Shown piece after piece: positions 1-64,000 of a DNA stretch of 64,000 nt. Position numbers and translations under genes: made by a program. Source of the stretch: Eledone cirrhosa (taxonomy: Eukaryota); NCBI GenBank assembly GCA_964016885.1, contig OZ024742.1, positions 121,086,001-121,150,000 of the forward strand, read 5' to 3'. The notes beneath the pieces were generated by a model. It ran no database searches. It saw only the letters and a list, made by a program, of their open reading frames with translations, and was not told where the DNA came from. Numbering within the stretch: position 1 is the stretch's first letter; each line of letters begins with the position of its first letter.

Positions 1-235
1 CAAAAATTATTAGTTAATGCCTCTACTTTTTAATTATTTTCCCTTTATTTTTTCTCCATAAATTAAATCACTGATTTAAAATCAATCATTTTCTTACAAA
101 AAAAATGTGTGAAACGCAGCAAGGTGCAGGTAATTCGGCTAGTATTAAATAAATATATACATATTATATGCTGGAATAGGTCTCTAGGGAGAAGTAGAGT
201 GAATTGGTGGTGGAACAGTAAAGTGGAGAAGACAA

Positions 236-462
236 TTAACCCTTTAGCATTTAAACCGGCCATATGCGGCCAGAATTCTCTCACCTGTTTTTGTTCAGAC
301 CGGCTGCAACCGGCCGCTCATACCGATGTTAAGGTATTGTTCTCAAAATAGATAATATCAAAATCTCATAGATTCGATATTATGAGATAATTATGTAAGA
401 TAAAGCCTTTACCACAAAAATACAATAGTAAATATAGAGTAATGTAAATGCTAAAGGGTTAA
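236..462. mobile_element. piggyBac-like MITE (TTAA-CCCTTTAGCATTT...AAATGCTAAAGGG-TTAA)
   Basis: Terminal inverted repeats with a TTAA target duplication. Other copies at about 7921-8110, 24645-24862, 28705-28933, 34545-34765, 34953-35171, 36961-37170 and 54926-55138. Confidence 0.85.
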
Positions 463-584
463 GGCCAAAAGACAAGCATGGAAAGAATGGTAGAATGGGG
501 GAAGTAGAGAGCACAACCAGAATGCAAGGAGAGAAACTTGGCGACAGGTTTACTTTGCAAGAAGAGAAGCAGAAAATAAGAAAT

Positions 585-2870
585 TTAAATATGTTCTACA
601 AGGTGTGAGGTGTTCAGGATTGCGAGAGAATGTGTCAGGGAAAATTGTGATGTTGATGGAGAGAAGTGTGCCCGAGATGATAATGGTGTACTTGCACTCA
701 TTGATGCCAAAAAGAAAGAAGCATGGAAGTGTCATTATGAATGACTACTGAATGATGAGAATGCAAAGGAAGAAGATAGTTTTCTCCAAGTAAACCCAAA
801 AGAGAGACCAGCAGTACAAGTCAGCAGTAGTATAGCAAGTAAGGCAATCAAGGATATGAAGACAGGCAAAGAGCCGGACCTTCTGAGATAGTTGCCGAGA
901 TGCTGAAAGCATCTGGGATAGTAGGTCACACCTTAACCACCCGTATTGTAAACCAATACAAAATGGTATCATACCCAATAACTGGCATAGCAGCATCATT
1001 GTCAACTTCTACAAGGGAAAAGCAGATACCATAGACAGAAAAAAACTATAGAGGCTTCATGTTGACTGACCAGGTCATGAATGTCACAATAAGAGTTATA
1101 GCACAGCTGATAAGAGACGAAGTTAACCTAAATGAGATACAGTTCGGATCTGTACCAGGTAATAGTACCACTGATGCTCTCTTCCTTGTGAAGCAACTGC
1201 AGGAAAAATACCTAGCTAAAAGTAAACCCCTATATTTGGTATTTGTGGACCTGAAGAAAACTGTTGATAGAGTCCCCCATTCCATTATCTGGTAGGCTCT
1301 TAGAAAACTAGGAGCAGATGAGTAGCTTGTGAAGGCAGTACAAGCCATGTATAGAGGAACAGTCAGCAAGATTAGAATTTACAACTGTTCTTAGCCCTCT
1401 CCTGTTTATTATCATCCTGCAGGCTACAACAGAAGAGTTTATGACTGGCTGCTCATGGGAGCTTCTGTATGGTGATGATCTAACCCTTATAGCTGAATCT
1501 ATGGCAGAACTAGAGAAAAAATTCCAAACCTAGAAACAAGGCCTAGGATCTAAAGGTCTTAATATTCAGCCTCGCAAAGACCAAAGTCCTAGTATATAGA
1601 AAGAGTATCAGGGCTCAGATTCCATCAGGAAAATGGCCTTGCTCAGTGTGCAGGAAAGGAGTAGGTAGAAACTCCATCCTATGCCCCAAATGAAAACTAT
1701 GGGTACACAAGAGATATAGTGGGATTTCAAGTAGGCTAGCAAAGAATGCAGGTTTCATATGTGACCGTTGCTCAGGTGTAGTACATAGCAACATCCCTCA
1801 GGATACTAACACCTTTAAATGCCCAGAGGGCTCAGTAGAAGTTGTAGATAGTTTCCATTGCCTGGACGACCAAAGTAGCAGTGGAGCTGGCTATTCCGAA
1901 GATACTGTAGCTAGAGTGAGAACAGGATGGAGAAAGTTCTGGAAGCTACTACCGCTGCAAGCTACAAAAGGTTTCCCCCTCAAAATGAAGAGCAGATTGT
2001 ATGATGTGTGTATACGAACAGCAATGTTGCATGGCAGTGTGATCTGGGCCCTGCATGCAGAGGACCTACAAAGATTGGAAAGAAATTAAGCTTCCATACT
2101 TCAATGAATGTGTAATAGTAATATACATGAACGACAAAGCATAAATGAACTGAGAGAGAAACTGGGTATAAGAGGAGTCAGATACAGTGTGCAGGAGTGG
2201 AGAATGTGTTGGTATGGACATGTGATGTCTATGAAGGATGACAGCTGTATAAAAAGTGGAGGGGGCTCAAGGTTGATGGAAGCTACAGTGTAGGAGGACC
2301 TAGGAAGACTTGGGTGATAAAAGCTGACCTTGCACAATTGCACCTCTCAAAGGATCAAGGTTTCTGGTGTCAAGCAGTAATATAGAAGATCTGCCTTCCT
2401 TTGAGCATGGGCTGAAGCATACATCTTGTAAGCACTAACGTCTCCCTCCCACTTCCATACACCATACACGCCCTAACAACCCTCCTCCTCTTGCACCTCC
2501 CACGTCTTACCCCCCCCCCCCCTAGATCTATCTCCCTAATCCCCCACTATAAAGTGGTTGTGTAGGAGTCACTACAGAAAGCCCCCAGCCCATACTGTTA
2601 AGTGGTCATGTAGTTGACACAACAAAAAACACTCAGCAACATTGTAAAGTGGTTGTGTAGGTGTCAAAACAAAAAAGCACCCAGCCCTCTCTGTATATGT
2701 GCTTGGTGTTAGGAAGAGCATCCAGCCATAGAAACCAAGCCAAAACCAGTCCTGGATGAGCAAAACATGGTCATCAGACCTGTTGCCCAGTTGTCTCAAA
2801 ACGGGGCAACATGTCTAACTCATGCTAGCATGGAAAATGGAGGTTAAACAGTGATGATGATGATAATGAT
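585..2870 (+). mobile_element. Decayed RTE-clade LINE (5'-truncated RT, 3' UTR, (GAT)n tail)
   Basis: ORF pieces QFGSVPGNSTTDALFLVKQLQEKYLAK...FVDL and WYGHVM, with many stops and frameshifts; tgatgatga tail near 2852. Confidence 0.9.
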
Positions 2871-3039
2871 ATATATACTATGTTAACGTATCAATACATA
2901 TTTAATATGTATGATGATCATGTTTCTCAATAAACAAGCTCGATGGACCTTGCTTCAAAGTATCAATTATTCAAATTCAAAGATATATGTAGAGAGAGAA
3001 AGAAGCATATTGCCTTGAGTTCCCTATACAAAGGCTTAA

Positions 3040-3860
3040 GTATTTGTATTCAGATTACAAATGGTGCTAAGTTAAAACCATTTTGTGTAGGTGTTGGACT
3101 CCGCCTCTCTTGTTTATAATTTTCACGAACAGGATTGATATGTGCAGCTGGGTTGGAAGTGGTACCAAGACTGGAGGGTGTAGGATAAGACGACTGGAAG
3201 TTGAGGACGACATGATACTACATACCTCGTAAGAAAGTAATCTCTGAAATGTATTTGATAGGTTTCCTGCTGCACAGCAAGAATGAAAATCAGCGTTGCA
3301 AAGACTGAGACATTCGTCCTCTTGAGGAAGCTTACACAGCGCACTCTGCATGTGAGCGGATTTCCACTGAAGCAGGTGGAGCAATTCAAGTATTTCGGGG
3401 CCATGTGCACAAGTGAAGGAAGGCAGAAGGTTAAATTAAATGCAAGAATTACAGTAATGCACAAGCTTGGTCATTTGGATATCAGAAGGGAGGTAAGTGT
3501 AAAAGCCGAACCCACTATCTTCAATTCGGCGTTTGTGCCTACCTTTAATTATAGTCATGCATCTTGTGTAATGACCTAAAGAATAGTCGCAAATACAAGC
3601 AACTCAAATGGGTCTTTGGAATAACGTTATCACTATAAAGAGTGTGTAGCTCGGCGATCAGGGAATTGCTCCAGGTAGAGCCGCTACTTCTCCGAATTGA
3701 GAGATCACAGCCCCAATATTACGGACATGTGGTCAGAATGTCTAAAGAAAGAATCACTGGATAGATTTTGTGGGCAAAGTCAACCGGCAGGAAACTCAGA
3801 TGTATACCACGAGTCAGATGGCTGGAGAACACCCATGGGTTCTGTTGATCTAGCTGGATC
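3040..3860 (+). mobile_element. Decayed RTE-clade LINE fragment of a second family (no PHD insert)
   Basis: MKISVAKTE...LKQVEQFKYFG and a later YGHVVRM-like segment. A related 3' end lies on the minus strand at about 10810-10995. Confidence 0.7.
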
Positions 3861-4911
3861 AAATTTTCTTTTTTTTTTCTCGCAATTCATAGTTGTAGAA
3901 ATGATATTGAGTTACGATAGAAAAATCATGCATATTTATTTACATGAATTGAAAGGTATGATGAACAAATGTCCAAGTTTATGTTTACCTTACTACAAAC
4001 GCAAATCTGAGTATACCGTAAATGAAAACATAAACGAACGGAACTATAGAGAATAATGAAAGTATATTAAAAAAATCAAACCATTATTCTTATTCTAAAT
4101 TTTATCAACATATTCATAGTCTCCATCATGGAAAATATATGTCCGTAAAATTCCATTAAAAAAACATGCATAATAAATAATTATGAGGAAACAAAATCGG
4201 GGAGCGGGTGGCACTAAACAGTATTAATACCCAAAGATTTAGAATTCCTTTCCAAATCCGATATAATTCAACACTTCTCACTCGCACAGTTATCCCGAAT
4301 TATCAGCCAACGCCACATTCCACTAGGTGGAATGAATCCGGCGGAAATTGTGTTATAGTTTTGTTTTCTTATATCGAGCTTCAAAACACACGTGAAAATA
4401 ATATATAACCGCCAGACTTCTTTACTTCCTTACAGCAAAATAATTTATTCCACTTTATGAACTTCTTGTACATACTTATTTGCACCACTAGTTTCCTGGC
4501 AGTCTACTATTTCAGTTGCATATATTTAACCCATCTCTAAAATAAGCGTAGAGGTAGAAATTCCTGGAATTTTTTTATAACTTCGTAGTTAGAACAAGTA
4601 CAAGGATAATTATATAGTCTTATTTAAAATTAAGATGCTGTGTGTATGTATGTGCATACTTCCATAAAGTTCTGGGGACAAATTAGAGGTAGAAAAGTGA
4701 AGCTACAGAATATTATTCTCTTACACCAAACGTAGAAATAGATTCACCAACAAATACAAAAAGATAGACAAATAAATATACGCACTATTCATCCGAATAG
4801 AAAGACAGACACAAATAGACGTATTCAGTGAAACTACTAGATGAAATCTGTTTCGTTTTTTATTAAGTCAAAAATTCAGTTTACTTCAGAAGCAAATGTT
4901 TTGATCGTCTT

Positions 4912-4998
4912 ACCGGAAACGGAAGTAACTAACATACCATGCCTTCACTAAGGTGAAACATTAGCCCGTTATATTTCCAGCACTTATTTTGGTACGTA
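4912..4998 (+). promoter_or_regulatory. Probable DGCR6 promoter and non-coding first exon: tandem ETS (GABP-like) sites followed by a splice donor
   Basis: ACCGGAAACGGAAGT at 4912-4926 lies in repeat-free sequence, with a candidate donor G|GTACGT at 4991/4992. Coding exon 1 begins at an acceptor, so an upstream exon is needed. Confidence 0.5.
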
Positions 4999-7702
4999 TT
5001 TTAATGTCCTAGTAAATATATATAAACACACTATTCTATAGAATAGATTCTGTATAATTCGATTCGATTCATTCTGTAAGAATTATAAACAATTTGTAAT
5101 GTTGTTTATACAACTGTGAATAATAAAGATATATTAATTGAAAAAGAAAATTAAAATTTAGTGTTGTTATATGCAAATAGATTTTACTTTTGGAAGAGGA
5201 TCACCCCGAGTTAAGACAATTTGAAATCTTTTCCACCATCTATTATTAAAAAAAAACAAGTTAAAATCATTTAGTCGTCCATTCGTAACATCTACACGTA
5301 AATACATAAACAAATACAGACAACAGAAGGAAGGGGCCGGTGAAACGCTATAGCGATGTGTTTAGGGTTTACCGGCTACATAGCCTATTCGTTTACTTTT
5401 TGTTAACATATCATCGAACTGTGTTGATTGTTTTAGTTATAAAATATTTACAAAACGACCACGTCTTAAGTTTTGCCTGTAATTTTGTCAACCCAAGAAC
5501 AAGATTATGCTTTTGTACACATTCCAAAAATCGAATACATATATATATTGAATTGTATATATATAGCTATTGCCTCTCCTGTTTTATTAATATTGACCAC
5601 AGTGTATCAAAATTATGAAAAACACGTTTTTCTTTCAAGGAGTTCAAGTGTTTTGAATCGTTACATCTATGTCTGATCTATAGCAATGTGAGAAAATAAT
5701 ATAAAATGACGGGCTATCAAAATAGTAGAGCTGACGACATGTTTTGTTGATGGTTTAGGTTTTAATGCTTAAAAGTATAGACATGTGGGCTGTCAAAATT
5801 GATAAAGATAGCTTGTTTGTGAACATGAACGCTGATGGTTGTATTTTTGTTTCTTTTTTGTTGTTGTGTGTGGTGGCACCAGCGCTAGAGGCTGTCATGT
5901 CCTCGGCATAAAGGGTTCTTTCAAAAACGTTCACGAACCACTTTTCATAGGGTACTGAGTAAATTTTGTCTTAGCACCAGCACCACTGGGTTGACTTGTA
6001 ACTTGGAAGTGAGTCCTCACTATTCTGTGTTGTCTCTTTCCTTGAAAGCCACATGGCCAGCAGGGTTTATGGAAGTGACAGAAGCGAGAGTACGATGGGA
6101 GAAACTGTAGAGTGAGAGGGTGGCAGAAGACTGATGAAAAAGAAATAGTAATGATTAAATATTACAATTTTATTTAAGATAGAAAATACAAATTTGTCCA
6201 AACGTTTTACAACAAAACAATATTAAATATTGATACCACAATGACAAACATTTGTAGGGAAATGGGAATAATGAATTAAACCGGCCCCAGTGCATGTTAG
6301 GCCTTAGATGTTTCTTTTATTGACCTTGGAGATCTAGATACAGAGGCATAGAAAGGGGACAGCTCAGTTGCCAAATATGCAAAATTTTCTCTGGTCTATA
6401 GTCAGTAAAATGATAGCATTTAATAGGTAAAAAAATAAATAACTACACTGCTTCAGTGTTAGTGTGTCCCCATGAAACATATACACCAGGTTCGAACACA
6501 AAGGAACCTCACACACACTGTCACTACCTCGATCTCTCACTATTAAGAGCGAATGGGGGCAGACTGTCAATTTATTGACCTTCAGTATGCTAGAAATTTT
6601 TATGTATTGTTTCCCTTGACACTGCATTATGTATTAAGGGGAAATTACTCTATCAGCAACTTAATGCACCTGGAGCCGCCAGAAGGTTAAAGTGTGAATT
6701 ACCAAACATGTCTGTTCCCAGATGTTGAGAATCCTTACCATATTACTTGATCGATGACAAGCAAAGTTGACCACAACAGGGTTTGAACTGAGAACAGGGG
6801 GTCCAGGGAAAAACAATATATATGTTTTACTTTATACTAGATACAGAGTCGTTTTTGTAGGGAAAGTGGATAATTGACTAAATTAACCAAAGTATATTTT
6901 TGATATTTATTTTATTAATCCCAGAATAATGAAAAGCAAAGTCAGTCATATAATGTGGAATGTATCAGAAAATGTGGTAAAAATTTTGGTGAAATGTGAG
7001 AATAGTTTGTGAGCAAATCAACTAAAAAGAATTTTATGGCTTATTACATCACCATCATTGTTTAACATCCATTTTTCCATGCTAGCATGAGTTAGATGAG
7101 TTGTCCTATTATGAAACAAGTCAGATCAGGTGACTATCTCGTTCATACAGAACTGTTTCTGGCTTGGTTTCTATAGCAGAATGACCTTCCTAACCACATT
7201 TACAGGGTTGTCTGGGTACTTTTTCATTGTGTCACCAACATGACCATCTTACAGGGTGGACAGTGTTTTTTTAATTTTTTTCTTTTTTTATCCTTAAGTT
7301 ATTGTTTTGTAAAATATTTTGGAAAATTAGTATTTTCCATTTTAAATAAAATTGTAATATTTAACTTTTTAGAAATTAAATTTTTCTTTGAAAATTTATT
7401 ATTATTAAGGGCGGTGGATTGGCAGAATCAGTAGAGTGTTGGACAACATGCTTAGAGCATAGAGTTATGGTCCTTAACATTCTGAGTTCAGGTTAGCTTT
7501 GCTTTTCATCCATACGAGGTCAATAAACTAAAGTACCAATGCACTGGGTTCGATTTAATTGGCTTTCCCGTTCCCCCAAAATTGCTGGCCTTCTGCCTAA
7601 ATCAGAAACCATTATTATTTTTATTACTATTATTATATATTTTTCTTTTTTCCTTAGGTTATTATTGATTAGTAATGTAGTTTTGTATTTGAATATTCAA
7701 TC

Positions 7703-7806
7703 ATGGAGGATTCATATGCCACAGAAATTGAAAGAAAAGAGCTTTTACAAAAGAAGCACTATTTCTTTCTTAATGAATTGCAACAAATGGCTCGAGAGCT
7801 GCCCAG
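7703..7806 (+). CDS. DGCR6: DGCR6/gonadal (gdl)-family protein, coding exon 1 (MEDSYATEIERKELLQKKHYFFLNELQQMARELP)
   Basis: Acceptor ttttcctt-AG ends at 7657, ATG at 7703, donor AG|GTAAGA after 7806 (phase 2). The peptide resembles the DGCR6 N-terminus (QxxHYxLLxxLQxxxxELP) and splices in frame to 20522. Missed by the ORF track. Confidence 0.9.
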
Positions 7807-9811
7807 GTAAGACATAGTTAAATTCCAAGTAATTTAAGGGAATTCGGTGAATAATTTAAAGGAATTCTATGAATAATTTAATGGAAATCAGTAAATAATT
7901 CACAAGTTATTGAGAATAATTTAACCCTTTAGCATTCACATTAATCTACTATTGTATTTTTGTGGTAAAGGCTTTATATCACATAATATTGAATCAACGA
8001 GATTTTGATATTATTTATTTTGAGAAGAATACCCTAATGTCAGTATGAGTAGCCGGTAATGGCCAGTTTGAAGAGAAAGAGGTGAGAGAATTCTGGCCAG
8101 ATATGGTTAAAGGAATTCAGTGAATAAATCATAAGTTATTGAGAATAATCTAAGGGAATTCAATGAATAATTCACAACTGTCAAGTACAAGGGTCGATTT
8201 AATTAACTTTCCCCTTCTCCAAAATAATTAAACATATTCACCATGCATTAACTATTTTACAGAGAAGGCAATTGTATTTTCTATTCTTTGTACTCTTTTA
8301 CTGGTTTTGTTCATTAAACTATGACCATGCTTGGACACTGCCATGAAGTGAATTATATCATTTTCTAGTATTTTGTCTGGTACTTAATTTATCAAGAGTG
8401 ATTTTTAGCAGAGTACACTCTCTGTTTCAAGCATTTGAACCAAACCTGTGATCTCTGGATAACTGACTCCACAAGTCATGGAAGCCCTTTAACTAAGCAT
8501 TAAAATGAAATACACAGAATGAAAAATAAAAAGGCATTCTTGTGCGTAAGTGCATGTATATGTTTTCTTTTTTGGGTGTTTTTTAATTCTCTTTCACCCA
8601 TTACAAGGTAGCTTTTCGATTCCTGTATTGTATTTATGTTTGTATTTCGGTTTATGTTTGTTTGTGTGCCTTTTTGTATTTGTTTTCATCATTATATTAT
8701 CAGTTGCTAGGTTATGGGGCTGTTACTATTCCATTTATACGTTCTATTGAGGGTAGGTTTACTTTCTGGATTGGTAGTATCGGTAGAGAGTCGGACACCA
8801 TGCTTTGAACCATAGAGTTACGTCTCTTTATGATCTGAGTTCAAATCCCGCCGAGGTTAACTTTGCCTTTCATCCTTATGGGGTCGATAAAATAAAGTAC
8901 CAGTAGTGTACTGGGTAATTGCTGGCCTTGTGCTAAAAATAGAAATAATTATATACATGGCTTCCTTAATCTGTCTGAGCATTGTGTTTTTGTTGAATGT
9001 GTAAATATGATTGCTATCTTGATATTTTCTAGTTTGGCATGTTGGTGGATCATTGACAAATTTTTCTGATCTTTGAGTTTCTGCCAGTGTTCCTTCATCC
9101 TTTTTCTTGTACCATGAACCCTTTCTCCTATGTATGTCCTGGTTGTGTTTCTACACTGTCCTTCTGTGCACCTTATGCTATATACTATAAAATTTCTGTC
9201 TGTACAAGCAGTTTTCTTTTAAGAATGTGCAATTGTTTGTGGGAGTGGGGATATAGAATCTGGGTCAATTTGAGGTCAATTTGAAGTTGGTATTAAAGTG
9301 GTTAATATGTAAACACTAAATTAAGTAATGTTTAGACTCAGATCAGCTGAGATTCAGTAGACCTATTATTAAAGTATTCCACTCCACCCATGACCATCTT
9401 AGGTTTTATGATAGTTAGAAAGAAAGCAAATATAATGAATTTCAAAGAAATTATTGATATAGTATACAGGGACACAAAACAAGTAGGTTAGCTATAACAA
9501 GCAAACATACCTATGAATAAATGCAGTCCTTGCTGCACAATATAGCAGTAATAGTAAAAATGATAATAATAATAATAATAATAACAACAACAACAAAACA
9601 ACTAATGATGAACAAATACTTAAAGACCAAATCTACTTCATTAAACTGTACCCAGGAAATGTAATGGGTGGAAGGATTAAGTATTTGGTTTCCTATTACT
9701 CATCCAAGCCTGTTATGTGTGTGTTGCTGAAGTTATTTTTGTCTGAAATATTCAGGGTCAACAGCCATCATGTTTTCACCACCCTGCTCTTCTTTCTATT
9801 AACCTACTTAT

Positions 9812-10640
9812 TTGGCAGTATTGGTAGAGCATTGAACAACATGATATGTGGAATGTAGTTATGGCCTTTTACTTTCTGAGTTCAAATCCCATTGAGGTTA
9901 GCTTTGCCTTTCATCCTAACAGGGTCAATTAAATAAAATACTACTAACACTCTGGGGTTAATTTAATTGACTTTCAACTTCCCTTTAAAATTGCTGACCT
10001 TGGGCCAAATGTAAAAACAATTATTATTATTTTAAAGGCAGTGGATTGGCAGAATCAGTAGAGCATTGAACAACATGCTTGGCGGCATAGAGTTAGCCCT
10101 TTACATTCTGAGTTCAAATCCTGGTAAAGGTTAGCTTTGCCTTTCATCCTTATGGGGTCAATAAAATAAGTTTGTGGTAATGCACTGGGTTCAATTTAAT
10201 CAACTTTCCCTTTCCCCCCAAATTTAGGGCCTTGTGCCTAAAGCAGAAACCAATATTATCACTTTATTATTTTTATTTTAGGGTGGTGGGTTGACAGTAT
10301 TGGTAGAGCGTTGGACAACATGCTTTGTGGCATTGAATTATGACCCTTTACGTTCTGAGTTCAGATCCTGATGGGGTTAGTTTTGCCCTTTCATCCTTAT
10401 GAGGTCGATAAAATAAAGTACCAGTAATGCACTGGGGGCGATTTAATTGACTTTCCCTTCCCCAAAATTGTAGGCCTTGTGCCTAAATCAGAAACCATTA
10501 TTATTATTCTATTTTCTGAGTTTAAATCCCGCCGAGGTTGACTTTGCCTTTCATCCTTACAGGGTCAATAAGATAAAGTACCAGTAATGCACTGGGTAAT
10601 TGCTGGCCTTGTGCCAAATGTAGAAACAATTATTATTATT
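9812..10640 (+). mobile_element. Head-to-tail array of about 4 tRNA-derived SINEs (gagttcaaatcccgccgaggttaactttgcctttcatcc family)
   Basis: A-box (TGGCAGNATTGG) and B-box (GAGTTCAAATCC) heads with (ATT)n tails. Further copies at about 7410, 8765, 21170, 23830-24210, 28258, 30340, 50890 (+) and 28395, 56450, 57555, 57925 (-). Confidence 0.85.
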
Positions 10641-11247
10641 CTATTTTACTACTACCACCAAAAGAGAAAAGAAATGTACATGACCCACAGACATGCACAT
10701 GGGATTAAGAAGTTCATTTTGTAATCACATACTTTTGTGTTCAATCTCACTGCATGATGCCTTTGAAAAGTATTTTCTCCCATAGTTGTGGATCAACATA
10801 TTCCTGAGAGTGTCATGGGGGCAGAGTCCTCAAACACTCCTTCCAACGGGTCCTGTCAGCAGCAACCATCTCCAACTGATCCGGTTGGATCGTCAAGCGT
10901 GACCAGCCAAGCTCATGGATGTTATCCAACCATCTTGCTCTGGGTCTCTTGCTAGTTGGTTTTGCCTTTAAAATCTGTCCAGCGATTCTTTGAGTAAAAT
11001 TTGATAAATAGAAACTATACAGATCATTAGATGTGTATGTGTATGCACGTGAGAACCTTAGATGTGTGTGCGTGTATTGTGTATTTGTATGTATATACAT
11101 GGTAGAACATAAGACCATACGTAAGTAAGATGCAGACACCCCGGCTTGTCTGGGAGGTCAGTAGATCCGCTTCAGTACTGACTTGGTCTGGGTAGACCCA
11201 TCCAACCCTTGCTAGCAGGGGAAACGGACGTTAAATGATGATGATGA

Positions 11248-11292
<45 letters not shown>

Positions 11293-11629
11293 TATTTTCC
11301 GTTGTGTTGTAATATAAATATTACACACAGTAGATATATATATATATATATATATATTGACAATAGCACTAAGAGAACATTTAAGCATAATAGAGGTGTA
11401 TATGAAAACATTTATGTTATATATAGTTTCATAAATACCTCTATTATGCTTAAATGCTGTCTTAGTGCTACTAGCAGTGAGTGTCACTGATGAAAGATTA
11501 ACAAATATATGTTTATTATATACAATAAACATTGGTAGCCTCACAGCCGAAGAAAAATATTTTTTGTAACGGAAAAAATTTATTCTCTATTTCCGTGAAT
11601 ATATCATAGTTGCCAGTACATTTTGAGAA

Positions 11630-11676
11630 TGTCAGACAGTGCTGTTTCAAGATTTGTTAATCTTTCATCAGTGACA
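11630..11676 (-). ncRNA. Type I hammerhead ribozyme (intact core)
   Basis: Minus strand reads UGUCA-CUGAUGA-AAGAUU-aaca-AAUCUU-GAAA-CAG-ca-CUG-UC/UGACA. Stems I, II and III all pair, and the cleavage triplet is GUC. Confidence 0.88.
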
Positions 11677-12058
11677 CTCACTCCAAACAGTACTGGCATG
11701 AAATAGTCTATATAAAATTTTGCATGATGATCATTTGCAACTTTTTTAGTCTTATTCTGACCTCATCAACTAAGTATAGACTTCATACTTGCAGAAGTAA
11801 TAACGAAAGAATCACTAGGTAAATGTACAAGATTATACATTAATTGGCTTAGGGGTTGTTTTATTATTTTACTAGTTTTGGTCATTAGGCTGCAGCCATA
11901 CTGGGGCTCAGCTTTGAAGGGATTTAATCAATCATATCGACCGCAATACTTACTTTGTCAAGTTTGGTACTTATGATATCAATTTATTTTGGTGATCTGC
12001 TAAGTTATAAACAACGGATATAAAGAAATTTGAACACACACACACACACATATATATG

Positions 12059-12129
<71 letters not shown>

Positions 12130-12224
12130 AATGGGAACAAAGAATCAGTATTGCATCATATACATATCTAATGACATATTACATGTTTCCCTGCCGATCA
12201 GCTCACCTATATATATATATATAT

Positions 12225-12570
12225 CATCATTATCATCATTTTACATCCGCTTTTCCCTGCTTGCAAGGGTGGGACGGTTCTTATTCAGCACAGCATCTCT
12301 CCACTTGTCACGGTCCTTCATCATCTCCACTGTGAGGTTCAGTGATCTGAGGTCTGTTCTCACCACCTCCGCCCATGTTTTTCGTGGTCTACCTCTACCA
12401 CGTCTTCCTTCAACTGGGATTTCCTGGCACTTCTTCACCCATCGATCATCCTCCATGCGCATCACATGTCCATACCACCGCAGTCTCCTCTTTCGCACAC
12501 TATATTCTATCCGTCTGAGACACAGTTTCTCTCTCAACACTTCCATGCTGGGTCGTTCACGCACATTGGC
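12225..12570 (-). mobile_element. RTE LINE 3' fragment
   Basis: RRLRWYGHVMRMEDDRWVKKCQEIPVEGRRGRGRPRKTW; closely matches the 3' end of the 17575-19580 element. Confidence 0.9.
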
Positions 12571-12596
12571 ATAAATATAAATATATATATAAATAT

Positions 12597-12930
12597 GGAG
12601 GCACATGGCTTAGTGGTTAGAGCATTGGCCTTGCAATCGAAAGGTTGTGAGTTCAATTCTCAGACCGGGTGATGTGTTGTTTCCTTGAGCAAGACACTTT
12701 ATTTCACATTGCTCCAGTTTACTCAGCTGTAGAAATGAGATGATAGGGACTGGGGTCCCTATCATTCCACTGTAAAGTGGTCGTGGAGGTGCCACGGCAA
12801 AAAAGCACCCAGCACTCACTGTAAATGAGGTTGGTGTTAGGAAGGGCATCTAGCTGTAGAAATCAAGCCAGAATCAGTTCCCGTCCCACTCTTGCAAGCA
12901 GGGAAAAGCGGATGTAAAATGAAATGAAAA
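12597..12930 (+). mobile_element. tRNA-derived SINE (tggcttagtggttag head, ccttgagcaagacactttatttcac core) with an RTE-derived 3' tail; near-identical copy at 14751-15075
   Basis: A and B boxes present. The tail gtggtcgtggaggtgccacggc...ttggtgttaggaagggcatc matches the RTE 3' UTR at 16872-16965. Confidence 0.8.
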
Positions 12931-12949
12931 AAATGAATATATATATAAA

Positions 12950-13875
12950 TATATAACCAAGGATTAGCATGGTTCGTTGATTACTCAATGAATACAATTT
13001 TACAATAGATTAGAAGCACTCAACTGAAAAGTTTTCCTGGAGTTTGTTTTTAATATTATTCAAAATATTAACAAATGAAAAACATTCTCACAATCAAAAT
13101 ATACACTTCATCACATATACCTCAAAGGCACCGCGCTGTTCCTTCAGTATGTCCCCATCAGACAAAATACATGATCTGACACACGACATGCCGCTACGGT
13201 CTTGATTATATTGACTGCCAATACTGGAATTGAATAATCAAGACTGTAGCAGTATGTCACATATCAAATCATGCACTTTGTCCGATGAGGACGCACTGAA
13301 AAAACAACACAGCACCCCTGAAATATATATAATAGTATATATATATAAAAGTATATATCCTGATTATGAGGACACCTTTCATTTGTTAATATTTTGAATA
13401 ATATATAAATATATATATATATATATAAATATTCAATGATATTAAATAAATGGAAACTATATTTATAAAACAATATTTATTCTATTATATATATTTCAAG
13501 GGCACCAAAAAACCCCTTGGTATGCCTTCAACAGACAAAACACAAAGAGCGCCCTACGAATCTCGACACAGCCAAGGACAATCATACCCTATCAGTTGAA
13601 TATTCCCAGGGAATATTCAACTGATAAGGCATGATCATCCTTGGCCATGTCAAAATTTACAAAACACTCCTTGTACTTTATCTGATGAAAGCGTACAAGC
13701 TCCTTTGGCACCCCTGAACCCTGAAACATATATAACAGAACAAATATGGTTTCATATATATAGTTTCCATTTATTTAATATTGAATATTTACTCCAGAAA
13801 TCTGTCTAGTGTTCTGAATCAGTTATAAACATTTATATTTGTTGGATTTCCAACAAATTAAATATACCTTCTACT

Positions 13876-13945
<70 letters not shown>

Positions 13946-14260
13946 TACAATGATAAATGGAAACTACATTTATAAAACCATACCTACTCCATCATATATA
14001 CCTCAAGGGTACCAAAACTTTGGTATACTTTCATCAGATAAAACACGAAGTGTGTTTTATATTTGTTGAGTTACCAACAAATTGAATATCGCTTTTCCTT
14101 GTATATAACTATATATATAGTTAAATATAGTTTCCATTTATTTAATATCATTGTATATGATACTCCAAAAAACTTGTTGAGTGTTCTGAATCAGTTATAA
14201 ACATTTATATTTGTTGAATTACCAACAAATTGAATATCCCTTCTGCTTATATAAATATAT
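12950..14260. mobile_element. Cluster of Penelope-like pLTR/HHR fold-back elements with biased T>C substitutions
   Basis: Hairpins 13122-13321 and 13521-13695 carry degenerate HHR cores and share flanks (aaatggaaactatatttataaaac) with the 17215-17545 element. A ttgttgaattaccaacaa module is repeated near 13840, 14065 and 14210. Confidence 0.65.
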
Positions 14261-14510
14261 ATATTTATAAATAAATATATATATATTTATAAATAAATAT
14301 ATATATTTATAAATAAACACATATATATATAAATATAACTATATATATATTTATAAATAAATATATATATATAAATATAAATATATAAATTTATTTATAT
14401 AAATATATATATAAATATATATATATGAATATATATATATAAATATATATGTACATATAAATATATACATATAAATATATACATATAAATATATATATAT
14501 AAATATATAA

Positions 14511-14595
<85 letters not shown>

Positions 14596-14750
14596 AATAT
14601 AAATATATATATATATAAATATATATATATATAAATATATAAATATATATATAAATATATAAATATATATATAAATATAAATATATATATATATAAATAT
14701 AAATATAGATATAAATATAAATATATATATAAATATAAATATATATATAT
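14250..14750. repeat. About 500-bp degenerate (TA)n/(TAAA) microsatellite
   Basis: Almost entirely A/T. Many shorter (TA)n tracts occur, e.g. 11250, 12050, 13880, 17110, 40260, 42458, 43060, 46702, 48690. Confidence 0.95.
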
Positions 14751-15094
14751 AGAGCATTGGCCTTGCAATCGAAAGGTTGTGAGTTCAATCCTCAGACCGG
14801 GTGATGTGTTGTTTCCTTGAGCAAGACACTTTATTTCACATTGCTCCAGTTTACTCAGATGTAGAAATGAGATGATAGGGACTGGGGTCCCTATCATTCC
14901 ACTGCAAAGTGGTCGTGGAGGTGCCACGGCAAAAAAAGCACCCAGCACTCACTGTAAATGAGGTTGGTGTTAGGAAGGGCATCCAGCTGTAGAAATCAAG
15001 CCAAAAATCAGTTCCCGTCCCACCCTTGCAAGCAGGGAAAAAGCGGACGTAAAATGAAATGATGATGATGATGATGATATCATTATGATAGATT

Positions 15095-17090
15095 ACTAAA
15101 TGAGGATGATGCATGGGAAGAAGAGACCTTACCCCAAGTAGACCCTATAGAGGGGCCAGCAGTACAAGTCAGCAGCAACGTAGTAAGTAAGGCAATCAAA
15201 GATATGAAGATGGGGAAGGCAACCGGTCCATCGGGTATAGCTGCCGAGATGCTGAAGGCATCTGGGTCTGTAGGTCACACTATAACCACACGTATTGTTA
15301 ACCAGGTAATACTAGAAGGTGTCATACCAAAAGATTGGTGCAGTAGCATGATTGTCAACTGCTACAAAGGTAAAGGCGATGCACTAGATAGAGGAAACTA
15401 TAGAGGTATAAAGCTGATGGACCAGGTCATGAAAGTAACAGAAAGAGTTATAGCACAGTTGATTAGGGACCGGGTGAAAATAGACTAGATGCAATTTGGG
15501 TTTGTACCAAGAAGAGGCACCACTGATGCCCTCTTCCTTGTGAGGCAGTTACAGGAAAAGTACCTAGCTAAAAGTAAGCCACTCTACTTGGCATTTGTCG
15601 ACCTTGAGAAAGCCTTTGACAGAGTTCCACGTGCTGTAATCTGGTGGGCTCTTAGAAAACTAGGAGTAGATGAATGGCTTGTGAAAGCGGTACAAGCCAT
15701 GTATAGGGGAACAGTCAGCAAAGTTAGGATTAGCAATGAGTATAGCGAGGAATTTAGCGTACAAGTTGGGGTCCACCAGGGCTCTGTTCTTAGCCCCCCT
15801 CCTGTTCGTCATAGTCCTGCAGGCAATAACGGAGGAGTTTAAGACCGGATGCCCATGGGAACTCCTGTATGCTGATGACCTCGCACTCATAGCTGAATCT
15901 ATGGTAGAACTTGAGAATAAATTCCAAACTTGGAAGCAGGGACTAGAAAGAAAGGGTCTCAAAGTCAACATGACAAAGACTAAGGTCCTTGTAAGTAGAC
16001 GAGAAAACAGAACCCAGATCCTCAGGGAAATGGCCTTGCTCAGTATGTAGGAAAGGTGTAGGTAGGAACTCCATTCTCTGCCCCAAATGCAAACAATGGG
16101 TACACAAGAGATGTAGCAGGATCTCAGGAAGCTTAATTAAGAATCTAGGCTTCACATGCAGCAGCTGTCCTGAGACAGCAAGCAGCAAACAGCCACAGGA
16201 AACAAGTACCACCAATCTCTGGGAGGGCTCTGTAGAAACAGTAGACAGCTTCTGCTACCTAGGTGACAGAATTAGCAGCGGAGGTAGGTGTTCAGAAAGT
16301 ACAATAACTAGGGTAAGAACGGGATGGAATAAGTTTAGGGAACTACTACCACTGCTAGCTGCAAAAGGCTTCTCCCTCAGAATGAAAGGCAGACTGTATG
16401 ATGCGTGTATCCGAACAGCAATGTTGCATGGTAGTGAGACCTGGGCACTGAAGGTGGAACACTTACGTAGATTAGAGAGAAACGAAGCCTGCATGCTCCG
16501 ATGGATGTGTAACAGTAATATACGTGAACGACAAAGCATAAATGAATTGAGAGAAAGACTGAGCATAAGAGGAATCAAAATGCTGTGTACAGGAGAGGCG
16601 GTTGCGCTGGTATGGACATGTGATGCGTATGAAGGATGACAGCTGCATAAAAAGGTGCAGAGCACTAGAAGTTGATGGAAACCGCGGTGTGGGGAGACCC
16701 TAGATGACCTGGGATGAGGTGATAAAAGCCGACCTTACCCAATTACACCTCTCAAAGGCAATGACATACGACCGTGACCTCTGGCGTCACGCAGTAATAC
16801 AGAGTACCCGACCTCCCATGGGTACAAGCTGAAGCATATAGACAATATGCCCCCACACCCCCCACCGCAAGGTGGTCGTGGAGGTGCCACGGCAAAAAAG
16901 CACCCAGCACTCACTGTAAATGAGGTTGGTGTTAGGAAGGGCATCCAGCTGTAGAAATCAAGCCAAATCAGTTCCTGTATGAGCAAGGCATGGTCAGCCG
17001 ACCAGACACTGCCCACAACAGGACAACCCGTCTAACCCATGCTAGCGTGGAAGAACGGACGTAAAACGGTGATGATGATGATGATGATGA
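15095..17090 (+). mobile_element. Young 5'-truncated RTE LINE (RT with PHD insert, 3' UTR, (GAT)n tail)
   Basis: KATGPSGIAAEML, NYRGIKL, FVDLEKAFDRVP, GVHQGSVLSP, LYADD; few disabling mutations. Confidence 0.95.
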
Positions 17091-17150
17091 TATACATAAA
17101 TATATGTAAATATAGATATATATATATATATAAATATATATATATATATG

Positions 17151-17214
<64 letters not shown>

Positions 17215-17222
<8 letters not shown>

Positions 17223-17531
17223 AATATACAATATATTGACAAATGGAAACTATATTTATAAAACCATATTTATTTTATTATACATATTTCAAGGGCCACC
17301 AAGGCAAATTATGGTGCGCTTTCATCAGATAAAATACAATACAGATTTGTTTTATAAATAAATATTCACATACCCTGAAAAAAGACAACCTTAACGGTTG
17401 GAGCTTCCTGGAAGCTCTCCAACCGTTTTATCTGATGAAAGTGCACCATAATTTGCCTTGGTGGCCCTTGAAATATGTATAATAAAATAAATATGGTTTT
17501 ATAAATATAGTTTCCATTTGTTAATATATTG

Positions 17532-17545
<14 letters not shown>
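17215..17545. mobile_element. Penelope-like inverted pLTR fold-back (about 120-bp near-identical arms, each with an HHR) inside (TA)n
   Basis: 17225-17334 is the reverse complement of 17426-17535. An inner hairpin reads aacggttggag...ctccaaccgtt. Confidence 0.7.
17426..17487 (+). ncRNA. Type I hammerhead ribozyme in a fold-back element (antisense twin at 17273-17334)
   Basis: UUUUAU-CUGAUGA-AAGugcacca...uggugGccCUU-GAAA-UAugUA-UA/AUAAAA, with the short near-palindromic stem III typical of Penelope-associated HHRs. Confidence 0.78.
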
Positions 17546-17571
<26 letters not shown>

Positions 17572-17574
17572 TAT

Positions 17575-19580
17575 ATCATCATCATCATCATCATTTTACG
17601 TCCGTTCTTCCCAGCTTGCAAGGGTGCGACGGGTCTTATTCAGCACAGCATCTCTCCACTCGTCACGGTCCTTCGTCATCTCCACCATGAGCTTCAGCGA
17701 TCTGAGGTCTGTTCTCACCACCTCCGCCCATGTTTTTCGTGGTCTACCTCTACCACGTCTTCCTTCAACTGGCATTTCCTGGCACTTCTTCACCCATCGG
17801 TCATCCTCCATGCACATCACATGTCCATACCACCTCAGTCTCCTCTCCCGTACACTACATTCTATCCCTCTCAGACACAGTTTCTCTCTCAACACATTCA
17901 TGCTGGGTCGTTCACACACATTGACACTGCACATCCAACGGAGCATGCTTGCCTCATTTCTCTCCAGCCGTCGCATGTCCTCTGCAGTTGCTGCCCATGT
18001 CTCACTACCATGCAGCATCGCGCTCCTCACACAGGCATCATATAACCTGCCTTTCGTACGCAGGGAGAAACCCTTCTTCGTCAGCAGAGGAAGCAGCTCC
18101 CTAAACTTCTTCCAACCCGTTCTTATTCTAGATACTATGCCCTCGGAACCCCCCTCCCTCCCATGCTAATCTGATCTCCTAGGTACCGGAAACTATCCAC
18201 CACTTCTATAGCACCCGCCTGCATTTGAAAATTGTGTCTATCAATGCGACTTCTACTGTACATCTACTGCATACATATTTCTCCCTACCTGTTAGTTTGC
18301 CTGCTATCCCACTACATCTCTTGTGTACCCAGGATCTGCATTGTGTGCATTTTATAGAATTTATGCCAGTTCCTTTTCTGCATATCGAACATGGCCATTT
18401 CCCTGACGGAATCAGAGTTTTATCCTCTTTTCTACTCATCAACAGTTTTGTCTTAGATAGGTTCACTCTCAGTCCTCTTGCTTCCAACTGCTGTTTCCAT
18501 AGCCAGAATTTATTCTCTAGCTCCTCTACTGATTCTGCTATAAGAACCAGATCGTCAGCATAGAGAAGTTCCCATGGACAGCCAGTCTTAAACTCCTCTG
18601 TTATGGCTTGGAGGACTATAATGAACAAGAGCGAGCTGAGGACTGAACCTTGATGTACTCCTACTTGTATCTGGAATTCCTCACTAAACTCCATTCCTAC
18701 CCTGACTTTACTGACAGTACTTCTGTACAAAGTTTGCACTGTCCTCACAAGCCATTCCTCAACACCTAGTTTCCTTAGGGACCATCAGATGACAGATCGG
18801 GGTACCCTATCAAAGGCCTTCTCTAGGTCAACAAAGGCTAAGTATAGTGACTTATTTTTCTCTAAGAACCTCTCTTGCAATTGTCTCACCAAGAAGAGGG
18901 CATCTGTTGTACTCTTCCCAGGCACAAAACCAAACTGCATCTCATCTAGTTTGACCCTTTCTTTAATTAGTTGTGCTAATATCCTTTCTGCCACTTTCAT
19001 AACCTGATCCATCAGTTTTATACCCCTATAATTGCTCCTCTCCAGAGCATCCCCTTTACCTTTGTAGCAATTTATGAGAATACTGCTGCACCAGTCTTTG
19101 GGTATGACACCGCCATATATAGCCTGATTGATGATGCATGCAACCTGTTTAGTGCCTACGTCCCCTGATGCTTTCAGTATCTCAGCAACTATTCCCGATG
19201 GTCCAGCAGCCTTACCATTTTTCATTTCCTTAATCACCTCTTGCACCCTATATTCTTCAATCTCAATAGCTGGTCCCTCTGTCGGATCTACTGAGAGTAA
19301 TATCTCTCTCTCCCATTCGTTCTCCACATTCATCAGTCTCTCATAATGACATTTCCAGGCCTCCTTTTTCTGATCATTCGTGACACTAAGTACACCGGCA
19401 TCATTCCGGACACATTTATCTCCAACAACATCCTGATTTGCATTAACACACTGCCTTGCAATGTGGAACACCGCACGCCTCTGATCTTCCCATCGCAGAA
19501 CATTGGCAAACCTCCTACTCTCAGCCGCCCTGCTAAGTACACCTGATGTCTAGCTTCTCTCTTAGCAGCTACTCTCACCC
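17575..19580 (-). mobile_element. 5'-truncated RTE LINE, second subfamily with a short 3' UTR
   Basis: ORFs 18785-19471, 18206-18748 and 17596-18030 give contiguous RT motifs (FVDLEKAFD, GVHQGS, LYADD). (CAT)n tail at about 17575-17593. Confidence 0.95.
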
Positions 19581-20521
19581 TTATATATATATATTAAGTT
19601 GACGGAACTAGCATGGGTATCACTGCTAGGACCGGTTGCATCTCAGCATACTCAAAAGGTAATGTTAAATAAACTCTCAGAGTATACACATAGTTATTCA
19701 CTTCAATACAACACATGTAAACAGGTACCTTCAATTGTTCCCAAACTCGAGTTTCGGCCACACTTAATGCAGCAGCAGAGTGCGCTGCACCCTCTGTCCG
19801 CATATATTATGCAACAATGCACAATCGGCGCATGTGGCTTCATCAGCGGGCTTTGCCTAATCAATATCCAATCGATTGACAGCATTCGACTCCAGTCTGT
19901 GCTAGCTATGACTGTATGTGACGGCCAACACAGTAAAATGTCGGTAACTGGAATCTCTCTGCGTCACAATGCTGTCTCCTGATTGGCTACCAATTTATAA
20001 ATTTACATGATGACAAGAGACGAAATTCAAATAGTTCGCCCCGCCATAAGCACTCAGCCAACAAATCTCAAACACAAATTAACAAGTTAGTAAAAAATTG
20101 ATTAGAGAAATTCAGTCTCCAATCGCTGTACAATAGAATGGTAGCATTCGGTTCTAGTCTCCAAGTCCCATTATGAGAAATGGTGCGATACTAACAATGG
20201 TAGTCCTAAAACCTTTACAGACACATTAAATATATATATTACATTTTCTAACTCTTATTTCCACTTAAGCTGTGTCAGTTTTAGTTTGATTTAGACGTCC
20301 TCTATTATATCTGAGCTTATAATGTACAATAATTGTTCACTTAATCCTAGTCTGGTTTTACCCTATGTGAAAACCTAACCAACCCTAACTATATCCTGTT
20401 TATGCTCTATACCTTCTTGTTATAAACTTGGATGTAGGTTAAACAAAGGGAAGAAACCTTTGACTAAATGTTAAGTAAATGTGAACACATGAAATCTTAT
20501 TGCTTTCTACTCTCTGTTTAG

Positions 20522-20682
20522 CAAATACCAGCAACGGGTGCCATATGATTTACTATCTGGCCTTGCTCATGCTCTGTTGGATGGTACAGTCTTTGAGATA
20601 GTCCAGGGCTTATCTGAAGTACAGCATTTGGAAGAGAAGAGTTTGTTTAATCAGCGAGTAAAACAAACAAATGATCATAAAG
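20522..20682 (+). CDS. DGCR6: DGCR6-family protein, coding exon 2 ([54 protein letters not shown])
   Basis: Contains the hallmark [25 protein letters not shown]. Acceptor ctctgtttAG at 20520-21, donor G|GTAATG after 20682; phases are consistent with both neighbours. Confidence 0.95.
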
Positions 20683-20769
20683 GTAATGTATCTAACTATT
20701 TTAGTTTTACACTCTTCTGTGTATGTTTTTACATTGATTTAGTGTAATTATGTTCATCATGTCTCATAA

Positions 20770-21098
20770 CTTGGAGGTTGTTGGAAGACTGGTAGGTTGT
20801 GTTGTATATTTTGGGGTTGTTGGAACACTGTGGTAGGTTGTGTTGTATATTTGGGGGTTGTTGGAACACTGTGGTAGGTTGTGTTGTATATTTGGGGGTT
20901 GTTGGAACACTGTGGTAGGTTGTGTTGTATATTTGGGGGTTGTTGGAACACTGCTGAGGTAGATTGTGTTGTATATTTGGGGGTTGTTGGAACACTGCTG
21001 AGGTAGATTGTGTTGTATATTTGGGGGTTGTTGGAACACTGTAGTAGGTTGTGTTGTATATTTGGGGGTTGTTGGAACACTGTGATAGGTTGTGTTGC
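20770..21098. repeat. 41-bp minisatellite, about 7.5 copies (two 44-bp variants)
   Basis: Unit tggtaggttgtgttgtatatttgggggttgttggaacactg. Confidence 0.95.
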
Positions 21099-23359
21099 AC
21101 ATTGTTAATGAGAAAAGAGAATGGATGTATCAATTCCTGTAACTGTTCACTTCAAAAGCAGCAAATTGGCAAAGTCATTAAAGTGTTGGATTAAAATTAA
21201 ATGCCTTGGTATTTGCTCTGGCTCTGAGTTCAAATCCCATTGAGGTCAATTTTGCCTTTCACCCTTTTGGTGCCAATACATAATGTACCAATCCAGGGGT
21301 GGTAGATAGACAGAATCATTAAAGAATCAAACAAGTTCCTTTGCAATATGTTTTGATTCTGTCAATTCTAGTTTCAAACCTGTCTGTTGTCACTGGAAAA
21401 GTGGTGATTCTTCTGCCAGGAATTGCATGTAACCATCAGATAGTAGCAGCAAGGGAAAGACCAGTGGAAGCAGAAGCAGTTTTCTTAGTCTGATTTGATG
21501 ATCAGTTCTTTTCCTTTTTTTCTTTTTTGGAACACTGTACCAGTTGATAGAACAGTGAGCTTCCATCCCTTCTTGTTCAGTAGTTTATCTTTTACCATCT
21601 CTCTGGTGTATTACAAGAAACACTGCATTTATTAATCATGTCAGCTTGATTAAACTTATATTCATCTATCTTTGAGAAACATGCTATTTATTGCTTGCCT
21701 AAGATGAACAGAGAGCTACAAATGTCTGAGTTAATAGGATATTAGACAACCAGCAGTTTGTATCTTTGTACAAAGAATTCCACTATCATTGGCCAAATCC
21801 ACATAACTTTAAATACATATGCACTACTGGGAAGCATAATTCACTGTTGTTATCAATGACAACTCCTGTGAGGAAAAATATTTCTGTTTGAAGAAATTTA
21901 TCTCTCATCTGCTGATCTCCAGATTTCTAGGGATGAAGAGCCATCTTATAGAGCTGTAATGATTCAGAAAATGTGAGTTATATTCAAACTGAATTTCAAG
22001 TTTTGTGTTACTTTTACTTCAGTCTAATTGTTAATTAATATTATGGCCAAAGGAAATTAGCAAACATCTGCTTGGAAAATAATTAGTAAAGTATTGTCTG
22101 CTTTCCAGTAGGTTTGTTATTGAATCTGTGGTAGTGGCGATTTCCAGCATTTTATTGTCCCTGTAACAACACCTTACTCACTGCTATTGGGACAGAGTAA
22201 GTCTCTCACAGGAGTTAGCTCCTCACATGACTGAGCCCCTCACAGGAGTTAGTCCTGTGATTTCCTGCATTATTTGTCTTTGTAACACCTTACTCACTGC
22301 TATTGGAGTGGAGTTAACTCCATGAGTTGGAATGACTATTTCAACACATCTTTGCTATCCTCCGGAGTAATATTTTCTCCATTCTCTCCACTATGACTGA
22401 AGCAGCTTGCACCTAGAATTCTGCACACCAGAGAGCATTCTCCTACACTGTTTGGGATTGTATCGTTGGGGTAATGATGATTGAGTATTCTTTTTCATAT
22501 TTTATATAGAAAGATATATGAGAAATGGGTGACTTATGAATTAGTAAGGTAAGCGTTCACACAATGAAGAGAGCAAGAAATCTACAATAAAGTCTAGCTT
22601 TGGCTTTTTAAGACAGGGGAGACAATTTCAAATCTTATAAATGAAACTGGTTGACTATTCTGAAATCATTAATCTAGACGTTTTCAGAGTCAGCATTCAC
22701 CACTGGTCTCTATCCTCTATCATGTGTAGAAGTATCGTAGTGTTGTGACCTGTCCAGGATTTTATTTATTTGCCCTCAACTATGCTCTGAAGGATGATTT
22801 TAGACAAAGAGTCGTGTGAGATATGTGACTGTACCAGGCGAGCTTCCATCTTTTTACCACTGTAACGAGTGGTTGCTTTAATAATTATTAATTCTGTTAT
22901 GAACCCACTTTACTGTTATAGTTTCTGTTATTAGATTATACAATCAATGATGCTGTTGATCATTGTATTGATATTAATTTCTAAAACACTAGTTGGAGAA
23001 AAGAAATACTTTGGTGTTGATGTCTTTCTCGGTGACATTAGAGACAAATGTGAAGGGATATTATTTCCATTAGCAATGAATACCAGCTCACAAATTCATC
23101 TTATCTCTCAATCTATGTTCTTTTTTACAGAATGTAATAATATGGATATCTTATTACTAGGCACATGTCAGTATTGTTGTTGAACAACAACACTGACATG
23201 TGCCTAGTAATTGTATGTTGAGTCCCACATCAACCCCAATCAAAAGCATTCAGATATTTTTTTTTTAAAGTTTTTATTGCCTTCTATGTAATCCAGTTTG
23301 TCTATCCCTTTAAAGATAGTTGAGCTGCTATTTCTAGTAAGTCGAATTTTTCTGGGAAG

Positions 23360-23540
23360 TGTGTATAGTTGACCCCATATGGCCAGTGTTTTCAGGAGAA
23401 TGTCTATAGTTGACCCCACAAGGCCAGTGTTTTCAGGGGACTGTGTATAGTTGACCACACATGGCCAGTGTTTTCAGGGGACTGTGTATAGTTGACCCCA
23501 CACGGCCAGTGTTTTCAGGGGAGTGTGTCTAGTCGACTCC
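23360..23540. repeat. 41-bp minisatellite, about 4.3 copies
   Basis: Unit gtgtatagttgaccccacatggccagtgttttcaggggact at 23361, 23402, 23443 and 23484. Confidence 0.9.
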
Positions 23541-24299
23541 ACTACATTACTCATACTTATTTTATGAAATATTTGAAGTAGAAAAATAATAACAGGACAA
23601 AAACTAATTACTACTGAAATACATTTAGTTTTCACTGTACATTTTCTTACAAATTTCTGTTTTAATTTTGTCATTAGTGTAATCAGTGCCTGTTGACTAT
23701 CACTGAAGAGATAGGTATAGTATGTTAAATATGCATATTTAACATACTGGAGATATAGGTAATTATTATCATCATCATTTAACGTTCATTTTTCCTTGCT
23801 AGCAAAGGTATTATTCATTATTACATGTCTTCAGGGTGATAGTTTGACAGAATTGGTAGAGCATCGGACGACATGCTTAGGGATTTAGAGTTACGGCCCA
23901 TTACAGTTCGAGTTCAAAAGCCGCCACGTTTAACTTTGCCTTTCATACTTACGGGGTCAATAAAGTAAAGTACCAGTAATGCACTGGGGTGGATTTAATC
24001 GACTTTTCCCTCCCTCCAAATTGCTGACCTTGTAGAAATCAGGGTTGGACGCTATGCTTTGACGCACAGAGTTATGGCCCTTGCCATTCTGAGTTCGAAT
24101 CCCGCCGAGGTTAACTTTGCCTTTCATCCTTACGGGGTCGATAAAATAAAGTACCAGTAATGCACTGGGTAATTGTTGGCCTTGTGCCAAAAAGTAGAAA
24201 CAATTATTACATGTCTTCAGCCTGTTCAATCTGAGCTGACCAAGCTGACCAAATCATCAACCATATGTTGTTGATGTAGCCCCATTGGTTCCAACAATA

Positions 24300-24596
24300 A
24301 ATGCTCAGGTTGAGACGATCAATGGAATAACCTGCTCATGAAATTTATGTGCAAGTGGTTTTAAATTCCACATATGCATGTACCTTTAATGTAGTTCTCA
24401 GGGAGATTCAGCATGATATATAGTGTGACATGGCTGGCCATTTGAATTACTAGAACAACTCATTTTTGCCAACTGAGTGGACTGGAGCAACGTGAAATAA
24501 AGTGTCTTGCTCAAGGACACAACACGCCACCAGGCATTGAACTCGCAACCTTAAGATCATGAACCGAACACCCTAACCACTAAGCCATATGCTTCA
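24300..24596 (-). mobile_element. tRNA-derived SINE (tggcttagtggttag head)
   Basis: Reverse complement of the 12597 head and core, with a different tail. Related copies at about 33640-33830 and 51400-51725. Confidence 0.75.
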
Positions 24597-25583
24597 ACAT
24601 CAATAATAACAACTGCAACAATAATCTGTTCACATTGCAGGTTCTAACCCTTTAAAATTTACATTACTCTATATTTACTATTATATTTTCATGGTAAAGG
24701 CTTTACCTCACATAATTATCTCACATAATATTGAATCAGTGCGATTTTAATATTAATTATTTGAGAACAATACCTTAACATCAGTATGAGGAGCCAGTTA
24801 CAGCTGGTTTGAACAGAAAGAAGTGAGAGAATTCTGGCTGGTTTAAATGCTAAAGGGCTAAGGAGAATTTATAAAGAGTGTTGAGTAGAAATTAAATGAT
24901 TTATGTCAAATTAGATAAATACCTATAAATATTGAAATAATTCTGCTGTTTACTATGGCTTTAGTTGTAAGAATACTTTCCTACTAGTAACCTTTATCTT
25001 AATTGCAGGTTAGAAATTGACCTGTCACCAGTAATGAAGTGTTTCACAAAATAAGATTGGCAAGATATGTTGACTTAAGAAAAAGATGTAGTAGCCATAT
25101 TGCTATATATTTAAGTTTGTAAACATCGGGATGATTCATTGTGCCCCATGATCTACTGTGCTTTGGTTTCACCAACTATTGTTATTTTTTTAGTAGATAC
25201 TTTAGAAGTTTCTATATTGAGTGTTAAGAAATGCTTATCATTTTGAAGATAATCTCCCACAATTCAAATGTGCAGGATTAACATAATCCATCAAACCATA
25301 CTTACTGTGTATATACTCCAAACATATACATATGTTCCCTTACATCCTCTTCACCAGCACTTATTGAGAGGTCTGCCAAGAGAATTGGTTGAAGAAAATG
25401 TATGAAAACAGTGACTGTTTTCTGAAATAATGGGTGTAGAGAGAAAAGCAGAATTATCTTCCAGGTCAGCACAGAAGAAGGGGGTTGAATAATGTCTGAA
25501 TAAAAATTTATATTTATGGTGTTATATTTTATTATATGCAGTATTTTAATTTATTTATGACCTGATTTTATTTGTTTATTTAG

Positions 25584-25690
25584 CCCAGAAGCATGAAATG
25601 ACAAAAAAACACAAGGAACTACTGCAAGGTTGTGAAAGTAAACCTCATAATTTACCTTTGGTGCAAGCTCAAGTAGATCGTGAACGAGAG
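25584..25690 (+). CDS. DGCR6: DGCR6-family protein, coding exon 3 (AQKHEMTKKHKELLQGCESKPHNLPLVQAQVDRERE)
   Basis: PHNLP motif as in DGCR6. Acceptor tttatttAG at 25582-83, donor GAG|GTAAAT after 25690; phase 1 in, phase 0 out. Confidence 0.92.
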
Positions 25691-26833
25691 GTAAATCACT
25701 TACTTCCTCTGTATTACTGATCAACAGCTGTATCTTTTTATTTACTTATTGTCACTGATTACATTTTATATCCCAACTATAAATGAAAAGAAGCTTATCT
25801 TGGGGCCCACAAAGCTTTAACTCTTTTCATTACCAGCTGCAAACTCCACCAATGCCTTCCAAGCAAGTACGCCAAGCACCTTTGTGTTGTAATGAAATAG
25901 TGCTGGTGTTATGACTTAAAGGAGCCTGTAAGGCGTTAGTGCTGGTGCCACAATGATAAGCACCCAGTCAACCTTGTACTGAAGTAATGCTGGTGCCACA
26001 CATAAAGGACCCAGTACACCTTGTAAGATTGTAGTGCCGGAGTCACGATAAAATGCTCCCAGTGCATGGTGTAAAGTGGTTAGCATTAAGAAAGCCAAAA
26101 CAAAGCGTACGGTTTGGACTCAGCACGTGAGAACTGTATAACCCATGCACGCATGGAAAATACATGTATATTCATTTTTCTAGTAAGTAGGGAAGACAAC
26201 CTTTGACAAGTTTATGATATATTCTTAAATAATTTTATCAAAGTGGAAGCAAACAAATTAAGTAGATATACAAACATGTATATTTTTGGCATATAAAATA
26301 GAATTGTCTTCCTTCAGCAGCCAAACTTCCTCAAACCCAGCTCTGATGTTGACAAATGAAGGACGCAATTGTTACAGCTGGAATTCTTTACATCCTCAAT
26401 CATTTTAAAACAACTAATTGCAATTTTTATTAATAATAATATTTTTAATTCTCTTTTAATATATATATATTTAAAATAACTATATAATAATCACAATGTA
26501 CCAAGAAACACACCTATATTAAACATTAATTTCTTATTTTAAAAATAAAAATTAAGAGTTTTTAGCTGGAGGTTACCTCATTGACTCGTCTGGCTTTGAT
26601 TGTCTTTAACAGAATCCACTCTGTTGCAAACATTCAGACCATGTCTCCTGTTTGATGGTAATTTATTATGTTGCTTCTTACAGCAGTAACTCATGAGCTG
26701 AGGTTTATTCCTCACAGCTATCTCTCTAGTCTCTGAAACCATATAGAAAACAGTCATAAGCACTCATTAAACCATGAATAAATTTTATCTTTTTGCTAAA
26801 ATGTTAATTATATAATCTTATAAATTCTTTCAG

Positions 26834-27043
26834 ATTATGATAAAAAGAATTGAAGAAGAATCTAAGAAGAAAGACATGAAGACAATTATGGAACTAGATC
26901 AGAAAGTAATGGACCAGCAAGTTACTCTGGAAAAAGCAGGTGTACCAGGTTTCTTTGTTACAAACAATCCTGCTGAAATTCGGCTACAAATCTACCTCTT
27001 AGAATTTATTGTGCGACTTCGAAACACTGAGTTACCGACGTGA
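26834..27043 (+). CDS. DGCR6: DGCR6-family protein, last coding exon (IMIKRIEEE...[33 protein letters not shown]...ELPT*)
   Basis: ELDxKVxDQQxTLEKAGVxGFxVTxNP is the conserved DGCR6 C-terminal motif. Acceptor ttctttcAG at 26832-33. The four exons total 582 nt, i.e. 193 aa plus stop. Confidence 0.95.
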
Positions 27044-27658
27044 ATGTTAGAATTGTTAGTTAAGGACTAAAATAACACTATTGAAAAGCTAAATGATTAT
27101 TCAATAGAAAGGTTAATATTATCTTGGACTATTTCACCAACCAAAATGTTTATTCTCATAGCTTTTTGTTTTTTACAGAGAATTATTTAAAAACCACTTT
27201 CAAGACATGTTCTTCTATTTTCACATGAATCTCTTGATAATTTTTTTTTTTTATCTTGGTAAATTTGATGTTGATTTATCTTTCAAATAGCAGATAAAAA
27301 TCAATTGGTTGAAGTTGGCAAGAGAAAAACTATGGAAAATACTCTTTCACATTTCATCACCATATCATTAAAAAGTATCAAAAACACATTACAAAAAGTA
27401 ATTTTCATTTTAAATCATTTATTCTTATTGTATATTTTTTTAATCTGCAATTTTTCTATAAGTTATTGGATGTATTGACTAGAGTGACTTGCCTTGCTTT
27501 CTCCTAGCTTAATAAGAATATGGGAGCTCAACAAGCAGGCAAATGAAACATTCCTCCATTATCAGAAGTTTTGTTTCTTAGAACAATGAACTATTCTATA
27601 TTCTGTGGTGCCTATTTATAACTAAGTGGACTGGTCCATTAAGAGACGTTTTCTCTTA

Positions 27659-27758
27659 AATAAAACACTTGATATCAATTCCAAATTTGTCTTAGTTATC
27701 TTCAAAGGTACAGCTTGCTATATACTCTGTTGCTGATTTAACTTCAGAATTAAATAAA
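27659..27758 (+). terminator. Candidate polyadenylation signals for DGCR6 (AATAAA at 27659 and 27753)
   Basis: Hexamers 0.6-0.7 kb after the stop codon, shortly before repeats resume. The AT-rich background lowers specificity. Confidence 0.35.
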
Positions 27759-28704
27759 AAATCTGTGGAATACTTGGCCACAGGGCATTTAATGATTTGA
27801 GCAAAAATGTTTTTAATTCAAAGCTACTGTGCTGCAAAATGTTGATGTATGTACCGATACAGTGACTACGTGGCCACACACCTGCACAGCTTGTAGGGAA
27901 TGTTGTTTGTCATTAAATATTGGTTTATCCCTAAACTTGGCTTTTATTTTGTTAATACGCCAAAACTACACCTGATGTACCTCTTCCAAACACATGCACA
28001 CACGTGTATATCATGACTCATGCACTGTTCATTTTCCTGACGTTTGTACATTACCCTATGTACTATACATACACTTTTTGATGAGTTGTAGTGCACCTGA
28101 GCACTACACAATATTTCATTATTATTTAAAGTTGAAGGAAAATAATTGAACCAGAGTTGTTTCCCCTTTTCATTAATGAGTGAAATGGTTGCTAAGTTAA
28201 AGGAAAATAATCGAACCATAGATTTGTTTCCCCTCTTCATTAATGAGTGAAATAATTCTGAGTTCAAATCCCGCCGAGGTTAACTTTGCCTTTCATCCTT
28301 ACGGGGTCGATAAAATAAAGTACCAGTAATGTACTGGGTAATTTCTGGCCTTGTGCCAATAGTAGAAACAATTAATGAGTGAAATAATAATTTCTTATTT
28401 AGGTACAAAGCCAACGATTGGTGTAGGGGGACGAAAGTCTATTATATCGACTCCAGTACTTGACTGGTACTTTATTTTATCGACCTCAGAAGGATGAACG
28501 GCAAAATTGACTTTAGAAGGACTTGAACTAACAAATACCACAATGGCATTTTATCCGACACTCTTACCAATTCTGCCAATCCACCACCCGACGAGTAATA
28601 ATTGTTGTTTAGACCCAGGTCAACTCTGTTTGACCAGGACTACGATCAAAGGCATTCCAACCGTGACAGTAACACATTTTCTAATCATAGTGTAACTTCC
28701 TTTT

Positions 28705-28933
28705 TTAACCCTTTAGCATTTACATTACTCTATATTTACTATTATATTTTCATGATAAAGGATTTACCTTACATAATTATATAACATAATATTGAATCTA
28801 TGAGATTTTGATATTATTTATTTTGAGAACAATACCTTAATATCAATATGAGTGGTCAGTTATGGTCGGTTTGAACAGAAAGAGGTGAGAGAATTTTGGC
28901 TGGATATGGCTGGTTTAAATATTAAAGGGTTAA
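28705..28933. mobile_element. piggyBac-like MITE, same family as 236-462, opposite orientation
   Basis: TTAACCCTTTA...TAAAGGGTTAA termini and shared internal sequence. Confidence 0.85.
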
Positions 28934-31269
28934 AGATATTAAGGTAATTTGAGGAAGATTTGATTGCTGTTTCTAGTAGTTTGAGGGACTAAGTTTGACT
29001 TCAAAAGGTTGACATTGCTGTTTAGTTTTCTAGGGCTTGATAAATTAAGTAGCAATAACACTTGGTTGATTCAACTTCTTCCCTACAAATTTCAAAGGCA
29101 AAAATCATTATTAGTTTAACTCATTCAATACCCAAATTGCCTGAAACTGGTCCTGTTGCTACAATACGAAATTATTGTTTATAGAATATTCATATTTAAA
29201 TTAAAACCTACCATATTTTTATGGAAGAACCTTTTGTTAAGTTACTTTCCAAACATCAGCTTAATAGTGGAGAATTTAGGTATTTTGTTAAACCTCTTCA
29301 AAATCTTTGAAAGGGAGCATAATGAAAGCAATGTATTTTATTAGAAATATGGTTACAAAAGGGTTAAACAATATGTAGAGTAATTTAGTGACAAAAACTG
29401 TTGTTAGAGTTCAGATAAAATACCTTTACTTAACTCTGTATATTCTAAGTTTAGCTGCCACCTGTATCAACTTTGACTTTCATCTCTCTAAAGTTAATAA
29501 ATAAATCCTAATACTGGGTCAGCTCAATTGACTAAACTTAAAACACAAAGTTGATCGTTTAATTATGTTACTAATCATTATTTTTACTCTTTGATACCAA
29601 ACCACCAGAAACACCCCTGATTCTATGATACAAAACTTTTTTTAAATGTTCATCATCATAACACACGTGAGCATGCCTACAAAATCAGAAAACAGCACAG
29701 CTCCCATGACTTTCGGAAACATTTTTTCATGCTCAGAGTTGCTGAAGCATGGAACGAACTACCTGCATCAGTTGTTAGCTCCTGAAACACTGCTTCCTTT
29801 AAAACCTCCATGCTTCCTGAAATTCGCCAACACTACACCTGATACCCCTCTCCATACACACGCACATGTATTTCATGACTCGCACACTGTTCACTATCCT
29901 GACATTTGTACATTTTTCTATGTACTATACATGCACCTTTGATGAGTTGCAGTGCACCTGAGCACTGTACACAATAATTTCATTATCATTATTATTATCA
30001 TCATAATTATTTTTACTTCAGCTTTTCCATGCTTACTTGAATTGGATTGATCTTTGCCAGCATAGTATCCCTCCACTTGCCATAGTCATCCATGCTTTGT
30101 CGTACACACATATTAACATTACACATCCATCCAAGCTTGCTGGCTTCATTTCTTTCCAGCTTTTGCATATCCTCTACATTCACTGCCCATGCCACACAAC
30201 CATGCAGTATTGCACATCAAACAGAGGCATCATTCAACCAGTCTTTCATTCATCGAGAGTAATCTTTTGTTGTCAACAGAAGTAGTAGCTCTCTGAACAT
30301 ATACTTATTTTAAACCTTCCATCATTATTTAATATAAAAGGACGGTGGATTGGCAGTATCGGTAGAGGGTCGGACGCCATGCTTTCCAGCATAGTTACGT
30401 CCCTTTGCGGTCTGAGTTCAAATCCCGCCGAGGTTAACTTTGCCTTTCATCCTTACGGGGTTGATAAAATAAAGTACCAGTAATGCACTGGGATAATTGC
30501 TGGCCTTGTGCCAAAAGTAGAAACAATTATTTAATATAAAACCTTTGTTTTTGATTATTTTCAAAATGTTTGGAAAATCATAGGTAGTATCTTTCATTGG
30601 AAACAGTAATGAAAGGGTTAAACATGACATTACTTTGTTATAGCCTTCCTTATTCCTTATTCTGAATCCAATCCTCGATATTTGATCAAATATGTTATAA
30701 GCATTTATTGGATTCAATTGACTATACTCACCTCTTATTGATTTTTGGTTTTGTACCAATGTGAAAATCATTATTTTAAACAATAACCATTTTATTATGA
30801 GGCTGGTGTGCTGTTTATTGAAACACGGAGGCTGTTAAACAGCATCTTGGCTAATTTGGTGTGGCTGTTGTTAATTAAAGATTATTTTAAGTGATTGAAA
30901 TATATGAATACTTAATGGAATTATATAAGTGAAATACTAAACTCACTCCTGATCTGACCCAAAAGAAACCATATATTTTGATTTCTTTCTTACCAAAACT
31001 ACTTCTAATACAAGTGCCCTCCCACCCAGCCCCATATCCAGCACCTTCTGGTTTGTTGTTTGGCAGACGTGGCTTTGTCTCCCCCCCCCCCCTATGTTAC
31101 TTCTCACAATTACCTTTTTACATATGTCATATGTATATACATCTATTGTAATGCATGTGTATATATTGTATCTAGGCATATATGCATGCATATTATATAT
31201 TGCATATTATGTGTGTGTGTATATATGTGCTATGTTATATATGTATATATCGTGTTTTATCTCTATATG

Positions 31270-33205
31270 TGTCATCATCATCATCATCATCACCGTTTTA
31301 TGTCCGTTCTTCCACGCTAGCATGGGTTAGCTGGGTTGTCCAGTTGGTTGACCTTGTCTTGCTCATACGGGAACTGATTCTGGCTTGATATCTACAGCTT
31401 GATGCCCTTCCTAACACCAACCTCATTTACAGTGAGTGCTGGGTGCTTTTTTTCCATGGCGCCTACATGTCCACTTTACAGTGTGGGCTGGTGCTTTTTT
31501 GCCGTGGCACCTCCATGACCACTTTGCAGTGGGAGGGGGTGGGGGCATATTGTCTATATGCTTCAGCTTCAGCTTGTTCCTGTGGGAAGTTGGGTTTTCT
31601 GTATTACTGCGTGGCGCCAGAGGTCACGGTCATGTGTCATTGCCCTTGAGAGGTGCAATTGGGTAAGGTCGGCTTTTATCACCTCATCCCAGGTCTTCTT
31701 GGGTCTCCCCACTCCACGGCTTCCATCGACTTCTAGTGCTCTGCACCTTTTTATGCCGTTGTCATTCTTCATATGCATCACATGTCCATACCAATGCAAC
31801 CGCCACTCCTGCGTACAGCATTTGATTCCTCTTATGCTCAGTCTCTCTCTCAGTTTGTCTATGCTTTGCCGTTTTCGTATATTACTATTACACATCCATC
31901 AGAGCATGCAAGCTTTGTTTCTTTCTAATCTGCACATGTCTTCTACAGACAGCGCCTAGGTCTCACTACCATGTAACATTGCTGTTCGTATACACATATC
32001 ATACAGTCTGCCTTTCATTTTGAGGGAAAAGCCTTTTGCAGCTAGCAGTGGCAGTAGCTCCCTGAACTTTTTCCATCCCGTTCTTACTCTAGTTATTGTA
32101 CTTCCCGAACACCCGCCTCCACTGCTAATTTGGTCACCTAGGTAGCAGAAGCTGTCTACTGTTTCTACAGAGCCCTCCCACAGTTTGGTGGTGCTTGTTT
32201 CCTGTGGCCTGGCCGTTTGCTGCTTGCTGTCCCAGCGTAGCTGCTACATATGAAGCCTACATTCTTAGTTAAGCTTCTTGATATCCCACTACATCTCTTG
32301 AGTACCCATTGTTTGCATTTGGGGCAGAGGATGGAGTTCAGGCTATTTCCCTGAGGGGATCTGGGTTCTGTTTTCTCGTCTACTTACAAGAACCTCAGAC
32401 TTTGAGACCCTTTCATTCTAGTCCCTGCTTCCATGTTTGGAATTTCTTCTCTAGTTCCACCATAGATTCAGCTATAAGTGTGAGATCATTCACATATAGG
32501 AGTTCCCATGAGCATCAAGTCTTAAACTCCTCCGTTATTGCCTGCAAAACTATAATGAACAGAAGAGGGCTAAGAACAGAGCCCTGGTGGACACCGACCT
32601 GTATGCTAAATTCTTCGCTATACTCATTGCTAATCCTAACTTTGCTGACTGCTCCCCTATACATGGCTTGTCCAGCTTTCACAAGCCATTCATCTACTCC
32701 TAGTTTTCTAAGAGCCAACCAGATTATAGCACGGGGGACTCTGTCGAAGGCTTTTCCCAGATTGACGAATGCCAGGTAGAGCAGCTTACTTTTAGCTAGG
32801 TACTTTTCCTGTAACTGCCTCACAAGGAAGAGAGCATCAGTGGTGCTTATTCCTGGTACAAACCCCAATTGCATCTGATCTAGTTTCACCCAGTCCCTAA
32901 TCAACTGTGCTATAACTCTTTCCGTTACTTTCATGACCTAGTCTATCAGCTTTATACCTCTATAGTTTCCTCTATCTAGTGCATCACCTTTACCTTTGTA
33001 ACAGTTGACAATGATGCTGCTGCACCAATCCTTTGGTATGATACTCTCTAGTATTACCTTGTTAACAGTTCGTGTGGTTATGGTGTGACTTACCGACCCA
33101 GATGCCTTCAGCATCTCGGCAGCTATACCCGATGGACCGGTTGCCTTCCCTGTCTTCATATCTTTGATTGCCTTATTTACTACACTGCTGCTGACTTGTA
33201 CTGCT
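31270..33205 (-). mobile_element. 5'-truncated RTE LINE, same subfamily as 15095-17090
   Basis: ORFs 32938-33159, 32515-32934 and 31569-31895 carry RT motifs; 3' UTR and (CAT)n tail at about 31273. Confidence 0.93.
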
Positions 33206-34952
33206 GTGTGTTAATATATATTATATATGTATTGTATGTTACATATATGTATATGTGGTAAAGACATTGTATATACACCCAGCCAAAACATCCCTATGAG
33301 TATGGTAAGGTGCAACCCAATTCCACAACGGTGCAACCCAATTCCACTCTGTAAACGCAGTTGGCGATAGAAAGGACACCCAGCAGCCGCAAAACCCAGC
33401 CTAAACATGGCCCCACTATGAGCAAGGAATGGCATGACCAACTGACCAGACCCCTATCATAATAGCTCCCAAAATACAGTTCTGAGGTGAGCAGGTATTG
33501 TGCGGCCAACTGGCCAGACCCTCCTCATAGTGGTGCTACCCAGTTCCACACTGTAAATGGGGTTGGTGTTAGGAACTTCATCCAGCAGCCATAAATACCA
33601 AGTTAACACACAACCCCTATATGTACAAGGTACGATACAACTAAAGAACCTACTCATGAAATTAATGTACAAGTGGCTGAGCATTCCCCAGAGATATTTC
33701 AGTGTGACAATGCTTGCCCTTTGAATTATAGTTACAACTTATTTTTCTAGCTAAGTCAACTGTAGAAATGTAAAATAAAGTACCTTGCACAATGACAACT
33801 TACTGACCAATCTGAGAATTGAACTCATGACTTTATATAATAATAATAATAACGAAAATTATTGTGTACAGTGCTCAGGTGTACTGCAACTCATCAAAAG
33901 TGCATGTATAGTACATAGAATAATATACAAATGACAGAAAAGTGAACAGTGTATGAGTCATGATATACACACAGATACATGCATGCATATCTATGGCGGG
34001 AGAATATCAGGTGTAGTGTTGGTGAATTTCGGGATTATTATCCATTATGCCCAATACCTTAAATACTCGGCCACATACCTTCACAAGTATAAAACTAGAA
34101 AAAAAAAAGAAGAAAAAACCCTTAATGCCATGAGAAAGATAAAGTTGTTTACAAAGAAGATCAAGCCTACTAGCCCCAAAATAAACAAGATAGCCTCTGT
34201 GTGGTCACTTGACCTATTAAAAATAACATCTTGAAAAAAAAAAAGAAAAAAAAACATATTGGATAATATGGTCTGAGATAAACTCTGGGGAGGGGAAATA
34301 TTCATAGCTAGAACTCTTTTGGGGTTTAGAGAATGACAACAGCACATTTAGTGTAATGGCCTTGAACAAATACTCCTTCATAACTATGTCAAACTTCCTT
34401 ACCAGCAAAATGAAAGTAAACATTCTCTGCATATATGATAAACATCCATAAATGTTCCCTTAGTATATATATTTAAGGATTCTTTGCTTAAGATTAAGTC
34501 TATATCATTTCGATAGCAAATGAGAAACTAATGTTTGATTTAATTTGCTTTAACATTACTCTATATGTACTATTGTATTTTTGTGGTATAGGATTTATCT
34601 TACATAATTATCTCACATAATATCAAATCTATGAGATTTTGATGTTATTTATTTTGAGAACAAAACTTTAACATCAATATGCATGGCCGGTTACAGCTGG
34701 TTTGAACAGAAAAAGATGAGAGAATTCTGGCCAGATACAGCCAGTTTAAATGCTAAAGAGTTTCAACCTATCTCTTCAATGATGTGGCTATAATTTGATT
34801 GATAGGGAGGAAGGTAGATACATTGGGGAAGTAGAGGGGACATCTGTGAAGAAAGCAAGCAAGAACTAAGGATAGTGGGGGAAACTTGATGAAAAGAATT
34901 ACAATCAAATACATGACAAGAATGAAATGGAATTGTGACAGTCAGTGGGTCA

Positions 34953-35171
34953 TTAACCCTTTAGCATTTACATTACTCTATATTTACTATTGTATTTTCA
35001 TGGTAAAGGCTTTATCTCATATAATAATCTCACATAATATCAAATCTATGAGATTTTGATATTGTTTATTTAGAGAACAATACCTTAACATAAGTATGAG
35101 CAGCCGGTTTGAACAGAAAGAGGTGAGAGAATTCTGGCCGGATATGGCTGGTTTAAATACTAAAGAGTTAA
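34953..35171. mobile_element. piggyBac-like MITE, same family
   Basis: TTAACCCTTTAGCATTT...TAAAGAGTTAA. A second, older copy lies at about 34545-34765. Confidence 0.8.
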
Positions 35172-35457
35172 ATAGTATGATTTGACAACCAAGATATTTG
35201 TTTTAGATCTTTTTCTTTTGTATGAGTATCATCTCTTGAAGGAGAACTGCTGTGACCTATGTGTCTGTAGAAGGTATTTAATGATGTTCATGTTGGCTTT
35301 GGTGAGGCCATCAACATTTAGTTGCAGCATGGTGATGCCATCCAGTAAGACATTGCATGTGCTCCAGGTCAGTATCAAGCTGTGGTCATCAAGGATGCAT
35401 TACAAGACTGCATAAGTATACTGTTGATTTGCTGCTGCCATCTCAGGTTGCTGTTCG

Positions 35458-36471
35458 CCTAATCAGCAATCAGTTTCCAGAGCCCACCACAAGGAGGTCA
35501 AACTTGGGCCCTCTCATTACTATCATCACCTGATCAGATATCAGTTTCCAGCGCCCACCACAAGGAGGTCAACAAACTTGGGCCCTCTCATTACTATCAT
35601 CACCTGATCAGATATCAGTTTCCAGCGCCCACCACGAGAGGGTCAACAAACTTGGGCCCTCTCATTACTATCATCACCTGATCAGCAATCAGTTTCCAGA
35701 GCCCACCACAAGGAGGTCAAACTTGGGCCCTCTCATTACTATCATCACCTGATCAGATATCAGTTTCCAGCGCCCACCACGAGAGGGTCAACAAACTTGG
35801 GCCCTCTCATTACTATCATCACCTGATCAGATATCAGTTTCCAGCGCCCACCATGAGAAGGTCAACAAACTTGGGCCCTCTCATTACTATCATCACCTGA
35901 TCAGATATCAGTTTTCAGCGCCCACCACAAGGAGGTCAACAAACTTGGGCCCTCTCATTACTATCATCACCTGATCAGATATCAGTTTCCAGAGCCCACC
36001 ACGAGGAGGTCAACAAACTTGGGCCCTCTCATTACTATCATCACCTATTCAGAGATCAGTTTCCAGCGCCCACCACGAGGAGGTCAACAAACTTGGGCCT
36101 TCTCATTACTATCATCACCTATTCAGAGATCAGTTTCCAGCGCCCACCACGAGGAGGTCAACAAACTTGGGCCCTCTCATTACTATCATCACCTGATCAG
36201 AGATCAGTTTCCAGCGCCCACCACGAGGAGGTCAACAAACTTGGGCCCTCTCATTACTATCATCACCTGATCAGAGATCAGTTTCCAGCGCCCACCACGA
36301 GGAGGTCAACAAACTTGGGCCCTCTCATTACTATCATCACCTGATCAGAGATCAGTTTCCAGAGCCCACCACGAGGAGGTCAACAAACTTGGGCCCTCTC
36401 ATTACTATCATCACCTATTCAGAGATCAGTTTCCAGAGCCCACCATGAGAAGGTCAACAAACTTGGGCCCT
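35458..36471. repeat. 74-bp minisatellite, about 13.7 copies
   Basis: Unit cctgatcagagatcagtttccagcgcccaccacgaggaggtcaacaaacttgggccctctcattactatcatca. Units 1 and 4 are shorter variants. Confidence 0.97.
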
Positions 36472-37294
36472 AAAATACATAAATGTTAGAGATAAAATGA
36501 ATGTTAATGGATGCGGTGGTATTTACTTCTCTATTCTCTTATCTGGGTAATTAGTATTTTTTTATGGCTCTGGTAATTTGTTAATGTAGGTTCATCCCCA
36601 CTATCCAGTTTTTAGTCTGTATTTTTAGTTTGTTTTATTAAGACCTACTGAGATTTTCTTCATCATCTTCATCATCATTTAATGTCCATTTTCCATGCTT
36701 GCATGGGTTAGACAGGTTGTCTGCATTACGAGATAATCAGGTTCAGAAACTATATCTTGGTCATATAGATCTGTATTTTGGTTTGGTTTCTACGGCAAAA
36801 TGACCACATCATAGTGTGAACTGGGTACATTGTGTTGTATATATATATATGTGTGTGTGTGTGTAACTAAAATTGTCAATTACCTTAACTTGAACAATAC
36901 ACTCGGATTAAACCAATGTCAACCATGAATCCAAGCAAATGTAAACTATAGAAACTACATGACCCTTTAGCATTCACATTACTCTATATATACTATTGTA
37001 TTTTTGTAGTAAACACTTTATCTTACATAATTATCTCATATAATATCGAATCTATGAGATTTTGATATTATTTATTTTGAAAACAATACCTTAACATCAG
37101 TATAAGCGGCCAGTTTCAACTGGTTTGAACTGAAAGAGGTGAGACATTTCTGGCCGGATACAGCCAGATTCATGGGGAAATTTGTATTTTCTGGCATGTT
37201 TACATGTCTACAAATTAGATGTGTATATATCTATACATGTTGGTGCTATCTCAGTTACACACTGTATTTATACAGATATAACTTTATCATATAT

Positions 37295-37720
37295 ATATGC
37301 ATACGTGCAATGCTGCATGGTAGTGAAAGATGAGCTGTGACTGCAGAGGACATGCGTAAACAGGAGAGAAATGAAGTAAACATGCTTCATTGGATGTGCA
37401 ATGTAAGTGTGTGAGAAAGGCAGAGCTTGGACAAGTTGAGGGAATAGCTAGGTTTAAGAGGAATCCAAGATGGTGTGCAAGAGATGACTGCATTGGTACA
37501 GACATGTGATGTGCATGGATGATGATTGCTGGGAGAAGAAGTGCCAAGAAATCCCAGTTGAGGTAGACCAAGAAAAACCTGTTAGAGGTGGTAAGAACCT
37601 CAAATCGCTGAGACTCACAGAGGAGATGACGTAGGAACATGAGTGGAGAGATGCCGTGCTGAGAAGGACCCATCCAACCCATGCAAGCATGGAAAAACGG
37701 ACGTAATAACTATGATGATG
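37295..37720 (+). mobile_element. Degenerate RTE 3' fragment
   Basis: AMLHGSE... coding remnant and the conserved catgcaagcatggaaaaacggacgt tail. A similar minus-strand fragment lies at about 29990-30295. Confidence 0.75.
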
Positions 37721-38219
37721 ATTATAAGCCTGAATGTAAAACCACTGTAAGAGTTTTCAATTAAGAACACACTTGAATAGATTCTTCTTATCTTTTTTCT
37801 AGCTTTGTAAGAGATTTTGAAATTATAACTACAAGCTAATGAAACATTCACAAATTATACAGTGCTCCTACTACTTAACGTGGTGACATGTATCTACTCA
37901 AATGTACCTTATAGTTCTAAGTTTTAACTTTGCAGCCGGGTGAATTAGGTTAACATAAGCTCAGTATTTACACCCTGGTCACTGTACAGTGTTATTGGTG
38001 AGGAGGAGATATAAGCTATCGACCTTTAGGCTGGTAGTCTGAGTGACTACAAAGTCGTTAATCTGTAACTCTCTTCTTTCACATTATAAAGCTGTAAGTA
38101 GGGCTGGAAGAGAGAAGTTGTGGTGAAAAGGCTCATCACATACAATCTAATTAGCAATTGATGTAAATGTAAAGTGTTTTAACTTGTTTAAACACAGAAA
38201 CAAATTGAAAATTGATATC

Positions 38220-38392
38220 GATGGTGGTGTTGGTGGTGGTGGTGGCAGTGGAGGGGTGGCAGTGGCAGTGGCAGTGGCGGTGGCAGCAGCGGCGGCAGAT
38301 GTGGTGGTTGTGGTGATGGTGGCAGTGGCAATGGAGGTTGTGGTAGTGGTGGTGATCATGATGATGATGATGATGATGATGATTATGATAAT
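38220..38392. repeat. Compound (GGT)/(GGCAGT)/(GAT) simple repeat
   Basis: Direct reading of the sequence. Confidence 0.85.
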
Positions 38393-39095
38393 GTTGTATA
38401 AAGAAGCTTTTAAAAATGCTGTTTTGAATTGATTCTCTTCATAACAAAGAATGACTAAATAATCTTTTAATGACATTGCCAATGGTTTCATCAACAAGGA
38501 AACATATAAAGATGTTGAAAATATTAGCTAATTTCTAAAATAACAACATTTTTGAAGTGGAGATAAATGGACTGAAATCTTCCTTTGATTTGACCAGGTT
38601 CCCCACACCGAATTTTGACAAGAAGATTGGTGACCCCACAAGGTACTTCTGGCTGTACTCTGCCCATAAGTTATTATACTTATTATGAGGTCCTTTTTGA
38701 GCCAATGCTTTATAGCTGGATGCCCTTCCTGGTACTAACTCTTTTAGTAGCCTCTTACAACATGCAGAAATACAGAGTATTTATTCTAAACCAGATACAC
38801 ACATTTGTAGAAATATTCAGATGTTGTTTCTGCATGATGAATATAAGTCAATAGAGTGCTCAACCGAGGGAGCCAAATAGTTATAATAATAAATTTGAAG
38901 ACTAAAATCCAAAGAGGGCTCAATAAGGATAAATATATCAAATATATAAGAACCGTAGAGCAAATATTTATTAAAATAACAGATTAAAGTTTAAGCAAAG
39001 AATCACTGCTTTCACCCTTAACGGGATCTTCTGAAACTAACAAAGTCAATCTGTCAACGGGATGTCTTCAAATTTATAATTATTACTATATATAT

Positions 39096-39127
<32 letters not shown>

Positions 39128-39707
39128 ACAGTCGATTGACTTTCGTCAAATCGGAACGAGGAAACAATACTTCCATTAGTCTTTCCAACTGCTAATACCA
39201 TCTATTAGTCGCAACTCCAGGTAGAAGGAGCAACGTGAAATAAAGTGTCTTGATCAAGGACATAACGCATCAACCGGTCCGGGAATCGAACTCACAACTC
39301 ACAGTTGCGTATCCAATTCTCTAACCACTCAGCCATGCACCTTAAAAAAAAATATATATATATATAAATATTTAATATAGAAAAGGCTTCTACAGGACTA
39401 GAACTGTTTCATTCAGGAGAAATCATCAGGGCTTATATATATATATATATATATATAAATATATATAGTAATAATAATAAATATATATATATATATTAGA
39501 AAGTGAGGTTTTTTTTACAAAATGAAAAATAACCGAGGTGTCCTACACGAGTGAAAGTATAAAGAAAAAGAGATGAAATCGAAAATGCAACTGGAGTCTT
39601 ATTATTAAAAAAAATATATATATTTATTTGGTTCCTTTACCGGTTTCGCAGTTCTTCTGCTTTTCAAATGGTGAGTTGAGATGGAGGGTCTGTGGTTTTT
39701 CTCACAT

Positions 39708-39749
<42 letters not shown>

Positions 39750-40029
39750 CCCTGGTCACAGCATGTCGTGCTGTTTTAGCCATATGATAACGCCATCCCA
39801 CTGAAGAAAGAATGAGAAATAAAGTAGATTAAGGGGATGGGCGGGATGGAATTGGAAAAATAGTCTTTAGATAAAAATAACAGGTCCATTCATGTTGACA
39901 TCTCTTGCAAAACTGTTGGTGCTGGTGTTTTGTGTATGATTTGTTTTTTAGTAAAGTGGATGATGGCGCTCGTCTACCTGAAATGGAAAAAAAAAACGTT
40001 TTGTATAAAGAGCTATATATATATATATA

Positions 40030-40255
40030 TCGTCAGTCGATCGACTTTCGTCAAATTGGACCGAGGAAATAATGTTTCCATGGGTTTTTCCAATTGGTAA
40101 TACTATCTATTGGTCGCAACTCCAGGTAGAAGGAGCAACGTGAAATAAAGTGCCTTGCTCAAGAACACAATGCATCACCTGGTCCGGGAATCAAAATCAC
40201 AACCTCACAATTGCGAATCCAATCCTCTAACCACTCAGCCACGCATCTTCACCAT
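40030..40255 (-). mobile_element. tRNA-derived SINE with a distinct 3' tail (...ggtccaatttgacgaaagtcgatcgac) inserted in (TA)n; copies at 39130-39345 and (tail only) 48775-48845
   Basis: Head tggctgagtggttag...gtgattttgattcccggacc and the same cttgagcaaggcactttatttcac core as the 12597 SINE. All three copies are next to (TA)n. Confidence 0.75.
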
Positions 40256-40356
40256 ATATATATGTATGTATATACATACATATATATATATAATGTATGC
40301 ATATACATATATATATGTATGTATATACATACATATATATATATATATATAATGTA

Positions 40357-40405
<49 letters not shown>

Positions 40406-40428
40406 GAGGTGTGACACACGAGTTGTGC

Positions 40429-40776
40429 TATATTAGTAAAAAGGAAAAGAAAATGCTGACAAATTTTTCCCAGTGAAAAATAGTTTAATTAGGAATAAGT
40501 ATAAATTAGTAATAAGTATTGGTTAGTATTCAGTTTTAGTTTTAAGTTTTCACCGGTTGGGCATTTCTAATGCTTTTCAAAAATAATTTTGAGATAGAGC
40601 GCTCGTGATGTTTGCTCTAGAGCAAACATCACGAGCGCTCTATCTCAAAATTAGTTTTGAAAAGCATTTTAAAACTAAAACTGAATACTAACCAATACTT
40701 ATTACTAATTTATACTTATTCCTAATTAAACTATTTTTCACTGGGAAAATTTGTCAGCATTTTCTTTTCCTTTTTA

Positions 40777-40784
<8 letters not shown>
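40429..40784. repeat. About 355-bp near-perfect loopless palindrome centred on gctctAgagc (40618/40619)
   Basis: Arms read as reverse complements apart from a roughly 25-nt block (caccggttgggcatttc region) missing on the right and 1-2 single-base differences. Flanked by (TA)n. Confidence 0.9.
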
Positions 40785-40819
<35 letters not shown>

Positions 40820-40821
<2 letters not shown>

Positions 40822-42455
40822 TCATCATCATCATCATCATCAGGTTTAGCGTCCGTGTTCCACGCTTGCATGGGTTTGGACGGGGGTTTTCCCACTTGAG
40901 GCAAGAGTGGTTGTCTTGCTCGCATAGGACTGTCTGGCTGGTTTTCTACAGTTGGATGCCCTTCCTAACACCAACCACATTTACAGTGTGGGGCTGGGAG
41001 GTTTTTACCGTGTTGCCTACACGGCCACATTACAGCGTGGACTGTCTGGCGGGTTTTCTACAGCTGGATGCCCTTCCTAACACCAACCACATTTACAGTG
41101 TGGGGCTGGGAGGTTTTTACCGTGTTGCCTACACGGCCACATTTACAGCGTGGACTGTGTGTTTTTTGTCGTGACACCTACACGATCTCATTTGTTTCGG
41201 CCTGGATGTTGTGGGACCAACATAACTTTACATTGAAAGGGGCGGTGTGGGTGGGGTGGAGGTGGTGGGACGGGGGTGTGTTTTGATAGAGGTGCCTACT
41301 GACTGTAGTAGGTTTTTACTTTGTATTTAGGTAAGGCGGGTCTTCTCTATTACTGAGTACCGCCAAAGGTCTCGGTCCAGTGACATTGTCTTGGAGAGGT
41401 GTAAGCGTGTGAGGTCGGAATTTATCAGCTCGTCCCATGTTTTTCTGGGTCTGCCTACTCCGTGGCTACCGTCTATCTTTATTGCCCTGCACTTTGTTAT
41501 ACAGCTGTCGTCTTTCATGCGCATCACGTGACCGTACCAACGTAGCCTTCTCTCGAGTAAACAACATCTGATCCCTCTTATTTCTAATTTTTTCCTTAGT
41601 TCGTTTATGCTTTGCCGTTCACGTATATTACTATTGCACATCCAGCGGAGCATGCAAGCTTCGTTCCTCTCTAGTCTGCGTATATCCTCTGCACACAATG
41701 CCCAGGTCTCACTGCCATGCAGCATTGCTGTTCGTATGCAGGCATCGTATAACCTGCCTTTCATTTTTAGGGAGAACCCTCTAGCGGCTAATAGTGGTAT
41801 AAGCTCTCTGAACTTTTTCCATCCAGTTCTGACTCTAGCTACTGTACTTTCAGAGCACCCTCCCCCACTGCTGATTTTGTCACCCAGATAACGGAAGCTG
41901 TCCACTATTTCTATAGAACCCTCTGCGCAGTTGAAGGAGCTAGTATTTTGTGGGCACTTGCTGCTACTTATTGCACCAGAGCACCGGCCACATGTAAAAT
42001 CTATGTTCTTAGTTAGCTTACCTGTGATCCCACTACATCTTTTATGCACCCATACTTTGCATTTGGGACATAAAATGGAATTTCTACCTACGCCTTTCCT
42101 ACACACTGAGCATGGCCATTTCCCCGATGGGACCGCCGCCTTATTTTCTTTCCTACAAACTAGAACTTTAGTCTTAGCCAGGTTAATTTTAAGGCCTTTT
42201 GATTCTAGGCCGTGCTTCCACGTTTGGAATTTCTTCTCTAGTTCGGTCATTGATTCAGCTATGAGCGTTAGATCATCTGCGTATAGGAGTTCCCATGGGC
42301 AGCCGGTCTTGAACTCCTCTGTTATAGCCTGAAGGGCAATAATAAATAGTAGGGGGCTAAGTACAGAGCCCTGATGGACACCAACTTTTACGCTAAACTC
42401 TTCACTATATTCGTTGTTAATTCTAACCTTACTGAGTGTTTCTTTATACATGGCT

Positions 42456-42458
<3 letters not shown>
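40820..42458 (-). mobile_element. Very young 5'-truncated RTE LINE with an uninterrupted reading frame (about 376 codons), PHD insert and 3' UTR
   Basis: ORF 41327-42616 from QAMYKET onward reads GVHQGSVLSP, LYADD, PHD, FRYLG, WYGHVMRM with no stops. The 5' junction is at (TA)n and the (CAT)n tail is at about 40820. Confidence 0.95.
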
Positions 42459-42540
<82 letters not shown>

Positions 42541-43064
42541 CAATATGAATCAATTGCCAACATGTGTTCCTGTAAATGGTCAGGCCTCGCTTATCTCCTC
42601 TTTGATGTGATGTCATGCTTTACTCAAAGTTGACACTACTTCACTCACTTGCCACCATCAATTGAAGGTACAAACACACCATATTTATCTTTCCATTAAA
42701 GGGAGGTAAACTCTTGCGGACAATATGGTCCCACGCCAAATTCGGTAATGTATAATAACATTACCTAATATTCTGCACATGGTTGTTCCACTTGGAACAC
42801 TGCCAGCAGATCAGAACCATAGAAATTGATGTTTCGGTCCACGTAACTCAATTATCTTACCCACATGAAGTCGTCTTTCTCACTGATTAATGTATAATAA
42901 CTCTAACTAGTTGAGTTTGAATTTTAATAATATGAAAATAATTGATTATTTAGTGAGGAAACAGCAAAAGCTAGGTCCATTCTGTTCGACAAGCTTTATC
43001 TCTTAATTATATAAATATATCATCATCATCATCCTCATCGTTTAACATCTATCTTCGGTATATA

Positions 43065-43201
<137 letters not shown>

Positions 43202-43529
43202 TCATCGTTTAACGTCCATCTTCCACGCTAGCATGGGTTTAGACGGGAATTGTCCTACTTGAGGCAAGATTGGTCGGGAGACTGTATCTCATTCGGTCAA
43301 GACTGGCAGGTTTTCTATGGCTGGCTGCCCTTCCTAACACCAACCACATTTACAGTGTGGACTGGGAGCCATTTTACTATGTCTTCTACACGACCACTTT
43401 ACAGTGTGGACTGAGTGCTTTTTGTTGTGTCACCTACATGACCACTTTACAGTGGACGGAAGTGGGAGGATGGAGTAGGGTGTGTGGGGTGGGGTGTATA
43501 TTGGGTTAAGAGGTGCTTATTGCCTGTAT

Positions 43530-44187
43530 ATATAAGGTGAACCAGTAGATTTGAGGTTTACTGAGGCCCTTTCAATGCAAAGTTATGTTGGTGCCACAAC
43601 ATCCAGGCCGAAACAAACGAGATCGTGTAGGTGTCACAACAAAAAACACACAGTCCACGCTGTAATGTGGCCGTGTAGGCAACACGGTAAAAACCTCCCA
43701 GTCCCACACTGTAAATGTGGTTGGTGTTAGGAAGGGCATCCAGCTGTAGAAAACCTGCCAGACAGTCCACGCTGTAATGTGGCCGTGTAGGCAACACGGT
43801 AAAAACCTCCCAGCCCCACACTGTAAATGTGGTTGGTGTTAGGAAGGGCATCCAGCTGTAGAAAACCTGCCAGACAGTCCACGCTGTAATGTGGCCGTGT
43901 AGGCAACACGGTAAAAACCTCCCAGTCCCACACTGTAAATGTGGTTGGTGTTAGGAAGGGCATCCAGCTGTAGAAAACCTGCCAGACAGTCCACGCTGTA
44001 ATGTGGCCGTGTAGGCAACACGGTAAAAACCTCCCAGCCCCACACTGTAAATGTGGTTGGTGTTAGGAAGGGCATCCAGCTGTAGAAAACCCGCCAGACA
44101 GTCCTATGCGAGCAAGACAACCACTCTTGCCTCAAGTGGGAAAACCCCCGTCCAAACCCATGCAAGCGTGGAACATGGACGTTAAAC

Positions 44188-44219
<32 letters not shown>

Positions 44220-44220
44220 G
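43530..44220 (+). mobile_element. RTE 3' UTR (same subfamily as 40820) containing 4 x 112-bp tandem repeats
   Basis: Unit starts at 43651, 43763, 43875 and 43987; (GAT)n tail at about 44188-44218. Confidence 0.9.
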
Positions 44221-44399
44221 GAAGGTATCAATATTAGCACTCTATTCTATAGCTGAGTATATATATTAAGAAGAACAAAATGAGTTTTCACATTGAGGTT
44301 TATATTGATTAAGCTCAGTTACTTAGTTTCACAGATGGGTGGCTCAGGATCCATATTAGTGTTATCTCTCATGAGATTCTGGTTTTTGCTAGATTGATA

Positions 44400-44484
44400 A
44401 GTCTGATGAACAGATTGGGGCTGGAATCAGGCCTGTAACATTGATATGGCTCATGTGCCACCCATCTGTGAAACATTTGTAACT
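44400..44484 (+). ncRNA. Hammerhead ribozyme-like motif with long stem II insertion
   Basis: AGU-CUGAUGA-ACAGAU...AUCUGU-GAAAC-auuu-GUA/ACU, inside the 44263-44535 fold-back. Confidence 0.6.
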
Positions 44485-45134
44485 GAGCCTAATCAATAAA
44501 AACCTCAATGTGAAACCTCATTTTCTTCTTAATATCATCATCATCATCATCATCATCACCATCACCATCATCATCACCACCATCATCATCACTGTGTTAC
44601 GTCCATTTTTCCACACACATGGATTCAACTCACCTCCCAAATTCTCTAATACACCATCCATTATCACACCCCTAGATTCCTATTACTTTCTCTTGATCAT
44701 TAGCAGCTTCTCTTACAACTAATACATGCCGACTATATATGCTCACTGCACTGTATACACACATACACACCCTTATATTAACATACTTTTGCTCATAGCT
44801 TCGTACTTACATGCACACACACACTTTTACTCACATATACACACACATTTCTTCTTAGCTTCGTACGGACATATAATAACACACACACATACACACATAA
44901 ACACATGCTTACTCACCTGCACAAGTATAGCCCTTTTTTGAAAACGTTTTTTTTTCCATTTCAGGTAGACGCGCTCCATCATCCACTTTTCTAAAAAATA
45001 AATCATACACAAAACGCCAGCACCAACAGTTTTGCAAGAGATGTCAACATGAATGGACCTGTTATTTTTATCTAAAGACATTTTTTCCAATTCCATCCCG
45101 CCCGTCCCCTCAATCTATCTTATTTCTCATTTTT

Positions 45135-45170
45135 TCTTCTGATGAAGGACTAACGTCCGAAACGTTAAGA
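45135..45170 (+). ncRNA. Minimal type I hammerhead ribozyme (Penelope type)
   Basis: UCUU-CUGAUGA-a-GGAC-uaac-GUCC-GAAAC-GUU/AAGA. The loopless palindromic stem III (ACGU) would need dimerisation to fold. Confidence 0.75.
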
Positions 45171-45278
45171 CCCTCTTCCTGCTATATCAAGCATTAATCT
45201 AATAAATCCCTTCCATATAATGTACCGATTGTGTTGTTATTTCTGTTTACCTTTTACATATATATATATATATATATA

Positions 45279-46699
45279 ATTATTATTAAAGGACTTGAAC
45301 ATCTGAAACTACTTCGCTTTTCCTTATTCGATATTTACTCCGTCACTCCTATTTGGAAAAAGTACGTTGAGTGCTTGAATTGAATTGCATCAATGTTTAC
45401 CCTAAGAATTTAGCTCCAATTAGTTGAGCGCTCTATGATGTAACCGATATGGTGGAGAAGAGAGGAACCAACCATGAGCTACCCCTGGAAATTCCCTCTA
45501 CCATGGGGATGGAAACCCCTGACACTGGACGGACATAATAGCAACTTTCAGCAGGATAAATACGCGGAAACAAAAACTAAGATAAACCCCTATTTTCCTG
45601 CAACAAATCACATTTGAACAGAAGCCCCCTCAATTCAATCTATACATTGACAAATTGACAATCATATGGATCATTTTGCATATATGTACTCTGTGTTTTT
45701 GCATTTATTCATTATTGGTTCTTTTCTTTTGTGTACTTTATGTCTGTTTTTCTTTGATTGTGTTCCATGTGATGGAAATTATGACTGTGTACCAGATTGA
45801 CTAATGCCTTGAATACTGTAGCTTACCCTCCGTTATAATGTACGGCACTATCGTTCAATATGTGGATAGTGTAACTGTGACATTAGAACCCCTCTCAGAA
45901 CTTCTTACTTAAACATCTCTCCATATTATTTACTCACTTCAGTCTATATGTTTTTTTACTCACCTCAATCCGGATTCTCACTTGAAAAATTTTTTAATTT
46001 CTAATTGTTAATTTTTTAATTGTTTAATTTATAATTTCTGATATTTGATTTAGGATTTTAACTTTTATTTCCAACTCTCACTCATAACTTCCAATGTAAA
46101 ACCATGATACCTAGAATTAAGTTTATTTTCTCTTAGGAGTTGATGGTCAGTCGTACTGTCCATGCTTGGTGAGAGATAGTATTGTGACCTGTAAAAACTA
46201 ACACTTTCCCATCCCCTCTGGCTTTCGGCTGACTGCCACAGTCGGGATGGGTAGCGGTAAACTATGGTACAGGCCTAAGTGGGTCATTGTTTGGCTGAGA
46301 GGGTGAAGTGACTAAGCGAATTTCGTTGAAATCTGCGGTAGCTAATGGTCAACTTCCTTCGGACATGCACCTGCGCAGACCGGTGGGGGTGAATTGGTAC
46401 TCACAGGGGAACGGATGAAGAACCCAAAAGCACACACTTCGTTCGTTCCCATGTCGATTCAATTTGGATTGCCTCGGAAACATAACCTTATTATGTAACA
46501 AGCTGTCTGAGGATGTCACGACACTCGCACACAGAACAGTGTGGCCAGTGTCATCATTGAAATATATATCACAGCATTATTATTAAAGGACTTGAACATC
46601 TGAAACTACTTCGCTTTTCCTTATTCGATATTTACTCCGTCACTCCTATGTGGAAAAAGTACGTTGAGTGCTTGAATTGAATTGCATCAATGTTTACCC

Positions 46700-46702
<3 letters not shown>
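45279..46702 (+). mobile_element. Non-coding retrozyme/Penelope-like element: 1297-nt monomer plus 127-nt terminal direct repeat, inserted in (TA)n
   Basis: 45279-45405 matches 46576-46702 with one mismatch seen. An HHR lies immediately before the second repeat, (TA)n flanks both sides, and the ORF track shows nothing here. Confidence 0.72.
46502..46575 (+). ncRNA. Type I hammerhead ribozyme at the monomer junction of a retrozyme-like element
   Basis: GCUGU-CUGAGGA-...GACACU...AGUGUC...-GAAA-UAUAUA-UC/ACAGC. Stem I is perfect and stem III is palindromic, but the base of stem II is imperfect. Confidence 0.72.
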
Positions 46703-46762
<60 letters not shown>

Positions 46763-47382
46763 ATTGCATAATTAGTTAACGAATAAAGTAATTGCGACAT
46801 ACACAAGCAGAAAAAATATAAACAAAAATATTTGATTCGGGAACTGCCTGTGATCTAGATGTTATCGTTGGCGTAAATAATCCCCTAATGCTTTTCCTAC
46901 TATTACATCATGGTTAACTAAACGGAATGATCAGCTCTATCCAGTGGTGAGCCACTAAATATAAATGAATATATATATATATTTATGCAATCACACATAC
47001 TGTCAATTCTATTTGATTGCATAACTTCAGTGATTTAAATTATTATGCAGTTAACTGGAACATACAATTAGCCTAAATTACATAGTAGGCAATAAATTAC
47101 AATAGTCCAGTATATAGTTAATGGTATATTATTGTGTCTGTGTTATACTGGTATGGATTATTGAATAAACATGACGAATACATTATAATCTTTATCACAA
47201 TATCTGATTGAATAAATAACATTTATTCTCAGCATTAAACACCATCTTAATTTATTTGAGAGTGGTTTCTAGCACATTACGAGGCTTTCATATTCTATAA
47301 AATAAAAATGCCTATACACTTCTAACATATTGAGAACTTTTTTTTAACAGTGGTCACCTCCCAATATTCATCAGAAATCCAC

Positions 47383-47414
<32 letters not shown>

Positions 47415-47654
47415 AGATTTAATATAGCTTCTACAGAACTAGAACTGTTTCATTCGAAGGAAATCCTCATTCCTGATGATATTTTCTTCGAATGAAACAG
47501 TTCTAGTCCTGTAGAAGCAATTTCTATATTAAATCTTGTATATAATTTATGTATTGAGTACCTTACTTACTGCGGTTACCCCCGATTGAACCCAGGACTC
47601 ACACACACACACACACATATATATATATTTATATATCAATATATATCATCATCA

Positions 47655-48335
47655 TGCTCGGAACATTGACCTCCTGGAAACTGTTCAGAGACGTGCAACC
47701 AAGCGCATACCCTCCATCAGACACCTACCATACTCTGAACGCCTTGCTTCCCTGGGCATGGATTCATTGAAGCTCCGACATCTGGCAATGGACTTGGTGA
47801 ATACCCACAAAGTTTTTAACCATCTCGCCAACTGCAACCCTGAGCGCCTCTTTGATCTCCATGTGTCTAACACACGTGGACATGCCTACAAGATAAGAAA
47901 ACAGCACAGCTCCCATGACTTTCGCAGACATTTTTTCACGCTCAGAGTTGCTGAAGCATGGAACAAACTGCCTGCGTCAATTGTTAGCTGCCGAGACACT
48001 GCATCCTTTAAGACACTCATGCTTCCCGAAATACGCCAAAACTACACCTGATGTACCCCTTCCATACACATGCACACATGTGTGTATCATGACTCGTGCA
48101 CTGTTCATTTTACTGATGTTTGTGCATTGCCCTATGTACTGTACATGTACTTTTTTGATGAGTTGTGGTGCACCTGGGCACTGTACACAATATTTCATTA
48201 TTGTTATTGTTATTATATCATGACTCATACACTGTTTATTTTCCTGACATTTGTACATTATTCTATGTACTATACATGCACCCTTGATGAGTTGTAGTGC
48301 ACCTGAGCACTGTACACAATAATTTCATTATTATT
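47655..48335 (+). mobile_element. CR1-clade LINE 3' end with 3' UTR and (ATT)n tail
   Basis: LETVQRRATKRIP...YSERLASLG...TRGHAYKI...RRHFFTLRVAEAWNKLP is the CR1 ORF2 C-terminus. Shorter copies at about 27965-28125, 29660-30000 (+) and 33845-34035, 57250-57465 (-). Confidence 0.9.
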
Positions 48336-48339
48336 ATTA

Positions 48340-48685
48340 TCATCATCACCGTTTTACGTCTGTTCTTCCACACTAGCATGGGTTAGACGAGTTGTCCTGT
48401 TGTGGGCAGTGTCTGGTCGGCTGACCATGCCTTGCTCATACAGGAACTGATCTGGCTTGATTTCTACAGCTGGATGCCCTTCCTAACACCAACCTCATTT
48501 ACAGTGAGTGGTGGGTGCTTTTTCGTGGCGCCTACACGTCCACTTTATAGTGTGGGCTGGGTGCTTTTTTGCCGTGGCACCTCCACGACCACCTTGCGAT
48601 GGGGGGGGGGGGGGGGCATATTGTCTATATGCTTCAGCTTGTACCCATGGGAGGTCGGGTACTCTGTATTACTGCGTAACGCCAG

Positions 48686-48690
<5 letters not shown>
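48340..48690 (-). mobile_element. RTE 3' UTR fragment (15095 subfamily)
   Basis: Reverse complement of about 16775-17075; ends in (TA)n. Confidence 0.85.
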
Positions 48691-48753
<63 letters not shown>

Positions 48754-48841
48754 ATATATATATTTTTTTTTTTTGGAACGATCGACTTTCGTCAAATCGG
48801 ACCAAGGAAACAATGTTTCCGTTGGTCTTTCCAATTGCTAA

Positions 48842-48899
<58 letters not shown>

Positions 48900-48921
48900 A
48901 TATATATATATATATATATAT

Positions 48922-49230
48922 AAGGAAAAAATTAGAGATAAGAGGGATCAGATGTTGTTTACTCGAGAGAAGGCTACGTTGGTATGGACACGTGATGCGC
49001 ATGAAAGTCGATAGCTGTATAACAAAGTGCAGGGCAATAAAGATAGACGGTAGTCACGGAATAGGCAGACCTAGAAAAACCTGGGACGAGCTGATAAACT
49101 CCGACATCACACACTTACACCTCTCCAAGACAATGTCACTGGACCGAGACCTTTGGCGGTACTCAGTAACAGAGAAGACCCGCCTTACCTAAATATATAG
49201 TAAAACCTACTCCAGCCAGTAGGCATCTCT
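48922..49230 (+). mobile_element. RTE ORF C-terminal fragment (40820 subfamily)
   Basis: [28 protein letters not shown]...KTRLT is nearly identical to the end of the 41327 ORF. Confidence 0.9.
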
Positions 49231-49334
49231 AACAAAATACACCGTTGATGATGATGATGATGATATATATATATACATATACACATATATATATTATCAT
49301 TATCATCATCGTTGAATGTCTGTTTTCCATGCTA

Positions 49335-50180
49335 GCTTTTATCACCTCATCCCAAATTTTCCTAGGTCTTCCCACTCCATAGCTTCCATCAACTTTGAAC
49401 ACTCTGCACATATTTATACAGCTGTCATCCTTCATATGAATCACATGTCCATACCAGTACGATCTCCTCTCCTGCACATTGCATCTGATCCCTCTTATGC
49501 CTAATTTCTCTCTCAGTTCATTTATGCTTTGCTATTCATGTATCACCCATCGAAGCATGGATCTTCATTTCTTTCCAACCTTTGAAGGTCCTCTGCACAC
49601 AGCACCTAGGCCTCACTACCATGCAACATTGCTGTTTGTATACATGCATCATATAATCTTCCCTTCATTTTGAGGAAAAAACTTTTTGTAGTTAGCAGTG
49701 GTAGTAGCTTCCTGAATTTGTTCCATCCTATTCTCACTCTGGCTACTGTACTTTCAGAATACCCACTTCCATTGCTAATTTGGTCATCCAGGTAGCAGAA
49801 GCTGTCAACTGCTTCTACAGAACCTTCCAAGAATGTTATAGCATTGTTTCCTGTGGGCATTTACTGCTTACATGCAATGGCCACAATTTCTTCTCTAATT
49901 CTGCCATAGCTTCAGCTATAAGTGTGAGATCATCTGTATACAGGAGTTCCCATGGGCAGCCAGTCTTAAACACCTATGTTATAGCCTGTAGGATGATAAT
50001 AAACAGGAGGAAGCTAAGAACAGAGCCCTGGTGGATACCTACCTGCTCATTAAATTCTTCACTATAGTCATTGTTAATCCTAACTTTGCTGAATGCTCCG
50101 CTTATACATGGCTTGTACAGCCTTCACAAGCCACTCATCTACTCCTAGTTTTCTATGAGCCCACCAGATTATGGTACATA
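49335..50180 (-). mobile_element. Decayed, internally deleted RTE fragment
   Basis: GCPWELLYTDD-like and KMKGRLYDACIQTAMLHGSE segments; the PHD region is deleted. Confidence 0.85.
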
Positions 50181-50293
50181 TATGTGTATATATAAGTGGG
50201 GACTATATATATATATATATATATGTACCATAATCTGGTGGGCTCATAGAAAACTAGGAGTAGATGAGTGGCTTGTGAAGGCTATATATATAT

Positions 50294-50700
50294 AAAAGCC
50301 GACCTTACCCAATTACACCTCTCAAAGGCAATGACACACGACCGTGACCTCTGGCGTCACGCAGTAATACAGAGTACCTGACCTCCCATGGGTACAAGCT
50401 GAAGCATATAGACAATATGCCCCCCCCCCCCCATCGCAAGGTGGTCGTGGAGGTGCCACGGCAAAAAAAGCACCCAGCCCACACTGTAAAGTGGACGTGT
50501 AGGCGCCACGAAAAAGCACCCAGCACTCACTGTAAATGAGGTTGGTGTTAGGAAGGGCATCCAGCTGTAGAAATCAAGCCAAATCAGTTCCTGTATGAGC
50601 AAGACAAGGTCAGGACAACCAGACACTGCCCACAACAGGACAACCCGTCTAACCCATGCTAGCGTGGAAGAACGGACGTAAAACGGTGATGATGATGATG
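50294..50700 (+). mobile_element. RTE 3' end (15095 subfamily)
   Basis: Near-identical to 16723-17085; starts at (TA)n and is followed by (GA)n at 50706-50762. Confidence 0.9.
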
Positions 50701-50702
50701 AC

Positions 50703-50765
<63 letters not shown>

Positions 50766-51989
50766 TGGAGGCCAGACTAACCAATTTGATTAATTTAATG
50801 TTCAGACTTGTGAACATTTGGAGGATGTATATATGCCACCCAGTTCAAGCTATGATTTTTTTAATTAATATGTATTGACAATACTGGCAACAAATTGGCA
50901 GAGTTGTTAGACCATCAGATAGAATGCTTTATGGTATTTGTTTTGGCTCTCTGCTCTCTGAGTTTAAATTCCATCATGACCAACTTTGCCTTCCATCCTT
51001 TCTAAATCAATAAATAATATACCAGTCCACTAATGAGGTTGATCTTTCCTCCTTTTCGCCACCCCCTCTCTTTCTGGAAGAAACCAACTGCATTCTGACT
51101 TGAAGAACGATGGGCTCCCCCAGATTTTAAATACTATAATGCTACTCCTGCGATTCCACCAGGAGTTAAGTCCCCATGGATGGATTAATGTATAGATAGA
51201 TTGACAACACAATTATTTGACATATCCTCAATGAGAGTGTTTCAATTCATTTTAATATTCCTCAATTATCCCCAGCAGTAACCTTCATACACTGATATTC
51301 CTCAATTATCCAAGCTTAACCAGATTCCTATCCTCCGGCAGTGACTTCCACACATTTTGGATTACTCAGTGGTGTATTGGACCTCCATTGGTTTCAACGA
51401 TGTGTCTACCAGTTGTTTGATCAACAGAACAACCTACCCATGAAATTAATGTGTAAGTGGCTGAGCATTCCACAAACATGTGTACTTTTAACACAGTTTT
51501 GGGGGAGATTCAGCATGGAACAGCAAGTGACAAAGCTGGCCCTTTAAATTACAGGTACAGTCCATCTTACGATCTTCCAAGCAGTTTCTGTTTACCATGT
51601 TTCACACTCAAGGTATGTGTCTACCCAAGGCTATGTTAAATGACAATTGCTCAAGATGCTACACAATGGGATTGAACCTGGGACTTAATGATTGTGAAGT
51701 GAACTTCTTAACCATTTGGCCATACTGTGTCCACACTCAATAGTAACAAATAGGATCAGCCCTTAAAAAGATAACTGGATCATACAGATTAAAACATATT
51801 TAACTGGGTCAACCACAAACTAAAATAGTTGATAATAGAATCAACAAAATACAGACCAGTCCCCATTTTGATTCAAAACTATCTTCTTACAAATTTTATC
51901 TGCAATGAAGATGCATTTATTGAAGAGATCATCATCACCACCATCACCACTACCATCACCACCACCACCCACTGGGAAACACATTGGTG

Positions 51990-53310
51990 TTTAAATTAGT
52001 CATCTTTAACCACAAGTCATTTCTCTTGATTATATCCAGTCTACTTCTACTTTCTGATAAAGTATTAACGAGACTGAAGCCACCTTCTACTAAGAAGGAC
52101 GTTGGGAAGGCAAGCAAAATCAACTTTAAGTGCTTCTATAGGTTAGGATAAGATGTCACTACACTTTGATAATACCACAAGCCATGTTTACTTCATTGAG
52201 GCATCATTGTCATTTTGAAAATCTATCGATTCTTCCTGCACATTATCTTCCTGATCGATTATTTGAAGTTCAAACAGGTTGTCATACTAAATTGGAACTG
52301 GCAATGCAATGATATCCTGAAATTGCTGTACCATGTCACTATGCAAAAATTGTAAGCAATCGCGATATGTAATGGCATCTTATCAACCAATTCATCTTTC
52401 AAGCTATTCAATCATTGAAATTGGGGTGTTGACATTTTGAAATGTTCATATTATATAGCTTTAATTTGGAAATGAAGGCAATGATGGACAATTTACATTT
52501 GACAAGCGTTTTTGCTTGCCTTGCAATAACATGTTGGGATCATTTAATTTGGTGAAAATGTTGTTAAAGAAAATAGTATTACATTTTGAAGCCACCAGAT
52601 AAGTGGATAGTGGAGTGTTTTGAAAAAAGAAATGTATTATTGTATCAAAGAGTTTGACAAAATAGTCAACACATTTGTCTTTTGACAACCACTGCGCATC
52701 AGTATGGTACAAAAGCCTCACATAGTCATTATTATTATCAAGGTACAGTTGATGGAAAATTTGTTCAAAGAATTCAATTTTAGCTTGTTCACAGTTCTGA
52801 TAACTAACTGCAGTATATCACTAAGCCTGCTTTTGATATTTTTTGCCACTAAATGCTGCCACTGAACCACATGAGATGCACAGGCAACAATATTATTCAG
52901 TGAGATATTATGCTCATTAAAAAATAGCTTCAATAAATCTAAAATAGTTGTACCTTTTGAGTTAAGCAACAATTGATCAGTGAACAGCAACTCCTCACAA
53001 AGTTAAATATTTCCATTAAAAAAACCAACATGTACCATCATCAAGCATTGACTTCCCACAACTGTTGATTCTTCAACTTGTATGGAAAATTCAGAAGTCT
53101 GGAGATTATGGATGAGTTGATGTTTGACGTCACAACCAGTAACGCAATGTAAAGATGCGATCATTCAGTTATATTGCTGCAGAGTTATTTTCTGAAATTC
53201 CAAGATCAATATTTTCTGCTTTTCAAATGACATCTTAAGTTGTAAGAAATATGACAAAGGTTTTTCCATGTTCAGTATGCTTAGAATATAAATGATACCA
53301 TCTGTTTATA
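51990..53310 (-). mobile_element. Fossil hAT Buster/Charlie-type (SCAND3/ZBED8-like) transposase
   Basis: EFSIQVEEST (about 53065-53092) resembles FSLQLDEST. RLLYHTDAQWLSK resembles LLLHTEVRWLSK. LVEGGFS...RRLDI...NDL (about 52015-52095) resembles LVERGFS...RNRLDI..RGDLR. Many stops. Confidence 0.75.
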
Positions 53311-54099
53311 TGGGCATGTACATTGAGCTGTGAAGAGGTCCCATCTTAGGATTCTCATATTTTGTCTGGCATAGTCGTCCATGCCTCTTTGTCTATGATA
53401 TCTCAGAATTCTTAGAGGTCATCGCCTGTGTCAACTTTATGTGTGATCTCTCAGTGCTGGTAACACAGGTGAGTTTATCCTGAGGTCACTTCTTAATTTT
53501 ACTGGCAAAGTTGTCTTTGATTTTTATCCCACCCTCTCCAAAAAAAAATGTTATTTTGTCTGAAGAACTATTTGAATGTTAATGACCTTTCTCAAAACCA
53601 AAGAACATACCAAAATGTTCATTGTTTATGGGGATGTTTATATCTCATCTAGGAATGTGGCCAAATTACTATTTTTTATTTTATCCAAATCTGCTTCTTC
53701 AAACCTGGATCCTGTCACCCATAATGTAGAGAAGAAGATAGCTAAATACCAGGACTTGAGTGACTGCTTCCTTGTCCCATTTGATGTCAACATCCCTGGT
53801 TTCCTTGATTCCTGAACTGCCTTTTCTCTTTGCAAAATTGGGAAAATTGCATCCCACCCAAGGAAGGAGCCCCATGAAGCAGAGTGCTTGATCCAACGGG
53901 TATCTCTGGCTGCTCTTTGTGGAAATGTCTTTGCCATTTCCTCCATGGGGCATTGTTAAGATATACTGCATAGAGGGGAGTGTAGAGTCTGTTGCTCCTT
54001 CCTCTCTTTCCTTTACTTTCATTATATATATATATTTTTTTTTTTTATTGCAACATTATATAATTTAATTGAAATTTGTTGAATAAAATAACCCCATTA

Positions 54100-54877
54100 C
54101 TCTACAAGGCTTTTCCCTCAAAATGAAAGGCAGACTGTATGATGCGTGCATATGGACAGCAATGTTACATAGTAGTGAGACCTGGGCGCTGTGTGTAGAA
54201 GACTTGCATAGATTAGAAAGAAATGAAGCTTGCATGCTCCGATGGATGTGTAATAGAAATATACGTGAATGGCAAAGCATAAACGAATTGAGAGAGAGAC
54301 TGAGCATTAAAGGAATCAAATTCTGTGTGCAGGAGAGGAGGTTGCATTGGTATGGGCATGTGATGCGTATGAAGGATGATAGCTGCATAAAAAGGTGCAG
54401 AGCACTAAAAGTCGATGGAAGCCTTAGAGTGGAGAAACCCAAGAAGACCTGGGATGAGGTGATAAAAGCTGACCTTACTCAATTGCACCCCTCAAAGGTG
54501 ATGACACAGGACCGAGACCTCTGGCGTTACACAGTAATACAGAAGACCCGACTTCCCACGGGTACACACCGAAGCTGTACCATATAGACAATATGCCCCC
54601 ACTGCAAAGGGATCGTGGAGGTGTCATGAAAAAAAAGCACCCAGTCCACACAGTAAAGTGGTCGTGTAGGCGCTACGGAAAAAAAGCACCCAGAACTCAT
54701 TGTAAATGAGGTTGGTGTTAGGAAGAGCACCCAGCTGTAGAAATCAAGCTAAAATCAGTTCCTGTATGAACAAGACATGGCCATCCGACCTGGCATTGCC
54801 CACAACAGGACAACCCGTCTAACTCATGCTAGCGTAGAAGAATGGACGTAAAACGGTGATGATGATGATGATGATGA
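54100..54877 (+). mobile_element. RTE LINE 3' part (15095 subfamily)
   Basis: ORF 54123-54587 (MKGRLYDAC...WYGHVMRMKDD), then 3' UTR and (GAT)n tail. Confidence 0.92.
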
Positions 54878-55699
54878 CTCTACATGTTATCCCACAAACA
54901 AACTCCAGCTGCAACCCAAATTCTCTAACCCTTTAGCATTTACATTACTCTATATATATAATGGTATTTTTGTTGTAAAGACTTTATCTCAGATAATATC
55001 AAAGTTATGAGATTTTGATATCATTTATTTTGAGAACGATACCTTAACATCAGTATGTGTGGTCAGTTGCAGCTGGTTTGAACAGAAAGAGGTGAGAGAA
55101 TTCTGGCCGGATATGGCCAGTTTAAATGCTAAAGGGCAAACAAAGAAATCTTCTGACTAGTAGAACTTTCACCAATGTTATATATACAAAACAATGCTTA
55201 ATCGACTGTTTTGTCTGAGGTTAAAACACTGGGCTATTGATCACAGCATTATAAGTTTGAATTTTAGTTGAGTTATTACATTGTATCCCTAATCAAGGCA
55301 CATAACTCTACTAGCACTACCTTCCTTGAACTAAAACAAAAAAAGGAAAGAAAGAAATCAGATTCCACCCCTGTTATACAGTTGAGTGGTTAGTGATAGG
55401 AGTAGTATCCACCTGTAAAAACAATTACTTTAACAAAAAACATTACAAAAAAAAAATAATAAACAACCAATATAAACATGTAAGCATGGAAAATATATGT
55501 AAATGAAACAAAACAACAACAAAATTTAATGACCACCTGGAACAAATCCAAATGGAATGTTTACTACCTCTAACTATCTCTCGCACTAACTTTACCTTCA
55601 TTACTTGATCCATTAGCTTAAGTTCTCTATTATTTACACTGTTTAGTACTTTTTAGCAATTAATAACAATGCTGTTATGCTAGCCATTGGAAATAATGA

Positions 55700-55902
55700 C
55701 TTCTAGAACAATCTAATTAGCTGAGTGACTATCTAAAGATATTCACCATCTACTCTTATGTTTTTAGCATCTCAACAACAAACCCGAAAAGTTAAAGAAA
55801 ATTACAGAAAATATCAGTGGTCATTGCTGAGAAGCTGATAAAAAAGCAAGTAGAATGAGGGATATCTTAAGCTAGTCATTCAGCTAATTAGTTTGTGTTA
55901 GA
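55700..55902. repeat. Degenerate inverted repeat (MITE-like)
   Basis: ctaattagctgagtgactatctaaagatat pairs with atatcttaagctagtcattcagctaattag. Confidence 0.55.
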
Positions 55903-58900
55903 AATCTATTTTTGATGACACACACACATTTGTCTACTAGTAACTGAAGCTTTCCACTCCGAGTTTCACTTTTAGTAATCTACCAAGTGACTAACTGGGG
56001 ATGGTCACTATAATGGCACTACTTATCACATTCTCTTTAGCTGTCTTTTTATTGGTCAATTCCCTAGTCATGTGTGGGACCGGTGCTACTATTGCAGTCA
56101 CATAGCATGCAGACCTCAGAGAAGTACATTACTGGACCTTAAAAGATCATAGTTTTATACAAATTTTTACATCAGGGTTTCCAAATTATCTCAGTTTATC
56201 TTGGACTGTGATTGTAATTGTAAGTTACACATTATAGTTAGTGTGCCACAAACAATTCCACATTAAACTCATCATATACAGACATGCATGGTCTCATAAC
56301 TCCTCAGGGAGCTATAGGGTGCCATATTGATATCCAGCATTTCTAAACCTGGCAGAGCCCATCCCCTCTCCAGGTCTGAATACAACAGATTTCTTCCAGG
56401 GAAGGATAGAAAATGATAGAATGGAAATGAGAAAGAGATATAAAGGAAGAATCAACTGCAGTACTAAATTCGTACTTCTTTTATCAACCTCATACACATG
56501 AAAGGCCAAGTGGACCGTGGCAGGATTTGAACTCAGAAAGCTGATATAAATACTGCAAATCCTTCTATCTGACAACTCTGCCAATTTGCAATAAACCATC
56601 ACCAAATGGACATAATTTCCAGTTATGAAAGATAGTCACAAGCTGTGTCTGTATGTAGAGTAGTGGTAAGCTCTTGGCAAGACAACTCTTTGATGCAGGT
56701 TCAATTCCAATCTAAGATATTTCACTTAATTTTCTGGTCAAAGTCAATAACCTGGAGAGTCAAATTCTGTAGTTTGAATTGGCCTTAACTGTATGGATAC
56801 AAAACCTTCAGTTATAATGCATCTCCTCATTAAAGTGGATAGGATGTTCACATTTCTCATATATATGCATTATCATCATCATCCTTATTTAATGTCTATT
56901 TTTACCTGCTAGCAAGGGTTGGACAGGTCTTCACAGACCTAGTCAATACTCAAGTTGGGTTACTGACCTCTCAGATAGGCTGGGGGCCTGTGTCTCACTT
57001 ACATACAGTCCCACACTCTACAGAGTGTATTTTGTCATGACACCAACACTAGGGAGGGTGTCATATTTTTGACACAACTGAAGGACTCTCCCAACTCTGG
57101 CAAGCTTTCTACAGCTGCATGTCCTTCCTATCACCAACCACTTTACAGTGTGCTGGGTGTATTTATCATGTAGATCACCAACACTAGGAAGGTTATCATG
57201 TCTTTGACACAACTGAAGGGTCCTCTTGGCCCTTTCTTTTGTATGATAATAATGAAATTATTGTGTACAGCGCTAAGGTGCACTACAACTTGTCAAAGGT
57301 GCATGTATAGTACATAGAATAATATACAAATGTCAGGGAAGTGAATAGTTAGTGTATGAGTCATGATATACATGTGTGCGTGTGTATGGAGGGGGAATAT
57401 TAGGTATAATGTTGGCGAATCTCAGGAAGCATGGAGGTTTTAAAGGATTCAGTGTTTCGACAGCTAAATATGTATTTATTTATTCAACCTTTTCTCATCA
57501 TGGAGGATAGGTATATTAGGTGATAAAGGAAATATAACTGAGGTGATGAAATAATGATAATTGTTTCTACGTTAGGCACAAGGCCAGCAATTACCCAGTG
57601 TATTACTGGTACTTTATTTTATCGACCCCGTAAGGATGAAAGGCAAAGTTAACCTCGGCGGGATTTGAACTCAGAATGGCAAGGGCCGTAACTCTATGCG
57701 CCAAAGGATGGCATCCGACACTCTACCAATACTGCCAATCCATAGTAGCTAAAGAGTCTGATAAATTCATTATAGGTAATTACTTCACTGTAGTTGCATC
57801 AATATCCTTATTTAACGTCCTCTAGCAAGGTTTGACTGGGTCAAGTGTATCTTCTGTCATTTTATTGCCTGTAATTTCACTGCAAGCATGGAAAATAGAC
57901 ATTAAACAGTGATGATGTATGCTGTTATAATTGTTTCTACTTTTGGCACAAGACCAGCAATTACTCCAGTGCATTACTGGCGCTTTATTTTATCAACCCT
58001 GTAAGGATGAAAGGCAAAGCTAACCTTGGCAGGATTTGAATTCATAATGTAAAGGGCCATAACTCTATGCTGCGAAGCATGGTGTTTCACGCTCTTCCGA
58101 TACTGCCAAAGGAAAGTATACTATGTATTGCCAAAATACGCAAAATGTGAATAACTAAATTGAGATATTATGCATGCAAATAAAAGAATACAAATGTAAG
58201 GTACAATGGCTGTAAAATAAAGATGCTGAATGTTTCAATTTATTTTTTACAGTCAAATAAGTCACTATATCTTGATATAGTATTTTAACACTATCATACT
58301 TGCATGTACTGAAACAAGAGGGATTTGATTACGTTATGATTACTGACTGCCCTTCTGTATTTTCCATCAAAGCAGGTTCTCTGACTTTCTTTACTTCCCC
58401 ATCATCATCTACCTTATCATTTTACATCCACTTTGTCCATGCTGGCATGGGCTAGATTAGTTGTTACAGACCGGGTCAGTTTTTATTTGCAACTGCTGCC
58501 CTCTTCGATGGCTCTGGGCCACATCTCATGTTCTAATTTTGATATGGCCTCTACAACTGGGTGTCCTTCGTAATGCTAATTACCTAAAATAATATACACC
58601 ATGCATCCAGTATACTCCGTCAAGTGATTGGTGTTAGCAAGGGCAGCCAGCCGGAGAAACAATACGAAGATGGGGCGTTTGATAGAGACGTAGTTATTCG
58701 ACTAGTCAAGGAGAATAACTTGAAATAAGAACTAACCCAGACCGAATCCGTTCAACCAATGACAACATAGAAAACGAACATAAAATAATAATGATAATTA
58801 ATGTATTAAAAATATATTTCTAATATTAACACATGACCACAGATTTGTAACTGAGGAAAATAGTAAAATGAATAACATATTTCTGGTATTTATTTATTCC

Positions 58901-59806
58901 CTCTTTCCATGCCTCATCACGAAGGATAACAGACAAATAGTTCGGCGAAATCTGAACTCGGAACGTATTAAATCTAAATAAAATATTTCTCTCTTTCAAA
59001 TTTGTCAATATTTCTTCTTTATCGATATAAAACAATATTCGGAGTACAACACTGTTGAATGGTCATGAGTTTTAAAAAATGTGTTTTCAAAGTTAATATT
59101 TCCAAACGTTTTATTACAACTAATAGGTATGGTGTTTAGACCTAATCGAGTAAATTAAGATCATTCCAGCTGAACCAATATTGTATTTCTCCAGATATAC
59201 TGCCTCCAGGACCATATCACATGTGTACCTTTCTAAGACGATGTGAAATAATTTGAGAGATTTGAGTGCTATTTCTAGCAGGTCGTGAGACCATGTAGAG
59301 GCTTCTTCATTGGCTTGTTTGATTACCATAGTATATGGTATCGTAAAATAAATTAACTCAAGTTTCACTTATATAATTTGTTGGTTTGCTTCATATTTCC
59401 ATCCAGGTATTTGTCTTGGATTTTATTAAAAATCCAAATAATTAAAAAAATTTTATTTGAGTGCCATAACAGAAGAATGTCTATACATATGAGTTTTAGA
59501 TTATTTCCATACTGATGCCCGTTTTTCAATTATTTCCTTTCCTTCGATATACAGTTGACAACATTTCGATCGGCCTAATTCCAATCGTTTCAAAATTATA
59601 TTTTTGGGCTAGGCTTAGGGAAGCTAAACAGAGAATTTGGACACTTGATAAAATTGCAAATTAATTAATTAAACGGAACCGAAATAATTATTTTAAAAGA
59701 AAACTAGTAGAAAGACAATAATTAAAACTAAAAAAAGGTCTGTAGCAGTAGTAATCAAATGAATATATCTGGGAATATAGTGGAGTTTTCTGGTCAATGC
59801 TGGACG

Positions 59807-60031
59807 GTTCTCGAATTTTCCAGTTATTTCTTCGAAAACTAGTTTTATATTGAAGGGAAGGGATAGTAGGAAGAAACTAATAATAATAGTAGTTATTAAA
59901 CAGCGCTGAACCAATCAAATCTTTCAATACATATTAATGTAGAGAATGATAACCAATGAAAAGGCTTATATGATCAAGTGTAATCGACTGTCTTTTCGTG
60001 ACATTTCCATCTCATTCCGGACAAGGTAAGA
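59807..60031 (+). promoter_or_regulatory. Probable Hsp110 promoter: heat-shock element, two CCAAT boxes, TATA-like element, short non-coding exon and donor
   Basis: TTCtcGAAttTTC at 59808-59820 with a further in-phase TTC at 59828; CCAAT at 59911 and 59953; TTATAT near 59966; strong donor AAG|GTAAGA at 60025/60026. Confidence 0.7.
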
Positions 60032-60471
60032 CGTCTCTTGTCGACTCCATAAATTCCTGACGTAATACGACTGTTAAGATTTTTTTCCCAACTAGCTCGC
60101 AGGTGACATATTAGAAACTCTTGGACAGTGTATTGTTATCTTTCTATGATTTATATGAATTGGTGTGAAAGTGTCAGAAGAAAGACAGAAGCCGGGCGAA
60201 TTAAATCGACAGAAAGGCAACGAGGCAGTCCATATCCACGAGGATTTAGTTATCATTTATTAAAAAGGTATATTTGTCTACATATCCACTAAGAACGCTT
60301 ATAACTTGAAGTTAAATTTTCTTAGAAGAGACGAGGGGTGTATTTTTTATTTAGTTTATTTAGATACTTTTATTTTTAAATATTGAGTTTTATTCTACAA
60401 TGCCGGTAGATGCTACCGAGTATGCCAGTAGGGATTACTCAATTGCTAGAAAGCGGGTGAGGTATATATAT

Positions 60472-60504
<33 letters not shown>

Positions 60505-60704
60505 ATGTCTTCCTCTATGTGTGTGTGTAATATATATATATAATAGTTTTATTGTAGACCCGTTTAAAGGAGAAGCAATCTTAAAGTTGGATTTAAAATA
60601 TCCGTTTTGAGGGATTCAAGTTCTTTGTTAGGCATATCGTTTATCTTGTTTCATTGTATACACTTGGTTGCCTTCTAAAAATTTACGTTTATTTTTGAGA
60701 GATC

Positions 60705-60727
60705 TTCTAATGGTTTCTAGAATTTTC
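60705..60727. promoter_or_regulatory. Intronic heat-shock element
   Basis: TTCtaGAAttTTC at 60715-60727 with an in-phase TTC at 60705. Confidence 0.55.
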
Positions 60728-61627
60728 TTTCTGAATTATTAATTTAAATTTATGCATTTCATGTAAATACACGCCCGGAAGAACATTACATATAGTAAAC
60801 ATACTATGTTTCCATTGTTTATCCAATCCCGCCGTATATATAACTCGTTGACATGATATTCTTAATATCCACACCTAAAGGCACTCCTGTTATCGCAATT
60901 TGCAATTAAAATTCAGAAATTCTTGCTTTTCATTATATTAACGAGTATCTTCCTAAACTTGAATGTGTTTAAAGCTGTTTTACCTGTGTATCCGTAACAT
61001 AAGGGGGGGGGGGATGCTACTCCTACACCTACTACATAGTGAAGGATCACTGCATCGTTGATGGATTCTTGCCTTTTTTTTTTGACACTTATACAATCTT
61101 TCTGCCGTCAAATGCCCGCAATCTGAATGAATCCGTAAATTAACTAGGTGTTAATCTATCAGTAACAAAAAAAAAAAAAATACTGCCATTGAACTACTAT
61201 ACTTATTCAGTTTCACTCGTCCATTAAATGTTCATTGGAAAAATCCCTGTAAGAATTATTATTCTATTATATAATAGAAATTGTGTTTCTCTCTAGAAAT
61301 ATTTATTCTTTATAAAATTCGATTAAATCGACTATACCCATCCCCATAATTTGAAGCCTTGTGTCTGCGAAATCAATATTCCTTATTGACTGTTTAAAAA
61401 AAAATCCTTTCTAATAAATAATATTGAATTCTTTTATTCAAACTATTTCAATAGTCACCTGTTTTAATCACCTAAAAGACAATAGATGATTATTATTTGT
61501 ACCCTACGACCCTTTTGTGATTTGTTAATCGACTGAAAATAATCACACCCCTTAATATAATCATTTACGTAGAAGAATAAGATAAAATGTTATACGAAAA
61601 TCTTCCTTGTTTTAATTTTTTTGTTCT

Positions 61628-61666
61628 TTCTCGAAAGAACGAAACTGGAGCCATTCCGGAATGTTC
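61628..61666. promoter_or_regulatory. Intronic heat-shock element
   Basis: TTCcgGAAtgTTC at 61654-61666 and TTCtcGAA at 61628-61635. Confidence 0.55.
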
Positions 61667-62678
61667 TAGTAAATGACTGATTTTTCTAATGATCTTTCCA
61701 GAATATACATATGGAGTTTCAGACAGTCTTAACATTTTGGTTTAATTTTAATATTACATCGGGATTTCATTGTTCTAAATCAATTCTGTGTAAATAGTTA
61801 ATACGAGCTTTATTTTTTTTTATTTTTATCTCAATGATCAACTGTTGATCAGTCAATAGCGTCAAAAGCAGTACAACGATCTTTTAACATTTGTCTTTGA
61901 TAACAAACATTAAGGAAGGTGATTCTATTTTTTTGTACTTCTAGTAGCCTTTCTATAGATTAGGAGTGGGTGTTTAAAGTAAGCCCCCCCCCCCCCCCCC
62001 CTCATGGTTGATTATGCAACACGATAATGTTAAATTTCTGTTTCAGCCCTTGATATTTATCATGATTTTTTTTTTTTTTTTAAAGATCTTGAATTTGGTA
62101 ATAATAAAGGTAGCTTAAGTGTAAGATTATTTTGCACTTTATGTACTTGTAATTTTACAATAATTCTCAGAATTTTTACTGTACTTTTAACATGGGTACA
62201 ATATTTACTTCGAATTGAATGAATATTTAATTTCTATTGTTTTAAATGGTCTGTCAAGCAATTTTAACGTCTGAATTTCTTTGTATACAATTTGTTTTTG
62301 ATTTGGTAATTTTTTTTCCATCATGAAAGGGTATTCGTGTAGAATAAAGTCTGATATGTACCTGATTTTTCGCCAAATTCTTAATGATTTATTTGTGTAT
62401 TTTTTTAGCCTTTTCTTTGCTCGTTGCGATGTATATTCCATATTCTGTCTAGGTATATTGGGGTGGCTGAGCTCTACAAACAACGGTGTTATGATTTCTC
62501 GGATTTTTCTTCCAGTTTAATATTATTGTCAGCTATATCCGACTTTATTGTACACATAAAACTATACTGTTGGATTTGAAATTATAATTTTAACAGCTGT
62601 AATTTATAGAATAAGTTTTAACTAAGTCCTATTTTTGTATCCCTAAAGTGAAAGTAAAACTTATTGGAAAATTAAAAA

Positions 62679-62719
<41 letters not shown>

Positions 62720-63169
62720 TATATTGTTGTGAAGATTTATTTACCAAATATCTACAAATTCATTAATGCAAGAAGCTGTTTGTTGCTAAATTGAGCTCTC
62801 TTCATGTGTGCACACGGGTAGGAAAAAATATCACTTGTCCTGCACCGTCTTGGAGTTTTTTTTTTTTTTTTTTTTTTTGTTTTTTTCTCAACACCTCAAT
62901 TGTCTATATATAAATACTCAGATCGATTGGATCAACGAAGTTAAATAAATGGTTCAAAATTTCGTATATTTAGAAACTTAGTACCTATCATTCTTACAGA
63001 AACAGAAAGTAGATTTTTTTTAGTTTTACTTTCTTCAAATTTTACGTTCATCTTATAGGTAAAGAAAAATAGGACTTTAACCAAGATTATGAATTATTTC
63101 TATAAAATGTATATGAATGTATACATGTAAGATTATTTATATATATATTTTTAATTTTATTTTGCAGTT

Positions 63170-64000
63170 ATGTCTGTCGTGGGAATTGATTTTGGAACCC
63201 AATCCTGCTACATTGCTGTAGCTAGGACTGGGGGCATCGAGACTATAGACAATGAATATAGCGACCGGTGTACACCAAATTATGTGTCCTTTGGAGAAAA
63301 TGTTCGAGCTATTGGTAATTCTGCTAAGAATCAATGTATCACAAATTTTAGGAATACAGTTTATTCTTATAAAGAATTGCTTGGAAGACCTTATTCTGAT
63401 GAACAAGTGAAACTACTGCAGGAGAAAGTTCCTTTTAAGATTGTTGAAGATAAGGGCCAGGCAATTGTAGAAGTTCAGTACAGAAATGAAATTAATCAAT
63501 ATAATCCTTTGCAAATAACTGCAATGATGTTAATGAAACTAAAAGAAACTGCAGAAGTAGCCCTGAAAGCTAAAGTTGTTGATTGTGTTGTATCTGTGCC
63601 ATCAACATACACTGATATACAGAGAAGAGCCATGTTAGATGCCTGCCAAATGGTTAGCTTGAATTGTCTGCGTATTATGAATGATACAACAGCTACAGCT
63701 TTAGCATATGGAATTTATAAGCAAGATCTTCCTGAAGAAACTGAGAGTAGGCGTGTTATAGTTTTTGTAGATATGGGCTATGCACATTTACAAGTTTCAG
63801 CTTGTGCTTTTAATAAGGGAAAACTAAAATTGTTAGGCATTTCCAAAGGAAATGTTGGAGGCCGTGATTTTGATGGTGTAATTGTGGATCATTTTGTTAA
63901 AGAATTTAAAAAACAATACAAAATTGATGCCAGTACAAACAAAAAAGCTATGATTCGTCTAACACATGAGTGTGAAAAATTGAAAAAGCAATTGAGTGTA
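63170..64000 (+). CDS. HSPA4: Hsp110/HSPA4-family (97/105/110-kDa) heat-shock protein, N-terminal 277 codons, runs off the window
   Basis: Reads MSVVGIDFGTQSCYIAVARTGGIETIDNEYSDRCTP...LNCLRIMNDTTATALAYGIYKQDLP...VFVDMG...CAFNKGKLK...GGRDFD...ECEKLKKQLS, which are Hsp110-specific motifs. The frame is open to the window end. Acceptor ttttgcAG at 63166-67 lies 2 nt before the ATG. Confidence 0.95.
   Translation, partial: MSVVGIDFGTQSCYIAVARTGGIETIDNEYSDRCTPNYVSFGENVRAIGNSAKNQCITNFRNTVYSYKELLGRPYSDEQVKLLQEKVPFKIVEDKGQAIVEVQYRNEINQYNPLQITAMMLMKLKETAEVALKAKVVDCVVSVPSTYTDIQRRAMLDACQMVSLNCLRIMNDTTATALAYGIYKQDLPEETESRRVIVFVDMGYAHLQVSACAFNKGKLKLLGISKGNVGGRDFDGVIVDHFVKEFKKQYKIDASTNKKAMIRLTHECEKLKKQLSV

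Follow-up and report, generated by a model that had tools for sequence, protein, structure and literature searches.

Probable germline DNA copy of an ADAR-hyper-edited Penelope-like retroelement RNA in Eledone cirrhosa

Results

The window, a stretch of 64,000 nucleotides from the Eledone cirrhosa genome (assembly size 3.0 Gb), contains at 12955-14250 three neighbouring hairpin-like relics of a mobile element, on one strand of which we counted about 70 A-to-G changes in all, almost exclusively in self-pairing stretches. The block had originally been delimited as 13055-14010, and its real extent is wider. Copy 1 begins on the minus strand with the 3' extension ('tail') of a pseudo-LTR (pLTR; 12955-13056), which its own hairpin leaves unpaired and in which 1 of 37 T was changed. 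Its left arm (13057-13210, minus strand), a pLTR with a hammerhead motif that is sense on the edited strand, had 20 of 60 T changed to C. Its right arm (13233-13400, plus strand), a pLTR with the motif sense on the plus strand, had 13 of 64 changed. The loop between them (13211-13232) had no changed T (0/7) and bears a private deletion, the junction of which occurs once in the assembly. Changes in the ribozyme cores had been named in the original prediction, and we located them at 13155 and 13120-13121 in the left arm and at 13283 in the right.

Copy 2 has an outer left arm (13428-13500, minus strand; 0/30 T changed), for whose partner arm the fold predicts pairing with copy 3, and an inner hairpin of a second subfamily (13501-13712), in which 14 of 32 and 9 of 39 T were changed. 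Its outer right arm (13713-13790, plus strand; 5/35 T changed) is predicted to fold with the copy 3 arm, and its tail (13791-13878, plus strand) is unpaired and unchanged (0/35 T). A 7-nt tandem duplication (13712-13725, plus strand) carries the changed base in both units, indicating that the change preceded the duplication. Copy 3 is a lone truncated arm (13940-14055, minus strand), with 8 of 28 T changed where it pairs with copy 2 in the predicted fold and 1 of 14 elsewhere. The remaining segment (14056-14250, plus strand) consists of a tail fragment, an arm end and a tail and is essentially unchanged (1/85 T). No target-site duplication could be read in the TA flanks of the block. The adjoining RTE fragment and SINE (12208-12930) showed no T>C excess and were left out of it. 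A third-subfamily hairpin outside the edited block (17221-17539) served as an internal control and was unedited, with 0 A.C and 2 G.T in about 140 pairs.

Other repeats lie in the window. Copies of a tRNA-derived SINE at 12597-12930 and 14750-15070 bracket the edited block and are mutually no closer than other family members; the SINE 3' end matches the RTE 3' end at 12208-12277, and the two are likely a SINE-LINE pair. The 112-nt unit of a tandem array at 43660-44098 is related to the middle part of this SINE. Inverted RTE LINE copies at about 15080-16810 and 17630-19350, some 73% alike, differ by 188 A.C versus 119 G.T (p = 1e-4), a skew that may reflect subfamily composition rather than editing. 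At 50119-50283 there is a near-perfect fold-back with a TA-rich centre, one arm of which resembles the RTE LINE at 15650-15700. On the minus strand at 35515-36397 we saw at least five tandem matches to the HDV-like ribozyme model RF02682, several of them about 74 nt apart, scoring 27-33 bits and thus under the gathering score of 44.

Judged by their sequence, the focal copies are ORF-less pLTR hairpins of Penelope-like retroelements (PLEs) and belong to two subfamilies. They display Penelope traits, namely an inverted copy, a tail on one side and insertion at (TA)n, and inverted copies, one-sided tails and (TA)n targets are among the features described for such elements (PMC8557442). One unedited 31-nt arm segment has 38,524 exact copies in the assembly. 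At seven of ten places taken from the list of its matches (L179-L182, L192, L194 and L195), inverted arms of the type found in copies 2 and 3 surround frames for a reverse transcriptase (RT) plus a GIY-YIG domain at the C terminus, which bears out the original assignment to a Penelope-like element with a hammerhead motif. In the PLE frame a cysteine linker precedes GIY-YIG; Atlas neighbours of the frame carry GIY-YIG, RVT_1 and HTH_animal, and Pfam scans of it gave no match. Each arm contains a minimal type I hammerhead motif, with the core CUGANGA, GAAA and UH and with stems I and II, which we regard as a putative ribozyme. Among 114 distinct matches to the motif in unedited loci, stem I was paired at 6/6 positions in 87 and at 5/6 or more in 102, while stem II is variable, its first two pairs being formed in 98. 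Stem III consists of two pairs and a palindromic loop. The Rfam hammerhead models gave no match up to E 5 in five unedited loci, and an Rfam scan of the window gave no hammerhead match.

Ungapped comparison of the arms on the plus strand reproduced every mismatch count that had been claimed for 13122-13321, 13521-13695 and 13955-14009. Between 13122-13208 and 13235-13321 there are 23 mismatches (20 A.C and 3 G.T), and between 13521-13607 and 13609-13695 there are 22 (19 A.C, 2 G.T and 1 A.A). The A.C share over both fold-backs was 39 of 43 transitions (p = 3e-8). Segment 13955-14009 differs from 17241-17295 by nine T>C and one C>T; the latter segment had been taken for a sibling of copy 3 and belongs to a different subfamily, but the polarity is the same against 21 closer siblings. 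Searches with the three focal hairpins yielded 90 loci, of which 88 are non-focal and some represent one place fetched twice. The arms of these 88 siblings differ by 0-7 A.C per locus, compared with 33 and 30 in the focal two. As a background, 85 inverted repeats in 490 kb of genome chosen regardless of content summed to 467 A.C versus 501 G.T; none of the 85 was strongly skewed at p < 0.001, the best being 12:1.

The sibling arms are near-perfect, showing that T is ancestral and that the focal C's are private. Against the column majorities of 22 siblings, T>C made up 34 of the 42 changes in copy 1, and against those of 21 siblings it made up 28 of 40 in copy 2; copy 3 showed 10 T>C against its siblings. 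These tallies are lower bounds, as a few changes beside gaps were missed. Most of the changed alleles are found in 0-1 sibling. Thus the column majorities support the original reading of the polarity, in which both arms underwent A>G on the minus strand. The opposite possibility, that C is the ancestral state or the mark of an older subfamily, with the siblings arising by C>T decay, is vanishingly improbable. We found no evidence supporting it, and it is contradicted by the column majorities, by the fixation of T both among 21-28 siblings and in the partner arm, and by the 38,524 exact copies of the unedited segment; the focal alleles occur in no other copy in the assembly, where the closest relatives are 83-85% alike.

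The changed bases were confirmed in read data. Three runs of a single sample, which may be that of the assembled animal, gave contigs that agree with the block wherever they match it; the runs are not recorded as DNA and contain 34-56% of the sampled words of 13080-13780, and just 45 of 671 words of that interval are present in the sibling loci retrieved. Contigs over 13061-13236, 13483-13619, 13590-13783 and 13600-13783 showed zero alternative letters at depth 7-8 in the three runs, indicating that the changes are not assembly error. Positions 13310-13427 were uncovered or passed over as repeat in these contigs, and one RAD-seq run from a different sample scarcely touches the edited block. 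An artefact, either sequencing or assembly error at hairpins or polishing with RNA reads, is therefore highly improbable. The possible origin of the confirming runs from the assembled animal, with their type not on record, would leave some room for it; against it stand the zero-difference contigs, a depth profile resembling that of whole-genome DNA, the clean assembly of the 88 sibling hairpins, the later 7-nt duplication that carries the changed base twice, and the approximately 30 changes common to 28 copies at separate places described below. The contig depth of 7-8 over 13061-13783 compares with 13.6 for one 845-nt contig of the same sample, a faint hint from a single contig that the edited block may lie on one homologue only.

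We found that the changes are confined to paired regions, as had been proposed: T was changed at 69 of 258 positions in paired arms versus 2 of 164 in the tails, loop and right end (p = 2e-14). On the edited strand of the focal copies, the proportion of A's changed depended on the 5' neighbour, being 30/78 after A, 31/84 after U, 7/35 after C and 1/27 after G (p = 6e-4). The left arms of other loci, outside the search pattern, gave 4/63 after a 5' G versus 168/449 otherwise (p = 1e-7), and the rates over all 19 arm pairs were.33 for U,.32 for A,.17 for C and.07 for G. The predicted sparing of A after a 5' G was thus seen in both sets, and upstream G depletion is described as a mark of ADAR (PMC2873906, PMC5625713). 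Before a 3' G, 12 of 22 A's were changed in the focal copies, and the 3' rates were flat (0.31-0.38) in the unselected subset; a weak 3' preference is reported for invertebrates (PMC5625713). In addition, the genome contains an ADAR2-like gene: PF02137 was found at four places, the top match being human ADAR2 (E 3e-102). From these data we infer that the agent was ADAR acting on RNA.

Other mutators fit less well. APOBEC DNA editing was rejected, as G>A plus C>T accounted for just 3 of 42 changes in copy 1 and 2 of 40 in copy 2. DNA-level hypermutation specific to TpA would account for the many changed T's that are followed by A, and we consider it very improbable: T's followed by T were changed as often (0.38 vs 0.37), only one strand is affected, copy 1 having 34 T>C against 4 A>G, and a pure TA run at 13880-13940 is intact. 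The original prediction had also raised the possibility of a defence that inactivates the ribozyme cores. This idea was not upheld, as 19 of 68 core A's were changed versus 172 of 494 others (p = 0.28); with no preference for core A's, damage to the cores would be collateral.

On the minus strand the order of synthesis is copy 3 first. The fold predicted for the natural minus strand pairs copy 3 (14008-13953) with the outer right arm of copy 2 (13719-13774). Copy 3 and this arm had 13 of 63 T changed, compared with 0 of 30 in the outer left arm of copy 2 (p = 0.008). The fold also predicts a 32+11-bp helix of 14153-14085 with 13434-13477 and an imperfect tail-to-tail helix, all of them unchanged. 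The unchanged helix with the right end calls for an extra assumption, that 14056-14250 lay outside the edited RNA, and we adopt it. At two other loci (L141 and L151), edited cargo is flanked by unedited, near-complementary pLTR ends (4 differences in 192 and 0 in 106, respectively); by analogy, 14056-14250 would be the right terminus of the insertion, copied from unedited pLTR RNA.

Together, these observations make it very probable that 12955-14250 is the DNA copy of one ADAR-hyper-edited, folded read-through RNA, inserted into the germline by a Penelope-like RT. A minus-strand RNA reading through copies 3, 2 and 1 would have folded, and ADAR would have deaminated its paired A's. Reverse transcription, during which inosine would be copied as G, would have started at the copy-1 tail (12955) at a TA-rich target and run through copies 1, 2 and 3, and the unchanged right end would derive from a second, unedited pLTR RNA. 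A PLE protein has been described that nicks and extends both target strands, starts within its RNA at the tail and has uncleaved RNA as its main substrate (PMC11167929); two-ended priming on two RNAs would place edited cargo between unedited pLTR ends. The original proposal that a hyper-edited hairpin RNA had been retrotransposed gains strong support from the PLE family described next. The RNA itself would have been a longer read-through transcript over several elements rather than the transposition intermediate of one hairpin alone. No unedited donor locus was found in the assembly, where the copy-1 loop and the copy-3 junction each occur once, with best relatives at 83-85%. The donor may have been lost or be absent from the assembled haplotype, or the junctions may have been created at insertion. 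For the focal block, a move to a new site is thus deduced rather than demonstrated.

One edited hairpin has been amplified by its carrier, a PLE with an intact 828-aa RT/GIY-YIG frame, in whose roughly 4-kb 3' UTR it lies. The family comprises 37 pattern matches, of which 33 were fetched and 4 were assigned from the matched string alone. Its copies occupy at least 33 places with differing flanks, and the changed strand is the RNA (sense) strand of the element. Compared with 44 unselected arms of their own young subfamily, one arm of each of six carrier copies showed 16-21 T>C and its partner 10-18 A>G, with almost nothing besides. Across 28 copies, four second members of local pairs having been dropped, each hairpin had 27 to 37 A.C. 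Variants shared among copies were 15 C/T versus 1 A/G in the arms, 14 of the 15 C/T lying opposite A, and 11 versus 12 in the unpaired parts. Furthermore, the shared arm variants fit the tree of unpaired columns (53 steps, compared with a mean of 81 and a minimum of 65 in shuffles), a tree that is poorly resolved and in which some T's may be reversions. Repeated rounds of editing and retrotransposition would be expected to leave such a pattern. In one copy of the family, at L138 (4988-7440, displayed on the edited strand), the TA run next to the edited hairpin has received a second PLE, which brings a GIY-YIG frame of its own and a TG-rich UTR.

The hyper-edited pattern recurs at some 50 further places in the genome. 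Two search patterns, each requiring at least three T>C in the 31-nt arm segment, returned 8 and 50 places; these comprise the window, 14 more independent pLTR loci, the amplified family and one false match (L146, a CA repeat, which we rejected as an edited hairpin). The arm pairs at 13 of the 14 independent loci had 9-52 A.C versus 0-4 G.T, and the 14th (L097) was checked by self-alignment alone. A PLE frame lies on the edited strand within 5 kb at just 4 of these 14 loci. At L141 an unedited twin lies 600 bp from the edited arm, which departs from it by 47 T>C and 9 changes of other kinds. The same approach applied to the tRNA-derived SINE gave eight places, five of them hypermutated; L186, L188 and L190 were not. 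T>C made up 51 of 58 changes in L184, which is changed along its whole length and has no inverted partner within 5 kb, and 27 of 32 in L185; L183 is also hypermutated, and two head-to-head SINE pairs are changed on one strand in both copies. The pattern is therefore not restricted to ribozyme hairpins, as had been assumed.

Edited arms were absent from two unselected sets, a random sample (0/14) and a set chosen by an unpaired anchor (0/44). The record is thus rare. A C>T control pattern gave 70 matches, mostly low-complexity A/T runs, and is a weak negative control; 30 of the places were fetched, and the eight SINE-like ones proved to be ordinary or old copies whose changes are mixed.

Several further features were seen at these and other loci. 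The left arms of L155, L145 and L141 are nearly unedited, with 1-2 changes versus 8-21 in the partner arm, and such hairpins should be useful for tracing the RNA source of each insertion end. TA-rich tracts next to edited hairpins, at L130 (3000-6000) and in the flanks of L142, L147, L150 and L153, are strongly CA-rich on the T>C strand (186 vs 12 words at L153), a bias absent at other loci; these tracts may be either (UA)n duplexes that underwent editing or TG repeats that have decayed. A unit of about 900 nt, arranged in tandem in L184, is common to L184, L185, L183 and L142; it borders several edited SINEs as well as one edited hairpin and may be another carrier element. In the unselected sample, a different short retroelement with inverted ends (L249, 7964-9157) had 12 A.C versus 1 G.T (p = 0.003) and is possibly lightly edited.

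These loci bear on two further explanations. In the first, DNA itself was deaminated, either by ADAR on the DNA strand of an RNA:cDNA hybrid or by an adenine deaminase on a folded single DNA strand. To our knowledge, ADAR activity on double-stranded DNA is not established. We judge this explanation quite unlikely, since a hybrid would cover the tails, yet the tails are spared; both arm orientations are changed on one strand, the edited strand is independent of the tail side, and the PLE family carries its changes on the RNA strand and not on the cDNA strand. In its favour are the whole-length changes of the unpartnered SINE L184 and a report that ADARs are able to edit the DNA strand of model hybrids (PMC12925331). 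The snap-back cDNA strand of the element was dropped as an editing target because tails occur on either side of the edited strand.

In the second, the three elements were already resident at the locus, whose transcript was edited and reverse-transcribed and then took the place of the DNA through RNA- or cDNA-templated repair of a break at the palindrome or TA run. With no donor in the assembly and no PLE frame within the 64-kb window, such write-back in place has some standing for the focal block, and it predicts the same ADAR signature. It is nonetheless unlikely. The contig over the copy-1 loop is unbranched, with no unedited allele in that run (contigs can drop variants), and the explanation fails both for the 33-place family with differing flanks and for the edited cargo between matching unedited pLTR ends at L141 and L151.

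Discussion

Our results lead us to favour, on balance, a broader view, in which the PLEs of this genome provide a permanent path by which ADAR-edited RNA reaches germline DNA, the cargo being hyper-edited hairpins and SINE pairs. An autonomous lineage would have ratcheted up its edits with each further round of retrotransposition, the genome would hold a datable germline record of A-to-I editing, and the strand-biased, TG-rich 3' UTRs of the elements may be edited (UA)n tracts. Relative to a family less than 1% diverged, single copies stand out by some 30 changes that bear the full signature, and one mobile lineage repeats the process. ADAR activity in the germline, the neighbours that the enzyme prefers and the folding of vanished transcripts in vivo would then be readable from the genome alone. 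Editing would also supply mutations for the evolution of retroelements in invertebrates, 19 genomes of which are reported to lack APOBEC-type editing (PMC4866542, PMC2873906). In addition, the edits tag the source RNA of each part of an insertion, which bears on the unsolved insertion mechanism of PLEs.

In the open-licence literature we found no described germline DNA record of ADAR-edited retroelement RNA in animals, and an earlier report may exist. Whether A-to-I editing feeds back into heritable DNA is presented as an open and argued question, approached through the statistical overlap of editing sites and A/G variants (PMC10209271). Hyper-editing of repeat-derived dsRNA has been reported in transcriptomes, for example in Penelope in lizard, in palindromic Harbinger in frog, and in octopus (PMC5625713). 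The Eledone loci resemble those cases in substrate type, density of changes and upstream G depletion; there the changes were seen in RNA alone, whereas here they are fixed in DNA.

The elements resemble Neptune-type PLEs, which have inverted pLTRs with hammerhead motifs, a tail at one end, TA targets, and an RT followed by GIY-YIG with a cysteine linker (PMC8557442, PMC11167929). Tails of 30-40 nt are given for the Neptune type, compared with approximately 90-100 nt here, on ORF-less pLTR hairpins, and edited copies are not among the features those accounts describe. The APOBEC 'DNA editing' of vertebrate LTR retrotransposons likewise leaves private, clustered and strand-biased changes relative to an unedited family (PMC4866542, PMC2873906). 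That process produces G>A through cytidine deamination of cDNA, whereas the changes here are A>G, lie in paired stretches and show 5' G depletion.

A further likeness is with avian retroviral proviruses, where ADAR-type A-to-G hypermutation has been described in the proviral DNA of Rous-associated and avian leukosis viruses (PMC12925331). In both cases an inverted repeat in dsRNA would have been hyper-edited and then fixed in DNA via reverse transcription. The avian proviruses are those of exogenous viruses in culture, whereas the record here is held in the germline of the host, in an animal genome. It differs further in its Penelope-like carriers, in a cargo that includes SINE pairs, and in the repeated rounds undergone by one lineage.
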